Source: Vermamoeba vermiformis (lineage: Eukaryota). Taken from it: a DNA stretch of 64,000 nt. A program made the position numbers and the translations under genes. Shown here piece by piece: positions 1-64,000 of this stretch. Position 1 is the first letter of the stretch, and each line of letters starts with the position of its first letter. The DNA lies in assembly GCA_045837725.1 (NCBI GenBank), contig JBEWZL010000077.1, forward strand, positions 1-64,000. The letters are read 5' to 3'. The notes below the pieces were generated by a model. It saw nothing but the letters and a program-made list of their open reading frames with translations, was not told the DNA's origin and searched no databases.

Positions 1-2274
1 TTCAAGTTGACGCATCCGCTTTTGGAATCGGTGCCGTACTCTCACAATGTGATGAGAAAGGCAAAGACCACCCTGTTGCGTATTGGTCGCGCAAATTAAC
101 GGATAGTGAAGCTAAATCGTCGGCGACTGAACGGGAATGCCTCGCAGCTGTCGAAGCTATAAAACATTTTAGATCTTATTTATACGGTCAACCTTTTATA
201 ATAGAGACAGATCATAAATCTCTCGAATTTATGGACTCATTCAGAGCGATGAATGGCAAGGTTGCTCGTTGGAAAATGGCTCTCGCGGATTATAACTTCA
301 CAGTTCGCGCTAAACCTGGTCGTAAAAACGGTAATGCAGATTCTCTATCTAGACTTCCAAATTTCACAATTAATTCGATGACAATCGAATCTACTCTCGA
401 ATTTAATTTTGCGTCAAATCCAGATAAATTCAGACAAGAACAATTAAACGATCCTAAATTAAAATTGTATATAGATTACTTTGAACGCGATTGCGTACCA
501 CACGGATCGGGAATTGAATTTTTACGCAAATGCTCAGATCTATATATGCAAAACGGACTCTTATAAATTAAAATATCAAGATCATAACCCTTCACACGCG
601 AAATTATGTCTCGCTATTCCAGAGAAATTTACAAAATTAATTCTCGACGCGTGTCACGCTGATCCACTCTCAGCGCATCAAGGAATTCAACGTACTTACA
701 ATATTATTAGTACACGTTATTGGTGGCCTAAAATGTCCGCTGACGTGAAGGAATATTGTCGCTCGTGTGTTAAATGCATTGCACGAAAGACTCCTCGCGT
801 TTATAAAGCGGGTTATTTAAAACCAATTAAGGTCTCAAAACCGTGGGAATTAATCGGCATGGATATTCTTGGTCCGTTGCCGTTAACTAAACGTGGTTAT
901 AGATATATTATCGTATTTTGTGATTATTTAACGCGATTTCCAATCTGTGTCCCGTTAAAGGACATCAGTGCGAAATCAGTAGCTAAAGCGTATATAGATT
1001 ACGTTGTTATTGAGCATAATCCACCACTTAGAGTTCTTTCGGATCGCGGATCGAGTTTTAGAAACAAATTTCGCGAAGAGATCTTACAATATTTTAAAAC
1101 AAAACCGTCGTTTACAACAACTTATCATCCACAAACAGACGGACTTGTTGAACGATTTAATCATACACTCGCGACGCTTTTATCAGTATACGTTCACGAT
1201 AATCAAGGCGAGTGGGATATTTATTTAAAATACGTTCAAAACGCGTATCGCAAAGCAAAACACCCAACTATTGGTTATAGTCCTTTCTTTGCTTTATACG
1301 GGTATGATTCTGATCAAATTATAGACCGAATTTTTCCTGACGCGCCAGATTTAAACGAAAATTTAAACAATAACGAAGTATTAGACGAAATTATTAAAGG
1401 TAGAGATATTGCTCGTAAATATATTACCGAAAATATCGTTGCGACTCAAAATAGAATGAAAGAATACTATAATGAATATCGTCGCGACTCACAATTTAAA
1501 ATTGGCGACCGTGTTTGGTTTTATTGGCCGCCGCGAAGCGCGCCAGGTCAAATTCCTAAATTCTCTTTACCCTGGTCAGGTCCTTATACCGTTGTCGCGC
1601 GAAGATCTCCGCTCACATACGTAATTGCAAATCCAGATGGAGAAATTCTCGACCATTATATTAACGTTGATCGTTTGAAATTATGCACGTCAGTTACACC
1701 ACCTACCGAATTTATTTCCGTTCACAAAAATGACAATTTTGATTATACTAAAGTGTCATTTAACGCGAAGCAAATTGAAGACAAAACACCCGTTGATGAC
1801 ACTGAAATAGTAGATGATTTTACTGATAATATTAATACAAATAATACCAATACTAACATTAGCGATAATAATAATAATCAATCAAATATCGCTGCGAATC
1901 CAACTGTCAGTACGACAGATCAAACAGAGCCATACGTAGAGCCAGAATGGAAGACACCTAAATACGGTATGATTATATTCAATGCGTTAAAACGTTTGTA
2001 TTTAGCAAACCGCGATAATCCTTCCTCCCCTCTCGCGCCTATCAAGAAAGAATTAAAACAGACTCTCTCCGGCGATAACATTACGAGCAACAAGCGAATC
2101 AAACGCTTCAAAGAACAAATTAATGCAATTAAATCACATCAAGAGTTGCTCGAATTCTTACGCACTTGCCTTACCAACTTCGCCGAGATCTTCGAACAAG
2201 AAATTTCACGTGAAAAGAAGCGCAGTCATGAAGGCAAAGAGAAGCGCAATTCGAAGAGAAGAAGACTATTTTAG
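1..2274 (+). CDS. pol: Retrotransposon Pol polyprotein (partial), interrupted by a +1 frameshift at ~561-566
   Basis: Frame 3 runs from the window start to TAA at 564-566 (…NGLL*). Homology continues in frame 1 (YKLKYQ…) to TAG at 2274. Confidence 0.9.
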
Positions 2275-2301
2275 AACGCTTGCCGAGGCCGTCAAGAGTC
2301 T

Positions 2302-2313
2302 GAAAGGGAGGAA
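2302..2313 (+). promoter_or_regulatory. Polypurine tract
   Basis: GAAAGGGAGGAA lies immediately 5' of the TG that starts the LTR. Confidence 0.85.
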
Positions 2314-2399
2314 TGTGATGAGACAAATATCTCGTGTATATCTCGTGTACTTTATATAAATAAACGACCGTTCACACTACCACAGAACGGGTCATAACA
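2314..2399 (+). repeat. Putative 3' LTR, 86 bp
   Basis: Starts TGTGATGA right after the PPT and ends TCATAACA (7/8 inverted match, TG…CA). Contains TATATAAATAAA and a tandem ATATCTCGTGT x2 (2327-2348). The 5' LTR is not in the window for confirmation. Confidence 0.7.
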
Positions 2400-2807
2400 G
2401 TTATAGTAACTAGGTCGAGGATCAAATCCGAGACGCCATACACGTTTATGTCCACGTTGTTAGATACTTACAGTGAATGCAATTTAATCACTGCTAAATT
2501 TCACGTACATTTTCGAATATTTAAGTTGACAACGTTTTTACTCGACGTGACGCTTTCCGAAAACACGTGCTGGAAAGCTGTAGTACCAATTTCGCAAAAT
2601 ATCTACTTCCGAATGATTGCTACTGTTACTTATTCACAAACTTTGTTGACGGCAAAAGATCGGAGGTCGCTCCGTAGCAAGGAGCGGGACCAATCAGTGA
2701 ATTCAATTTTCCTTCCGCTCCGTGATACTTAATCGCAAACCTCCGTTTTGGATTTTAGTGCATAATTTATTAATTATTACCTTAAGCTACCACACAGAGC
2801 TCTAAGC

Positions 2808-4028
2808 ATGAAAAAGAAGACTAACACTAGCGACGCTGTCACCAAGAAATCAGATGCTGGATCTACTAGCACTTGGCTGAAAATACAAGGTATATTATTA
2901 TATTGATTATATTTACCAATAATTGAAGATCATTATCTTACCAGTATAATCGGTAGTTGTTGATCTGCAGTTTTTTAATTAATTATGTGAGTTAACAAAT
3001 TAAAATTTAACGAATTCTTTAAACCTGATTGCGATCCTTAATATGTGATTATATACAGCACTTAGTGGCGCATTTTTTGGATTATTCGTTGTGGTGCATC
3101 TGCTAAACCACGCAGTTGCTCACAAGGGAGTCGAAGCTTACACCAACGTGCAACACAAATTAAGGTAAAATAATTATAGAATATTCTTAATAGCGATTAA
3201 TCGTATTTCAGAACCGTTTACCAAAGTCCGATCGTCGAAGCTTTGATCTTCGCCAGCCTTGGAGTTCATATGTTGTCCAATACTATTCTTATCACTCGCC
3301 GTTGGAAGCGCGAGGCTGATCCTAAGGCTGTTCGCTCTTTGACGTTAAGCCAAAAGTTGCAACGCTGGTCTGGGTAAGAAACAATTCGGTATTTTTGCTT
3401 CACAAAGCTTTTTTTAAATTAATAGCATACGCAAGTCTTGGTTACTAATAGTGTTATTATTTTGTAGATACTTTTTGGCTACTGTTATCTTTGGTCATAT
3501 TTTCGCGACCAGATTCCAACAAACTCTTTTTAATCCTGAGTTGGACGGTGATTTTGCTCTTGCCACGTAAGCTTTATATCACTAACCATAACTATATTAT
3601 ACAAATATCCTAACTATAGTTCATAGCTACACTCTTGTGTACAACGGTGCCTTCTTCTTCCCGTACTACTTTTTGCTCGGTTCGTTGGGCTTGTTCCACT
3701 TGTCCTTTGGTTTCTTGAAGGCCTCTGATCTATTTTTGGGCACTAGAATGCACAGAAAGGTCACTGAAAGCGCAGCATTTTATTTCTTGATGACTCTTGG
3801 TAAGTACCGGATTCAAATCCAACAGAAAAGCCAAAATTTTTTTAAAACGAACAGCTATTTCGTAACGAAAATTATATTAATAGTATATTTATAGGCTCTG
3901 CAGGCGTCATGTCAATCTTATTGGCTTTTGCTGGTTATTACTTTGACGTTCAATCGCCTCGCGTTGACCTCTGGGTCCGTCATTACGACTATTTGTATAG
4001 CCTCGTTGGAATTAAGGCTAGCCACTAA
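2808..4028 (+). CDS. Multi-pass membrane protein, Mcp1/DUF1691-like (cytochrome-b-like His pattern), 6 exons
   Basis: Spliced ORF MKKKTNTS…WLKIQALSGAFFGLFVVVHLLNH…KLQRWSGYFLATVIFGHIFATR…PYYFLLGSLGLFHLSFG…KASH*. His residues fall in the hydrophobic helices. Confidence 0.65.
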
Positions 4029-4186
4029 GAAACAGACGAATGTTAGACCTTTTAACTGATATTCAATTCATTAACAACGGAAAAAGGGTGTTCTTTTTTT
4101 TGGACCGAACTAAATATTTATTTTAATTGCTTTTGTGCTTTCATACACAACAATAGATATTCATATATAGTTTGCATATTGTTACT

Positions 4187-5373
4187 ATGGTTACGAGGAA
4201 GCAAATACTTGGCGGATCTTTATTTTTGATCTTGATCTGCATGTTCTTTGTATTTCCAACAAATACAGCTAAATCGGGTCTTATAGCCTTCATAGAGTGG
4301 GCGAAGTCTACAGGTTTGTAACCGATATTTAATTATTCTCAAACGAATTTAATATTTACTATGTTCTGATCTACGTTGTAACAGACCAGATCTGATTTAT
4401 ATTATCGCGATAAATTATTAAATATTTATTATTATATAGGACCAATAGGATTAGCATTATTAGTTGTTTTTCACGTGATCGCAATTGTCATCTGCTTCCC
4501 TGGCACAATTCTGTTCGAGTTAGCAGAGGGCTTAATATTCGGAGTTATTTATGGGTACGTTATATAACGATAATTTACGCGAAAAATTGCTAATATTTTT
4601 CTAACAGCGGATCTATGGCGTTGCTTGCAAAAACTCTTGGAGCTTCATTATCTTATTTATTAGGACGTTCATTATTACATGAATGGATGAAAAAGAAGAT
4701 ATTATCGAATCATAAATATCGAGAGGTAAGATACTTCATTCGCCACGTCAGCAGATGTTGATCCGAAAAATTAACTCGACATTGGTAGGTATTTAACGCT
4801 ATTAAAGCTGATGGATGGAAGTTAGCCATATTATTAAGACTATCTCCTATTCCTTCATGGGTAAGCAAGTTAAAATAAGTCGGATCTGTTTGTTCTAACG
4901 ATGTTTTGTTTAGGCAAACAATTACGGTCTTGCCTTAAGTCCTATTCCATTTGTTACTGTTGTGTGGACCACGTTGGTTGGGTCTATTCCGACTATTATT
5001 CAGAACGTCAACGTTGGTAGTTTCTTACAAAGGTACATCCAGATCCACTTTTATTCCTTATTTAGAAAATACTAACAACTCTTTGTAGCCTTACCGATGA
5101 CAGTACTGTCGAATCAAATGTTGTTTTTAAACGCGTTATGATGGTCTTCAGTATTGTCTGCAGCGCTATTGTTATGAAACTTTTGTACAAATATTTCAGC
5201 ATTGCCAAAAATACTCCGAGTAACGGATCTAGAATCGGTAAGTGCTATATTTATTCAAATTAGTAGTATTATTACAGGTAGGTAGTTGGTTCTAATTTAT
5301 TTGTCAATCAGAAAATGTATTTAATGGACTGTTACACGAAGATCCGGAAGAATTACATAGTCATATTCCTTAA
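4187..5373 (+). CDS. TVP38: TVP38/TMEM64 (VTT/DedA, SNARE-associated Golgi protein); possible alternative last exon ending at 5630
   Basis: Spliced motifs FPGTILFELAEGLIFG, KTLGASLSYLLGR, LLRLSPIP, NYGLALS, TLVGSIP. Confidence 0.85.
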
Positions 5374-5853
5374 AAACGTTTATGATTATTTATTATATTA
5401 TGGATAATTACCCATACGAACAATGGCAATACTAATGTAAATACTTTATACTAAGTCAAATTTCAGTTGACTGGATCTACTGCAAGCATCTAACTTGACG
5501 TTTATTTTTAATAGAAGGCCTAAGCGAGAAGCATAAGGAAGTAGTGATTCCGAAAAGAGAACGAGAGGTAGCTCCTAGAGGACATAGAGCGACTGTTAAT
5601 GGACGTCATAGATCGCAGAATAATAACTGAAAACAGATCAGATCCCGTTCGCCAAAAGATGCACATCTGTTTAGAGCAAAACGAGTACTGTAGTCTTTAC
5701 GATTCTTTTGTTTACCTAATAAATACGCGTTTGCCAAGCGCGTTCAAAAAGATTAAATTGGATTTAAATCGACAAGGCACGTGATTTTTTTCCCGGAATT
5801 TCTGCAGGAAGTATCCGTTAGAAAATCATCGCTTTAAACTTTTCGAAAATGCG

Positions 5854-8171
5854 ATGGATACCACACTTGAAGTCGTGCAAGGCATTGATGATGCCGAACA
5901 AGTCATTGTGCATTTCGATCTCGATTGTTTTTTCGTTCAAGTCGAGAGAAAACGATTCCCCAGATTAATAGGCAAACCAATGGTTGTGCACCAACATAAA
6001 GATATTATTTCGGCGAGTTATGAAGGTAAATAATGCCTCCGAGCAATTTGAGAATTTTAATTAATTTTTGTAATTAATTATTTTTACAATTTTGTTTTCA
6101 ATATAAGTAATCGCCTTTATGCCTCCATAACGAAAACAAACTCGCATTATTTAATTTATTATTATTTCAGCTCGTGCTTTGGGAGTGAAGAAACACATGA
6201 CGATCGAAGAAGCCAAAGCGATCGCTCCAACTCTTGAAGTTGTTTCTATTTACAAAGAATACGGATCTAAAGTATCTTATAAGCCATATCAAGAATGCTC
6301 CGAGCAAGTAAGACAAATGAGATAACATTCAAGACCTGACAAATTTGCGTGCGCATCCGATCAGGATCTAATCCCTTTCATTTAGGTTGAAAAAGTTATT
6401 ATACGCCATGGAGCACCTGTGGTAGAAAGAGGCAGTATTGACGAGTTCTATTTCGATATTACAGAGTTAGTCTCTAAACGGATGGATCCACATCTAACTA
6501 ACAACTCGAGCGGCACTTTCAGCACGCCGAATGACTCAATGCTGACCGCTCAGTCAACGAAAAGTCAAATGAGTTCTCAGAATGAGAATGCGAGTACGTG
6601 GCACGGCGTTGTTTATGGCGGTGGTAAGTGTTGTTCGAAGATCTTGAAAACGGATCTAGACTAGAGAATCGTTGTTTTGTAGTCTCATATGACATGCAAT
6701 ATATGGCGTTATATATTAGGACTATAAGTTTCCGTTTGGTGTGGGCTTGAACAGCCGATCTCGGATCCAGATTTGGATTCGGTGGATCTGACAGATTTTA
6801 TTGTAGTGCCTAAAATAGCGTATCATTGCGATGAACGCATGCGCGTAGCATCAGCCATCGTTCATGAAATACGAGCGGCGATCATGAAAGAAGTGCAAAT
6901 CACGTGCTCGGCTGGCATTGCCAAGAACAAATTGTTGGCGCGAATTGCCTCAAATTTGAACAAACCTAATCAGCAGACTATTATATTACGACGAGGTGTT
7001 GAAAGTAAGTCCAGATCCGTCGGTTAAGACTTGCCTGTTATGGAAATAATATTAATTTTTTAACTTTCTTTGCACAGCGTTATTGTCGCATTTGCCCATT
7101 GAAAAATTGCCTAAAATAGGAAATAAAATTGGCAGAGACAAAATTGAAGAAATTAGACGGTTGGAATTAGTGAACTGTATTGACTTGCAGGTACGTCATC
7201 ATCGAATTTTTCTAACGCCGTTCATTAATATTATTTCCTTATTTAGAAATATTCGCTTAAAGAAATGAAAACACTGTTCACTGAAACAGGTGGTCGGTGG
7301 CTCTATGACGCCTGTCGCGGTGATGATTTCGAAGAAGTTTTTAAGAAAGGTCCGCAGACTATTTCCAAATATGGTAAAAATAATATTAATTATTTATTAT
7401 TATTAGGACCTGCTAAAAAAATAATGCGAAGTATGACATTAACACCGATATCAAATAATGGCGTGGAATTGCGACAAGATTTTTCGTACTTGGCTAAAGA
7501 ACTGTGCGATTGTTTAGCTAAAGACGTAAGTGGTATTTAAATAGGTATTTTGAATCGATGCTTAATTACTATATTTAGAAAAAAGAAAATAATCGCAAAC
7601 CTAAAACATTTTATTTGCATTATCGATGCGTGAATGAAAAAGAAAAATGTGTGTCAGCTCCGATAACCAAAATAATACAACATCCATCATGTACGTACCA
7701 TAATTAATATATTACTATACTTAAATATTGATATTATTATCAGCGAAGGGATTCAATCCGGATCAAGGCCAATACAGTTTTGAAGCGTTTTTGCAGACCA
7801 CGATGAAACTGTTTCATGAATCAATGGGCGATAGAAGGTAACATAATATGACCTTAAATAATATTATTGTATTAATATGAGTGAATAGTTGGACGATGAG
7901 GTGGATCGGGATCGCGGTTGGAAATTTCGCGGAGGATCCAAAACCAGTGTCACCGAAAGCGACAATAATGGGCTATTTTAATAAGCTGCCAAGTCCGCCG
8001 AAGACCACGAACAACAATAATACACAAACGAGTAGTAACAGCACTCCTGCAAATATTATTAGCGATGGTCAACCTAGAACGAGCGATCCGTCTAATTCAC
8101 TGAAAAGAAAGTCCGATGGATTGCAAGAGGAACGCAAGGACGAATCGACGAAAAAACAAAAACTTTTTTGA
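5854..8171 (+). CDS. Y-family translesion DNA polymerase (Pol eta/iota-like), multi-exon
   Basis: HFDLDCFFVQVE, SASYEARAFGVK, ERGSIDEFYFD, CSAGIAKNKLLARIAS..NKPNQQT; PIP-like TIMGYF and basic NLS-like C-terminus. Confidence 0.92.
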
Positions 8172-8282
8172 TTTGGCAGCATAAACAAAGTTCTATCTAG
8201 ATAATCAATCCGACCAATTTAAAATTTTGGTTCATTTTATTTTGCTCGTGAAAATTCGAATTTTCGACAATTTTGTCAATTT

Positions 8283-11182
8283 TTACAATGTGAATAGAGT
8301 CACTACGACCGCCATGATCATAGTGGACATTACTTGCACCACACTCGCACTGGAAGTTGGTTGGACCGGTACTGAAGTGGGTGTCGGACTGACTGGCTGC
8401 GCGACAGGTTCGGGCGGAATTTCTCCTTGAACTTCAGTGGACTGCGCTTTGCCTGACAGCCCTGTTTGAATGTTCGGAGGTGCGTCCGGTTGGTTTTGCA
8501 CTTGTTGATTGAACTCGTACTGTTGGTAGTTGTTGAAGTCTTGCACTACCTGGGCTGGGGTTGGCTCTTTGTTTTGCGGATCTGTCAAAAAAAAATTGAT
8601 TTCAGATAATTGCTCGCAAATAAACCGACGTGTATTAGAATTTGGTTAAGGTGCAAAAAATGTGTTCTTTGGATGTGACACGTGTCAAATCTACGACCGT
8701 CAAACGACGTGTCAAAGTGTCATCGTGTCAAATTGCAGTGCTTACCAGGAGCAACTTCGAGTTCAGTTTCCAAGGTGCTCTGTTGCTCCACTGATCGTTT
8801 CTTGGCGACTAAAGTGACACGACTGCCGCTGATGCCCGTCACATTTACGAAGACGTCGCGAACAATCATATCGAAGCCTTGTGGGAAGGGCCCATCGGCA
8901 GTCAAAGTAATCACGATGGTGATAGCTAAGCGGAAAATCACCGATCAGTAACAATTAGATAACGAAATTTCAATAGAAGTACTCACACTCGGGACAGTAA
9001 AGATTCGAGTTGACAGTAAATGACAGCACGTAGTCTTCTAGCGCCCAACTGAACGAATCGCTCGTGTTCAATGGAATTTGGACTGAGAACGGGAAGTAAG
9101 GACCTCGACCGACTTTGAAGTCTTCAACCGGTGCAAAATTCTGACAAAAAAAAATCAACCATTAGCACTCATAAAATTAGTTTTATAAGGTAAAGGCGAA
9201 ATAAAATTGATAATTTGGCTGACACGTGGTTTTTTGTTTAAACTTACGCCAGGAGTGAAGTTGTTTCTGTCATCGACTTGAGGGATAGCAAATCCTTTGG
9301 ATTCTGTGTTGTTGTATGAAAAGTAGCCTATTCTCGTGTTACGATCAATGCATTCGAGGATAGGAATGACATTCTGAATTGGCAACGGCGCTAATGTGTG
9401 AACCACATGATTGATGGTGACATGTACGCGACACTCGTCACCGATTATAGGAGATGCCTAGTATATCCCATATCAATATTTTGATAATAGGTCCCGGCTA
9501 GTATATACTTACAATAGTGGCATCATTGTCGGTGTCAGGGATACGTCCTCGCACATTCACTTTCCACGTGTCCCACTCGAGTCCAGTCAGCTCAAAATAC
9601 GAAGTTCTTCGAGAAGAGCCTAACGCTAACACTGTTTGGTCATCTGAGATGATAAGAATTATTAAATTGCCTTATGAATAGTATACTTTAAGCTCCGAAA
9701 TGAATAGGTTAATAGATCTGCATTTCTTACCGTTTGAAAACGCGAAATTTCTGTCTTTTCCGAGGAAATCAGTAGAAGAAGAGAGTGTTTGACCACTTTC
9801 AAAGTCAACCCAGTGCATCTAACAAGCGTTATAAGATCTTTTGCTGTTTTCGAAATCTTAATTTTAACGTACCGTGGAGCCAATAAAAATCTGAACAACA
9901 GCCTTTCCGTTATGATAAGCTACAGCACTATTCAAGTTGTACGTGTTGCTGTTCCAAGTATCGTATGTTTTATTCAAAGTCATCGCTCCAGTAAGCTAAT
10001 TAAATTGTAAAGATTAATACTCTTAAATTTAAATTTCTATGATACCGTTAAGGTTTACACTTACCGCATTAAATTTGTATAATCCGCCAGCACCAGAATA
10101 ATGAAGGACGATTATTTCATCACCAACGATCGTCACTTTCTTGGAATAAGTATTCGGCAAATTAATTGTGTAAGTCGGCGAGGCAATGACCGTTGGACCA
10201 CCGAATGAAAAAGGTAGACCATAGACTATAGGAAATTCCGTTGAAGTAGTAGTGGATTTGTAAATTAGGACGTCTTGCGTGGATGTTCCAGTGAAGTCCG
10301 CAGTGATGTTGTTGAAGCTCGTGTCAAGTGTCTGAGTCGAGTCTTTGAAGTACATGACCGCTTCTGTATTGTTAAGGTCGACTTGAATCTTCGACTTGAC
10401 CATCCAGTCATTTTTGAAGGGTGCCATGGAGGATTGATCTCCGAAATCCGACGGATCCACAAAAGTCAAAATTGTATCAAAGGCTGTAGTGTTGACTAAA
10501 TTTGTAGTGCCGGTGCCGGAATAATACAATATATTTCCTGTTAAGTGGGTGATCTTTGCGTCATCGGCTCCAGTAAAATAGCTGAAATTGAAAAACATTA
10601 GGCGATCCGATCCTGCTGGTCAGACTTAATTTTGAACTTACTAACTCTCGGGGTCATAAGAGCCATCAGTAGTATTAAATCGATAGATGTAATAACCTGA
10701 GACATAAACCATTGCATAAGCCCAGCCCTTAAGTCCGAATGTCAAAACTTCAAAACCGCTGTAAAGTCTCATATTGCATTCTTACGTTGTCATCCAAAGT
10801 TACTTCGCCCGAATCCACGGAAAAAGTAGCAGTAGTGCTTGGATACCGGTGGATAGGACTTAAGACAGTAGTTTTGCCGTTGGAAACGGACGCGCAACGA
10901 ATCTAAGTTAAACATTTCATAATTAGCGAATTATGATATAATAGTATTATTTTGTATTATTAATCTCAAATTTAAATAAAAGAATGTTAAATTGGTAATT
11001 TTTGGGGCGATCGGTTCTTCCACTTCAGCTTATTTACAAATACTTACAGGCTTGTCAACTTTGAAATTACGTTGAGGATTTGCTCCACGCATCGGATAGC
11101 CAGAGTTGGCTAATGATACCGCTGCGTGCATCCATCCGATAGAGCAAGCTGTCAAAAGAACAGCAACTACAAATAGCTTCAT
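8283..11182 (-). CDS. Secreted, probably GPI-anchored surface protein, multi-exon
   Basis: Signal peptide MKLFVVAVLLTACSIG. The exons checked join in frame. Pro/Thr/Gln-rich stalk and hydrophobic C-terminus SSASVVQVMSTMIMAVVVTLFTL*. Confidence 0.75.
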
Positions 11183-11439
11183 CGCATAAATATATTGTGG
11201 ACGCTGCTTGTTGAAGGTGTAAATAAATAAAGGTTAATTAATTTAGTGTTTTTTGTCTGTGAATCACATCCGTAAAAGGTACATTCAACGAACGACTTTC
11301 AAAGATCCGTTTGGTAAAACTGTCACACTCGATTCGGTGAATAATAAACACCTACCTATTTCCTCAACCCTCAATTCTTAGACATAAACACTTCGGCTGC
11401 TGTCCAACTGTCACAGCTTGGATTTGGATGTGCTTTATT

Positions 11440-14143
11440 TTATTCCTGTGGTGTGCTACCAGGCAGCTGATTCAGCGAACTTAGATTAACGCCGTATTGT
11501 TGTTCAAATAATGCAGGCGAGTCCATTGGCGGCATCGGAGTAACACCGTTCGGATTGAATTGGAACGATACAACTGGCTCAGCAACGGGTGCTGACGGCA
11601 TTTGAAGCTGAGGAGGTTGAATATTAACCATTGATGGCGCAGGTGACTTATTTAAAATAATGGGCAAGACTGTTGAGACAGATCCAGTCAAGAATCCTGA
11701 AATAAAAATTAGATCTTGCGTCGAAGATTAGAATAGGGCATATCATACCTGACATTGAGCATTCTATTTCTATATTATGGGCAATTTCGACCAAGGGCGA
11801 GAATTGTTTGAAAACTGTGGGTAAAAGATCCGGAGGGAAGTTGAGCGGGATCTGTCCTTGGAGACTAAAAAGCAGTCGTTATAATTCTAATTTCAAAGTG
11901 ATATTATATAATATACGTACACACTGCCTCCCTTAATAGGAAATTGTAGTCCTTCTTTGCCGTTGTATTCAGCAAACAAATGTGCGGTCGTGTAATCTCG
12001 GTGCTTCGAGTGGACTTGCAGATCTACAGTAGAAACGAGTCTGACTTTCATATTCTTAACATCATAGCCTGACTTATTATCGATGGTCTATAGTAATAAA
12101 TTAGCGCTGTCGTGCAATAAATATTGATCATAATAGCTTACAAAAGTCAACATTTTTGTGCTGCCAATATGACCGACAGGCCCGCCTTCAAGAACGCCCT
12201 AAGAGAATATTAGTATTGCTGTATGAAAAAATATAGTAACGTTAGGCTACTTACAGTGATCGAAACGATTTGGTCAGCGGATCTAAAGTTTAATTTTTTG
12301 GCTTTAACTGTCACAGCAGGCTCGGCAGAGATTGACACGTAGTTCACGATGACATCAATCTCGTTACTAACATTCTTGTTGAATGACAGTGCTGGTCTGT
12401 TGACATGCGCACTGCATGTGTATCGAATGTAAGCGTGCGGATGATTCAGTGTCGGAGGCAGGTTTGATGGCATGACAAAAGAGAACGGCCAATAGTAAGC
12501 TCCAGAATCAATCTATAATGTTACATTAGCCGATACCTAGTACAAAACACGCTACTTACAATCGGCTTTTCTGCGAATAGAATTTGTCGAACGTTGAAGA
12601 AAGTGACCGTCTCTGACAGATTTTCGAACCTGTCGAGTTTGATGTTGCGTGTGACCTATTGTAAGTGAGACAATGCAAATTAAGCAAACTATATTATTAT
12701 ACCTTTAGCGTTTCTTGTAGTGTAATGATGAGTCTCGTGCCAATGCGCCTGCTGCTCGCCGTGGAATTGTAATGAAATGTCGTTGACACTCAGAGGATTG
12801 CCGACATTAAACATAACCGTGCCAGTAACGATCTAGCTGTATATTAATATTGCTCTATATAGTTATATTTAAGTACTTACTTCGCCGGGATAAAACGTTG
12901 TTCTTTCCAAAACTAATCTGAAATCCGGCAGTTTTAAGTTGATCTGACTGGTCGGCTCTGGTAGAACAGCATCTTGGAATCTGAATAAGACATGAAGTCG
13001 CGCAGTTTTCTTAATAATACATTAGCGCATAAAGAAAGGAAATCAATGCGCGTACTGAGATCTGCAACCATAAATCATGGATCTGATTTGAGGCAAAAGG
13101 TCTGATATCTAGCTCGAATCGACCTAGCAATTGGTTCGATGCTAATGATCGGTGGTTCTGCGGAAATTATTGTTAATTAACGGATAATACAGAAGAAAAA
13201 TTCTTCGTACCCAAACTTTGAACTGTACTGGAAATTCCTTATTTGGCAAGCTAATAGTGAACTCCTCGAACCACTAAATGGCTATGCATTAGATAAGGAC
13301 GCCTTCTATAATCAAATTTTGTTAAATTTACCTTCGCGTGCTTGCTCTTATTGAATGTATCTGTCACTAAAGTTGGTGGGTTGAATGAATGATTTAACGG
13401 TACTGAAACTCGCAGCTTCAAGAGCGCAGAAAGCTCTATTGATAATATCATGTTATAATATATTTAAGAGATCTATCTTACGACTATTAAAGAGTTTTGT
13501 ATTGTTCGTACCGGCTGCAGGATTTTCTTCAAGTTCTAAACCGACCGCTTCAATTACTTTAATCCAAAGCAAGCCTTGATTGAGACCAGGAGTATTTATG
13601 TCGCCATAGATCTATATATTATGTTAATTTTCTAAAAAAGGTCAGTAGACACATTTTTTCGTGCTTACGTTTTTCTTGATCCCGAAATAGTGCTGCACAG
13701 GAAAGCAATCAACGACTTCATTTTGCGCAAACATCTCGTTTAAGATCTTTTCAAATGCTATTTGGCGTTCTTGCACGATTGTCTCTTCAGCTTTGAATAA
13801 ATTGACTTTTGGAGGGAACGGGGTGAATCTGTGCTTGGGAAATTGCCTATAAACCTGTAATAGTGTCAACATTATGTGCACTATATAGTTCTATCTATGT
13901 AGGTGCATACATAGTCGTAAAGTGCTTGAAGTTCGCTGTAACGACAAACTATTTCCCATCTGTGTCCGCTTGGTGATGTCAACTCGAAAATGTAAGTCTA
14001 TTAGTGTAAAATTAGCAAAAAATATTATTAAAAATATTCGTGGCACTAACTCGATGCGGCTTTTGATTTTGCAAGAAGTTATTTTCAGTTCTAACAAATC
14101 TGCAGGCAACTTTCAAATGTGGCGGTTCAATTGTATTATCCAT
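11440..14143 (-). CDS. PX domain - C2 domain - arrestin N/C fusion protein
   Basis: PX: WEIVCRYSELQALY…FPPK…ERQIAFEKIL. C2: LWIKVIEAVGL…WFEEFTI…FKVWNHRSLASNQLLGRFELDI…DLWLQI. Arrestin: TTFYPGEIVTGTV…YYWPFSFVMPSNLPPTLNHPHAYIRY. GT-AG junctions between the domains keep frame. Confidence 0.8.
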
Positions 14144-14464
14144 ATTTGACTATCTTTCCGTTGTGTTTTGGGTATCCTTTATACTGAAAATAATGGCGAA
14201 ATATTTTGGTCGCTGATTTCTTTTTCGAAATTGCGAAATGAAATTTTGCGAAGATTTTTCGCATTTCAACAACATCACATTGAGCTATATATTCCAAGCA
14301 AGGGTCAATGGAATCTAATCTTTTGAAATATTCTTCGCTCGTTCCAAGGTCCAAAAATCGGGTTGGATCCATGTCGATCCACGCTTTTGCCTTGCCTGGT
14401 CACAATTTATTGCGAGTGATTTAAAATAAATAAAACATTCGTCTTTACTTTAACTAAACAACAC

Positions 14465-17400
14465 TTATTTTGCAGCCATTGTAATTTCAGTCTTAACAAC
14501 CTTCAACGACTGCGCCAGATTCATCAGCTTGGTCGCATCTTCCACTTTGACTACATTTTCCTTAATTTCCGCGAACTGCTTTCGCAAATTCTCGATTTCT
14601 CGTGACAGCACATCGACGACGTAGTTCAATTTATCTTCATTGTTTCCTCTTGGTGTCACGGTCACGTTTGCAGTGGTGTTGATTTTCACTGAAGCGCGCA
14701 TCTTTTCAACCTCCTGCGAAAATTTGTAATTAGCACAGGTCATGTTGGAAGGACTAGTATTCAATGACTTACCGCCTTGATGGTCTTAACATAAGGAATG
14801 CAGCCGCCAGCTTCTTCAGGAGTAAGCGCCGCTAAAATCTTCAACGACAACGCGTTCAAATCCGTTTGAATGTCCACAACAATTTGCGTGATCTTCGTGT
14901 GGAATCCATTCAACTTAGCAGCAGTGTCATCCTCCTATTGACAAAGTTAATATTGTAATACATAACGTAGCAAATTGCTCTTCATACCTTGTTGTTATTG
15001 TTGTTAAGCTTGGCCGCAGCAGCTTTGACACTCGATGGGCTGGTAGTAGGTGTCGTGCCAGTCTTGTTGCTGGCAGACGATGAACCCAACGAGGCCTTCT
15101 TAGCGCTAGGTGAGACAGGTGTCGGGCTCTTGGCCGGCTCTGTCTTGTCACCGTTGGACACATTAGCCATATTCAACACCATGCTCCTTCTCGAGTCAGG
15201 CCCTTGAGCAGCAACATTCGAAGTAGTACGTGTAGGAGCTGTTGTTGTCGCGGCACGATCTCTCTTGGGATCAGCCGTGGGAGGCGTGTTAGGTCCTGGC
15301 GGTGTGGTGGGCAAAGGCTTCTTTTCAACAGGCTTAGTAACAACCGGTGAAGTGTTGGTCTTGGGTGGCGTGACAGTAGATGACACGGCGATGCGTTGCA
15401 AAGGAGTGCTAAGAAATCATTAGTACTTGGGGGCCTAGAGTGATTAAATCAATTGGTACTTACTCGACTTTTTTGTTGGGCAATGATGAAGCACCTGACT
15501 TGCTTCTCCTTCGCGACTTCAACTCTTCTTCAATTTGACCCATGGTCTGTCTGGCACGGGCAGCTTCTTCCAGCTGCTTTTGTTCGCGCTGTTTGGACTT
15601 GAGCTCGCGTTGCTCACTGAAGATCTTGTGCTTCTCGAGTTCATTTCTGAACACTTGGTAGCCGTTCTCAAGACCTTCTTGCAAAGGAATCATGTCATCG
15701 TGAATAAGACTCTTGTTCAAACGAACACCAAAGCCCAACAAACGCTCAAACTCCATCAACAACTCTGCTAAGTTAGCACGATGTTGAGCTGAGAATTTAT
15801 CTGCAGCAGCGTCGCTCAAGAAGATCTGAGCGACAGCCAAAGGGCCAGCATTGACCTCTGTGAAAAAACGTTAAACTTGGCCTAGGCGCATCTATCAAAA
15901 AAAGGTGCTACGTACGTGTCAACAAAGAGCCTTGCAACTCACGCTGCAAGATCTTAGTGTTAGGAGTGGCGCTGTCGAGTTCGGTTTTCAACGAGCGAAT
16001 CTTCTTTTCAATCAACATGGCAGCGCTCTCAATCGGGGACAATTCTTTCTGTTAATCAGAACAAGCCCTTGTTAGTACCCAGCACACATATGTATCATAA
16101 TATGATCTTGTTTCTTACGGTCTCCTTGGCTTTGACAGGAACACGCTTCTTGACGTAAGGGAAAGAGCACTCAGTCGTGAAAATTGTGCGGCGAATGAAT
16201 TGGTCTTCAATCTCGCCCTGCGCCTTGCCGCCCTTAGTGAACGGTTGCTCCATAACAAAGCGATCTAAAAAAGTAAATTAGGCACCCCTATACATACGAA
16301 CATATGGCGTTACGTACTAATATTGAAGTACTGCTTGTACAATGACTTGACAGGTGTCACTGATTCGCCCTCAGGAGGCAAAATCTCAACGGCACCCAAT
16401 TGGATGTGGCACACGTTGGGGTCCAATTCTTCAGGCTTGATGTCCTTATTAGGCAACATGACAACCTTGCCGAACTTTCTCTCGTATCGAAGCTGTGAAA
16501 TTTGTCAGCGAGGTCTGGTTTTTCGGATCTGATCTGGATCTTACCTTCAAGTTCTCAGCCACTTCAGCGACACGATTAGTGTTCAATTCTTTGTAAATGT
16601 ATTCTTTTCCGTCCATATCCTTGAACGGCTTGCCGTAGAAAGCAACACGGTAGTAGTTGGAGAAAATACGTTGGTTCATAGTGTTCTAAAATATGACACA
16701 TTAGAAATGTATAGTTTTGTGAAAAATTGCACGCACCTCGTCAATCAAAAGCTTGCACAAGTTAAAGAGGTCCAAGTGACAGTTCATTTGTTCTCTCGTA
16801 GTCTTCTTGTTCTTGGAAGATCGGCAGCATCATACGATAAGCAGTGACACATTGCTCGTACAAACCACCTTCACGCAAGCTCTTAATAGCGTCGTGCAAA
16901 AGACCGACAAATCCTTCTTCCGAGAACAACTTGGACTGACAGATCTCGTCCTTCAATGACTCCAAGGTGCCTGGCGACGGAATTTCAATTTCGCGGTCAA
17001 TGTTCGGACACACCAAGTGGAAGGCAGTGGGTGTGTTCTACACATCAAAAATTAATTATTAAAGCATAAAATAAATGTGAGAGTGGCACTTACGACTTCC
17101 CAACGGCCCAATAAGCTCAAATAAGCTTGAACCAAAGCAGCAGTGACAATCTTAGTTTGAGCGCACTCCTCCAAATGTTTGTTCTGATCGAGGGTAGGAT
17201 CTAAATTAAGGAGATCAAGTCATCACTTACAGCACGATGAGTCTCTGCCAAACTCTCCAACCAAGTAATTCTCTCGTCAGGAGACTCCATGAACTCCTTC
17301 GAGATCTTGTAGTACAGATCTGCCATCATTTCAGGGTCGTATTGGTATTGGCTCATCTAAGCAACATTAGCATTGGACCAATGACAACAAAGTTATGTTA

Positions 17401-20400
17401 CAACGTACCTTCTTGCTCTGTTCAATAATAGAGTTGATCTTGGCTTGCAAGACCTCCACTTGCTTGGGAATAGGCTCGCCGTAAATATCATTGCGACTCA
17501 ATCCGCTTCTCGCATTGCGCACGACAGGCTCGAATGAGCTCAACAAGCGGTTGAAGTCTGTTGGCTCTTTGCCGACCATGCGTGTAATCGCAATTGTCGT
17601 TTGAAGCTTGACACGAGCAATGTTTTGGGTTTGAATAAAGTTGTTCTGTGAAACATTCAAAGGTTAATAATTATGCTAGGAGTACGTGCTTGGCAGCTAC
17701 TATACGTACCTCCAATAAGACGTAGAAAGAAGTCGCAGCAAGGTCTCTAACTTTTCTCAATCTGCTGTTGCTCAAGCGTAAGAATTCGAACACGAGTTCA
17801 CCGCAAACACTGTTTCGTTTGCTGAACAAGGGCTTCTTGACTTCAGGGATCAAATGGTTCAATGTTTGGAGCACGACCGTCAGTGCAGATGTCGATTGGT
17901 TCTTGCGCAACAGGTTGATCAAGACTGCAAAGATCTTGTCGAACATGGACAAGTTCTTCAAGGCCACAGAGAACGATGCTACGAGGTGCAGCACGACCTC
18001 CAAAGACACCAATGAAATTTCTCTGGCAAAGTTGGCCTCACGCTTGGCCTCAACGTCGAAATTGACAGTCTGTTTTCGATCACGAACGGTGGTTCGCTCC
18101 ATGAACTGATTGACAATCATTACTGACGGTTTTTTGTCCAAAACCAACGCCGCTGAATTTCCATGTTAGTAAAATATTTTTCACGGGATCCGGATCTACT
18201 TACGCTTAGTCTTCTTGCCGTACTTCTTTCTAACAGTCTTCATCTTCTTTGAAGTCATACGTGAAGTCACATCGGCGAAAGTGTCGCCGGAGCCCAAGTC
18301 AATCGAGCTTTGAGCTGAGCTGAGTTCCAATGACTTGGCGAGACCCATCTCTTCGGCAGCAACTGTAGCACGAACAGAGTGCTCTCCGTGGTACTTTTTC
18401 AATAATAATTTAGCTACCCCGAAAGTAGTGATCGAAATAAACTTACCTCGAAGAGATCAGTGGCCATGATCATCAAGTCCAAGAACAAAAAGACACGCTT
18501 CTCAGTCTCACGCTCCCAGTAATCCTTCAAGAGGTCGACATTAGCGCCCTTGAGGACAAAGTAGAAGCACGCCAACAACTTTCTCTTCTCGTCTGAGACA
18601 GCTGGCAACTTGGCAATCAAGTCGTAGTGGTCAATCGCGGTCAAAATGAACGGGAAGTAGATTGACGCAATTCGTTGACGAGCCAAGTTTGCTTGATATC
18701 GTGCATCGTGATCATGTTTGTAAATAGCATCGCATAATGTGTTAATAGCCTAAACATTAGTCAATACACATACAGGACCATGTCATTAATATAAATATGA
18801 ATGATATGATCAAGGATATTATCAAAATAATACTTACCATGTTCATTTTCTATTGGGATACAGAATAGATAGATAACGTTAATATAGATACATAATAATG
18901 TTATATAGGTTGATAAAGGCACTTACCTTTGCTCTGTTCGATGAGTTTGTGGCAACAAAAGTCGTCTCCAATTGCATCAAAATAAGGCCCGACAAGAAAT
19001 GCTTCGTGCTAAAAATAAACCACCAATCAGCACGCGTTCTCAATTAGAGCTCTATATCATTAAATTACTTACGCAAATCTGTAAGGAATATCAGCCACAG
19101 TCTGAATCTTGGGGTGAATTGGCAAGTTGAGTGCGAGATAGTGCACGTAGTCAGTAAGAGCGCGCAAGAAAGTGAACTTCATCTCAGTCAATTCCATGCT
19201 CTCGTTGTTAGGATCGAGCTCTTGGACGTAATTGTAGATCTATAGAACGTTAGGCATGCTTTAAACTGACGTGCAAAACTTACAAGTTCGAAGACAAAGC
19301 CACGGTCCATAAACGCGAACAAGTCGGTAATAAAATGAGCCGTGGTAATGTTAAACAACTTTGCCAAAGGAATAGAACCAGCAGGATCAAGTGCGAAAGT
19401 GACGGTCAAAGTTCTGAATCCTAACACGGCACGCATAATTTGATCGTGAACTGACTGCGAGAATCGACTTGTACGGTTGTTATCAGTCAATTTCTTCTCG
19501 TGGTGGAGTTGCAGCACCATTGACTTGATGATGAGACCGTACAAGAACCAAGCAAATTTGAGCGAGTCCTTCAAACAGGCGTGCTACAAGCGACATTAGA
19601 ACGCTGAAAACTGTTAGATTCAATCAATGCGTACCTTGTTTTGAATGGCCAAGAGCCAGTTGTTGAGCAAATGTTCACCAATATTGCTCTTAGGGCTCGG
19701 GTTAAAGATGAAGCTCAAGAACGATTCCAACACGTTGTCATCGGGATTGGAATTTGTGGCAACACTACACAAATATTAGGTCAATCTGTGTATAATCTAT
19801 GGGTGCACTTGACTTACGCATCAGCCAATGACAGCAAAGTTGCGAAAGAAAGAACGCTGATGCGAGGAGGGAAAGTTGCAATCAATTCGAGCAAACCTCG
19901 TGTAATGACTGGGAAGAATTTGACCAACTCTTTCTTATTAGCAGACGCCAAGCCCTCAACACCAGCAACAATCTTGTCTTGATCTTGTTTAGGGTCCAAC
20001 GACAGCTTGAGGAAGTTGTTGAGGTGCGTGTCAAGAGTGTAGACTGACGAGACCAGCTTGGTGCTGAATGTCATCAAAAGCTTTTGGTTGTCCAACCACT
20101 AGAAGACAAGTTAGATGTACTCATAACACAATCACGCTATTCACTTACAAGGATGTCATCTTCAGGGGTTGACAAGTAGTTCGTGGGCAACTTCAATGCA
20201 ACTGGGAACGAGTACTTTTCCTCGTTAAGCAAACTTTCAAAATACATTAGTAACGTACTCGCAAGCACACATTAATATCGACATACTGTCCGTCCTTCAG
20301 AAGTGGGACAAATGTATACGCCAATGGAGCAGACTAAGAAAATGATAAGTCAGATCTGGTACGAGCCATCTATTGAGGTACTTACGAGAGGTGTATCGCC

Positions 20401-22849
20401 GGGCTTAGACTTCTTGCCGGCAGGTTTGCAATCGACGTGATAGAAAGTTAACAACAAGTGGTGTTTGTTGGTCAATTGGAACGGCAGTTGGATCTTAATC
20501 TCGTCGAAGAATTTGGGCTTTTTGTTGTGATAGCCAACAATCGACATTGCTTTAGTGATCAAGCCTGCAGTAGTGCTATCGCCATAGATAACCTACATTC
20601 AAAAATTAGACCGAGAAAGAAATTTAGCGGATCTAATTCAAGCTGTTATTTTCTAGATTGTATTACCTTTAATCCTTCAGCGTTGGGATTATCGTCATTT
20701 TCTAACAATTTGACTTCCATGCCGATGTTTCTAGCGCTAACACCGCTCGCTAAAATAACATTCGTTAGCCGTGGATTTTCAATCACAAAAAAATCTCGCA
20801 CTAGTATTACCTTTCAAGTTGTTCAAATCCACGCGTTCAGGGTAGAAATAAAGATTGTTGACGTAATTGCAATGAGGATAGGCTGTTGACGTTTCATAAG
20901 GCAACTCTTGGATCTCGCGAATAGTCTTCATGTCCTTAGCTTCGTTGAAAGGCTTAACGGGCAACAACGATGGAGTCAATCTGTTTGGTGGCTCGGCGAG
21001 CTTATCGAGCAATTTAAGCGCGAAAGTGAATTCTCCCGGAATCGAATCACGCTTCTTCTTCGTCTTGTTCAACTTGATGTCCTCCAAGTAATCGAACAAA
21101 TCGCCTTTGCACTTGACAATATCCGAGAAGACGGCGTCCCCGACCATCGTCAAAGCACCACGCGCGTCAAAAAGAGGTTGTGCGCTCCAAGCAAAGTTCT
21201 GTTTGTACTCAGCCAAACGAGGCAAATTTCCACGAGTCTCAGAAACAAACTTTTGCTTATCCTTGTCTTTCATCTACAAGCATTGCGTTAGTTAATATGC
21301 CTCGTAAAAATATTATTCCGGCGCGGTTGGAAATGACACGCGGAAATAAATTCCCGGTGACGGAGTTTGACAATTTTGTGTCTTTGAATACTTGTGTACT
21401 ATTATTAATTATATATCTTTACCTGAGGTTTGCAATATGCGTCCACGTGATCGTCAGGAGATCCTCCCTTCAGTACTTTGTTCACGAAGAGTACTAAAAA
21501 TACATCTTCAGACTTAGCCCCGCTGTAGTTGAAAATGCACGATCGAGCTGAAGTAGCAGGCTCTACTTCTTTCTATATTTGGTAAAATAACATTAATCAA
21601 CTGAAAATTCGTAGTGCGAACGCGCGTTGCAAAAAGATATTTTGAGATTTTTTAATCGTTAAAAATCAAGGATAAATAGTAGCTTGATTTAAAGCCAATA
21701 TTATTATACTATTATTTGCATACGTACCAAGACGTGTTGAATCAGCGCAGAGGTATTAGCAGTATTGACATCGAATTGGAAATCTTCCGTCAATTTTGTC
21801 TTCGACTTCAAATCATACAATGCCAATGTGCAGAAAAATGGCTCGATTTCGCCCAATTGAAATTTCAGCTCTTTAGCTTCGAAAAGCAATTGAGTGGCAC
21901 TAAGATATTAAAATTTAAAATTAGTAACGGAATTATAATTGTTCCAAATATTGATACTGAGCTTATTTCATATTATTATAGTCATATTATATTACTTACA
22001 ATTTATTATCGAACGGTCGGCCTTTTTGCAAGCTGTAGTGAGTATCGGGTTTGTTCATATGAAAAGTCGTAAAGAGCGGCATTCGATCTTTTTTCTGCAT
22101 TAAAATATGAGGTCATTATACTTGAACAGTAATATACCGGCAAATTTATAACATTTAACTGATCTCGAGTAAAAGTCGGAGTTGGGGAAAGTTTCGATCG
22201 CACAAGTTTAAATCGAATCGAAAAAAATACGTAATTTAAATTACTACAATTATTGGTATTTAATTTGCTTACTCTTTCGTCGAGCAGTTGTTCCTTGGTT
22301 GCTACTCGCAAGATGGACGTTTCGTCCTTTTCTGCCTTCTCAGCATCTTTATCGACTGTACGACCAACTACGTCGACTTCATATTCTTGGTCAGGCACTT
22401 TGACATTTTTAGGGACGGGATTAACTGTTTTGGTAAGATCTACCGAGACCCAATCCTGTTCAAAATACTCTTGACAATATTTGAGATAAGCATCACTGAG
22501 GTTTGATGCATTGGCCTATATAAATAATAAATTAGTGCGAGTTGCTTTAAAATTAGTCACTTCAAGCTTTCAAATTTCAATAACGGATTAGCAAGTTAAA
22601 TATCTTAAAATAAATAATTAATTAAGCGCCTACCGGTACTGATGATTTAGTGGTGCGATTAACTCTTGGTTCTATTTTAACTTCTATATCATCATCAGGA
22701 AAAGCCAATTCGCCAAGGGACTCTTGCAGTTTTTTGTTAGCGAATTGCTTTTCGTATTCTTTGAAATCAAATGGGCTCTCGAGAGGGGCCGGGATTGATG
22801 TCGAGGCCGATAACGACGGTGTCTGAGTACCAGTGCTTGCGTCGCTCAT
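14465..22849 (-). CDS. DOCK-family Rho GEF (DOCK-C/D, zizimin-like) with DHR1 (C2) and DHR2 domains; two apparent +1 indels
   Basis: EPFFCTLALYD, YVNNLYFYP, VGYHNKKPKFFDEIKIQLP…HHLLLTFYHVDC, FSNYYRVAFYG…GKEYIYKE, SLLTQVNAGPLAVAQIFL. Confidence 0.93.
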
Positions 22850-23375
22850 GGCAAAGGAATCGTGTTCTCTCGAGGCAAAAAAATAGTTCAATAACGAAAA
22901 TCAAAGTTTCGAAATCTTCTAGCGAGGAGTGCACAAACTGAAGCTTTGACGAGGTCAAGATGAGATCATTTGTACCAATATTTAAGGTTGATAAATAATA
23001 ATAAGCTAACATTCTACCTTTTCGGTGGTTCGGCGCCAGCAACGATCCACCAAATCCGGATTTGCGAAATACTTCGGCTTGAATGAGCAAGTACAAGTTG
23101 CATTATACTTTATGAGCACAACAAATTTCATAACGACGAACAACTAGAAGAGATCTCGTTGGGGAAAATAATCTTTAGGTTTATTACTATCGGACGGAAA
23201 ATATACTAGCATCAATTTCTTATTTCAACAATTATACTGTAGTAGTATTTACAATTTTTACAACCCACAACTTCTCAAAAGCGCTGAAAAATGCGCTTCG
23301 ATCGAGTTCGCACGAATCCGCACCCCTCACCCAAGAGTGAGAGTGTTCGTATGAATCAAATATTCTTTTGGGATA

Positions 23376-24738
23376 TCACCCACGATCGGCATTAGCGCGT
23401 TTAAGAGAAAGCCTAAAAGCGTAAAGTGTAAGAAATCTTTCTTGAATCTGATCGAAGCTAAATTGAGCAACGCCATAGATTTTCTTGACAAGGCAGATAG
23501 CTCTTAATAATTGTTCACTTACCTCTAAATTGAAGAGGGCTCTCTTCGCAAATGGGCTCGGAGTGCGTCTCGTCAATACTGGGGTCGTACTCTCAGATGT
23601 CCTGAAAGGACTCGTTGGTCTCAACTACAATAAGGTTCTATTAGTCAAATCCTTGCACGATCTATAGAAATTACACGTAAAATAGTTTTGTGTAAATTTA
23701 AAGTGATTGTGTACGGATGTTTTGCAAAATTCAATTTAAACTTGCCTAAGGTCAGAAAATGATGAAATATGGAAAAATGGATTGCCTATTATTGAAGAAA
23801 GTATTTGTATCGTTCATGAAGAACAGAATCTTACCTCAGGCGAAAGTGCTCTGAAATCTGCCTCGAGCGCTTCATCTGTGCTGCTAGCAAGGTTCAAATG
23901 TCCGCTTTCGTTGGAAGTCTCGCTCATCCAATCCAAGTCGTCGTTGAATGACTCGGGGATGATGATTTGCGAATTTTCAGATTCCAAATCAAGCTCATCG
24001 ATTGATTGCTCTAGGTACCGATGAATGTCCTCTGGCGTGGACAAGCGAAGCTCCACGTCGTTTGCGGTGCTATTGAGTTTGTCTTCAAGTTCGCGCCAGG
24101 CATCTTCAACGGAGGAAATTGAATCCGATGAGGAGGAAGTATCCATTGTAAAAAGATTCTGAGTCTGCGCATCGCGAAGCAAAGAACGAAGGAATTCATT
24201 GCTAAAAATTAGGATAATTAAGGACGGTTCATTAATGCCGAATCGATTTTAGCGAATAAAGGCGTTTGATCAAGATGCGTCTTTTCACCAACTAACAATT
24301 TCAGAAAATATCAAAACTTCGGTAAATACGTACCGTGTATCGAACTCTTTGAGTATATGCTCCTGTACTGGATTAGCTGAGTTCGCCTCAGAGTGGCCAC
24401 TACGAGATTGAAAAGTGATCAGCAACTTCCTTCAAAAAATTCTGGGACTGATAAGAAATGGATATCCCGTACCTAGCAACAAAATTGCCTTCGATCTGAA
24501 GCACACGCTCGTTTTCTTTGGCAGATATTTGAGCGGAGTAAATCTGATTGACTTTTGATGCGGCATGGTAACTCTTCAGAGAGCCATCTTTTTCCAAATC
24601 CACGAACAGAAGTTTGTCAGCAGGGAGGCCTTCAGGCATTTCTTCGCCATCAAAGACGAAATGGACATTGGGTGTCGAGATCAATCTGTTGTTCGCGTTG
24701 ATCAAGACTACTTGGGAGGGTAGCAAGTCCGTTGCCAT
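23376..24738 (-). CDS. Hypothetical protein with an Atg31-like N-terminal domain and acidic/Ser-rich tail; 3' end uncertain
   Basis: Spliced ORF MATDLLPSQ…PNVHFVFDGEE…LLFVDLEKDGSLKSY…ILKEFDTRNEFLRSLL. Similarity to yeast Atg31 judged by eye only. Confidence 0.55.
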
Positions 24739-25749
24739 TATTTTGAATATAGATATGAATAGATATGTAGAGCGAATATATTTTTGAGGTCAACGGTATT
24801 GTGTCTGTTCACATCAAGGTGAAACAACAACAAAAAGCAAAAACGACAAAATCAAGTTTTTATTACGAAGTCTACAAGAAATATCAGAAACCTCGAGCTA
24901 AATTCGAGCCGTATACCTTATTTTGGTGATTTATGAGCGCATGAGAGTTTGTGCAATGGAGAATCTGGTCGCATCGAAGCGCAAAAAACTTTCTTGATCA
25001 GATCAAATAACGGGCGTCGTTTTCTTAATACCACAATAATTGCAACCAACAGATGTTTTTTATAAAGGTCGGTAAGGTATACCCAGTTGATCAAAAAATA
25101 TTCACTGATCATTGTGGCAAGGGAATAATCTTAACTAAATTTATTATTAATAATTCAACCATGCAACAATTTAAATAATTTTAAATATAGAGCTATTGAA
25201 CCGCTAATTTTTACTCGTGCAGAGGTTGACTTGATCATCCGCTGATCAAGCGTTCTTTTGATGCGCAATAACTGACGGAGCAAATGCTTTCGATAGTACT
25301 TTGCTTATCAGCAGCTTTTCCGTGAGGGAACTTCTACGAATAAGCTCCGCCGAGGAGTTAAATTTTTAAAAAATCAACTTGCTTATTGTTGACAAAAACA
25401 ATCAGAGACAGTGCTACGTAGCATAAGGTATAAGCACGTTACTCCAGTAATAGTATCGGTAAGCAATTAAGAACATGCTTGCGTAATTGAGTCCACATAC
25501 ATTAAAACTAACTCAAGAGCCAATCCAGCTTTCAAAATTAACCCCGTTCGCAGGAATTAAAAAAATTCTAGAAATAATTTCAAGTTGGCATTTATTAAAT
25601 TTTCTGTAATTAAGATTTTGGAAAGAAACTTTAAAGCATAAACGAAAAGGCTCGATCGGGCCGAATTTTTTTTTTGACGGTCAAATGGCTAGGGCATACT
25701 ATTACACGTAAAGTAAATTGTGCTCAAAAATGTTTGACACTATATTTAG

Positions 25750-27399
25750 ATGCATTTCCTTCGTGCTGCTTTTGTTGGGCTCGTGATCTGCCATTTGGTG
25801 CTGGCTCTCGAAACAAGCCTTGTCAAGACACCCGTTGGAACTTTTGAAGGCTTCATTGATGGTGGTCTCAGTAGATATCTTGGTATTCGCTATGGTACTC
25901 CTCCTGTTGGTGATCTGCGTTTTATGCCTTCGTCCATCTACATTCCAACAAACACTTCAGCAGTATTTCCAGCTCAAAATTTCGGTCCTTCGTGCTGGCA
26001 ACAGCCTCCAAAACCAACGGGCATGTCTGAAGACTGTTTATTTTTGAACGTCTTTGTTCCGTCAGATGTGGACGCGCAACAACTCTTACCAGTCATGGTT
26101 TGGATCCACGGTGGCGGATTTGTTGTCGGCAGTAGCGCTGACTTTACGACCGATGTATTAGCACGCGCTGGTGGAGTCATAGTCGTCTCAATCAACTACC
26201 GTTTGGGACCCTTGGGCTTGCTCTCCTCGCAAGATCTGTACAACAAACTCGGCATATCTGGTGGAATCAATTCAGTAGCCGATCAAATAGTAGCCATAGA
26301 ATGGGTCTATCAGTACATTGAGTACTTTGGTGGAGATCCAGCTCGCATTACCGTCTTTGGCGAGAGTGCTGGAGGAATCTCCTCGGGCATACTGCTTATG
26401 ACTCCCGAGTTAAACGTGCCCGTACAATATTTTTCAGTCCAATCTGGGCCAGTCTTCGGCTTGACTCCGTTGGATCTCAAACAAGGTTTTGCGTTTTCGA
26501 ACGCCGCTTGTCTTCTTGCTGGCTATGGCAACTGCGACCTTGCTCAAATGCGCAAGGTGGAGCCTCAACAGCTCATCTCTGGATTGTTGCAAGCTGGTCT
26601 GAACGTCATGAAGCGACCTCCTAGTCCTTATGGCGCATGGTTATGGTCCGTTGATGGCCGAGTATTGCCTGAGCTCCCGCGAGATATGTTAGCAAAACTT
26701 GGATCTGAGTACGAAGTTAATGGTGAGGTGGTGATGACTGGCTTCACTTCAATGGACGGTGTCGTTTCTCCGGTTTTGAACAATGGCGTGCCACCTTTGC
26801 CAAAGACGGCGCAGGACTACCAAGCTTACATTCAAGCGTACTTTGGTGCGAATCAAAATCAAGTGATGTTGTTGAACACGACTTTCTACCCGCTCTCGGA
26901 GTACAACGGAGACGCTGCTCAAGCCTGGACTCAAATGAACGCTGATGCTTGTTGGGTATGCCCCACTATCGCATTGAATCGTGCGATTGTTGCACAGCAG
27001 GTCCCGCTTTACACGTACGAATTCTTCGGGGCCAAGGCGCCAGACTATCTTTCAGGACATGGTGGCGACGTCTATTTTCTCTTCAACATGACTTTTGCGG
27101 CGGAATATTTTAATGCTGGCTGGGACGATACCCTTAGCAAGCAAATGCGCGTAGCGTGGTCGAGGTATGCTACTAATGGCATGCCGGATCTTGGTACTGG
27201 CGTGGCCTGGAATTCCTTCAATAACAACGATGATGTAATGATGATTCAGGCCGGAAATATTCGCTTACAAAGTAACTTTGGCGCGCAGCATCATCATAAT
27301 GCGTGCGATAAGTTCTGGCTTGACACGAAACAAGTCACACCGGCGATGTTGCTGCAGATGTGTTGGGAGTATCCTTCGCCTGCTTGGCCGGGTCATTAA
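25750..27399 (+). CDS. Secreted type-B carboxylesterase (alpha/beta hydrolase), intronless
   Basis: 549-aa ORF with signal peptide, SEDCLFLNV, WIHGGGF, NYRLG, FGESAGG nucleophile and GHGGDV His motif. Confidence 0.95.
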   Translation: MHFLRAAFVGLVICHLVLALETSLVKTPVGTFEGFIDGGLSRYLGIRYGTPPVGDLRFMPSSIYIPTNTSAVFPAQNFGPSCWQQPPKPTGMSEDCLFLNVFVPSDVDAQQLLPVMVWIHGGGFVVGSSADFTTDVLARAGGVIVVSINYRLGPLGLLSSQDLYNKLGISGGINSVADQIVAIEWVYQYIEYFGGDPARITVFGESAGGISSGILLMTPELNVPVQYFSVQSGPVFGLTPLDLKQGFAFSNAACLLAGYGNCDLAQMRKVEPQQLISGLLQAGLNVMKRPPSPYGAWLWSVDGRVLPELPRDMLAKLGSEYEVNGEVVMTGFTSMDGVVSPVLNNGVPPLPKTAQDYQAYIQAYFGANQNQVMLLNTTFYPLSEYNGDAAQAWTQMNADACWVCPTIALNRAIVAQQVPLYTYEFFGAKAPDYLSGHGGDVYFLFNMTFAAEYFNAGWDDTLSKQMRVAWSRYATNGMPDLGTGVAWNSFNNNDDVMMIQAGNIRLQSNFGAQHHHNACDKFWLDTKQVTPAMLLQMCWEYPSPAWPGH

Positions 27400-27539
27400 A
27401 ACAAATGTAGATTGATTGTAATTGTAATTTTCCGAATTTCAAATAAAAAAACTTGGGACTTGAAGTCCCAGTCCCGGTCCTGTCCCCGAAACTGAAAAAA
27501 AAAAAACAGGTTCCTGCCATTAACTGCATTCGAAACAAA

Positions 27540-28060
27540 ATGAACACAGTACTTCCTTACATAATAGCAGTAATTGAAGGAGGTGTATACCTTATTCTTG
27601 TATTTACGGTCTTCGGACCTGACCTCTCTGATGCTATCGTCATTGGAATCGTCATCGGGCTATCGTTAAAAATGGTGGCGAACGTATTAGCCGTGACTGG
27701 ATCGTGCAACGAAAAGAGAACTCAACTTTCAGTTTCTTTCATCTGTAAGTGAACGGAATATACTACTTAGTAACTTTTACTAATAGTGTCTTAGTGTGTA
27801 TTATCTACTTATTTGCAGCTACCTATCCAGCAGGCCTAATCGTGTACTTGTCCATCGCCTTTGGAGGATACTTCTTTGTGCTGATTCCGCTTATCCACTA
27901 CGTCTACAATATAGTGCTATTGAGGTCGATCTATTACATGATGGATGAACTCGATAGGCGCCAAACTTCAGGCGTTCAATCGTCGTCCTACGAACTCGTG
28001 AGCTTACCGCAGCCTCCAGAAAAACAAGATCCTGGAGCAGAAGAAATTAGTGCGGTTTGA
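27540..28060 (+). CDS. Small hypothetical multi-pass membrane protein (1 intron ~27745-27786)
   Basis: Two hydrophobic ORFs joined by a GTAAGT…CTAATAG intron. Confidence 0.6.
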
Positions 28061-28263
28061 CATGCCGTGTCACAGTCATACAAAATAGTAAATTAAAAGA
28101 GTCAATGAATTAGGGATGAGGGTGAGCAGACCCGCTTTATTGTAACACGAATCCAAAGAATACGTTAGATCAGGTGAATAGCGTGTTGTCTAGCTTAGGT
28201 CATATTGATATTGTGACTAAATAGATTTGCTGTGCAGAAATGCAAGAGTTCGGTCCTTCTCGC

Positions 28264-30200
28264 TTAGAACGAGTTGGAGTACAAGTGCTGGGCCGCATCT
28301 CCGTAAGATCGAGCAGCGACGGGGCCAGAAGCAGCAGCACCTTCAACGTGGGCAGCTTGATGAGCGAGCTGTTGTTCTTGAGCGAGTTGTTCTTGCGGGA
28401 TGTTGTGCATAGTGAAGCCCTTCAAGATCTCGTCGACATCCGCCAAAGAGACGTTGCGAGTGTCAGCCAAAGCCTTAATCTTGGCAGTAGCGGCCTTGGT
28501 TTGCTCAGCGGAGAGACCCAAGTTGAGCTGTTCGACGCGAGCTTGAATAGCGTTCCATCCAGTGATTCTGCTAGCAAATTGGATCGTTCTTTCAACACCG
28601 AAATCTTCAGGGTTCAAGATCTCGTAGCACTCGGGGTTCTTAAGAATGGCCTTAATATGGACACCCGCTTTGTGCGTGAAGGCAGAGCTGCCCGTAATGT
28701 AGTTATTGAACGGAACTTGGACATTGACGAGGCCTGCAATGTAGTTCTCGACCTTGGAGATCATCTTCAGATCGTAGCGGCGCTTGATTTCTTCGCGGTT
28801 CAAAGAATACATGCGCGCCAAGAATCCTCCGAGCGGAGTAATTCCGTTACGTTCACCAATACCGAGAACGCAAGTGTCAATGTGGGTAACTCCGGATTCG
28901 ATGGCGTTCAAACTATGAAAAAAAAGGATCCCGTTAGTTCCCGCATTTGCAAGACACGTCATAGTATTAAATAGGTATAGTGGATGTTAAGTATATATGT
29001 TGCAAATAGATTTTGTACCTGTTGGCAATGGCGCATCCAGTGTCGTTGTGCGCATGGAATTCAATGTCACAGTTAACGGCACCACGAACTTGCGAAACTA
29101 ATTGAGCGACTTGCTTGGGGGTAGCGATGCCGACAGTATCAGCAATACCAACGCGGTTTACGCCCAATTTGTCGACTGCAGAGTAGATCTTGAGCACATC
29201 GGCCAAGTTGCTGCGGAATGAGTCTTCAGTGCTGAAGCGGACCTCAACGCCGTGTTTCAGGCAGTACTCGGTCACTTCACGTGCCTTTTCAACGATGTGT
29301 TCAATGCCTTTGCCGTGGGAGTTCTGTTGCAACAACTGACTGGTGCCGCAAAATACATTGACGCCATTAACACCAGATTCGACGGCCTTTTTAACGTCGT
29401 CCATATGGCATCTAACGTGCGTCAAAATCTTCGCCTTCAAGCCCAAGTTCGCAATTAATTCAATGTCTTTTTGGCTCTAAGAAAAAAAGTGGATTTAGTA
29501 AGTGGACCAGAATCCGGTCGTGTGAGTCAGAAATCGTTGATATGTGAATCGATTAAATCTCATCAAAATCTTCTATAGTATAGCGTCATTTAATGCCATA
29601 GAGAAGGCTTGTGGCTGATGATCGCATGAATCTATTGCGAGATTTTTTTGTTGGCCAAATCTGGCAAAAAAATATCTTCGTCACTGCCAGCAAAGCAATT
29701 ACTAACCTGTTTTGAGGCGGCTGCGGAAGTCAATTCGATGTATTCAACGCCCATATCATTCAACATGCGTGCAATTTCCATCTTTTGTTGAGTGTTGAAG
29801 TAAGCGGTCGAGAACTGGATGGATTGATTGTTAAAATTCGGGTTTGGATGAGAGCTTTGAAAGCATCGAATGCTATACTATGCATATATACTTACTTGCT
29901 CGCCCTCGCGCAAAGTGGAGTCGATAATTTTGAAGTTCATAGCATCGTACGTCTTCGTTCCTTCATTGTGTGCTCCGTTCAATTTTGAGCTCTTGATGGC
30001 GGGCTCAGTGAGGCCTCCGCTCAGAGAAGTGCTGCGAATACTATAGTTAATTAAATGATAAGAGCAAATGATTCAATTTCAGGTTTCACAACGGCTAGGA
30101 ATTACGAAGCGCCAGATGCGCGACAATTGTTCGGTACTTACCGTCTTCCCAGAGCGCGGGTAAAAATGTTTCTGCCTTGTGTGAAGATAGTAGAGAGCAT
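28264..30200 (-). CDS. LYS20: Homocitrate synthase (fungal type) with predicted mitochondrial transit peptide, 5 exons
   Basis: [84 protein letters not shown]-terminus [23 protein letters not shown] is Arg-rich with no acidic residues. Confidence 0.95.
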
Positions 30201-30657
30201 TTCGTGTTACAATAAGCTGGTCTGCGTGTGTGGGTGGATAGATGTAGAATTGTTGTAATAGTGATAAGAGTAGATTGTGGATATAGTGGTGCAACTATAA
30301 GTAATTGCTAGCTTTAATTATCAACGTCGTGTCCGACGTGGCCCTTTCCGACCGAGAAGAAATAGGCCATTGAAGGCTAAAAAAAGAGCGAGATGTGAAG
30401 GGGTATCAAAAAGAAAAAAAGAGGTAGGAGTGGTTCTACTCTCAATACAACAACGAAAAAGAACGGAGGGCCTGTCACCATAAAAGACTGCGCCAGATTT
30501 TTATTCTGGGTCAAATTTTATCGCAATAAAAGGTCTCAAAGTCTCTCATTGTTACGAAATTTCTTACGCCACTCGTTTTTGGCGCGCGATCAACTTCGTA
30601 TTTAAATACTCCTTGACGGCGATATACTACGCGCATCTGTTTATTCGGCAGCGAAAG
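30201..30657. promoter_or_regulatory. Putative bidirectional promoter between homocitrate synthase and homoaconitase
   Basis: 457 bp separate two divergent ATGs of consecutive pathway enzymes. Confidence 0.7.
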
Positions 30658-33643
30658 ATGTTTGGCGTAGCGTTAAGAGCGGATTTGGCGCGACGGTTGA
30701 CCGTTCGTGTCCACTCGAGAAAGCTTCACGTCGTTAATAAGAAGAGTAAAAATATGGTAAATTATAGATTAATCAAATATAATCATATTATTAGGTCTTG
30801 TGGCAATGAACGACTAATTTATTAATAAAATATCAGGTTGAAAAAATCGTGGCACGATATCTTGTGGACAAAAACGGGAATAAGGCCGAGAGCGTAAGTA
30901 CAATATTATAAAAATAACAAAAATGCTTAATTAATTATTTTAGGACGTTTCTGCTGGTGATTTTGTTGCCATCCAGCCAAAACACGTCATGACACACGAT
31001 AATACCGCAGCCGTTATCAAAGAAATTCACCTCACTAGGATCAAATGTAAGTGGCACACTATTAATACGATATTTTGGAGTGTTAGCTCGAAGCCCCAAC
31101 TAAGATCCGTCATTTCCATAAAAGGCAAAAATCAAAAACCCTCGCCAACCAGTATTTGCCCTAGATCACAATGTGCAAGACAAAGGCGTCGAAAATTTAG
31201 CACAATATAAGAAAATTCAACAATTCGCTAGCGAGGTAAGTGCATTTTAAATTGTTTATTTGTGAGATCCGATCCAGTATTCAATTCAAATTCTTATTTA
31301 GCATGGAATCGATTTCTATCCAGCTGGACGAGGCATTGGTCATCAAATTATGTGCGAAGAAGGTTACGCTTATCCCGGCAGTTTGGTTGTTGGCGCTGAT
31401 AGTCACTCGAACATGTACGGTGGATTGGGCTGTCTTGGTACTCCTGTAAGTCCATATGATGACATCGTTATATGACCATATTTTAATACATTGCTATGCC
31501 AGGTGGTCCGAACGGATGCTGCTGCAATTTGGGCTACTGGTCGCACCTGGTGGCGTGTGCCTCCTGTCGCAAAGGGTGGGTCAACATCGATTTTTTCGCA
31601 TCGAAAATTTTCTTTCTGACCGAATGAATTGCAGTCGAGTTGCGCGGAAGATTATTGCCTGGAGTGACAGGAAAGGATGTTATTATCACATTGTGCGGCT
31701 TATTTAACAAAGACGAAGTTTTGAACCACGCGATCGAGTTCACGGGTGAAGGTGTGGACACATTGAGCGTGGACGAACGATTGACCATTGCCAACATGAC
31801 CACTGAATGGGGTGCGTTGGCTGGTTTGTTCCCTATCACTAGCACTACTCTCAATTGGTTGCGAGCTCGTCGTGTAAGTATCAAATCCGGACGGTCAGGT
31901 CCACTTGACATTTTGACACTTTTAATTAATAAGCATACTGTTTGCTGCGAAAGTATAATAATGACGATTTGTACGTAGGATCTGCTTGCTAAACGTCTGC
32001 CGAAGATTCATCCTCGACACAACGATGTCGTGTTCAATCGATTGTTGGACGATTTGGAGTACTTCAAGGCTGATAGTGACGCATTTTACGCCAAAGAACT
32101 CGTATTAGACTTGGTACGGTAACAGTTACCTTAAGCGTTTGCACGAAACTGATTTGACACGTGTCATTCATAGAGCTCTGTCAGACCACACGTGTCAGGT
32201 CCTAACGACGTCAAAGTTATGCAAAGTGTTGAAGATGTTGAGAAAAAGAACGTTAAAATTCACAAGGCGTACATTGTGTCTTGCGTCAACAGTCGTGTTC
32301 AAGACTTGGCTGCTGCCGCCAAAGTTGTCAAAGGTAGTTAGCAGTCTATACATAGACATTAGGTGTCGGCTTAAAGTCATTGATATGTTATTACTTTGTA
32401 TGAATGTTTAGTAACTTTGTGTAACAGGCAAGAAAATCGCTCCCGGCGTCGAATTTTACATCGCTGCCGCTTCAAGCGAAGGTATTTATTAGCTTTTCCC
32501 TTAACAATAAGTATATTAATATCGCACTATAGTCGAGGCTGAGAGCTCTGAGCGAGGTGACTGGCAAGCGTTGTTGGATGCCGGTGCGAAACCTTTGCCT
32601 GCTGGATGTGGACCTTGCATCGGTTTAGGAACTGGTTTATTGAAGTATGTTGCATATATTCTCGATAATTAATCGTGATGTTAACGATTTATAGGGACGG
32701 AGAAGTTGGTATTTCAGCTACAAACAGAAACTTTAAGGGTCGTATGGGTAGTCGAGATGCCAAGGCTTTCTTAGCCAGTCCTGAAGTCGTAGCAGCATCT
32801 GCTTTGAAGGGTTCTATTGCTGCACCAGATTATCATCGCGCATTCTATTCAACTAAAGTCGGAGGTAATTTCAGCTCAGATGCGCATCCGTTACAAAAGT
32901 CTTACTGTTGTTGCAGAGGCTAGCCATAGCATCCAAGTTAATGCACCTCCTAAGAGCGCAGAGACTAAGAAGCAAGATATCGTTCAAGGATTCCCTAAAC
33001 AGATCTCTGGCGAGATTTTGTTCTGCCACCAAGACAACCTGAATACTGACGGAATTTACGCTGGAAAATGGACTTATGTGAATGATATGACGCCTGAAAA
33101 ACAAGCACAGGTTGTTATGGAGAACTACGACCCTAACTTTGTGAATATGGCCAAGAAAGGAGACATTTTAGTCGGCGGTTACAATTTTGGTACTGGAAGC
33201 TCTCGTGAACAAGCTGCGACCTCACTTAAATACAAAGGTACAAATTATTATTGTTTTTGTGAAATACAATGTTAATTTCTTTTGAAAGGCATTGCTCTGG
33301 TGTTTGCCGGATCTTTCAGCGAAACTTACGCACGTAACGCGTTCAACAACGGGTACATTTGTATTGAGGTGCCTGAACTCGTTGAAGATTTGAAGAAAAA
33401 GTACGTAGAATCTTGGTTATAAAATCTTGTGACTTGAATTAGATTCTAACTTTCGTTTTTCTTAGGTACGGATCTCAAGCCCCTACTGTTAAGACAGGAT
33501 TAACCGCAAATGTTGATTTTGAGCGTGCAGTACTTACAGTTGACGGCAAGAGCTACGCAATGCCTGCATTAGGTGAGGCTATTCAAGAGTTAGTCGTTGT
33601 GGGTGGTCTAGAACCTTGGATCACGCAACAAATCAACCAATAA
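30658..33643 (+). CDS. LYS4: Homoaconitase (homoaconitate hydratase), mitochondrial, multi-exon; one +1 indel at ~31019-31021
   Basis: [100 protein letters not shown]. Confidence 0.93.
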
Positions 33644-33743
33644 AAAGAAAAGACGTTAAACACGAACATTTACAAAACAATAGGCCTACATTAACTAATT
33701 ACAAGCGACTAAATTTACATTGGAACATCCACCGACTTGGATC

Positions 33744-36700
33744 CTAGTTCCTTTGACTTTGATGGTGAGCCAAGGCATTGGAAATCTGAGTCAGGAAATT
33801 TTGATCCTATGCGCATATCATTAGATTATATTTAAACTTAAACAGCAGCGCAGGACTTACTCGAGTGCTGTTGGCCGGGATCGAGGCCGCAGTGTACACA
33901 AAGAAGAATCGTGTAATAACGCAGTCCTCATCGGGGTGCACGACAATATCACCGTCTTGTTTGCACGTGGGAATGTACTCGCACAAAGCAATGCAGTACA
34001 CGTTGGAATTGGTCAAGAACTTGTTGTTCGACTTGCCTTGGGGCGGATTGTTCGGGGCCATGTGCCGTAGCGAATAGCCGGACGATACAGAAGACTGTTT
34101 GATAAGGGAGTTGGTGAGTATCAAAGGGAAAGTGGCAAAAAGGCAAAAAAAATATGGCCATTCCAGGGATCGAACCTGGGACCCTCGCGTTATTAGCACG
34201 ATGCTCTAACCAACTGAGCTAAACGGCCGTTGTTGATCCGTCGCTTAGCAAAAACAGGGCCTGGTTCGGTTGGAAGACTAATACAACAAAGTATTGTTGA
34301 AAGGCCGAAGAAAGTTTTCGATTGCGGGTTTACAAGCTCTCGTGAAACCGACTGCAACCTGCACTCTAGCAGAAGCTTTGCCTCAGGCAAAGGATTAAAA
34401 AGCAAAAATTATCTCAGAGAGGGAAAAAGAGGGAAGTCTAGTCTATTGATTGAGAAATAATGTGTGGAGGAGCAAAAAAGAAAAGAGCACAACACCTCCG
34501 ATTCCCAGGTAGTCTCCTACCCCAGTACTAAGAAGGCCTGAACAAGCTTAACTTCGCTGATCGGACGGGAAGCGGTGCATTCTTGTTAGTGTGGTCGTGC
34601 CCGAGACGTTTTTCAACATCGTGTTCGGGTCACTACTTCCCAACTTCCACCCTGCACTTCGCACTCGGCCACGTGATCAAATTTGGCTCAAAAACAATTT
34701 TGGATACGATTCTCACCCAATAACATTCAATTTGCGTAATAATTTTCAGAGCAACAAAAAGCAACCTCGGACACAGTAAAAATTATCAGTTGGAACACCT
34801 TGCGACAGGCCAAGAGCAAAAAAAGATTGGTTCAACCCGGAATCGAACCGGGGACCTACTGCGTGTAAAGCAGATGTGATAACCGACTACACCATTGAAC
34901 CAGTGCGGTGCCGAGGAAAGCGAGCCAATTGCACGACCTCACAAAAAGGAAATAAAGCGTGTACGCGACTTACGTTAGCAGCCATATAGATGCCAGAGCC
35001 ATAGGCAGCACCGTTCAGTTGAAGTTTAGTGCCAGAAGCGTTTTTCAAGCTACAACGGGAGTTACTATGGTGACGACAACAAACTAGTAGTACTCAGTGG
35101 ACTTACCCAACACGCAGAATTGAGTGCCAGTTCTCGATTGGAGAGCCGTGGAAAGCAAATTTAGAACCGTGTTTCTGTAACAAGTCGTTAGTTGCGACCA
35201 ACTAAACAAATCTCAACGCTGTCAGGTACCTTTTTCAAATCCTGGAACTTGGCTTCTTTCTCAGGAGGAGCGCTCGCCTGGCGGGTATCGTTAGCTTCAC
35301 TATTGATCAATTTGAAAGTCATCTTACCAATAAATATTGGTGCGGAGTGTTCATTGATTTAATGTGGAATTTCTCTGGGAGCTTAATGATGTGAGATCTG
35401 TTACTAGAGATGATCCATTGTAACAAGGGGAATCCTAATCGATGTGCGCGATCGATTTGTTCCTTCAACGAGCCAAAGTCTTTAGCTTTAGTCATTTCTT
35501 CGACGGACGGCATCTTGTTCAAAATTTCTTGCACGAGTGCCAAGTCCTTGCGTTCCTCAGATAAAATTGGACGATCAGGGCGATCGGGGTCGAAAACTGT
35601 GACAAATATTAGTATCGGAGGGCGTTGCGAATCGGTTCATGTAACGTACTTGTCGGGAATGGACTGAAGATGACGTTGTTTCTGTTCGATTTGACGGCGT
35701 TGATGGTCATTGAGACTAACAAATCAACCACTTCGGAGTCAGTGGCAATGTCCTCAGCAGCCTCACTACCGACTTTAAGTTGTTGGAAGCTCCAGCAGCA
35801 CAAATCTCTCGTGCAAACAGCGGGCTTAAGCATGTTGGATCCGAACAAATGATTTTCATCGCAAATAACGCAATACTCATTCAACTTTGGAATACGAGAT
35901 CTACGAATGAAGGTTAGGTTTCGCAGCTGATATGAGATCGCGTTTGAGGTCATACCGAAGATAAACCATTAACATGACAAAGAAGCCCATGTCTCTGTTT
36001 ACAACACCTTTTTCGACTTTGCCGAGCTATTGTCACGTTAGTGTTAGTGTCATGAAAGTCACGTGCTTGGTACTTACGTTTTTGGGGTCATTCCAGAACT
36101 TGTGAGTTTTGCGTGCGTCTTCATCATCTTCATCCACAGAGTCGACCTCGCGCGAAGCACTTTTTGAAACAGAACCACCGTCGTAGAACGGATCTGCACT
36201 CAGAATATCAAGTGCGGCGTCAAAGTTATTTTTGGTGGCGCGCACTGCATTGAACGCAGCTTCTTCGGCAAAGCCCATTTGTACCAACGAAATAACAATG
36301 TCCATCGAGACCTCTTCTTTCTTATTCTTCTTGTCTTTGCGAGTATTATTTGATGTCACGGGCTTTGCGTTGCTGTTATTATTTGCCGGCTTAAGATTCG
36401 CACTCGTTCTCTGAAAACCATTGGCCAATTCTTTCTTAACAAAGCTATTCATAATATCTAATTATAATTGGGTTAGTATTCGCATTTAAGTATGAAATGG
36501 TAACGGCGTACTATCAAGTTGGTATTTGATTCCAAACTTGTGGCGAGTAAAGTCATCCAATTGCCATACTTCAATTTGTGGAATAAAATTAGGTTCCAAA
36601 TAATGCTTATCGTTAATATGAAGCCTAAAGAAATGACGTTAGATCTGCATCCGTTTTAACTAACTCTTCGAAATCCATACTTAACGACGATAGGTAACCA

Positions 36701-37867
36701 CGCATCGATCTTCCAACCCTCACAAGCGCTCACTGAAAGAATTTCTTGCGGATCAAGTTTCAATTCAACGTCTACAACTTCGAGCAACGGCATGTAACTG
36801 CATCGAAAAAAATAGCCGTTAGTTTATTCAGAGAATTTTGTGGTTGCATAATTTAAATTAAGGCGATGGTACTGAAAAGGCTATATAGAAGGTTTGATAC
36901 GTACTGGTACTTAATATTATTTTCGCCAAACGTAACAGCGAAATGTCTAAAGTCGTCCATGAGTTCTTTATTCTGTTTAAAACTTTAAAATAGAATATGT
37001 CAGTAAGATAATATTACGTAGAGTTAGCAACGTATTTAAAATCGTACGCGTTTAAGTCCTCTTCCTCCATTGCATCGTGGTCGTGGTCGCTGGCAGCAGA
37101 TCCGATAGAATTTGAAGATACGCCAAGAACTACGCTCAAATTAGCACATATTCAGCGTAATAAATATAAATCAACCATTGAGATTTGAAAATAATGACGG
37201 AATTTCAGCAAGTTGGTTTAGCGAAATAGATCCGAATAAGCTAGTACCTTTCTTGGGAGTAGTTTCTTTTGGCTTCGCCTTTCCATCAGCCTTTATAACA
37301 CCCCATCGTACAAATGAATCTATAATATGATCATATGAGACACGTCACAAATGCGATAATAGGACACGCACCATTTATCGCTTCTTCAACGATTTTATCA
37401 AGCTTGTCTTCGCAATAAACGGGTTCATCAGAGGCCGGTGAACATACCATGCAATATTCTAATAAAATAGGATAATATTAATAAGATTTTTTGACGATGG
37501 GACACGATAAAAAATCCCTCAAGAATTTTTATTTGAAGACCTTTCATTGAATAATTGTAGAGAGATAAAATGGAAATACGAAGCTTACCTGGATATTCAG
37601 CGGTAATAACTGAATAGAAATCAGATTTGTCTTTGTAGACGACATTGAACTGGACGTGATCTTCTTCTGCGACCAGATCTAAATCACAAACGGAATAAGT
37701 TAAGATAAATTTATTTTAACTTGCTAATTATGTATTTTTGATTTGGCACTGAAGTATTAAAAGACTCGATAGAGCCGTATTTGGTTACCTTTTACTGGTG
37801 AATCTGCAGCTGCGTATTTCTTTTGCAGTTCTTCGACTAAAGATAATAAAGCCTTTCTTCTGCTCAT
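33744..37867 (-). CDS. PARP6/PARP8-like mono-ADP-ribosyltransferase with internal UBA domain, multi-exon
   Basis: LNEYCVICDENH…KPAVCTRDLCCWSF, PLLQWIISSNRSHI, FAFHGSPIENWHSILRVGLKNASGTKLQLNGAAYGSGIY, CIALCE, CVITRFFFVY. UBA-like SLVQMGFAEEAAFNAVRATKNNFDAALDIL. Confidence 0.92.
34155..34228 (-). tRNA. tRNA-Ile(AAT), inside PARP intron
   Basis: GGCCGTTTAGCTCAGTTGGTTAGAGCATCGTGCT-AAT-AACGCGAGGGTCCCAGGTTCGATCCCTGGAATGGCCA folds as a cloverleaf, has A/B boxes and an oligo-T terminator just downstream. Confidence 0.97.
34484..34602 (-). rRNA. 5S rRNA (119 nt), inside PARP intron
   Basis: GGGCACGACCACAC…CCCGTCCGATCAGCGAAGTTAAGC…TTAGTACTGGGGTAGGAGACTACCTGGGAATC…GTGTTGTGCTCT. Terminal 9-bp helix I, followed by T-runs. 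Confidence 0.95.
34828..34901 (-). tRNA. tRNA-Val(TAC), inside PARP intron
   Basis: GGTTCAATGGTGTAGTCGGTTATCACATCTGCTT-TAC-ACGCAGTAGGTCCCCGGTTCGATTCCGGGTTGAACCA folds as a cloverleaf with a T7 terminator. Confidence 0.97.
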
Positions 37868-38474
37868 TTTATGTGCTCCTTTAAATAATTATAAATACAA
37901 CTAGCTGATCAAGTTTGCAAATATAGCTCTGAGGTTTTATTGCGCTTAAATTCGACTTTAAAGGCTTGGCGTGGTGCAACCAATAATAAAACAGCAACAA
38001 TAGATTTATTTAGGCATGCCAGTAGAAGTTTACGAATTGTCAGGCCTAAATTTTCTGGCTGAAAAAAAACGGAACGAGCTGTTTTGTGTTATGTGACGTA
38101 AAAATATCTTTAGTTGATCGTTGGTGGTTGTGATACACAATATTATAGTGTTTAGTATTGTTGCTATCACAATTTTCTGAAGCGAATTGTTCTAATCTAG
38201 ATCCACAATCAACCGTTACGCGTGCTAATCTGCCAAAGTGGGTATGTCAAATCTTCTTGTTTAATAAATTATATTTTGCATTGTTAATGTTTTATTAGTG
38301 CACGGTAGTAATTATTCAATTCTTTCATTCGTTATTTTTAATATTTCGGAAACTGATCAACCTCAGATCGAAACTAAATAACGTGCCATATTAATTTTAA
38401 AATCATATAAATAATTATCGCATTATAGTAACACTATAATAGAGGGACATCAAACGCGACATCGTATTGTGGAA

Positions 38475-41395
38475 ATGAACATCCCGGATGGACAACCAAT
38501 TCCTAATGAAAGGACACCAATAATTAATCACGGAGGCTCTTCTAATTATGGAGATTCACCTAACAATAGCGTGAGCTCGTATGACGATTGGGAGTACCCT
38601 GGATCTGGTTCCGTTGTAAAAGTAGATCACTTACAATATGCCGAAGAAATGCCAGAGTATGTTAATTAATGCATAATACTATTTAAATATCATGATAATA
38701 TTAATAATTAATTAGTAGTGAGTGTTATCATCACCTACAATTTTGATCGCTAAAAACGGCTCGATCCAAATTTTAGATGCCTGATTGCAATATAATTTTT
38801 ATTTCAGCTGAATATTAGTGATTATTTAGTACGACTACTTTCTTTCATTTTCGAAATTGAAAAAAGCGAAAAGAATACTCATCTGAATTTTCTATTTCAG
38901 ATCTGTTGCATCCGTAAACCACGACGATGGTCAAGTCGATCCAATTCAGTATCAAACAAACGAAATAGGCAAAAAAGAACGCGTATTTTACACAAATAAT
39001 AATCGAAAACACTTGGGTCAATTACGCGCGACTGCTATTGCTGGCAACGATATTACCTCATCAATTTTCTATACGGTAAGCACCATATCATATAAAGCGT
39101 TATATAAAGCGTAGTAATGATTATTATATGATAAACGAGTACTAAGGCGAATTTTTCAGGTTGGTGTCGCAACATTAGCTGCCGGAAAATGGACTCCTGT
39201 TTGTATGATTCTCGTAATTGTCGTACGTATATTTATATATGATACTATAGAGTCATAATTAAGCTTTATCGCGCATTAGGTATTATATTTGTTCCGTACA
39301 GTCTATTCTGAAGTTTGTACTGCGTTGCCTTTGAACGGAGGCACTTACAACGTCTTGTTAAATACTACATCAAAGTAAGTAATATATTTACAGGTATAAG
39401 CGGAATATTAGGCTAATTAACGATGTAGATCCGTTGCTGCTGTTGCCGCTGCTTTGTCTCTATTATCATATTTGGCTACTGCAGTAGTTAGCGCTAATTC
39501 CGCCGCCAGTTACGCAGCAGCATTATACCCGCCATTAGGAGACGATGGCGTTTTCTGGGTACGCCTCTAACGATTTTCTTGCCGATCCGTTACACGCTAA
39601 CCAGATCTTGTAGGGAACAATCGTTATTCTCGGAATTTTTGCCTTGTTGAATTTGATGGGTCTCAGCGAGTCAGCTAACGTTGCTTTGGGTATTTTCTTG
39701 GCCCATTTGGCTACGTTGTTGGTCTTGTCTGTATTTTGCGTTATCTACTTGGTTCAAGATTGGAGTTTGTTTGTCGTACGTCTTAAATAATACCCTTTAA
39801 GTGATATATGACTCTAATTTATTACAATTCTAGCAAAATTGGAACACTGATACTGGAACCAGCATTGCATCGTCAATTTATTTCGGTTTCTCAACCGCAC
39901 TTTTGGGAGTCAGTGGCTTCGAGGTAAATAGCCAAAATACATAGTGTATCACGTGACATGATTCTAATTGGGACCTATTAGAGTTCTGCTAACTATATCG
40001 AAGAACAAAAAGACGGTGTGTACCCCAAGACCCTCCGAAACATGTGGCTTTGCATTGCTTTTTTCAACCCTTTGATCAGGTACCTAACAAATACTAATCT
40101 AATTATAGTTAATGCTATGATACTAACGGACACGACTTGAAGCATTTTGGCACTCGGCTTGTTGCCCATTGGTGTCATTTGGCAAGACAGCACCTCAGTC
40201 TTGGCTAAGATGGCTGAGGTCTCAACGCACGGTCAACGTTGGTTGTCCATGTGGGTCAGTATTGACGCTATTGTCGTGTTGTCGGGTGGTGTCTTGACGA
40301 GCTACGTCGGTGTTACTGGTTTGGCGCGCAACATGAGCAGCGACAGATGCTTGCCGCAATTTTTGTTGCGAAAGAACTCTATTCGTGGAACTAACCACTG
40401 GATCATCATTGGATTCTTTGGCTTGACTTTCTCATTGATGTTGATTACTGGTGGAAAGGTTCAAACTCTCGGTAAGATCGGATGCGGCTATAGTCCTTCG
40501 AGAAAAAAACGTTGCTAATAATGTATATTATAGGTGGTGTATACACTATTGCTTTCTTGTCAGTTATGACGTTGTTCTCAATTGGTAACTTGATGGTCAA
40601 GTACAAGCGAAACCGCATCCCGAGACAGATCAAGTAAGCCTTTAATTTAAATTTAGCTATTTATGTATGTGGTTCTAATACGTTTTAATTTATAGGGCAA
40701 GCTGGTTTACCGTTATCTTCGGTATTCTTGCAGTCGTGGCTGGTCTTATCGGCAACATCGTGTTCGATCCAATTATTATGGCTTACTTCATGATCTACTT
40801 CTCTGGCGTCATGCTCATCGTCTTCTTGATGTTCGCTCGTGTTAGATTACTGAAGATGTTGCTCTATTTCATGCGCAAGACTACAACTTGCTATCGGTTG
40901 TGTGGTGGTTGGATCAAGCGTGAAGGTCGACGAGTTAAATCGCAAGAAATCGTTTTCTTCGCTAAGACTGACGATATTGACATCTTGAATAAGGTATAGT
41001 ATTTATATTCAATAGTATGCTGTTTCTAATGGACTTTTCAGGCTGTTTTGTACGTGCTGGAAAACGAAATTACAAACTGCTTGAAAATCGTTCATGTTTA
41101 CGAAGAAGAGCGCGGAATTCCACCTCATTTGGAGGAGAACGTTCGCGTATTAGATAAGATCTATCCTAAGCTCAAGATTGATTTGGTAAGCCGTTAAGAT
41201 CAGCTCGATTCAAGCAAATTCTAATAATGATTATTATGCTAGGTCTTGATTAAGGGTGAATTTACTCCTACATTAGTGGATAGCTTGTCGAATTATTTGC
41301 AAGTCCCCAAGAACTTCATGTTTATTACTTGCCCGAGTGACAGATTCCCTCACACGATCGACAAGTTTGGTGGTGTTCGTGTTGTCACCCATTAA
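38475..41395 (+). CDS. APC-superfamily amino acid permease with C-terminal cytosolic domain, multi-exon
   Basis: LGQLRATAIAGNDITSSIFY, LPLNGGTYNVLLNT, LLGVSGFESSANYIEEQ, VLSGGVLTSYVG, DRCLPQFLL, VPKNFMFITCP…GGVRVVTH*. Confidence 0.9.
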
Positions 41396-41548
41396 TTTTG
41401 CGTAATTTTAAAATAAAAAATTATTTATTGAATACGTTGGGACAATTTTTGGTGTCTTTTCCTTAGCTGCGTTTACCGCGTCTTGTTTGAATATTTTTCT
41501 GTTGTGCGTGGAAGCCAGAACTATTTATTTACTATCTATACCTCCACA

Positions 41549-44500
41549 ATGGACAAGTTTACGTTTAATTTTGGTTCAACGGAGCCTGAGGAAGAGATTC
41601 CAACGCAATTAGAAGGCGTGATCTTCTCCTTTGTTCCTGCACCTGCAAGCGAGTTGACTCAAATGGAAAAAGATTATCAAAATTATTTACAAGAGTGGGA
41701 TAATATCAAGAAGCTTTCAACTGAACAACAAATGGATTTACTGACGAGATCATCTGCTTTTATTAAAAACGTAAAACCTGGCCAATTTAATATCGATAAA
41801 TTTGCGGATAAGATGGAACAGCTCTACAATGGCTTAGACGAGAAAATCAAGTATGTATTAATTTTTTGGTATTTTTTAGGCCATTTTTTATTCCTTATTC
41901 ATTTTTCTGACTACTGACACGTTATTATAAGAATCAAATTCTACAAGTTATTTAAACGTATTGTGCCACGAAGATTCCCAGGTCTTGAGCTCGGTCTGGA
42001 GAACAGATTGGCTTCCAAGAATCCACAGGAGCTCGAGTTCGGCCTTGTTTTATTTTCAATGTTTGTCCAGTAAGTATCTCCTCGAAGATTTAGCTTAATT
42101 CGTACTTAAGAAGTCTATACTGAGCGATTCCTTTTTAATATATAGGCTGGGTATCGGCCTCCAAGCAGATCTACTTGCTATTCTTACGAAGTACATTCCA
42201 ATCTTCAAAAATATCGTAGACGCACATTTATCAGGCACTGGAGTATTACAGAACCAGTCGACAATGTATTTGTGCTTAAGAAAGATTAGCTCGGTAAGAT
42301 CCGCTAATTTTTTTCGGTATCGCTAATCCCTTCCTAATCTACCAGGCGATAAAATTTGTTCCGAGAAACAATAACCAGGCAGTTGTCAAGGGATTTTCAG
42401 AAATCTACGAGAACGTCGTTGCAACTATTCTCCCTCTCAAAAATTATCCGACAAATGAACCCGAACAAAATTTATGGTGGAAAATTCGATCAAGCATTTG
42501 CAGGTGCCTTAATTTTTACGGGTAAGCTACTATTAAATTATTACAAGCATTAATCTTATCTTGTTATGTTATCTTATAGCCACACAAGAAAAATACCGGG
42601 ATCTGTTTCTCTCCATTTTGTTGAATTCTTCGATTACATTACCGAACAAAAAATTGCGATTCCAGGAGAAGAACAGAAGCATATTCTATTTGCGATGCTA
42701 AATTTGTAAGTACTAATCTAAATTCTTTGTGCACAATACTAAATTGGAATAATAATCTTAATTTATTATAAATAGGTCTCAATACGGAAAGGAAACTCTC
42801 AAAAAAATTATGAATTATTGGGATTGGATCATTTTGCCGGGCATGAGGTTTAAGCTCGAAGACATTACAAACGTTGATCAAATTGAACGCGCCGTAGAGA
42901 GGATTAGAAAAGACGAAGACGTGTTTGGTAAGATAAATATAATTTTTTTTATTGAATAGTGCGCAAAAAGTTTGTAATTGACAATGGTTTGTTTGCAGTT
43001 GAATCGTATGCCACGGCCATTGTCTCTCAGTTATTAACTCATACAATGCGAGCTCGTGTTGTTGAAAGAATGATACAAGGCCTAAACAGGTAATCCAATT
43101 CAAGAATTTTATTTCCGAAGTTTTCATCAGATCCGTTCAGAAGAATTCGTCACACGCAAAGCAATCAAACTAATGTAATATCATTTGCTTAGCGAGGATG
43201 TGTCGGTCAAATGTGCAATGTTTAGACTATTGCCCGAGTTGTTCGTTAAAGCGGACTATGCACGTGATCACCTGGATAAAATTATCAAAACAATTTTGAT
43301 TCCCGGCCTAGAGCACAGCAACATGGCTGTTAGAGCTCTCGTAAGAATATACCAAATATGGAAACTTAATCGTTAATTAACTATTATTTCCTAATAAGGC
43401 TTGCTTAGCCCTATCCTCGCTGAATTCGAAATCAAAGGCGCATTTGAAGCCGATTTTGCCTTCGTTGGTCGACAAATTGTTCGATCTTTTATCGCACGAT
43501 AAACTCTACGTCAAATTTTACGCCATTAAAGCACTCAATCGATTCGCAGTTAAATTGGCTGGTGAACGTAAGCAAAAAATAACAACTTTTATTAAATTCG
43601 TGTAAATATTTAACTTTTTAATATCAAAAGGTTTGATTGAATCGAAGATCTTAGAGAGTCATATACGAGGTTAGTAGAGTCACTGATGACGTTTTAATTC
43701 ATTGCTAACCCGCATAAGAAATCGCTGCTGTCAACAATTTGGTACCGCTACAGAATATTAGCGCGTTGTTGACTTCAGATGTGTTCGTCAATCATGCTCC
43801 AATGTTCCTGAAAGATACTGTACGTGAAAATTCAACTTTACTATCAACGGACCTGAGCTCTCGATAATATTATTACAAATTTTACTACGTTTGAAATACT
43901 TGCCTAATTAGGGTTAATTTTATCTCTGCAGTTGAGACGAGCATGTGATTTGGTGGCCGTGGCAGATGACGATAAGACCATGGAAGCATCAGAGTATTTC
44001 CTGTTCGCGAAAGATATTTTCATGAACGATCGTGTTGTTGCCAGCCAAGCGACCCTGCAAGCCATCGAACCAATCATAGTTCAAATGCTCGAGCACCCAG
44101 TATTCAAACGAGCCAACTTTGCCGATGAAGTGAATGTGCTCGGCGATATCTTGGACGTGTTGGGATTTGCCACGTTTCATATTCCACTCATTACTAAGGA
44201 GTTCTGGGACGCGTTCAGAGTCATTTTTGACTTGTTCCAGCGCATTGAAGTGGAGCAGTGTGAAGGTAAGTGTTCATTGAAAATTGGACGTGGATATCAA
44301 TCAAAAATGTGAATGCGCAAACGTTAGCGCAAATAATTTAATTATCTATTTAAAATTATGCACTGTGGATTAATTAATGGTTTATGGCAGAGTTCTTGGT
44401 TCCGATTGGCAATTACATTTCACGCGCTCCCGAACATTTCTTGCAGATCCCGAACGGTGTCAATGTCGTACTTGAAAAGATCAACACGATGAATTTGACG

Positions 44501-46064
44501 GAAGAATTGACGGGCTGGGAGTTTGTCGTCGAAGTGCTGTCTAACCTCGGAAAGGTAATCGACCACCAATCTTTGCAACAATTTCGACAGATCGTTCTAA
44601 CATTTCCATATTTAGTCTGAACCAAAATTGGTCAGTGGAGCTCTTGACATTGCCGTGAAAGTTATGGAAGAGCGTCCACGAAAAAATGTTTTGTTGCACA
44701 TGTTCCGTGCTGTAAGTACCGTTCAGTGAACGATTGGTTCATGAACCTTAGGCACAATTTCATTAATTTTGTTTGCAGATTTGGGCAGCAATGTATATTG
44801 ACCCACGAGTGACGCTTCAAAAACTTGATGCAAAACAACCTAATTGGTGGAAAAAATGGGAGTCAGTGCGAGGCAAGGCTGAAACCGCATTTGGTCATGT
44901 CGGAAAAAAGATTGTTACGCTGGGCATGATTTCGTTGATTTCACTGAACCTTGTCGTTGACGTGCCTAAGCCGGTGGTCTCTCAAACTGAAGGCTTTGCA
45001 CAAATTTTTAAGCAACTAGTTCCGCTCTTGGCCGCACTACAAGATTTTGAGAGTAAGACGCAATCCTATTTCCTTTTAAAGAAAAATTTCAGCGTCATCG
45101 AAAACTATCTCCTAATGAGAAATTTCCTTTTTTAGGCGTGGATTACATTGCTCCTATTTCAAAAATGGCAGTCCAATCAGCCGAGTCTGAGGCACTTCGA
45201 GCCGAGGCCAAAAAACGAGGTAAAAACTAATTTAATAGCGATATAATTTTCATGCAAATATCCTATTAGATATATTTTGCAATACCAGCTTATCGTTAGC
45301 GGATCTGATCCACTATTCGTAGAATTTTCGTGTTCAAATACAAGTTTACTAATTGAGTGATTATATAGCTCCTATCAAAGCCGATGATGATGACCTGGAT
45401 GTCAATTTTGACGACGACGACGATGACGACGATGTGATCGACTTCAACGGCGATCCAAACGATCCTTTGCAACAATTCGACGAGGTTCATGAACAGCTTG
45501 AAATCATGGACGATGAGAATGAAAATGATCAGGATCTGCTGCAACAGATGAATGACTTCCTTGGAAATGACGATGACGGGGATGAAGACGGAGGTAAGTC
45601 CAATTACTTTAATTTTATTATTTCCTTATTTGGTAATAATAATCGACTGCTTTCGTAGTGGAGGAAATTGAAGACCAAAATGAATCTGTTTTGCTCAAGG
45701 TGGACCACTTGATGCTTTTGTTCAATGTTAGAAAGAGTACGTATTGTATAATATGCATTTTTGTTGCCTTTACAAAAGAGTTTTTTCTGCGTAGCGGATC
45801 TAATCCGTTTTACTTTCAGACGATCCGAGTAAATTTGATACAATTCTTGGTGCACTTGACGAAGAAGAGCGCATTGCCATTGAAGAGCACCTAAAGCGAG
45901 TAAAAATTGGCCCGAAGTCATTGCTGGATCAAGCGATCGAGTTTGTCGGCCGACATTATGAACGATATGAAACGGATCCGAATATGAAGCGATTGAACAG
46001 AGATGTTATGGAGCGCATTAATAAGTGGCTTGTTACTCCGCAACCGTTGCCAGAGAAGATATAA
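41549..46064 (+). CDS. Divergent importin-7/8-like HEAT/ARM-repeat protein with acidic tract, multi-exon
   Basis: LWWKIRSSICRCLNFYG (cf. importin-7 WWKCKKWA…YG), FLVPIGNYISRAPEHFL, AAMYIDP, KKIVTLGMISL, D/E-rich C-terminal region. Confidence 0.7.
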
Positions 46065-46157
46065 ACAAAGACCGCCAAATTTCCTTCAGCCCGCCTATTT
46101 TTGCGTTTGACAAAAAATAAGGTCTATTTCTTAATTATTTACTTAATAGGTCCATCA

Positions 46158-48722
46158 TGGCCAATAGTTCAGCTCTTGAAACATCGGCGGCGTTTGGTAA
46201 TCATTTTCTGAATTTTTGTAGTGGAAAATCTGCATTTAACACTAATTCTATTTATTTTAACCAACAAATATTCTCACTGATTACTAAAAGCGCAATTATA
46301 CCTTAATTAATTTTAAGATGATTTAGAAATGTCGGAGGAAAGAAAAGCCTATTGGACTGAAGCGATGAAAATACCCTTTTGGAAAGCCGCAGGCGAGCGG
46401 ACAGAGAATGCTGAAGCTTTAGGCTACGAAAGGTAAGATTTGATTTGTCCTCTATAGGGTTATCTTACTGTGCCTAGTGTTGAAGAGTTTTTTGCTCGGA
46501 GGAAGATAAGACCTGCGTGGTTCAAGCTGAAAAAGCAGTGTGTAGGTCAAATTTCTGCTTTTATTTATTGCCAAAATATCGATTGTTCCTGGATCGAAAT
46601 GGACAAAAAACTCAATGCGTTCCTCAGTACTGTTTTGAAAGTACGTCATTATTAAGCTCGACTAGGAAACCTTTCATTAAGTACGTTAATTTGCCAATAC
46701 CTAGGAAGTAAATCGAGCCGAAAAATCACAGAAAGAAGTGCTACAAGCGCTTCAAGAGCACGTGTCTAAGTTGGTAAGTGCGTCGGTCCTTGTGCGTTAA
46801 AATATTACTCCTTTTTTAGCCTGCCTCAATGCTGCATCTCTTTCCTCCAGACTTTGACTTGGAATTGCATTCAATGTACAGGGGTCTCGCCACTCCCAAT
46901 GAACTTCGCAAGGGCATGAGTGAGATGTCGTACGATATTGTCGTATTTTCGTCTATTTTGCATCGGTACTTTTTGTATTCGTTTCCTTTTACCAGGTAAG
47001 GCAACAGCCGTCATAATTAGTACTATCTTTTTAGAAAAAATTACTTAAAAATTGAATATCAGTCAAACAATCAATCACCGATTATCTTCAGTGTGAGGTA
47101 GCTGAGCGTCAGGAGCCCGACTTTGCGCTCTATAAAGACGAAGACGGCAAAAGAACAATTTTTTTGGTCTGCGAACACGGAGAGCAAGAGGAGCATGCGA
47201 CAAATCACAAGGACTTGCTGAAACTGCTTGACACATTGCAAAGTGTCATAATGAAGCGAGTTCTACGTTACCCGTCGTGCAGCAAGGTGGCGTATGGCGT
47301 TCTGTGCGGTGGCAACAAAATGACTATGTTCCGCATGGAGTACAACAAAGAAGGGGACTACTGCACCTGCTATTTTTTGGGACAACATCAGAGTGACATG
47401 TACACGGCCTCGCTGGATCTGACCGACATTGACAAGCTGTTGCGCTGCTGTATCTTGATCACACTTGAAGGCAAGATGTTGCAACTGGGCAAAGCCAAAA
47501 CAGGTCCTGAGCCTTCCTCATCTGGTAGCAAACCACCATTAGTCGACGCTAAGGCAGCTTCTGTTGGGATGGGAAAAAGAAGAAGAAACAGAGGCACACA
47601 CCACGCATAGAGATCAAGAGCCCCAAGCCGCAACGCAGCGAGCGGACTGAGACGCAACCTCGAGCGAATGAATCTGACAAACAATAATAACACCAATGCT
47701 TTTCCAGCAACGAATACTCAAACCAAAGATAATGACAAAGATAAGCGAAAACAAGAGAGGGAGAAAAAGAAACAAGAGCAAAATGAAATGTTGGAGGCAA
47801 TTACCAAGAACAAGTTGTGTAACAAGTTTGTCGTACTTGAGCAGCTCACACGAAAAGTTTATCGGGTTGGTTTTAGCGATCGTAAATACGTGGCAAAGGT
47901 AAGCGTAAATCGCCCCTGAAATCCAAATTAACTTTGAATGCTTAGTTCTACTTCACTTCAGACGCGAAGTCAGAGGAGGAGTTGATTTTGGAGCAGCTAA
48001 GTGACAAGTTTTTGAAGCCAGTTGATAGTTTCAAAGTATCTGACGAGATTCGATGCGCGATATTTCCGTACATTGAAAATCACACCTGGCTACTACGACA
48101 TCAATTTGCGAACAGCACTCGCTCCGTCTTATTGGCTCTAGCTGAATTGCACAGCAAGAACATCGCTCACTGCGACGTCAAGTACTCGAATGTGGTGTTT
48201 GGTGAAGAGGAAACGTATCTAATCGACTTTGATTTGGCCCTTTGTGATCCAGGTACAATTGTATTACAGTATTGTAGAACCTGATCTAACTCAGTACAGA
48301 CGAGTGGGCATCATCTTTTAGAGGTACTTTTGGATACAGAGCACCGGAGACGATAAGAACAGGGGACATATCGTGCAAAAGTGATATTTACTCATTTGGA
48401 ATCTTTCTGTTTGAGCTTGCAAGAAAGTGTGGAATTTACGACATGCCCGAAGAACTTGCTGATGAGGATGAACTGGTGATGGCTCGCAATATTCGTATTG
48501 CAATCAAAAGGTATTGATGTTGCGTCACACAAACGCTTATTAATGACGTTTCGTAGACTCGCTTTGCGATCGCCCTGGCATGCAGAAATTGTTGCCACCA
48601 TTGAAAAGTGCATGAATGAGGACCCTAATCTGCGTCCAAGTGCAGAAGAGCTCTTGTCAGAACCGTTTTTGAGTCAAGCAGCTGATCACTGGCCCAGCCA
48701 GGCAGTCACGCACAATGAATGA
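46158..48722 (+). pseudogene. PD-(D/E)XK-like nuclease + protein kinase gene (Crinkler/CR-effector-like), disrupted
   Basis: GMSEMSYD…EPDFAL…LVCEH…KDLLKL…AYGVLCGG nuclease-like motif, then kinase [40 protein letters not shown]. In-frame TAG at 47608-47610 and frameshifts near 47065 and 48479. Confidence 0.6.
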
Positions 48723-48943
48723 AGCAGCGCTCGAATTGGCTGCCTTTCAACAAGTACCAATTGTATAGTGTACAGAGAGAAGCACATGGCAGTGCGTAAT
48801 GTTAATATGTACGGATATTGTTAGTATGTATGGATATTGTTTATATGTAAACGGATATTGTTTAATTATCAGCGAATTGTAAGTAAATAAAATTGTTATC
48901 AAGAACAACAGAAATAAACAATTTACTCGCTATATACAATTAA

Positions 48944-51900
48944 TTACTTATAGTTCGTTGATCGCACAATGACAGATAAGCCAAGTTGTTTCAATTTGGC
49001 AATCGTGTCTGGCTCGAACTTTCCATAAATGGCAATGCTGGTCATGCCTTCCAGACCGGTCAAATTTTTCATCGCTTTTTCATCGAGGACCAATGGCAAA
49101 TCGAACATGGTCACCATTTGCAGATTTTTGCAGCCCTTGATGAGTGTCGCTAACGCCGCTGGCACGTCTGAAATTTCCAAGCAGTGCGAGATATCCAACG
49201 ACTTCAATCTCGTGCAATATCTCGCTAATACTCCGATGGATTTGTTATCCACAAACGTAGATTTCAAGTGCAGATCTTCGACGGAGCTCAGTGCGTAGAG
49301 ATTTGCATCGGAGATAAGTGTGGCACTAATGTCCAAATAAGTCAATGCCTTGAGCTTGGAGAGGTACTTCAGGCCCGTGTTGCTGATTGATTTGCAGTAC
49401 GAGACACTGATCGATTGCAGCGTGGGCACTCGTTTGATGAGCTCTTTCAAACCATTGTCTAAAAATGGAAGGTCAAGGAAAGAGACCCACGATTAATAAA
49501 TTTTCGCAAAGTCTTACCGGTGATGGTTGAAATTCCATCGAGATAAATTTCACGCAACTTTTTGCAATTGTTCGCGATGATCAGTAGCGTCTTGTCTAAA
49601 TAAGGAAATTGTTAGAACGACTATGAGTGCCCACATATTTGACGTACCTGTAATTGTCGAGGCGTAAGACAGTTTGAGTGTCGATAGATTGGCACATTTG
49701 ACGGCCAGCTCGCTGATCACGTGATCATCCAAAGTGTCAAAACGTGTCAAATTGAGTGACACGATGGCACCACCGTTCTCAGCCACAAAGTACAAGTTGG
49801 CATTTTGAATGGCTTTGTGCTCGGACAGTCTCCGCGTGAATTCTTCTTCTTCCTTTTTTAGCAATGCTTTCGGACTGCTCCGCGTGGCAATCTCCGAATA
49901 TGCTCGCTCGCGTGTCGGTGAACTTTGCAACTGTTCTTCCGCTGGTCGACCATACGCATCGGCCTCGGAGTATTTCCGCACTGCAGGACTCGATGGAGTT
50001 TCTCCGCTGGTTCTATTTTTGTCTTTTTTCTTGTCTTTTTCTTTCTCTTTGTCTTTGGCTTTTTTGCGCATTGTCACGCCACGTGGGCTAGAAAATACGG
50101 GCTCGTTGGACGGCGGAGTATTGTCCGAACTTTTGGACATTGGAATGGCGTCAAAGTACGAGTGGCTATTTTTAGCTTCAATGCTGGAGACCAGTGACAC
50201 GTCATCGCTCGGCGGAGAAATAGATTGGCCCGACACGGACATTTTTCTTCGGACTTCTTCCGCGGACAATTCTTCGCCCAAACTGCGCCTTAAAATCGAT
50301 TTTGACGCGCCGAGACCACTATCGGAGGACCTTCCGAGATCTTCACTACTCGTCTTCTTTTGGAACAATCGACGTTTTGAACTCTTCCTCTTGGCCCGTT
50401 TAACTTGCGCTAATAATTCCGCAAAGTCAAAATTGGTGAAGTTCATGCTGGCCGGAGAAATTTGTTGCTTAATTCCGTCGTAAATGATCAAATCGAAGCA
50501 CGTCTGAAGGAAACTGACTGGCACTTGTTTTTGTGACTTGTTCAGCCGTGTGACGAGCTCTTTGATCTTGTCGATGCGATTGGTCTGTTTGTAGATCATC
50601 ACGGACTTGAGCAGAATTGTCGCATCGACCTCCGGTGACAGCAATGCTAAAAATAGAAATCGTCAGAAATCTCGTTCATGAAACAAAAAAGACTACATGC
50701 AATTGAAACATTCATAAAATTAGTAAAGAGGATCATAGGAGGTTGGAGATTTCCTTCCTTTTTAGGCAATGGGATTATTACCTTGTTCTTCGCAAGCCTT
50801 TGCAAACATTAAACGCAAATCTTCGCTACTGGGATTGACTCTGATGGACTTTTCAAACAGCTGAATGCTCTGCTGGAACATGCGCACGCGTTCATTGCGC
50901 TGTTGTTTGGAAATGTTGAGACCACTCAAGTGCAGCGCTTGAGCCTCGGCCAGTGTTACAATTGTCATGCGCTTCGTGCGAGATTGCAATCTCAGAGATA
51001 TCTGGCAGCACGAACACGAATTCCACGGGCTTTTCTTTCAATTCTTTTAACGACGTTTCTGACAGTTTGACACCTGCCAAATGCTAGAAACAAACCGGTT
51101 AGTATCCGCGTCAAAATGTCAAAGAGAAGATCCGCAAAAAAGTGTCAAAGTGTCAAACTGAAGCCTACCTCAACGCGCTGGAATAATCGCCAAAAGCCGA
51201 TGAAGGAGATGAACACTTTCAGTGAAATAGTTTTCATGCTGAGAATGTTGTAGAGGTTCATGTTTGACACTTGTTTCGAGTCATAGCAGCACGTGACAAT
51301 CTTGTTCGATTTGCACTCGCAGCAGAACTCGCGCAGCTTGGGCAGTTGTGACACTTGGTGCCCTTTGTCGATGTGACAGTTCTTGATGCACACTTGACAA
51401 ATTCCCTAATTTGGTAAAGTCGGTACATTAGTACCAGCAAAGTGCACATAAACGTACATAAGTTTCCCAATTTGGTAATTTGACAAGAGAGTGAATGAGC
51501 ACTTCAGCGAGCATTCTAAATAAGGAAATTACTTTCACGTACCTGAGGGTTAGTTATTCCGCAGGTGTTGCACTCATAAGCGAGCATGACGAGCAATTCG
51601 TTCTCAATTTTGCTCGTGGGACACACGTTGCTGAACAATGAAAATCCAACGAGTGAGGACGTGTCTTTTTTCTCGCGCGACAGTTCGTCGTTGGTCGGAA
51701 AATCAATAAACTGACGTTCTAATCTTTGCTGCAATTTCTCCCAGAACTGCGCGGACTGATCTTTTTTGGCCTCGTTGTTGCCGAGAATAAGATTGAATTC
51801 GTCTAAGATCACTTCTTTGTATACTTGTAGTGCCATCACCCTTTGAAAATAATATATTAACTCGGGCCATAATAAACTTGATAAAATGATGAAATTTCGA

Positions 51901-54900
51901 GGTCCAGATCCACGCACAAAAAACGAAAAGTGTATTTTGTAGTCTAAAATTATTGGTTTCCTTATTTGGTCCCAAAGCTCTGACGTACTTTTTGGTTCGT
52001 TTAGCGTCTCTCAAGACTTCTCGCAAATGATTTTTGATGGCTCGCGCAGTCATTTCTAACAGCAAGAATTGTCGCAAATAACTCGATTTGATGTGCTTGC
52101 GAATCACTGCCAAGTACCTAATATGGAAAAAAATACATTAACATCGCTCTAATAAACATAAAATTTGAAGTTTTTGGTGCAGATTAATAATTTGCATGTG
52201 AAAGCAAGTGGTCTTGTAATATCTTTGGTGAATGAATGAAGTAGTGAGAGGTACCTGACATTAATTCCAGCGCGGTGAATGAGATCGATGAATTCATCAG
52301 GGTCAATCGTGTCCGTGAACAAATACTCCTCGAGACTCTTAGCGAACTCAGGGATAGTTCGTTCGAGCAAGAATTCAGTGGCCTCGGCGATGTCTGTCGC
52401 GTGATCGATACGCGCTGGTTCACACGTGTCAAACATCGAACACGAGTCTAAAATAGTAATGTTGGTTAGACTTGAAGAACTCGGATCGTGAAAAGAATTG
52501 CAAAGTTTGACAGTAAATCTAATTGGATTGATGTGCCACGTGATTGTAGTTTTCAGTGAATGAGACAACAACGTACCAGAACTCAATGGCTTGGCATAAC
52601 CCTTGACAAATTCAGGTCTAAACATATTGTAGAAGATACTGCGCGTGTAATTTTTTTCTTTTTCCTTATCAGGATATGTTGGTGGCATCAGTCGTGCGAA
52701 ATCTACCACGTAAAATCTTCCGTCTTTACCGATGTGCCCCTCTGCAGGAAAAAATTAAGTTAATACGAGAAAGATTTTTTTCAGTGAAAGATTGGTTCAG
52801 TGAAAATAGATTTTTCGTACCAATATCAGCAGGCAAAGCCAATAACTTTGCAGTCGCTTTGTTTACACCAGCAATGTGGGGTTGAAGATTCAACTTGTGG
52901 CCCAACTACGTCATGCAAAATTAATATCGATGGACATGCCTAAATATAGTAATGTCGCATCCTATTACCTGTTCCATCAATTTGTTTTTGTCGCTGTTGT
53001 CGCAGTGCACTGTTTTACCCGCGTCACATGACCCGTACGCAATTGTTTTTTTATCGATCGGCAGCAACGATACAGCGACCAATCTGAAGCCCAAATAGTC
53101 AATCTAAATATGGCAATGTTAATTACATCCTATTAATAGGCTTCGTGATGGTCGGTACTTACGATGGTTAATAGCGGCACGAATATTCCAGGGATTTGTG
53201 AATCGAACACTTGAGTCCAGCCAATCAACTCATGATTTGCAGACTAAAGATTAAATATTAATATTAAATCATAATAATACATATTTGACTAACTAAATGG
53301 AAGGAATAAATTTGTCGCAAATGCGGATCTTGCAATAAATTTATACCTTCATGGCGGCTTCATCACTACCATAAATATCCGCCCAATCAATGGCAAATTT
53401 GAATAAAATTCCGTTGTACAGAAATTTCTCTCCTCCTGCCTTGCCGCCAACATTTTTCAACGGTTTAATCGTGCGATATTTTTCTGGCAGAAACACTTCT
53501 GAAATAATAATCTTGCCGAACATCTTGGCTGTAAAAATACAATTAATATTTGCACATAGTATAATATTGCTTTGAAAGACTGGCATGGTAAGCGGATCCA
53601 GATCAAATAATAAGCTTTCAAAAAAAATTAATAATTTACGTAGCTTCATTATAATATAATAATATTTTTTAATTATATGAAAATAGTATATCCTTCGTTC
53701 AATATAATATCTATAACGCCTTTAAGGTAACTCTTTTTCAGGTTTTTTTTGTAAGGAAGTACGTACCAGTCTGTTCAAAGTTCTGCGCAATGGAGGCAAT
53801 TTGTTTGTACTTGGTCAATTGCTGCTCTAACGTCGCTTCAGGCAGTTCCATGCACTCTTGAAATTGTTTGTTCCAATTCTTCGGCTCACCAATCTCTTGC
53901 AAGTTGTAGTCGTGCAGTTGAACTTGTCGCATGAACTGTTGAAAATCTTTGACCAAATTGAGCACGTTGTCTTTTAATTTGTAATCGTGTGCGTCATTGG
54001 CCAAGTTCATCAGCGAGTCGGTGAATTGGTTGCCTTTTTTGGAAAAATATTCGTTAATTAAAAGAGGACGCTGACAGTCTTAAATAATATGTATTATTAT
54101 TTTCCTTATTTGGAACTCCGGTTTTGTAATAAAAGAAAATAATCTCGGCAAAATAAAGATACGAATTCGTATCTTTATTATATTTGTACGAAATATAAAG
54201 AAATTAGGCTTAATGTATATGAGGTAATAATTGCGTGTTTTAATTAGGGTAATTAATCTCGAGGGTAATTTCAATGGAGATTGTTCCCAAAGTTTTGGCG
54301 CGAAAATTTCAAAACGCGATCTGTATCCGATAAAGATTACGTACCTGCGGTGATAACTAGATTGGTGCATTCTTGATGCGTAGTAGCAGATATAGTCGCT
54401 TTTTTGCTAATTTGAGGACTCGCTGGTTTGCTGTCGGGTTGTGGCCCGAGCTAATCCGTACAAAATCCGATTAGAATTCCATTTCATAATTTTAATATTG
54501 TTAATATAATCCGAATAATTATGTTATTCAATGATTTCGAGCAGATCTGGCCCGCAAAATTAATTAATATTTGAAATTGATTGAATTACTTACCAATTCA
54601 TATAAACTCGTTCTTCTATTCTTTGACTTGCCTTTCTTCGACTGCAGCGCATGTAATACATTCAATTTGCCAGAAGAATTATGTCTTTCGGGCGTATTAA
54701 ATTGAAGAGCGGCAAAATGGGTCGGAGATGTAGGCAACGAATCTGTTGTTATTGAAGGTGGCGGCGGAAGAATCATTGGAGACGATTCTACGGTGGGAAT
54801 TACATTAGGACTATTTAATATGCTATTTTCCTGCGGCGAGAAATAAGCCCAAGAAAAGGATCTGATCTCCATTGAACTTTCGTCATCTGATTCTTCGCTG

Positions 54901-54987
54901 GCTAGATTCATCATCGTCTTTATCTACATTAACATCACTGAAAGATGATATATAAGTAGGTCTGGGCCTTATATGGTCGTTCTCCAT
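48944..54987 (-). CDS. CLU-domain protein with inserted UBR-type zinc finger, TPR-like segment and C-terminal LRRs; start 54987 (with +1 indel) or 54914
   Basis: GGKAGGEKFLYNGILFKFAID, IEGHIGKDGRFYVVDFARLMPP, HRAGINVRYL, LLEMTARAIKN; Cys/His cluster at 51308-51580; LRRs LQSISVSYCKSISNTGL, LKSLDISHCLEISD. Confidence 0.8.
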
Positions 54988-55104
54988 CGTTTCGTTGCAA
55001 AAATGATTTTGGATCATTCCGCGGATCAATTTCAAACTTTTGAACGAAGATTACGACCACATCAGCATTAAGAATAGACTTGATATGATTCTTTAATAGC
55101 TAAG

Positions 55105-57845
55105 ATGAGCCAGTCTTCGTCTTCTGCAGCTTTTTACGTCGACAACAAGATTCGACGAGGCGCTTACGCCATTGTATTTATTTTCTTAATTTTTATTTTA
55201 AATGATTTGTATAAACTATCGTTAGGTAAGTTGCATATGCATCGAAAAAGTATCAGATTATTTTAATGGGCAAAGAAATTTTTTGGGTGCATTTTCCGTG
55301 CTAGATGTGCCACTTTCCTCTGACAAGGCTTCGCTTAATTTACAAATATTTTTAATGCTGCTACTGATTATTAATTAATGAATATTAGAATATGGTGATG
55401 GTTGGAGAGGTGTCACGAACGGATGGCTCGGAAATAGATTGATGGTAATTAAATCTTCAATAATTTCGATCTTATTTTAAATAAACTAGCTAATTCGTGG
55501 CACATTTATAGGATCAATCGGACATACAATACAGGTAAAAAAAGATTTTGATCAAAAAATCAATAATAATCATTCTGTCACCTTCTATTCAAGTCGCTCA
55601 TATCGCCATTAATACTAATTATTTTAATAACAGAAATTGGCGCACAAATTTTCCGCTGCTGGTTGGCGCGCTAGTGGTATACGTCGCCTTGAGCAATTTC
55701 GTGCGCAAATATACGCATTATAAGAACTTGATAAAGGTAACGCGAAAATAATATCGGTATTTAGTTATAATATGCCTGTAATTTTAAATTAATTACGGCT
55801 TGATCTGGCTTAGATCTCGGTATAAGTTTATTTCAAATTCTTGCTTCAATCTTAAGGCTATAGTCTACAATAGACATAATTATAGTATAAATGTATCTGC
55901 ACTAACATTTTCTTACAAATTAGTTCCATTTCATCGCTGGATTAATCATCCAGTTCGTGCTTCACGGAACGACGCTGATCTGGCCACTCATGTTCATCCT
56001 CATTAGTTATTCCGTCACCAAGGCCACTGAACTCATCATCGAACGCTTACAAATAGAAAGAGTATTTCCGTTCGTGAAAACTAGCTCAGTGCCATTCATT
56101 CTAGCGTGGGTGCTAAATTTAGCTTTTTTGCTTTTCGTGCAATACTACGGAAAGTTTCCGAAGTTTTTTGTGCTTTATCCGTGCAATTTAACTGCAATTT
56201 TGGACGGGTACAGCGGAATAATGGAGTGGGAGACGTACTTCAAAATGACTTTTCTCCGATTGGTCAGTTTTGCCTTCGACTATTTTTGGGCCAATACTAT
56301 AAAGGTAATATATTATGCGCAGATATGGCATTTTAAGCCATTTAATAGAACACAAATCATCGTTCAATTTGAGATCTGGATCGAGCTCACGATTTTTCCT
56401 TTTTAGGATTCATCAGCGGAAGATTTCGGTGAATTTGCAGTTCTTCAAGAGAGTGATCATCCACTGGACAATTACAATGTGATTAATTTTCTCGCGTATG
56501 TGTTTTACTTCCCGCTGTACATTGCTGGTCCGATCACCACTTTCAACGCATTTTTGGCCAATGTAAGTTTATCCTCATAACTATAACTCTTATATATTTA
56601 TTATAACCGACACCTATATTAAAATCATATCTTACGATCTTTTGATTATACATTACCAGCCGAGACATTTGCTGACAAAGTAGCAGATCCGCAACCATTT
56701 TTCAGCAAATTTACCGTAATTTCGCTCGATAGCAAATATCTTAGAATTCTATTTTTAGATCAAAAAGAGACAGTCCATGGTGTCTAACAATGACAGCCTT
56801 CGACTACTGTTCCAATCATTTATCTACATGCTCGCACTTGAAATTGTCTTGCACTTTAACTATGGCTATGCATTTAACGAACACAAATTATGGAACAGGT
56901 AAATTACATTAAATAGCTTGTAAATACTGAGGCTCAGATGCATCCAGTTTCGAGGATCTGACTGAGTTAAGTTAATCATCTTTGAGTGTCTATGTTAATA
57001 TTTCTATTATAATAGAGAAGCACATGAGGCCATTCAACCATATCAAGCAGCTATAATGGGCTATTGGACATTGAATTTCATGTACATGAAGTTCTTGATC
57101 ATTTGGCGATTCTTCCGCTGTGCCGCGCTGTTGGACGGAATATTTGTGCCCGAGAATATGATTAAATGCATTAATAGAGGTGTTACATTCAGCTTCTTTT
57201 GGCGGTACGTTTTATTACCATAAAAGGAAATTCATTGTAATGACTAATTCCGCAACCAGATCTTGGCATAGAAGCCTTTATTTATGGATTATAAGACATT
57301 TATATCTTCCACTTGGTGGTAAAAAGCGACCTTTGGTGGCATTAGTCGTGTTCACCTTCATAGCTGTATGGCACGATCTCAACTGGAACTGGGTACGCAG
57401 ATCTGCATTAAACTTTATTCAACTCGATACTAAATGTAATATAGGGCATGTGGGCTATATTAAATATCATCGGAACCGTCATAGAAAAGACTTTCATTAA
57501 CGTCGGAGGAAAATTGAAATTCGTACGTTACATCCAACTTCTTTCATGATTTGCTTAACGCTATTCAATTAGATTCAAGATCTGAAGCCAACCCTTCAAT
57601 ATAAGATCGGCGTTACTATCCTCGCCACGATTAATCTATTTTGGCTTATCCTCGCTAATCTTGCCATCCAAGACGGACTGAGAATTTTTGAATTTACGAG
57701 AAATGCGTTTACGGGCGATGGAGGTCAGCGAATTTTGCTTAGTATTTTCGTTAATGACTAATATTTTGTAACAGGTTGGTTATCAGTCATTGGCTCAATC
57801 ATATTTTTGACTCCAATTGCGTTTGTTTCCATAACAAGCGATTGA
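55105..57845 (+). CDS. GUP1: MBOAT acyltransferase, GUP1/HHAT-like, multi-exon
   Basis: [53 protein letters not shown]…[37 protein letters not shown]. Confidence 0.9.
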
Positions 57846-58264
57846 CGCACCGATCATACTGAAATTTCATAACGCGACAGAACAAAAACCTGGCATTCAA
57901 TAGGTCACATTATGCCATGGTAGTTAAATGAAAGGGCTGAAGTTACCTTTGAATGGTTCGACTTTGACTCGCCACGAACCACGAACCGAGCAAGTCCCTT
58001 GAAGAAACAATTAAATTGTAACTTGTTGCAATTGGAACTAAAGTTACTGTTGGCCATCAAGATTCATCGCTTGGAAAAAGGGGCTGAAGATCCGGGAAGG
58101 GATCTGCCGGAGAAATGGAGTTGGATAATTGCGAAAGAATTCCAAAAATCATTTATATTTAAAATAACTGCGTGGACACCAAGATTACGCAAACAGAAGC
58201 GACTAAGTTGGTTAGTTGACGAAGGTGTCTTTGTGTTTCAATTCGCAACTGTTACCATTTTTGA

Positions 58265-61200
58265 TTAATTATTATTGTTAGTATTATTGTTATTGTTATC
58301 CAAGTTGAGGGCACTGCCAGCACGACTTAGGAGTTGTTGACTGGAAGCAAGACTCGATGAACGAGCGAGCAACGGTCGATTGGCATTGTTGTTGTTCGCT
58401 GCTTTGATGGCACATCAGTAATTGAAAACAAAGACACGAAAAGTCGATTTGACTCACTTCTTCCTGATGACTTGTTGCGTGTGTACAGCTCTTCTTCGAC
58501 ACTGTCACGCACAACAAAGCGAACAAGATGCACTTTCTGATCTTGTCCTTGTCGATGTGCACGACCCAGTGCTTGCATCTCGTACGCTCGTGCTTCTTCA
58601 ATGCTGCCTTGCATAGGGTCAACGAGCACAACGTAGTTGGCTTCGATCAAATTCGTTCCTGCTGCTGAGTTTCCCAACGACATCAACAGCACTTTGACGT
58701 TGTCTTGTTTGAACTGTGCGAGCTTCTTCGTCTTCTGAATGACATTGCTGATTGATCGTTCATTAGGACACATGAAAGCGAAACAATATGACATTACGTA
58801 CCCTTCCAAGTGCACAGCAGTGATTCCAGCCTTGTGCAGTACTCGATGGATCTTTGTCAAATAATCCGAGAACTACGATTCAGAGCTTAATTAATTGATG
58901 CAAAGTTATCAAGTAGTACGGTGCCTTTTACCTTTGAGAACAAGATAAATCTGTTGTTCTCGTCTTCTTCAAAGCTGTCATTGAGCCAGTTGATCAATCG
59001 TGCCATTTTGCTGCCGTAGTTGTTGACCAAAGAGAGCTCTTGAACCACTGTCGGTTCAGTGATGTTTTTGCCGTCCAACACCTTTTCAACGTTTGTCCAT
59101 TTGGTGATCCTGGCATTGAGCACTCGGATAGTAGCCTCGTTCGTGTTGATGTTTTCCTTGACCCACCAATTTTTCTCCATATTGTTAATGCGAAGTTGCC
59201 AGTTAGCGTTTTGTTTTACCAAATTCTCTCGCTGTACTTTTGCATCCTCGATATTTTTGGAGGCGACACCATCAAGACTCAAGTTGTACGGAATTACTCC
59301 GGAGCACAATTCCAGGTTCGAGTCCGGCGTTCCCTCTTTTAAAGTAAAAACTTGTTAGCCCAACATTGCCGTTAACTTATTGTTCTGCGCATTCAAATTC
59401 ATTCAATGATTTTTCGGCGACTTGTTGCGCCTCTCCCGACCTCCCTAGGCACGCATCTATATCAGCCCCATATGGAAGAATGCCATTGGGGAGCTCCAGG
59501 TATGTTATTAGGAAAGTCCCCGTGATATGGGGCGCGGAGAGGGAATTTCGGTTGTTAGTGCGAAAAAATTGCGTTGTATGAATTTGAATGCGCAGAACAA
59601 TAACGAAGAATCTTACCCGAATGCAACAATCGTTCAATAGGATGGAAGTCGACATAAACCAAGTCTTCTTCGTAGTCAGGTACTTTGTATTCTTCACCAA
59701 CACTCTCTTTGATGTTTCTCCATATCAAGTTGTTGTAGATAAGGTCATTTTCGACCCACCTGTAAAAGCAAAGTGAATATCAAGTCAATCATTGTATTCA
59801 ATGTTGCAGCACTCACGCTTCGTATTTTTCACCGAGTGAGTCTTCGTGTTCAGTTGAATCGTCCCAAATCTCCAAGAACCGCTTTGCTGCGTCGAATAAA
59901 TCCCTAGTGATCGCGTTAGAAGATACATATAGGGCAGACTATTGGTATTGACTTACAGCGAAGGGAAAGGTGTTGCACTCACGTACCAAGCGTATGACTT
60001 TGGGATATAAGTAATGCAATCTACCCGAAAGAACGAAGTTAATTACAATGAAGCGCTCATAAGTGACACTTACCTGTCAAAAACGGATCATTGAACACTT
60101 CGTGGGCTTCATCAACAATAACACGCATCCAATTAAAGTTATCGAGGACAGGACCAATCGTTTGGAATTTCATCTCACTGTTTTTGACCTCTTCCAAGTA
60201 TTCTTTGACGAGTCGTGAGCGTTTTGGCAGCATCGGTCGGTTCACTGCAACTTTCTTTTTGCCGCAGCCAAGCGTGAAGTAGTTTTTGTTCTTGAACATT
60301 GCTGACGTCACAATAACGAAGGCTAAACTGGAAGGGTCAGTCCTGATTGGTTAAAAATACTCAATCTCGCTTACCAGCTTCGATGAAGTCTTGATAAGTG
60401 GTGTTGTTGAAGTCATCGATCGTGGCGTAAATAATGACTTTAAGGTCCGTGTACTTGATGATCTCATCTGCCCATTGTTTGGCGAGGTGATTCGGGCACA
60501 CAACTGCAGAACAGTTAGACATGTACGATGCGATAACCTGCTACGAACCTAGTGTTGCTCTTGTGTTGATTAATCCGCTCTCATTGTATTCTGGCAGCTT
60601 CTCCCGAGCATTTCCAAGTGTCAACAACGACAAACCAATCACTGTCAAGCACAGTTATTACCATAAAAGGAAATGTTGTGCTATATGAGAATGACAGAGT
60701 TAATAATACAATGACTTACGTTCAAGAGTCTTGCCAAGACCGACTGCATCTGCAAGCACTCCTCCTTTGGCTTTGATCCCGCCGTAAAAATCTTCCATCT
60801 TACTCGCTGGAACGAGTTTCATCGAGTGCAGATCCAACATGACACTTTTCTCCGAGTGCTTCCACGGAACCAAGTCACAGTACTTCAGCTCTACCAGCAT
60901 TATATTGGTTAACTAAACTACACAATCATTTCTTGCAGTATTTGTTTACCTTTATCCGAGTCTTTTTCGATGGCATTCATCCAATTTATCGCGTCAAGTT
61001 GATAGCGATGAAATTTGAATCCGTCTTTCAACCCTTTCGGCTCTTCTACTTGCGCTGGAATCTAATATCGAAGGTGAGAGTGAATGTTTGAATATACAAC
61101 AGAGTTGGACTTACGAAGGGATGCATCGACTTTTTGATTTCTAAAAACTTTTTGTTCTCCTTTTCGAGGAAACCCAAAATCTGTGTTTCTTGGAATTTCA

Positions 61201-62133
61201 CGATGACTTCCTCCAGTTCGATTGGTTTGCCTTCCTGCACGGCACTCTCAATCCTGTAACTCAAGTCAGTATAAACCTCCGTCAACTTATTAATACTAAC
61301 GCTTTAGGGTTGATTTGAAATTCTATCTTGAATGACCGTGATGAACCATTGTGAGGCACAGGTCGAACTTCGAATCTGCATTGGTCAGAATTCAATTCGC
61401 TTTCGAATACGGATCGTCCTGCAACGCGATACACGTCTTCCAATATTGGGCAGTTCAAAGGCCTCTTAAGATTATTAGATCCCCTATCGTAGAATTTTCC
61501 GCTGTTGTGCATCATAAATTGCAGATCTACGAGAATTTCATTGTTTGGGCTGCAAAATATCATCTGGATCCAACCGTTGGATTAATAAACCGCGAACAAT
61601 GGATTATCAAAACACATACCGAGTATTGCGTAAATATGCCATAGTTATTTTTGCAAACATATGCGCCATCGATTAGTTTGATAACAAAAGTGAATCTGGA
61701 ATTTTCATCTGCTAGAAGCTGTAGGAACCCCTTGTCGTTATAACGTTCTTTTCAATAAAACATTATTATTGAATGCACTGCCGTAGAATATTTTACAGAT
61801 CCAGATTATTTTTTGTAAATTAAATAAAATTAACAATAGAATACTAACCGTATTCAATAACCTTCCAAGGTTCCTCTAAAAATTATTTTATTAATTTTTA
61901 AAGAATAACTAATGGAAAGAGAAAGTTAACGTACTTGATTTCGTGTCAAGAAACACAAAGCTTGACTGGAACGAATAAGGTAGCATGATATTCGCAAAAC
62001 TAACGGAAATCCAAGCATTTTGTGAGGCGTCAGTTTCAGGGGCACTCGCATCTGCGATCTTTTTTTTCTTTTTTGGTTGTTCGACAATTTCTTTGTCAAC
62101 GGACTCGAGGTTTCTTTTTTTAGCTCTGCTCAT
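58265..62133 (-). CDS. SNF2-family helicase/ATPase (Rad5/16-SHPRH-like), copy 1
   Basis: GGVLADAVGLGKT, VCPNHLAKQWADEI, WMRVIVDEAHE, WYVSATP, YGSKMARL, AGTNLIEANYVVLVDP, QALGRAHRQGQ. Confidence 0.92.
59377..59603. mobile_element. MITE-like fold-back element in SNF2 intron
   Basis: Perfect 26-bp inverted repeat TTATTGTTCTGCGCATTCAAATTCAT (59377-59402) / ATGAATTTGAATGCGCAGAACAATAA (59578-59603). Weaker inverted similarity continues inside. Compatible with a TA target duplication. Confidence 0.8.
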
Positions 62134-62386
62134 CTTTGCTTTCGTCTGGTTAGAGTATCTTTCCTTTTTTTTACAGGAAATTGTCCGCGGGCCTGTCAAC
62201 AACCGCGTCAGAAAAAAACACGAACAACGTGCTAATGAGGCCTCGAAATGTCAGAAAAATAGAAGAATGAACACGAAAGTTCTTTACACCGCAAAGTAAG
62301 TCGCCATTGTAAGTACAAATATTATTGCTATTATCCAGGAGGTGTTGTCGAGCCACCCATTGGAACGTGCCCCATCTTTACGCAGG

Positions 62387-64000
62387 TTAATCTGCATCGT
62401 TGTTATCCAAGTTGAAGGCACTGCCGGCACGAGTGAGAAGTTGTTGACTGGAAGCAAGACTCGATGAACGAGCGAGCAACGGTCGATTGGCATTGTTGTT
62501 GTTGTTTGCTGCTGATGATGACACGTCAGTAATTGAAAACAAAGACACGAAAAGTCGATTTTGACTCACTTCTGCCAGATGACTTGTTGCGTGTGTACAG
62601 CTCTTCTTCGACACTGTCACGCACAACAAAGCGAACAAGATGCACTTTCTGATCTTGTCCTTGTCGATGCGCACGACCCAGTGCTTGCATCTCGTACGCT
62701 CGTGCTTCTTCAATGCTGCCTTGCATCGGATCCAGCAACACGACGTAGTTGGCTTCGATCAAATTCGTTCCCGATGCTGCGTCACTCAAGCACAACAACA
62801 AGACTTTGACATTCTCTTCTTTGAATTGTTTCAATTTCTTCGTCTTTTGCGTCACATTTCTATCACACAATCGCGTTAAATTAAATAGTACAGTAAAGAG
62901 TCAATTACCCTTCTAGTCTAACGGAGTTGATGTTTGATTGTTGAAGAATAGTCTCCACCGTTTCTAAATAACTAGCGAACTATTATGGGAATAATTATTA
63001 GTGACTCGTTCATGAGTGAATTTTTCACTGAACCGAAGAAAGCTTTCCTTTGAAAACAAAATGAATCGATTGTCATCGTCCTCTTTGATGCAATCATTGA
63101 GCCATTCGATAATTTTGCTCATTTTGCTGCCGTGTTTGTTCATCAGCGTCAATCGTGCATGTTCATCGTTCTCTGAAATATTTTTGCCTTGAAGAACGAA
63201 CGGCACTTTAGGCCACTCATTGCGCAGCACTTCAGTTTCCTTGATCTCTTTTTGATAGCTCTTAATGGCCGCTTTCTTGACTTTGATAATCTTGTTATTT
63301 CGCGTAATGTTTCTTTTTTTCTGCTCGGGTGCCTGTAAATAACACATTAGTCCACCTTGTCCTATAAAATACTGCCTAGTGCAATGTATTCACTTACCAT
63401 ATTAGCGTAGAAAGGGTCGGTATCATAATCAGCGATTGATTTTTCGACGCGTTTAATCTCATCCTCACAATATGCAATCGAGGACTCCATTCGTTGGATC
63501 AAGCTCTATCAAAATATTAGCTCTTGTATATATCAATAAATGAACAAGTTGCGACGTACATTCAGTTCTTCAATACGGCGAGGTGGAATTTCATCGACAG
63601 AAGGATACGAAAATATTCCACAACACAGTTTAATATTAGCTTCGGCCGTTGATTCTGGGAAAAAATTAGATAGTAACAATAAGGGATTAACTATTTTTCT
63701 GCTTACGCAAACTTTAATGCAATAAAGTTTCAATGGGACTGAAGTCGACGTATACCACTTCTTCGACGTAATCAGGCACGGTATACTCCGAAGTGATACT
63801 TTCTTTCGTGTTTCGCCAAATAAGGTTATTGAAGATCAAATCATTTTCAATCCACCTAGCAAAGGATTAGCCTCGTCAATAATTGAAAAACTCACATCTC
63901 GTATTGTTCACCGATAGTGTTCTCAGGCACCAAATCATTCGCCCAAATTCCTAAAAATCTCTTTGCAGCCGAGTAGAGCTCCCTAAATTAGTCGTTATTA
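62387..64000 (-). CDS. SNF2-family helicase, tandem paralog (copy 2, 5' part outside window)
   Basis: HGSKMSKII, NRFILFSK, SGTNLIEANYVVLLDP, QALGRAHRQGQ. 3' region nearly identical to copy 1. Confidence 0.88.

What the first reader, a model, noticed from the sequence alone, without database searches (positions are those of the whole stretch)
29340..29430. Homocitrate synthase carries Asn at the lysine-feedback Asp position
Seen: [29 protein letters not shown], with the second Asn encoded at 29357-29359. Known (from memory): S. pombe Lys4 reads [29 protein letters not shown], its second Asp (D123) binds inhibitory lysine, and D123N desensitises the enzyme. The E74 and E222 equivalents (YIELTS, DIEFH) are retained here. 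Inference: a naturally feedback-resistant enzyme, which would need pathway control at another level.
Basis: partly seen in the sequence, partly recalled or inferred. Interest (0 to 1): 0.7.

Follow-up and report, generated by a model that had tools for sequence, protein, structure and literature searches.

The report
Amoeba lysine pathway: shared leader peptide
An amoeba's first lysine-making enzyme lacks the residue that lets lysine switch it off in yeast, and two of its lysine-pathway genes instead carry the same tiny upstream peptide, which may let the ribosome itself sense lysine.

Summary
The Asn is real and sits at the S. pombe D123 position, but it is not this organism's private mutation. 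The gene is a single-copy, five-exon homocitrate synthase of a Vermamoeba-type amoeba, with a mitochondrial-type presequence, head to head with homoaconitase. Asn marks a whole branch (Vermamoeba, Echinamoeba, Capsaspora, Corallochytrium, Euglypha, some cyanobacteria) lying outside the Asp branch that holds the Thermus and fungal enzymes. Asn goes with a bulky residue two positions on and, in protists, with a presequence. Weak lysine feedback is likely but unmeasured; the D123N result is recalled, not read.

The stronger result lies 1 kb upstream. The spliced mRNA leader holds an 18-codon upstream ORF (30370-30314). The same peptide signature recurs in a uORF before the LYS1-LYS2 fusion gene, at only these two places in 43 Mb for two tight patterns, and at the N-terminus of a 60%-identical amoebal homocitrate synthase. 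Best reading: a nascent-peptide attenuator, working like the fungal arginine attenuator peptide, replaces enzyme feedback. Translation, stalling and the effector are inferred; a small RNA hairpin is the main rival.

The parts
29357..29359 (-). Asn141 codon (AAT), equivalent of S. pombe Asp123
29351..29353 (-). Phe143 codon, two residues on; Val/Leu in 182 of 182 Asp-type enzymes, Tyr/Phe/Met in 38 of 39 Asn-type
30314..30370 (-). uORF of 18 codons plus TAA in the homocitrate synthase leader; out of frame with the main ORF; T at -3; signature M-x-Y-F-F ... H-V-G-[H/N]-D-V-D
   Evidence: inside the spliced X4 contig, which reaches 30402
30142..30200 (-). HCS exon 1 (main ATG at 30200, G at -3); Arg-rich, acid-free presequence of mitochondrial type
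   Evidence: targeting inferred from composition only
29896..30031 (-). HCS exon 2 (rest of leader segment; Arg61/Glu62 = Sp Arg43/Glu44)
29707..29814 (-). HCS exon 3 (Glu92 = Sp Glu74)
29019..29476 (-). HCS exon 4 (His121, Asn141, Arg181, Ser183, Glu185, Thr215, Glu240, His242, His244)
28264..28912 (-). HCS exon 5 to the stop; C-terminal subdomains and a low-complexity tail; no regulatory domain found. Whole CDS 1410 nt, 469 aa
30658..33643 (+). Homoaconitase (LYS4-like) gene, divergent from HCS, start codons 458 bp apart; presequence-like N-terminus; end position read from the sequence, full splice model not built
   Evidence: TIGR00139 best hit for three pieces; three GT..AG joints

Best explanation
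The gene encodes the amoeba's only homocitrate synthase, the first enzyme of a complete fungal-type alpha-aminoadipate lysine pathway. SHOWN: gene structure, Asn141, intact catalytic residues, presence of the other pathway genes, a uORF in the spliced leader, and the same peptide signature before LYS1-LYS2. INFERRED: (1) the enzyme is imported into mitochondria with homoaconitase and homoisocitrate dehydrogenase, while the last steps (LYS1-LYS2 fusion, LYS9) lack presequences and run outside. (2) Without the Asp, and with Phe two residues on, it binds lysine poorly, so end-product inhibition is weak (about 0.7). (3) Control is instead at the cytosolic ribosome: scanning ribosomes mostly skip the weak uATG; those that translate the uORF stall near its acidic end when lysine (or a pathway intermediate) is high and block access to the main ATG, as the arginine attenuator peptide does for fungal CPA1/arg-2. 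The peptide sits on the entry gene of the mitochondrial half and on the gene holding the entry enzyme (aminoadipate reductase) of the second half. I put a peptide-dependent regulatory uORF at about 0.7 and lysine or an intermediate as its effector at about 0.6 of that.
For: Enzyme: single copy; passes TIGR02146 (461.5 vs cut-off 413.55); 11 catalytic, substrate and metal positions are unchanged in all 39 Asn-type close homologues wherever covered. Position +2 covaries almost perfectly. No barrel-strand acid replaces the Asp in the window's protein. Presequence-like N-terminus in 28 of 34 Asn-type protist proteins versus 1 of 31 Asp-type eukaryote-group proteins with an extension of 25 aa or more. 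Asn occurs where lysine feedback would make little sense: 15 of 15 cyanobacterial loci (no lysine operon beside it in 5 of 5 loci read; cyanobacteria use the DAP route, established knowledge) and second copies in Colletotrichum. Pathway: LYS2, LYS1, LYS9-like, LYS12-like; no DapF. uORF: inside a spliced contig; HCS uORF vs LYS1-LYS2 uORF scores 45, best of 2,699 other ATG-ORFs in 128 kb is 28, shuffles 7 of 200,000; the second uORF surfaced in a scan with the P0005 N-terminus (4th-equal of 2,058 ORFs) before any pattern was written. Two tight patterns each hit exactly these 2 places in 43.3 Mb, controls 0. Spacing between the two conserved blocks changes by 9 and 3 nt, keeping frame. Of 12 block codons, HCS vs LYS1-LYS2: 6 identical, 4 synonymous, 2 changed; divergent strain L024: 2 of 2 changes synonymous, while flanks show 10 mismatches and 5 gaps in 167 nt. 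P0005 N-terminus is the best match of 413 N-termini (36; next 31, then 24; shuffle 1 of 100,000). Both uATGs have T at -3; 5 of 5 main ATGs have a purine. AAP works by leaky scanning and stalling and is position-independent (PMC11550727, passages).
Against: No kinetics, no structure model, no ribosome data. The D123N effect is recalled only. Glu74 and Glu222 equivalents remain, so some lysine binding may persist. Laboratory desensitising residues occur naturally in Asp-type enzymes (Phe at the ScS385 position in 27 of 182, Lys at ScR276 in 18 of 182), so mutant results need not transfer. Presequence and +2 correlations are mostly one clade, not independent events; the 4 Asn-type fungal proteins have no presequence. 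Only 4 DNA leaders were available, two of them near-identical. The tight patterns were built from the two uORFs, so their two hits are by construction; only the absence of further hits is informative. P0156 matches the window uORF weakly (22; shuffle 3,765 of 100,000). L025 keeps 7 of 8 same-residue codons identical, more than expected for peptide-only constraint, and a 6-pair hairpin with one two-sided change can be drawn. No such uORF before LYS4, LYS12 or LYS9. The LYS1-LYS2 uORF was not shown to be in a transcript.
Confidence: 0.48

Rival explanations
1. The enzyme is feedback-weak, but the shared leader element acts as RNA (a small hairpin bound by a protein) or as a DNA site for a lysine-regulon transcription factor; the peptide likeness is a by-product.
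For: A 6-pair hairpin over the V-G-x-D codons is predicted for the four leaders, with one two-sided change in L025. A second stem at the uATG forms in the three HCS leaders. L025 has few silent changes. The element is also about 320 bp upstream of the divergent LYS4 start.
Against: The LYS1-LYS2 leader breaks 2 of the 6 pairs while keeping the residues, and folds no better than shuffles (z 0.45). Covariation term is unfavourable (+0.38). In-frame ATG, frame-keeping indels and a stop right after the motif need no explanation under a peptide model but are coincidences here. No Rfam match.
Confidence: 0.17
2. The Asn-type enzyme is still inhibited by lysine at physiological levels, through the retained Glu74/Glu222 equivalents and the Asn amide; the uORF is an extra layer or unrelated to lysine level.
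For: Glu92 and Glu240 kept; E222 kept in 38 of 39 Asn-type proteins. Two Asn-type enzymes sit in lysine-operon-like clusters in bacteria (L077, L080; neighbours named from their ORF starts, by recall). Ki differs tenfold between yeast paralogues that are over 95% identical (PMC8276798), so one residue does not fix sensitivity. PMC9860122 groups all HCS, Sulfolobus included, as competitively inhibited (passage).
Against: Asp is invariant in the branch that holds the tested competitive enzymes. The +2 residue becomes bulky with Asn, also in two of the three reversals. Glu222 is next to a metal-ligand His and may be kept for structure (inference).
Confidence: 0.2
3. The uORF peptide is functional but senses something else (general amino-acid supply, 2-oxoglutarate, 2-aminoadipate, arginine, polyamines) or stalls constitutively to keep expression low in a cell that gets most lysine from prey.
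For: No effector data. Constitutive and polyamine-dependent arrest peptides exist (PMC7038982, passages). The genome also has a lysine-degrading LKR/SDH-like gene.
Against: The signature is confined to two lysine genes in the genome; looser patterns gave only background (43 vs 26 control, 19 vs 18 control), and 9 of the 43 that were followed up were coding exons or chance.
Confidence: 0.12
4. The enzyme has changed substrate (for example to a Re-citrate synthase), so lysine feedback is irrelevant.
For: Asn-type enzymes in cyanobacteria are outside lysine operons.
Against: His103, Arg163, Ser165, Thr197 equivalents kept; passes the HCS equivalog cut-off; head to head with homoaconitase; only HCS in a genome with the rest of the pathway and no DapF.
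Confidence: 0.03

Closest known systems
S. pombe Lys4 (PDB 3IVS/3MI3) and T. thermophilus HCS (2ZTJ/3A9I), lysine-competitive homocitrate synthases
   Same: Same family (TIGR02146), E 1.5e-150 to 3IVS over 372 residues; catalytic, metal and 2-oxoglutarate residues kept; Glu74 and Glu222 kept.
   Different: Asn for Asp123, Phe for Val125, Ser for Arg288; mitochondrial-type presequence (yeast Lys20 is mainly nuclear, PMC4330366 passages); belongs to a separate branch.
Arginine attenuator peptide (N. crassa arg-2, S. cerevisiae CPA1 uORF)
   Same: Short uORF in the leader of a pathway-entry enzyme; peptide-level conservation; poor start context; acidic residues in the conserved core; may occur fused to the main ORF.
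   Different: 18-20 codons against 24; different pathway and presumed effector; present on two unrelated genes of one pathway; no sequence kinship claimed (not compared); stalling not shown.
Arabidopsis CGS1 nascent-peptide arrest (AdoMet)
   Same: End-product control of a first committed amino-acid enzyme by arrest within the main ORF, which is the arrangement seen in P0005 and P0156.
   Different: Different sequence, effector and lineage; here the same peptide is a uORF in one lineage and an N-terminus in another.
Bacterial Lys-codon leader-peptide attenuators before hcs (Thermus type)
   Same: Leader ORF before homocitrate synthase.
   Different: Those read tRNA-Lys charging through Lys codons and a terminator; these uORFs have 1 and 0 Lys codons and lie in eukaryotic mRNAs.
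S. acidocaldarius HCS (PDB 6KTQ)
   Same: Also lacks the Asp (Ala) and has Phe at +2.
   Different: Recalled, not checked: its lysine sensitivity depends on an appended RAM domain. The window's protein has no such domain.

Membership tests
Homocitrate synthase, LysS fungal/Thermus type (TIGR02146) | Score above the curated cut-off | tested here: met
   P0001, the 98%-identical spliced form, 461.5 bits vs 413.55
Homocitrate synthase, LysS fungal/Thermus type (TIGR02146) | Arg43, Glu44, His103, Arg163, Ser165, Glu167, Thr197, His224, His226 equivalents | tested here: met
   roles of several of these residues are recalled
Homocitrate synthase, LysS fungal/Thermus type (TIGR02146) | Makes homocitrate from 2-oxoglutarate and acetyl-CoA | not testable with these tools
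   inferred from residues and the homoaconitase neighbour
Lysine-competitive HCS (S. pombe / Thermus type) | Asp at the 123 position | tested here: not met
   Asn141
Lysine-competitive HCS (S. pombe / Thermus type) | Glu74 and Glu222 | tested here: met
   Glu92, Glu240
Lysine-competitive HCS (S. pombe / Thermus type) | Micromolar Ki for lysine | not testable with these tools
   needs kinetics
HCS with appended regulatory domain (Sulfolobus type) | C-terminal RAM/ACT-like domain | tested here: not met
   Pfam finds only PF00682 and PF22617
Conserved-peptide uORF, AAP-like | ATG-to-stop ORF inside the mature mRNA leader | tested here: met
   HCS: spliced X4 contig covers 30142-30402, L024 begins 54 nt before the uATG; not tested for LYS1-LYS2
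Conserved-peptide uORF, AAP-like | Peptide conserved, with synonymous changes and frame-keeping indels | tested here: met
   only 4 DNA sequences; L025 shows few silent changes
Conserved-peptide uORF, AAP-like | Weak start context allowing leaky scanning | tested here: met
   pyrimidine at -3 in 2 of 2 uATGs, purine in 5 of 5 main ATGs; importance of -3 in this organism assumed
Conserved-peptide uORF, AAP-like | Effector-dependent ribosome stalling that needs the peptide sequence | not testable with these tools
   needs reporters or toeprinting
Arginine attenuator peptide family proper | Sequence homology to AAP | not tested
   no AAP sequence was fetched; the 20-aa uORF hits no Pfam model; the 18-aa one is below that tool's minimum length
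Bacterial Lys-codon leader attenuator | Run of Lys codons in the leader ORF | tested here: not met
   1 and 0 Lys codons
Known structured RNA family | Rfam match in the leader | tested here: not met
   0 matches at E <= 5 in 30100-30800

The most novel reading that the evidence does not exclude
Echinamoebid amoebae regulate lysine synthesis with a lysine-sensing nascent peptide, a 'lysine attenuator peptide', that has been placed on two unrelated pathway genes and can act as a uORF or as the N-terminus of the enzyme. It stands in for active-site feedback, which is a later invention of the Thermus/Chloroflexota/fungal branch and which mitochondrial protist homocitrate synthases never had.
Probability: 0.4. 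Interest if true: 0.87.

Novelty: new variant of a known kind. Interest (0 to 1): 0.72.

Why it matters
Metabolite-sensing arrest peptides in eukaryotes are few (arginine, AdoMet, polyamines in the papers read here), and my searches found none for lysine or for homocitrate synthase. An 18-20-codon candidate with a two-gene consensus is directly testable and could serve as a lysine sensor. The enzyme survey recasts textbook HCS feedback as a property of one branch and points to a pool of possibly feedback-free enzymes, of use for lysine production in yeast, where desensitised HCS is the stated goal (PMC8276798).

Tried and rejected
Sequencing error: rejected. Second, Asp-type HCS elsewhere in the genome: none; the only other hit is a carboxylase-like TIM barrel at E 3.9e-4. 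DAP route: no DapF (one marker only, absence not proven). Glu at the ScSer385 position (the engineered S385E) and Ser at ScArg276 as extra support: given no weight, the positions vary freely among Asp-type enzymes. More uORF copies: loose patterns gave background; 9 of 43 matches followed up, none a lysine-gene leader. More in-frame N-terminal peptides: none new among 120 short homologues. ESM Atlas on P0005 residues 1-24: no usable hit, uninformative. No structure model could be obtained, so pocket geometry is argued from sequence only. Primary papers on D123N and Thermus Asp92 not held. Earlier findings: nothing near this locus or on this uORF. Lack of LYS4 cover in X4 and thin cover in X15 is not interpreted. 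No supplements were read.

Full report
1. Observation. The peptide is on the minus strand, and 29357-29359 is AAT. It aligns gap-free to S. pombe HCS chain position 128. An offset of 5 gives D123 and reproduces Arg43 and Ala324 as named in PMC8276798 (I read parts 1-3 of 5 of that paper, and it does not mention D123). That D123 binds lysine and that D123N desensitises the enzyme is recalled: Bulfer 2010 and Okada 2010 are not held, and three searches gave no held paper on it. The codon is stable: 15 of 15 listed members of the 30-member cluster have Asn, and two contigs that cover it differ from the window only elsewhere (contigs, not raw reads).

2. The gene. Five exons (30200-30142, 30031-29896, 29814-29707, 29476-29019, 28912-28264). 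All four introns are skipped by one contig of run X4 (RNA status guessed by the tool); X8 shows three of them; X15 (RNA on record) shows three exactly and the fourth with a 3-letter variant. The CDS is 1,410 nt, 469 aa, with Asn at 141. It is single copy. Its 90% cluster contains the EukProt protein of Vermamoeba vermiformis; a close cluster contains Echinamoeba exundans. It passes TIGR02146 and has no extra domain. Homoaconitase starts 458 bp away on the other strand. Elsewhere in G000: LYS2 (two pieces, 771.5 and 334.3 bits), LYS1 directly upstream and joined to it by an in-frame GT..AG intron as read from the DNA, a LYS9-like gene and an LKR/SDH-like gene (names from recalled resemblance plus PF16653/PF05222), a LYS12-like gene (best PDB hit homoisocitrate dehydrogenase), and no DapF. 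HCS, LYS4 and LYS12 begin with Arg/Lys-rich, acid-poor segments; LYS1-LYS2 and LYS9 do not. Targeting is inferred from composition, with no predictor.

3. Asn is a branch trait. Among the best 120 hits, 117 carried the motif: 96 Asp, 21 Asn. Among 221 near-full-length close homologues from two searches (the second seeded with Asn-type proteins, so not a frequency estimate) the site is binary, 182 Asp and 39 Asn, with catalytic residues intact in both (307 of 425 proteins passed the coverage filter, cluster members other than P0152 left out). Of 80 metagenome loci, 61 Asp, 8 Asn, 1 Gln, 1 mis-hit, 9 without motif. Named Asn carriers: Capsaspora, Corallochytrium (from its gene prefix), Euglypha, Echinamoeba, Vermamoeba, Circinella, second copies in Colletotrichum, and 15 of 15 cyanobacterial loci. 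In a tree of 85 chosen sequences (377 columns, LG+G4, fast search, SH-aLRT, rooted on an archaeal sequence), Thermaceae, Chloroflexota, fungi and a Cavostelium-type group form an Asp clade (86.5) with three returns to Asn. The window's enzyme lies outside it, in a protist group (83; 0.97 in the FastTree of 114) nested with cyanobacteria (100). Deeper bacterial relatives mostly have Asn, and one has Asp. So Asn is probably the older state, but deep nodes are weak and no topology test was run.

4. Is the enzyme feedback-weak? For: the residue two positions on is Val/Leu in 182 of 182 Asp-type and Tyr/Phe/Met in 38 of 39 Asn-type proteins; on a beta-strand both face the same side (inference). No compensating acid appears in the window's protein. 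Presequence-like ends occur in 28 of 34 Asn-type protist proteins against 1 of 31 Asp-type (36 and 53 proteins were given, the rest had extensions under 25 aa or no clear start; the one exception, P0096, has a second Met at the usual start). Yeast Lys20 is mainly nuclear (PMC4330366, passages). Against: these traits are largely one clade, so the Fisher P overstates the case; Glu74 and Glu222 remain; laboratory desensitising residues occur naturally in Asp-type enzymes; two bacterial Asn-type genes lie in lysine-operon-like clusters. I estimate 0.7 for much weaker inhibition.

5. Control at another level. The leader holds one uORF within the transcribed region, 30370-30314, 18 codons plus TAA, inside the spliced X4 contig. 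A strain with 93% protein identity keeps the peptide, with 2 of 2 changes synonymous, a rate like the CDS (30 of 341 codons), while the flanks show 10 mismatches and 5 gaps in 167 nt. The N-terminus of P0005, a homocitrate synthase about 60% identical, matches the uORF best of 413 N-termini (36; next 31, then 24; 1 of 100,000 shuffles), but is in frame with the enzyme. P0156 resembles P0005 at the same place yet matches the window uORF only weakly (22; 3,765 of 100,000). Scanning 2,058 ATG-ORFs of the window and seven loci with the P0005 peptide put the window uORF first and brought up, 4th-equal, a 20-codon uORF ending 6 nt before the LYS1-LYS2 start. The two uORFs score 45 against each other; the best of 2,699 other ATG-ORFs in 128 kb scores 28; 7 of 200,000 shuffles reach 45. 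Invariant in four sequences: Met1, Tyr3, Phe5 and V-G-x-D-x-D. Two tight patterns each find only these two places in 43.3 Mb, controls 0; since they were built from the two uORFs, this shows only that no third close copy exists. Looser patterns give background. LYS4, LYS12 and LYS9 have no such uORF. Indels between the blocks are multiples of three, the uATGs have T at -3 and the five main ATGs a purine, and there is no Lys-codon run.

6. Mechanism and rivals. The anatomy fits the arginine attenuator: leaky scanning past a weak uATG, effector-dependent stalling at the uORF stop, function independent of position in a polypeptide (PMC11550727, passages), and a critical Asp in a 24-residue peptide (PMC7038982, passages). 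A ribosome in the cytosol would see the pool where lysine is finished, which a matrix enzyme may not (inference). The main rival is an RNA or DNA element: a 6-pair hairpin with one two-sided change can be drawn, and L025 has few silent changes; but the LYS1-LYS2 leader breaks 2 of 6 pairs while keeping the residues, and Rfam has no match. Stalling and the effector are untested.

7. What is known. Searches for a uORF with homocitrate synthase (one unrelated review, listing only), for lysine-responsive uORFs (listings only, none of the rows shown holds the lysine terms), for amoebozoan HCS and for a LYS1-LYS2 fusion found nothing on these points in the held library, which lacks most subscription journals. 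LYS20 and LYS4 are known from choanoflagellates (PMC4339202, passages). Other papers were seen as passages only and added little: PMC10464499, PMC4302243, PMC7078309, PMC12961565, PMC8779187, PMC8954384, PMC9860122. No supplements were read.

8. Verdict. The substitution alone is a widespread, apparently unremarked branch trait (interest about 0.4). The shared leader peptide on two lysine genes is the part worth following: new variant of a known kind, overall interest 0.72.

Noticed in passing
G000:C300 about 393000-399420, minus strand (L017, L003, L004): Saccharopine dehydrogenase (LYS1) appears fused in frame to the N-terminus of aminoadipate reductase (LYS2) through a short GT..AG intron; read from DNA only, no transcript seen. 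No paper found on such a fusion.
   Followed up: partly
P0065, P0074, P0078, P0088, P0107 (Colletotrichum): A second, Asn-type homocitrate synthase beside the normal Asp-type copy; in two records it is annotated as joined to an ABC transporter, which suggests a secondary-metabolite cluster (precursor supply or self-protection). Context not fetched.
   Followed up: no
P0245 (Circinella) and P0044: Independent return to Asn inside Mucorales; P0044 has also lost the Glu222 equivalent.
   Followed up: no
L108-L122, L071, L073, L076, L078: Rivularia/Calothrix-type cyanobacteria carry a stand-alone LysS-type homocitrate synthase with Asn and no lysine operon nearby; its role (nitrogenase cofactor or other) is open.
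   Followed up: partly
G000:C6 about 217580-221600 (L018): The LKR/SDH-like lysine-degrading gene shows no presequence at its apparent start, suggesting it may be cytosolic.
   Followed up: no
P0096 and relatives: Amoebozoa hold two kinds of HCS: Asn-type with presequence (Echinamoeba, Vermamoeba) and Asp-type grouping next to fungi and Chloroflexota (Cavostelium), hinting at separate origins.
   Followed up: partly
window 3-2271 (+): Retroelement pol remnant with integrase domains at the contig start.
   Followed up: no
window 58299-59354 and 62390-63389 (-): Two similar helicase-C-terminal gene pieces about 4 kb apart, a local duplication.
   Followed up: no
window 25750-27399 (+): Intronless 549-aa carboxylesterase with a signal-peptide-like start in an otherwise intron-rich region.
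   Followed up: no
L017, about 100 nt upstream of the LYS1-LYS2 uATG: Two CACGTG boxes close together, possible transcription-factor sites.
   Followed up: no

Follow-up and report, generated by a model that had tools for sequence, protein, structure and literature searches.

Nested tRNA genes are common in nematodes and mixed clusters of tRNA and 5S rRNA genes occur in Leishmania and Yarrowia (Wang and Ruvinsky 2012, PMC3342880; Sagi et al. 2016, PMC4999229; PMC2695483; PMC2566860). Caenorhabditis has spliceosomal introns that contain whole tRNA genes, each with its own promoter, and particular pairings of tRNA and host gene are conserved between species. All 11 5S rRNA genes of Leishmania major are associated with tRNA genes; they are dispersed, lie within a few hundred bases of them as separate Pol III genes and occupy clusters between the polycistronic protein-gene units (PMC2695483). 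The 5S genes of Yarrowia are dispersed as well, with 48 of 108 copies placed downstream of a co-oriented tRNA gene, the 5S following the tRNA immediately and being co-transcribed with it (2008, PMC2566860). Besides 5S genes linked to the rDNA, independent copies outside the rDNA unit are also found in Lichtheimia, among the early-diverging fungi, where the available portion of the report describes neither an intronic location nor a tRNA linkage of 5S (PMC4133162). Among the 10-20 best-ranked of 110-8,225 literature matches per search, none described a spliceosomal intron with a nuclear 5S gene in it or an intronic Pol III cluster in fungi, which is weak evidence of absence.

The locus described here can be set beside these systems. 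In a 64-kb window, the whole stretch of DNA that was analysed, a tRNA-Val, a 5S rRNA and a tRNA-Ile gene lie within a single intron of a gene for a PARP6/8-like protein (Table 1). As in Caenorhabditis, complete tRNA genes that would carry their own promoters sit in a spliceosomal intron and the pairing of tRNA-Val with its host is conserved in a relative. In contrast to Caenorhabditis, the host is not a nematode and has very short introns (median 55 nt), and the cluster is mixed and includes 5S; dependence of nested genes on the host promoter is described for Caenorhabditis and is only a possibility at the present locus. The likeness to Leishmania lies in a dispersed 5S gene close to tRNA genes, whereas the clusters of that unrelated lineage are not intronic. 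With Yarrowia the locus shares a dispersed 5S gene 3' of a co-oriented tRNA gene. The Yarrowia arrangement differs in that a T7 run stands 3 nt past tRNA-Val in the window and is followed by a 225-nt spacer with T5 runs; because these part tRNA-Val from the 5S gene, the window has no dicistronic tRNA-5S fusion of the Yarrowia type. The original prediction had called the arrangement unusual, a description that is too broad for nested tRNAs and for mixed tRNA-5S clusters, both of which are known, but that may stand, going by the best-ranked literature matches, for a spliceosomal intron that harbours a nuclear 5S gene. The explanation considered probable is that three independent Pol III genes came to lie in an intron of a Pol II gene long ago and are tolerated there.

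Table 1. Features of the nested Pol III genes and of their host gene, with positions in the window
Feature	Position	Strand	Basis or remark
Host gene, PARP6/8-like	33744..37867	(-)	17 exons, 16 introns, 725 aa
Exon 15, C-terminal end ...GIYMAAN	34974..35049	(-)	tblastn, exon model, RNA reads
Intron 15, 879 nt, GTAAGT...AACAG, houses the Pol III cluster	34095..34973	(-)	Sequence, exon model, P0001, RNA reads
Conserved element (candidate Pol III upstream element), 30-50 nt upstream of tRNA-Val	34931..34951	(-)	17/21 positions identical to L002
tRNA-Val(UAC)	34828-34901	(-)	ARAGORN 34827-34902 (tac); Rfam tRNA 66.3 bits
tRNA-Val terminator, T7	34818-34824	(-)	Sequence and terminator scan; ATC between gene and T7
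5S rRNA, full length	34484-34602	(-)	Rfam RF00001, 104.7 bits
5S terminator, T4-C-T6	34474-34484	(-)	Sequence
tRNA-Ile(AAU)	34155-34228	(-)	ARAGORN (aat); Rfam tRNA 65.4 bits
tRNA-Ile terminator, T8	34145-34152	(-)	Sequence; TA between gene and T8
Exon 16, begins SSVSSGYS...	33861..34094	(-)	tblastn, exon model
Last exon, short	33744-33806	(-)	Separated from exon 16 by a 54-nt intron

The host gene was located by tblastn of the homologue P0001 against the window, and its exon model gives a clean open reading frame with 82.6% identity to P0001 over the full length. The protein comprises a UBA domain, an ARTD15_N-like region and a PARP catalytic domain. Pfam searches of single exons found the UBA domain at 5.9e-08 and, both under the gathering score, PARP at 0.0055 and ARTD15_N at 0.024. 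The homologue bears the source name 'poly [ADP-ribose] polymerase 6/8' and its precomputed Pfam domains are PF18084, PF22562 and PF00644. The identification of the host as a gene with a PARP catalytic domain, put forward from the sequence beforehand, is correct. Intron 15 is an outlier, the remaining 15 introns measuring 50-130 nt. On the minus strand its junctions read ...GCT AAC / GTAAGTCG ... AAACAG / TCT TCT GTA..., corresponding to GIYMAAN / SSVSSGYS, with canonical splice signals (GTAAGT at 34973-34968 and AG at 34096-34095), and the homologue (~83% identical) runs continuously over the junction: GIYMAANSSTSSGYS. Coordinates, signals and the continuity of P0001 thus agree with the 879-bp GT-AG intron that had been proposed between these two peptide stretches. 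An aconitase-family gene neighbours the host gene in the window.

All three nested genes are full length. The 5S gene reaches 104.7 bits (gathering score 38; E 6.6e-22) and matches RF00001 over model positions 1-120 of 120, untruncated, while both tRNA genes exceed the RF00005 gathering score of 29 over model positions 1-71 of 71 and were also found by ARAGORN. Stretches resembling A and B boxes are visible in the tRNA genes (GGTTCGATTCC / GGTTCGATCCC and TAGCTCAGTTGG / TGGTGTAGTCGG), set against the general consensus of these boxes and not as a computed match, and a region of the 5S gene at about positions 50-97 resembles the Rfam consensus and is a putative internal control region. The tRNA-Val gene starts 72 nt past the 5' splice site and the tRNA-Ile gene ends 60 nt ahead of the 3' splice site, which is all the flank that the intron has outside the cluster. 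ARAGORN reported two tRNA genes in the whole window, both on the minus strand, and Rfam at gathering thresholds gave three matches, all within 747 nt of one another. A relaxed Rfam search of the window (E<=0.1) added no match, and with no second 5S gene and no other rRNA-family match at that threshold the 64 kb show neither a tandem 5S array nor an rDNA unit. The original prediction had listed three intact-looking Pol III genes in the order Val, 5S, Ile, each followed by oligo-T and all in the orientation of the host, and had proposed an Infernal-type check; the Rfam search recovers all three above the gathering thresholds and order, orientation and T-runs are correct. The shared orientation has a chance of 1 in 8 and is without significance by itself.

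Sense orientation within an intron is what would be needed if the three RNAs were cut from the Pol II intron, in the manner of intronic snoRNAs, and were not Pol III products, and there is a precedent for a tRNA-like RNA from a Pol II intron in Arabidopsis GUT15 (PMC6152437). Such co-processing, which the original prediction had offered together with interference with Pol II transcription as its second explanation, is nevertheless extremely improbable. A Pol III terminator directly follows each gene, tRNA and 5S genes alike have canonical, full-length sequences, tRNA-Val is kept together with its T-run in the relative described below and nothing in the data requires this route. T5 runs are also present in both spacers of the cluster, and together with a terminator for each gene they argue for independent Pol III units over processing from the intron.

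The DNA run X1 bears on the assembly. Contigs of this run cross the 3' splice site (33957-34172, with 0 differences) and the 5' splice site, where they extend over 37 nt of tRNA-Val (34865-35150, with 3 differences). Pieces of the spacers (34250-34396, 34611-34704 and 34709-34847) fit the window at roughly single-copy depth (256-320). The repeated genes interrupt the X1 contigs, so that only the window assembly places the 5S gene between the spacers. It could accordingly be asked whether the two tRNA genes are truly intronic while the 5S gene and the spacers have been joined to them through collapsed repeats. The X1 contigs span only two stretches, one from exon 16 up to the border of tRNA-Ile and one from exon 15 to tRNA-Val, and no listed piece links the 5S gene to either spacer with at least 31 letters on both sides. 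A partial misassembly of this kind is still highly unlikely, given that the spacer pieces fit the window at about single-copy depth, that no other home is indicated for them and that breaks at repeats are inherent in the way contigs are built.

Over the tRNA and 5S genes the summed contig depth of X1 ranges from 6,407 to 265,518, against ~375 for the exons, but summed contig depth is no copy number and an estimate of copy number from it was set aside; the 5S value of ~700 times exon depth is read only as 'multi-copy with many flanks'. These flanks vary: 12 contigs cease to follow the window at a point 36 nt upstream of the 5S start, and 26 contigs have in common a variant that lies 11 nt ahead of the start. 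The spacer 34709-34847 exists in X1 in two versions of similar depth, and depth bins within it reach 607-1035 compared with ~290-450 in the exons. The two versions could reflect a second copy of the Val-5S unit elsewhere in the genome.

The many flanks of the 5S genes and the two spacer versions, with bins above exon level, are what might be expected of a mobile or duplicating Pol III cassette, a spreading tRNA-5S(-tRNA) unit for which intron 15 would be one landing site, and an amplification of tRNA-5S units, by as much as 29-fold, is on record for Yarrowia (PMC2566860). The cluster itself has none of the expected marks. A repeat search of 33900-35200 found no target-site duplication, no terminal inverted or direct repeat and no poly-A tail bracketing it, only short scattered similarities of 10-41 nt, the longest of them between the 3' ends of the two tRNA genes, terminators included. 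With no terminal features around the cluster, it resembles neither a SINE nor a 5S-bearing TRIM such as Cassandra. The 64-kb window also holds no second copy of the spacers or of the element upstream of tRNA-Val.

Splicing of the intron could be followed in the RNA runs X21-X23, which carry the same species label as the window but derive from a lineage ~5-10% diverged at synonymous sites. The alignment of 151 reads (42, 49 and 60 in the three runs) ends exactly at 34974 and their loose ends agree at 0.98-1.0. The consensus of the loose ends, reverse-complemented by hand, encodes SSVSSGYSLR and shows only synonymous differences from exon 16. A joint 34041->34974 is supported by 7, 10 and 9 start places, the joint 35049->35107 corresponds to intron 14, and introns 11 and 13 likewise appear as joints. 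Reads thus pass from exon 15 into exon 16, as the junction at 34095/34973 had led one to expect, and since the RNA comes from the diverged lineage this demonstrates splicing for a relative and not for the window strain itself. RNA depth was zero over the spacers (34310-34451 and 34665-34806) with reads aligned at 90% likeness, the strain being too diverged for intron reads, and was lower over exon 16 than over exon 15, a difference confounded by sequence divergence; both were dropped for that reason as evidence of retention or attenuation. Depth on both tRNA genes was ~1-13, and these reads, like those on the 5S gene, cannot be traced to these copies, given the multiple copies of the genes in X1 and the divergence of the RNA strain. 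Among the RNA-read differences listed, none falls inside the 5S gene.

A scan of metagenomes for relatives yielded one organism, represented by three loci (L001, L002 and L003); L001 and L003 come from a second metagenome and share 99.6-99.7% identity with L002. A pattern scan of a collection of prokaryotic genome contigs for a splice site, a gap and the start of tRNA-Val gave 0 matches, which is what such a collection would lead one to expect. Of the 17 window exons, 11 have colinear counterparts in L002, with short gaps in corresponding positions and 73-85% nucleotide identity. This relative keeps the same intron at the same codon with tRNA-Val(UAC) in sense, a new observation that bears out the prospect of an orthologous intron in relatives. 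The intron follows GIYMASS and opens with GTAAGTCG, and the tRNA-Val(tac) begins 75 nt into it, scores 63.5 bits and is followed by a T-run. It differs from the window copy at 2 of 74 positions, one change being C-G to U-G in the T stem in an alignment read by eye. The contig of L002 reaches 91 nt past tRNA-Val and the comparison therefore covers tRNA-Val, not 5S or tRNA-Ile.

The 5' flank of tRNA-Val is conserved as well. Its Smith-Waterman score against L002 is 18, compared with a shuffle mean of 8.2 (sd 1.5), and was matched by 0 of 200 shuffles. As a control, 12 other orthologous intron pairs scored 5-12, the lowest result being 10 of 200 shuffles matching the observed score, so that none of the 12 pairs showed conservation beyond shuffles. 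The flank includes the conserved element listed in Table 1, which is unique in the window at <=3 mismatches. From the alignment it appears that tRNA-Val and its upstream flank have been in this intron since the common ancestor of the window organism and L002, and a tRNA nesting can stay conserved between species even when their other introns have become unalignable. No presence/absence polymorphism was seen at the site, tRNA-Val, the only gene comparable, being present both in the window and in L002 and L001. Because the relative holds at least tRNA-Val in the same intron, the nesting is better understood as old and tolerated than as a jumping cassette. The mobile cassette offered by the original prediction as one explanation is accordingly disfavoured, and with no target-site duplication or terminal repeat and tRNA-Val at the same site in a diverged relative whose other introns cannot be aligned, it is very unlikely.

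Under the favoured explanation of an old and tolerated nesting, an ordinary short intron would have acquired 747 nt of Pol III genes. Internal promoters would drive each gene, A and B boxes in the tRNAs and the internal control region in the 5S gene, and each RNA would end at its own T-run. Pol II would transcribe through the whole cluster, which the spliceosome would discard with the rest of intron 15. These particular copies are presumably transcribed by Pol III and the cluster presumably has no effect on the host gene; it is proposed that the arrangement persists because it is harmless and because tRNA and 5S promoters travel with their genes. If the cluster is only tolerated, even a highly compact genome with short introns can harbour a 747-nt stretch of active Pol III genes in a Pol II gene over long evolutionary times, and gene callers should expect nested Pol III genes, for which an outlier-long intron is a hint.

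Retention of the nesting and of the upstream flank is also compatible with selection for a functional link to the host gene. Selection could keep the cluster because the Pol II host and the Pol III genes affect each other, and two routes can be envisaged: the host promoter may open chromatin and so gate the nested genes, as with sup-7 of C. elegans, or bound TFIIIC/TFIIIB may tune PARP6/8 output by serving as a roadblock or insulator. In accordance with this, tRNA-Val keeps the same distance from the 5' splice site in a relative with otherwise unalignable introns, its 5' flank is conserved and all three genes share the orientation of the host. However, a single relative is available, in which one of the three genes is visible, and the lower RNA depth of exon 16 than exon 15 is confounded by divergence. 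The conserved flank, moreover, sits where an ordinary tRNA upstream promoter region is expected, and the element in it is a candidate Pol III upstream (TFIIIB-region) element. The Caenorhabditis precedent points both ways, intronic tRNAs being conserved in orthologous hosts and dependent on the host promoter (PMC4999229) while conserved nesting, as Wang and Ruvinsky argue, need not mean selection (PMC3342880). Retention can also be passive. Functional coupling is on balance unlikely, although less so than the alternatives discussed above.

A bolder proposal is just as doubtful. Val-5S-Ile might be an anciently fixed module held by selection in the PARP6/8 intron through cross-talk of Pol II and Pol III (host promoter gating or a TFIIIC/TFIIIB roadblock), with the 21-nt element as part of the control, and/or 5S genes might spread by settling beside tRNA genes, and the close linkage of tRNA, 5S and tRNA would then be accounted for. 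Should the cluster be more than tolerated, it would provide a small natural system, outside nematodes, for Pol II/Pol III interference and for the gating of tRNA and 5S genes by a host promoter, and studies of interference and gating could readily start from the conserved upstream element. Finally, there is a 21-nt inverted similarity, 81% complementary, between the upstream element of tRNA-Val and the 5' end of the 5S gene; a 5S relic and a pairing site were weighed as explanations of it, and it is noted only as a curiosity.

On the minus strand the translation runs ...GIYMAAN, then GTAAGTCG, and resumes after AAACAG with SSVSSGYS..., which delimits a candidate intron of 879 nt. With the exon past this intron as query, one protein of 63 candidates was recovered at E<=0.001 (P0001, 727 aa), which is named 'poly [ADP-ribose] polymerase 6/8' in its source, carries precomputed Pfam assignments to ARTD15_N, UBA_7 and PARP, and contains GIYMAANSSTSSGYS unbroken across the junction. 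A tblastn search with P0001 against the window placed the entire host gene on the minus strand, and splice-site refinement gave a model of 17 exons and 16 introns with a clean ORF of 725 aa, whose full-length identity to P0001 is 82.6%. When single exons were searched against Pfam, UBA was supported (5.9e-08); owing to the shortness of the exons, PARP (0.0055) and ARTD15_N (0.024) scored weakly and stayed under the gathering score. The introns measure 110, 130, 52, 118, 65, 107, 56, 54, 51, 55, 53, 50, 55, 57, 879 and 54 nt, the one with the cluster being 6.8 times as long as the next longest. The cluster takes up 747 of its 879 nt. What remains, 72 nt on the side of the 5' splice site and 60 nt on that of the 3' splice site, is comparable in length to an ordinary intron of the host gene. 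The exon past the cluster is not the last of the gene: an intron of 54 nt and a final exon of 63 nt come after it.

Features of the cluster, its host gene and the neighbouring gene (window coordinates)
Feature	Position	Strand	Basis
tRNA-Val(UAC) gene	34828-34901	minus	ARAGORN; Rfam gathering threshold, 66.3 bits
5S rRNA gene	34484-34602	minus	Rfam gathering threshold, 104.7 bits, full model length
tRNA-Ile(AAU) gene	34155-34228	minus	ARAGORN; Rfam gathering threshold, 65.4 bits
Candidate intron holding the cluster	34095-34973	minus	translation, minus-strand reading
Host gene	37867 to about 33747	minus	tblastn with P0001
21-nt conserved block	34931-34951		alignment with L002
Aconitase-family gene	32669-33643	plus	Pfam Aconitase 1.4e-10, Aconitase_C 3e-12

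Exactly three RNA-family matches were found in the window with Rfam at gathering thresholds, all on the minus strand and all within 34155-34901, and relaxing the search to E<=0.1 added no further match across the 64 kb. ARAGORN, Rfam and the sequence confirmed the order Val, 5S, Ile along the gene direction, and the oligo-T that the original prediction placed behind every gene was borne out: read on the minus strand, T7 lies three bases past tRNA-Val, T4-C-T6 forms the end of the 5S gene and T8 lies two bases past tRNA-Ile. The spacers are 225 and 255 nt long and both contain more T5 runs. The simplest reading is that three independent Pol III genes are nested in a Pol II intron. To judge from their canonical sequences all three would have internal promoters, the terminator of each would keep Pol III from running on into the next gene, and the host transcript would be spliced across them. 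Processing of the RNAs from the intron, which was also proposed, is an unnecessary assumption since the terminators dispense with that route. A fusion of the type known from Yarrowia, in which the 5S is co-transcribed with a tRNA (PMC2566860), is ruled out by the terminator and the long spacer that here separate Val from 5S.

Four public runs, three of RNA-seq and the DNA run X1, were aligned to 33600-35700. The RNA-seq runs share their species label with the best DNA match yet represent a diverged lineage; all of their reads depart from the window at numerous third-codon positions, and most are 90-95% alike. Alignment ended exactly at 34974 in 42, 49 and 60 reads of the three runs. Their unaligned ends agree at 0.98-1.0, and manual translation of the reverse complement gave SSVSSGYSLR, matching exon 16 apart from synonymous changes. 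The joint 34041->34974 was reached from 7, 10 and 9 start places, and introns 14 (35050-35106), 13 (35175-35229) and 11 also appeared as joints at their predicted borders. The 151 reads running from 34974 into exon 16 agree with the intron of the original prediction and show that the junction is spliced in a close relative rather than in the strain of the window, because the RNA stems from the diverged lineage; for the same reason zero RNA depth over the intron spacers is uninformative. Across the host-gene exons in 33880-35700 many synonymous differences from the window occurred in 100% of RNA reads and none in X1, and the shared species label seems to cover clearly diverged lineages.

The assembly of the window is partially supported by X1, whose contigs are nearly identical to it. 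The 3' splice site is spanned by a piece at 33957-34172 with no differences; a second piece, at 34865-35150 with three differences, spans the 5' splice site and takes in 37 nt of tRNA-Val. Since X1 contigs are interrupted within the repeated genes, only the window assembly places 5S between the two spacers.

When metagenome contigs were scanned with P0001, three loci emerged. Two of them (L001 and L003, from a second metagenome) are 99.6-99.7% identical to the third, L002, so all three reflect one organism seen twice. L002 encodes an orthologue of the host gene up to residue 631; by blastn 11 of the 17 window exons are colinear at 73-85% nucleotide identity, with short gaps at corresponding places. 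The relative has GIYMASS, then GTAAGTCG, and 75 nt further, in the same intron and in the sense of the host, a tRNA-Val(tac) with a T-run past it (ARAGORN; Rfam 63.5 bits). Of the 74 positions of tRNA-Val, 2 are not shared between window and relative; as read from the alignment, one is in the D loop and the other is a T-stem C-G to U-G change. The contig stops 91 nt past tRNA-Val and the window 5S starts 225 nt past it, so L002 informs on tRNA-Val only.

As a control for divergence, 12 other orthologous intron pairs of the host gene were aligned between window and L002 with 200 shuffles each. None was conserved, local scores being 5-12 and within shuffle range (the most extreme pair was matched by 10/200 shuffles), and neutral intron sequence is no longer alignable between these organisms. 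The flank from the 5' splice site to tRNA-Val, with the first 8 bases dropped, scored 18 against 8.2 (sd 1.5) and was matched by 0/200 shuffles. Within this flank, 30-50 nt upstream of tRNA-Val, lies a block of 21 nt with 17 identities, which occurs once in the window at <=3 mismatches. The stretch past tRNA-Val is unconserved (score 8, matched by 163/200). The nested tRNA-Val and its upstream region have nonetheless kept their place. The block is also 81% complementary (17/21, 8 consecutive pairs) to 5S bases 3-23 (34580-34600) on the same strand; chance, a relic of 5S or a site of pairing could each account for this. The conserved flank sits at the place expected for the TFIIIB region of any tRNA gene, which speaks against a functional link between cluster and host gene. 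Such a link is a less likely reading that has a parallel in C. elegans, where intronic tRNAs are kept in the same hosts across orthologues and rely on the promoter of the host (PMC4999229). Wang and Ruvinsky caution that a conserved nesting is no proof of selection (PMC3342880).

The mobile Pol III cassette of the original prediction is disfavoured, since neither a target-site duplication nor a terminal repeat flanks the cluster, and the relative too has this site occupied. A small probability is kept for a duplicating unit, mainly because the spacer between tRNA-Val and 5S, at 34709-34847, exists in X1 in two versions of similar depth. One is identical to the window, and the other shows 5 changes and lacks or adds 7 bases in a gap at 34743; bin depth there (bins 34665-34806) is 607-1035 against about 290-450 in exons. 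The second version may be a second allele, a second strain or a second copy of a Val-5S unit elsewhere. The 5S itself is strongly multi-copy in X1 with many different flanks, its summed depth, which is not a copy number, lying far over exon depth. Twelve contigs branch off at 34638, 36 nt upstream of the 5S start, and share the flank 34603-34638; 26 have a common variant 11 nt upstream of 5S (G against window T at 34613). The shared flank of ~36 nt hints at either a conserved element upstream of 5S or a dispersed unit of about 165 nt. Were dozens or hundreds of 5S genes scattered through a gene-dense genome, some would be expected to fall in introns, and the present one would be less surprising. 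One X1 contig (depth 187.6) has a 5S copy with a 48-nt internal deletion at 34507-34556, so the sample includes truncated 5S pseudogenes. In a few RNA reads (2 in X21; 2 + 2 in X22) the 3' end of 5S is joined to 19-25 T on the plus strand (34483-34486, 34566-34578), which is poly-A on the RNA strand; these look like polyadenylated 5S as from nuclear RNA surveillance.

The finding holds up; the cluster brings together arrangements of known kinds, and it demonstrates no special mechanism. Nested tRNA genes are common in nematodes, with 204 host genes in C. elegans (PMC3342880), mixed clusters are the rule in Leishmania major, where 11/11 5S genes lie with tRNA genes (PMC2695483), and independent 5S copies outside the rDNA are reported for a mucoralean fungus (PMC4133162). 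No report of a nuclear 5S gene within a spliceosomal intron was found among the top-ranked literature matches. New here is a nesting that has been conserved along with an element upstream of tRNA-Val. The aconitase-family gene converges on the host gene, its last ORF ending about 100 nt from the host-gene stop at 33744.
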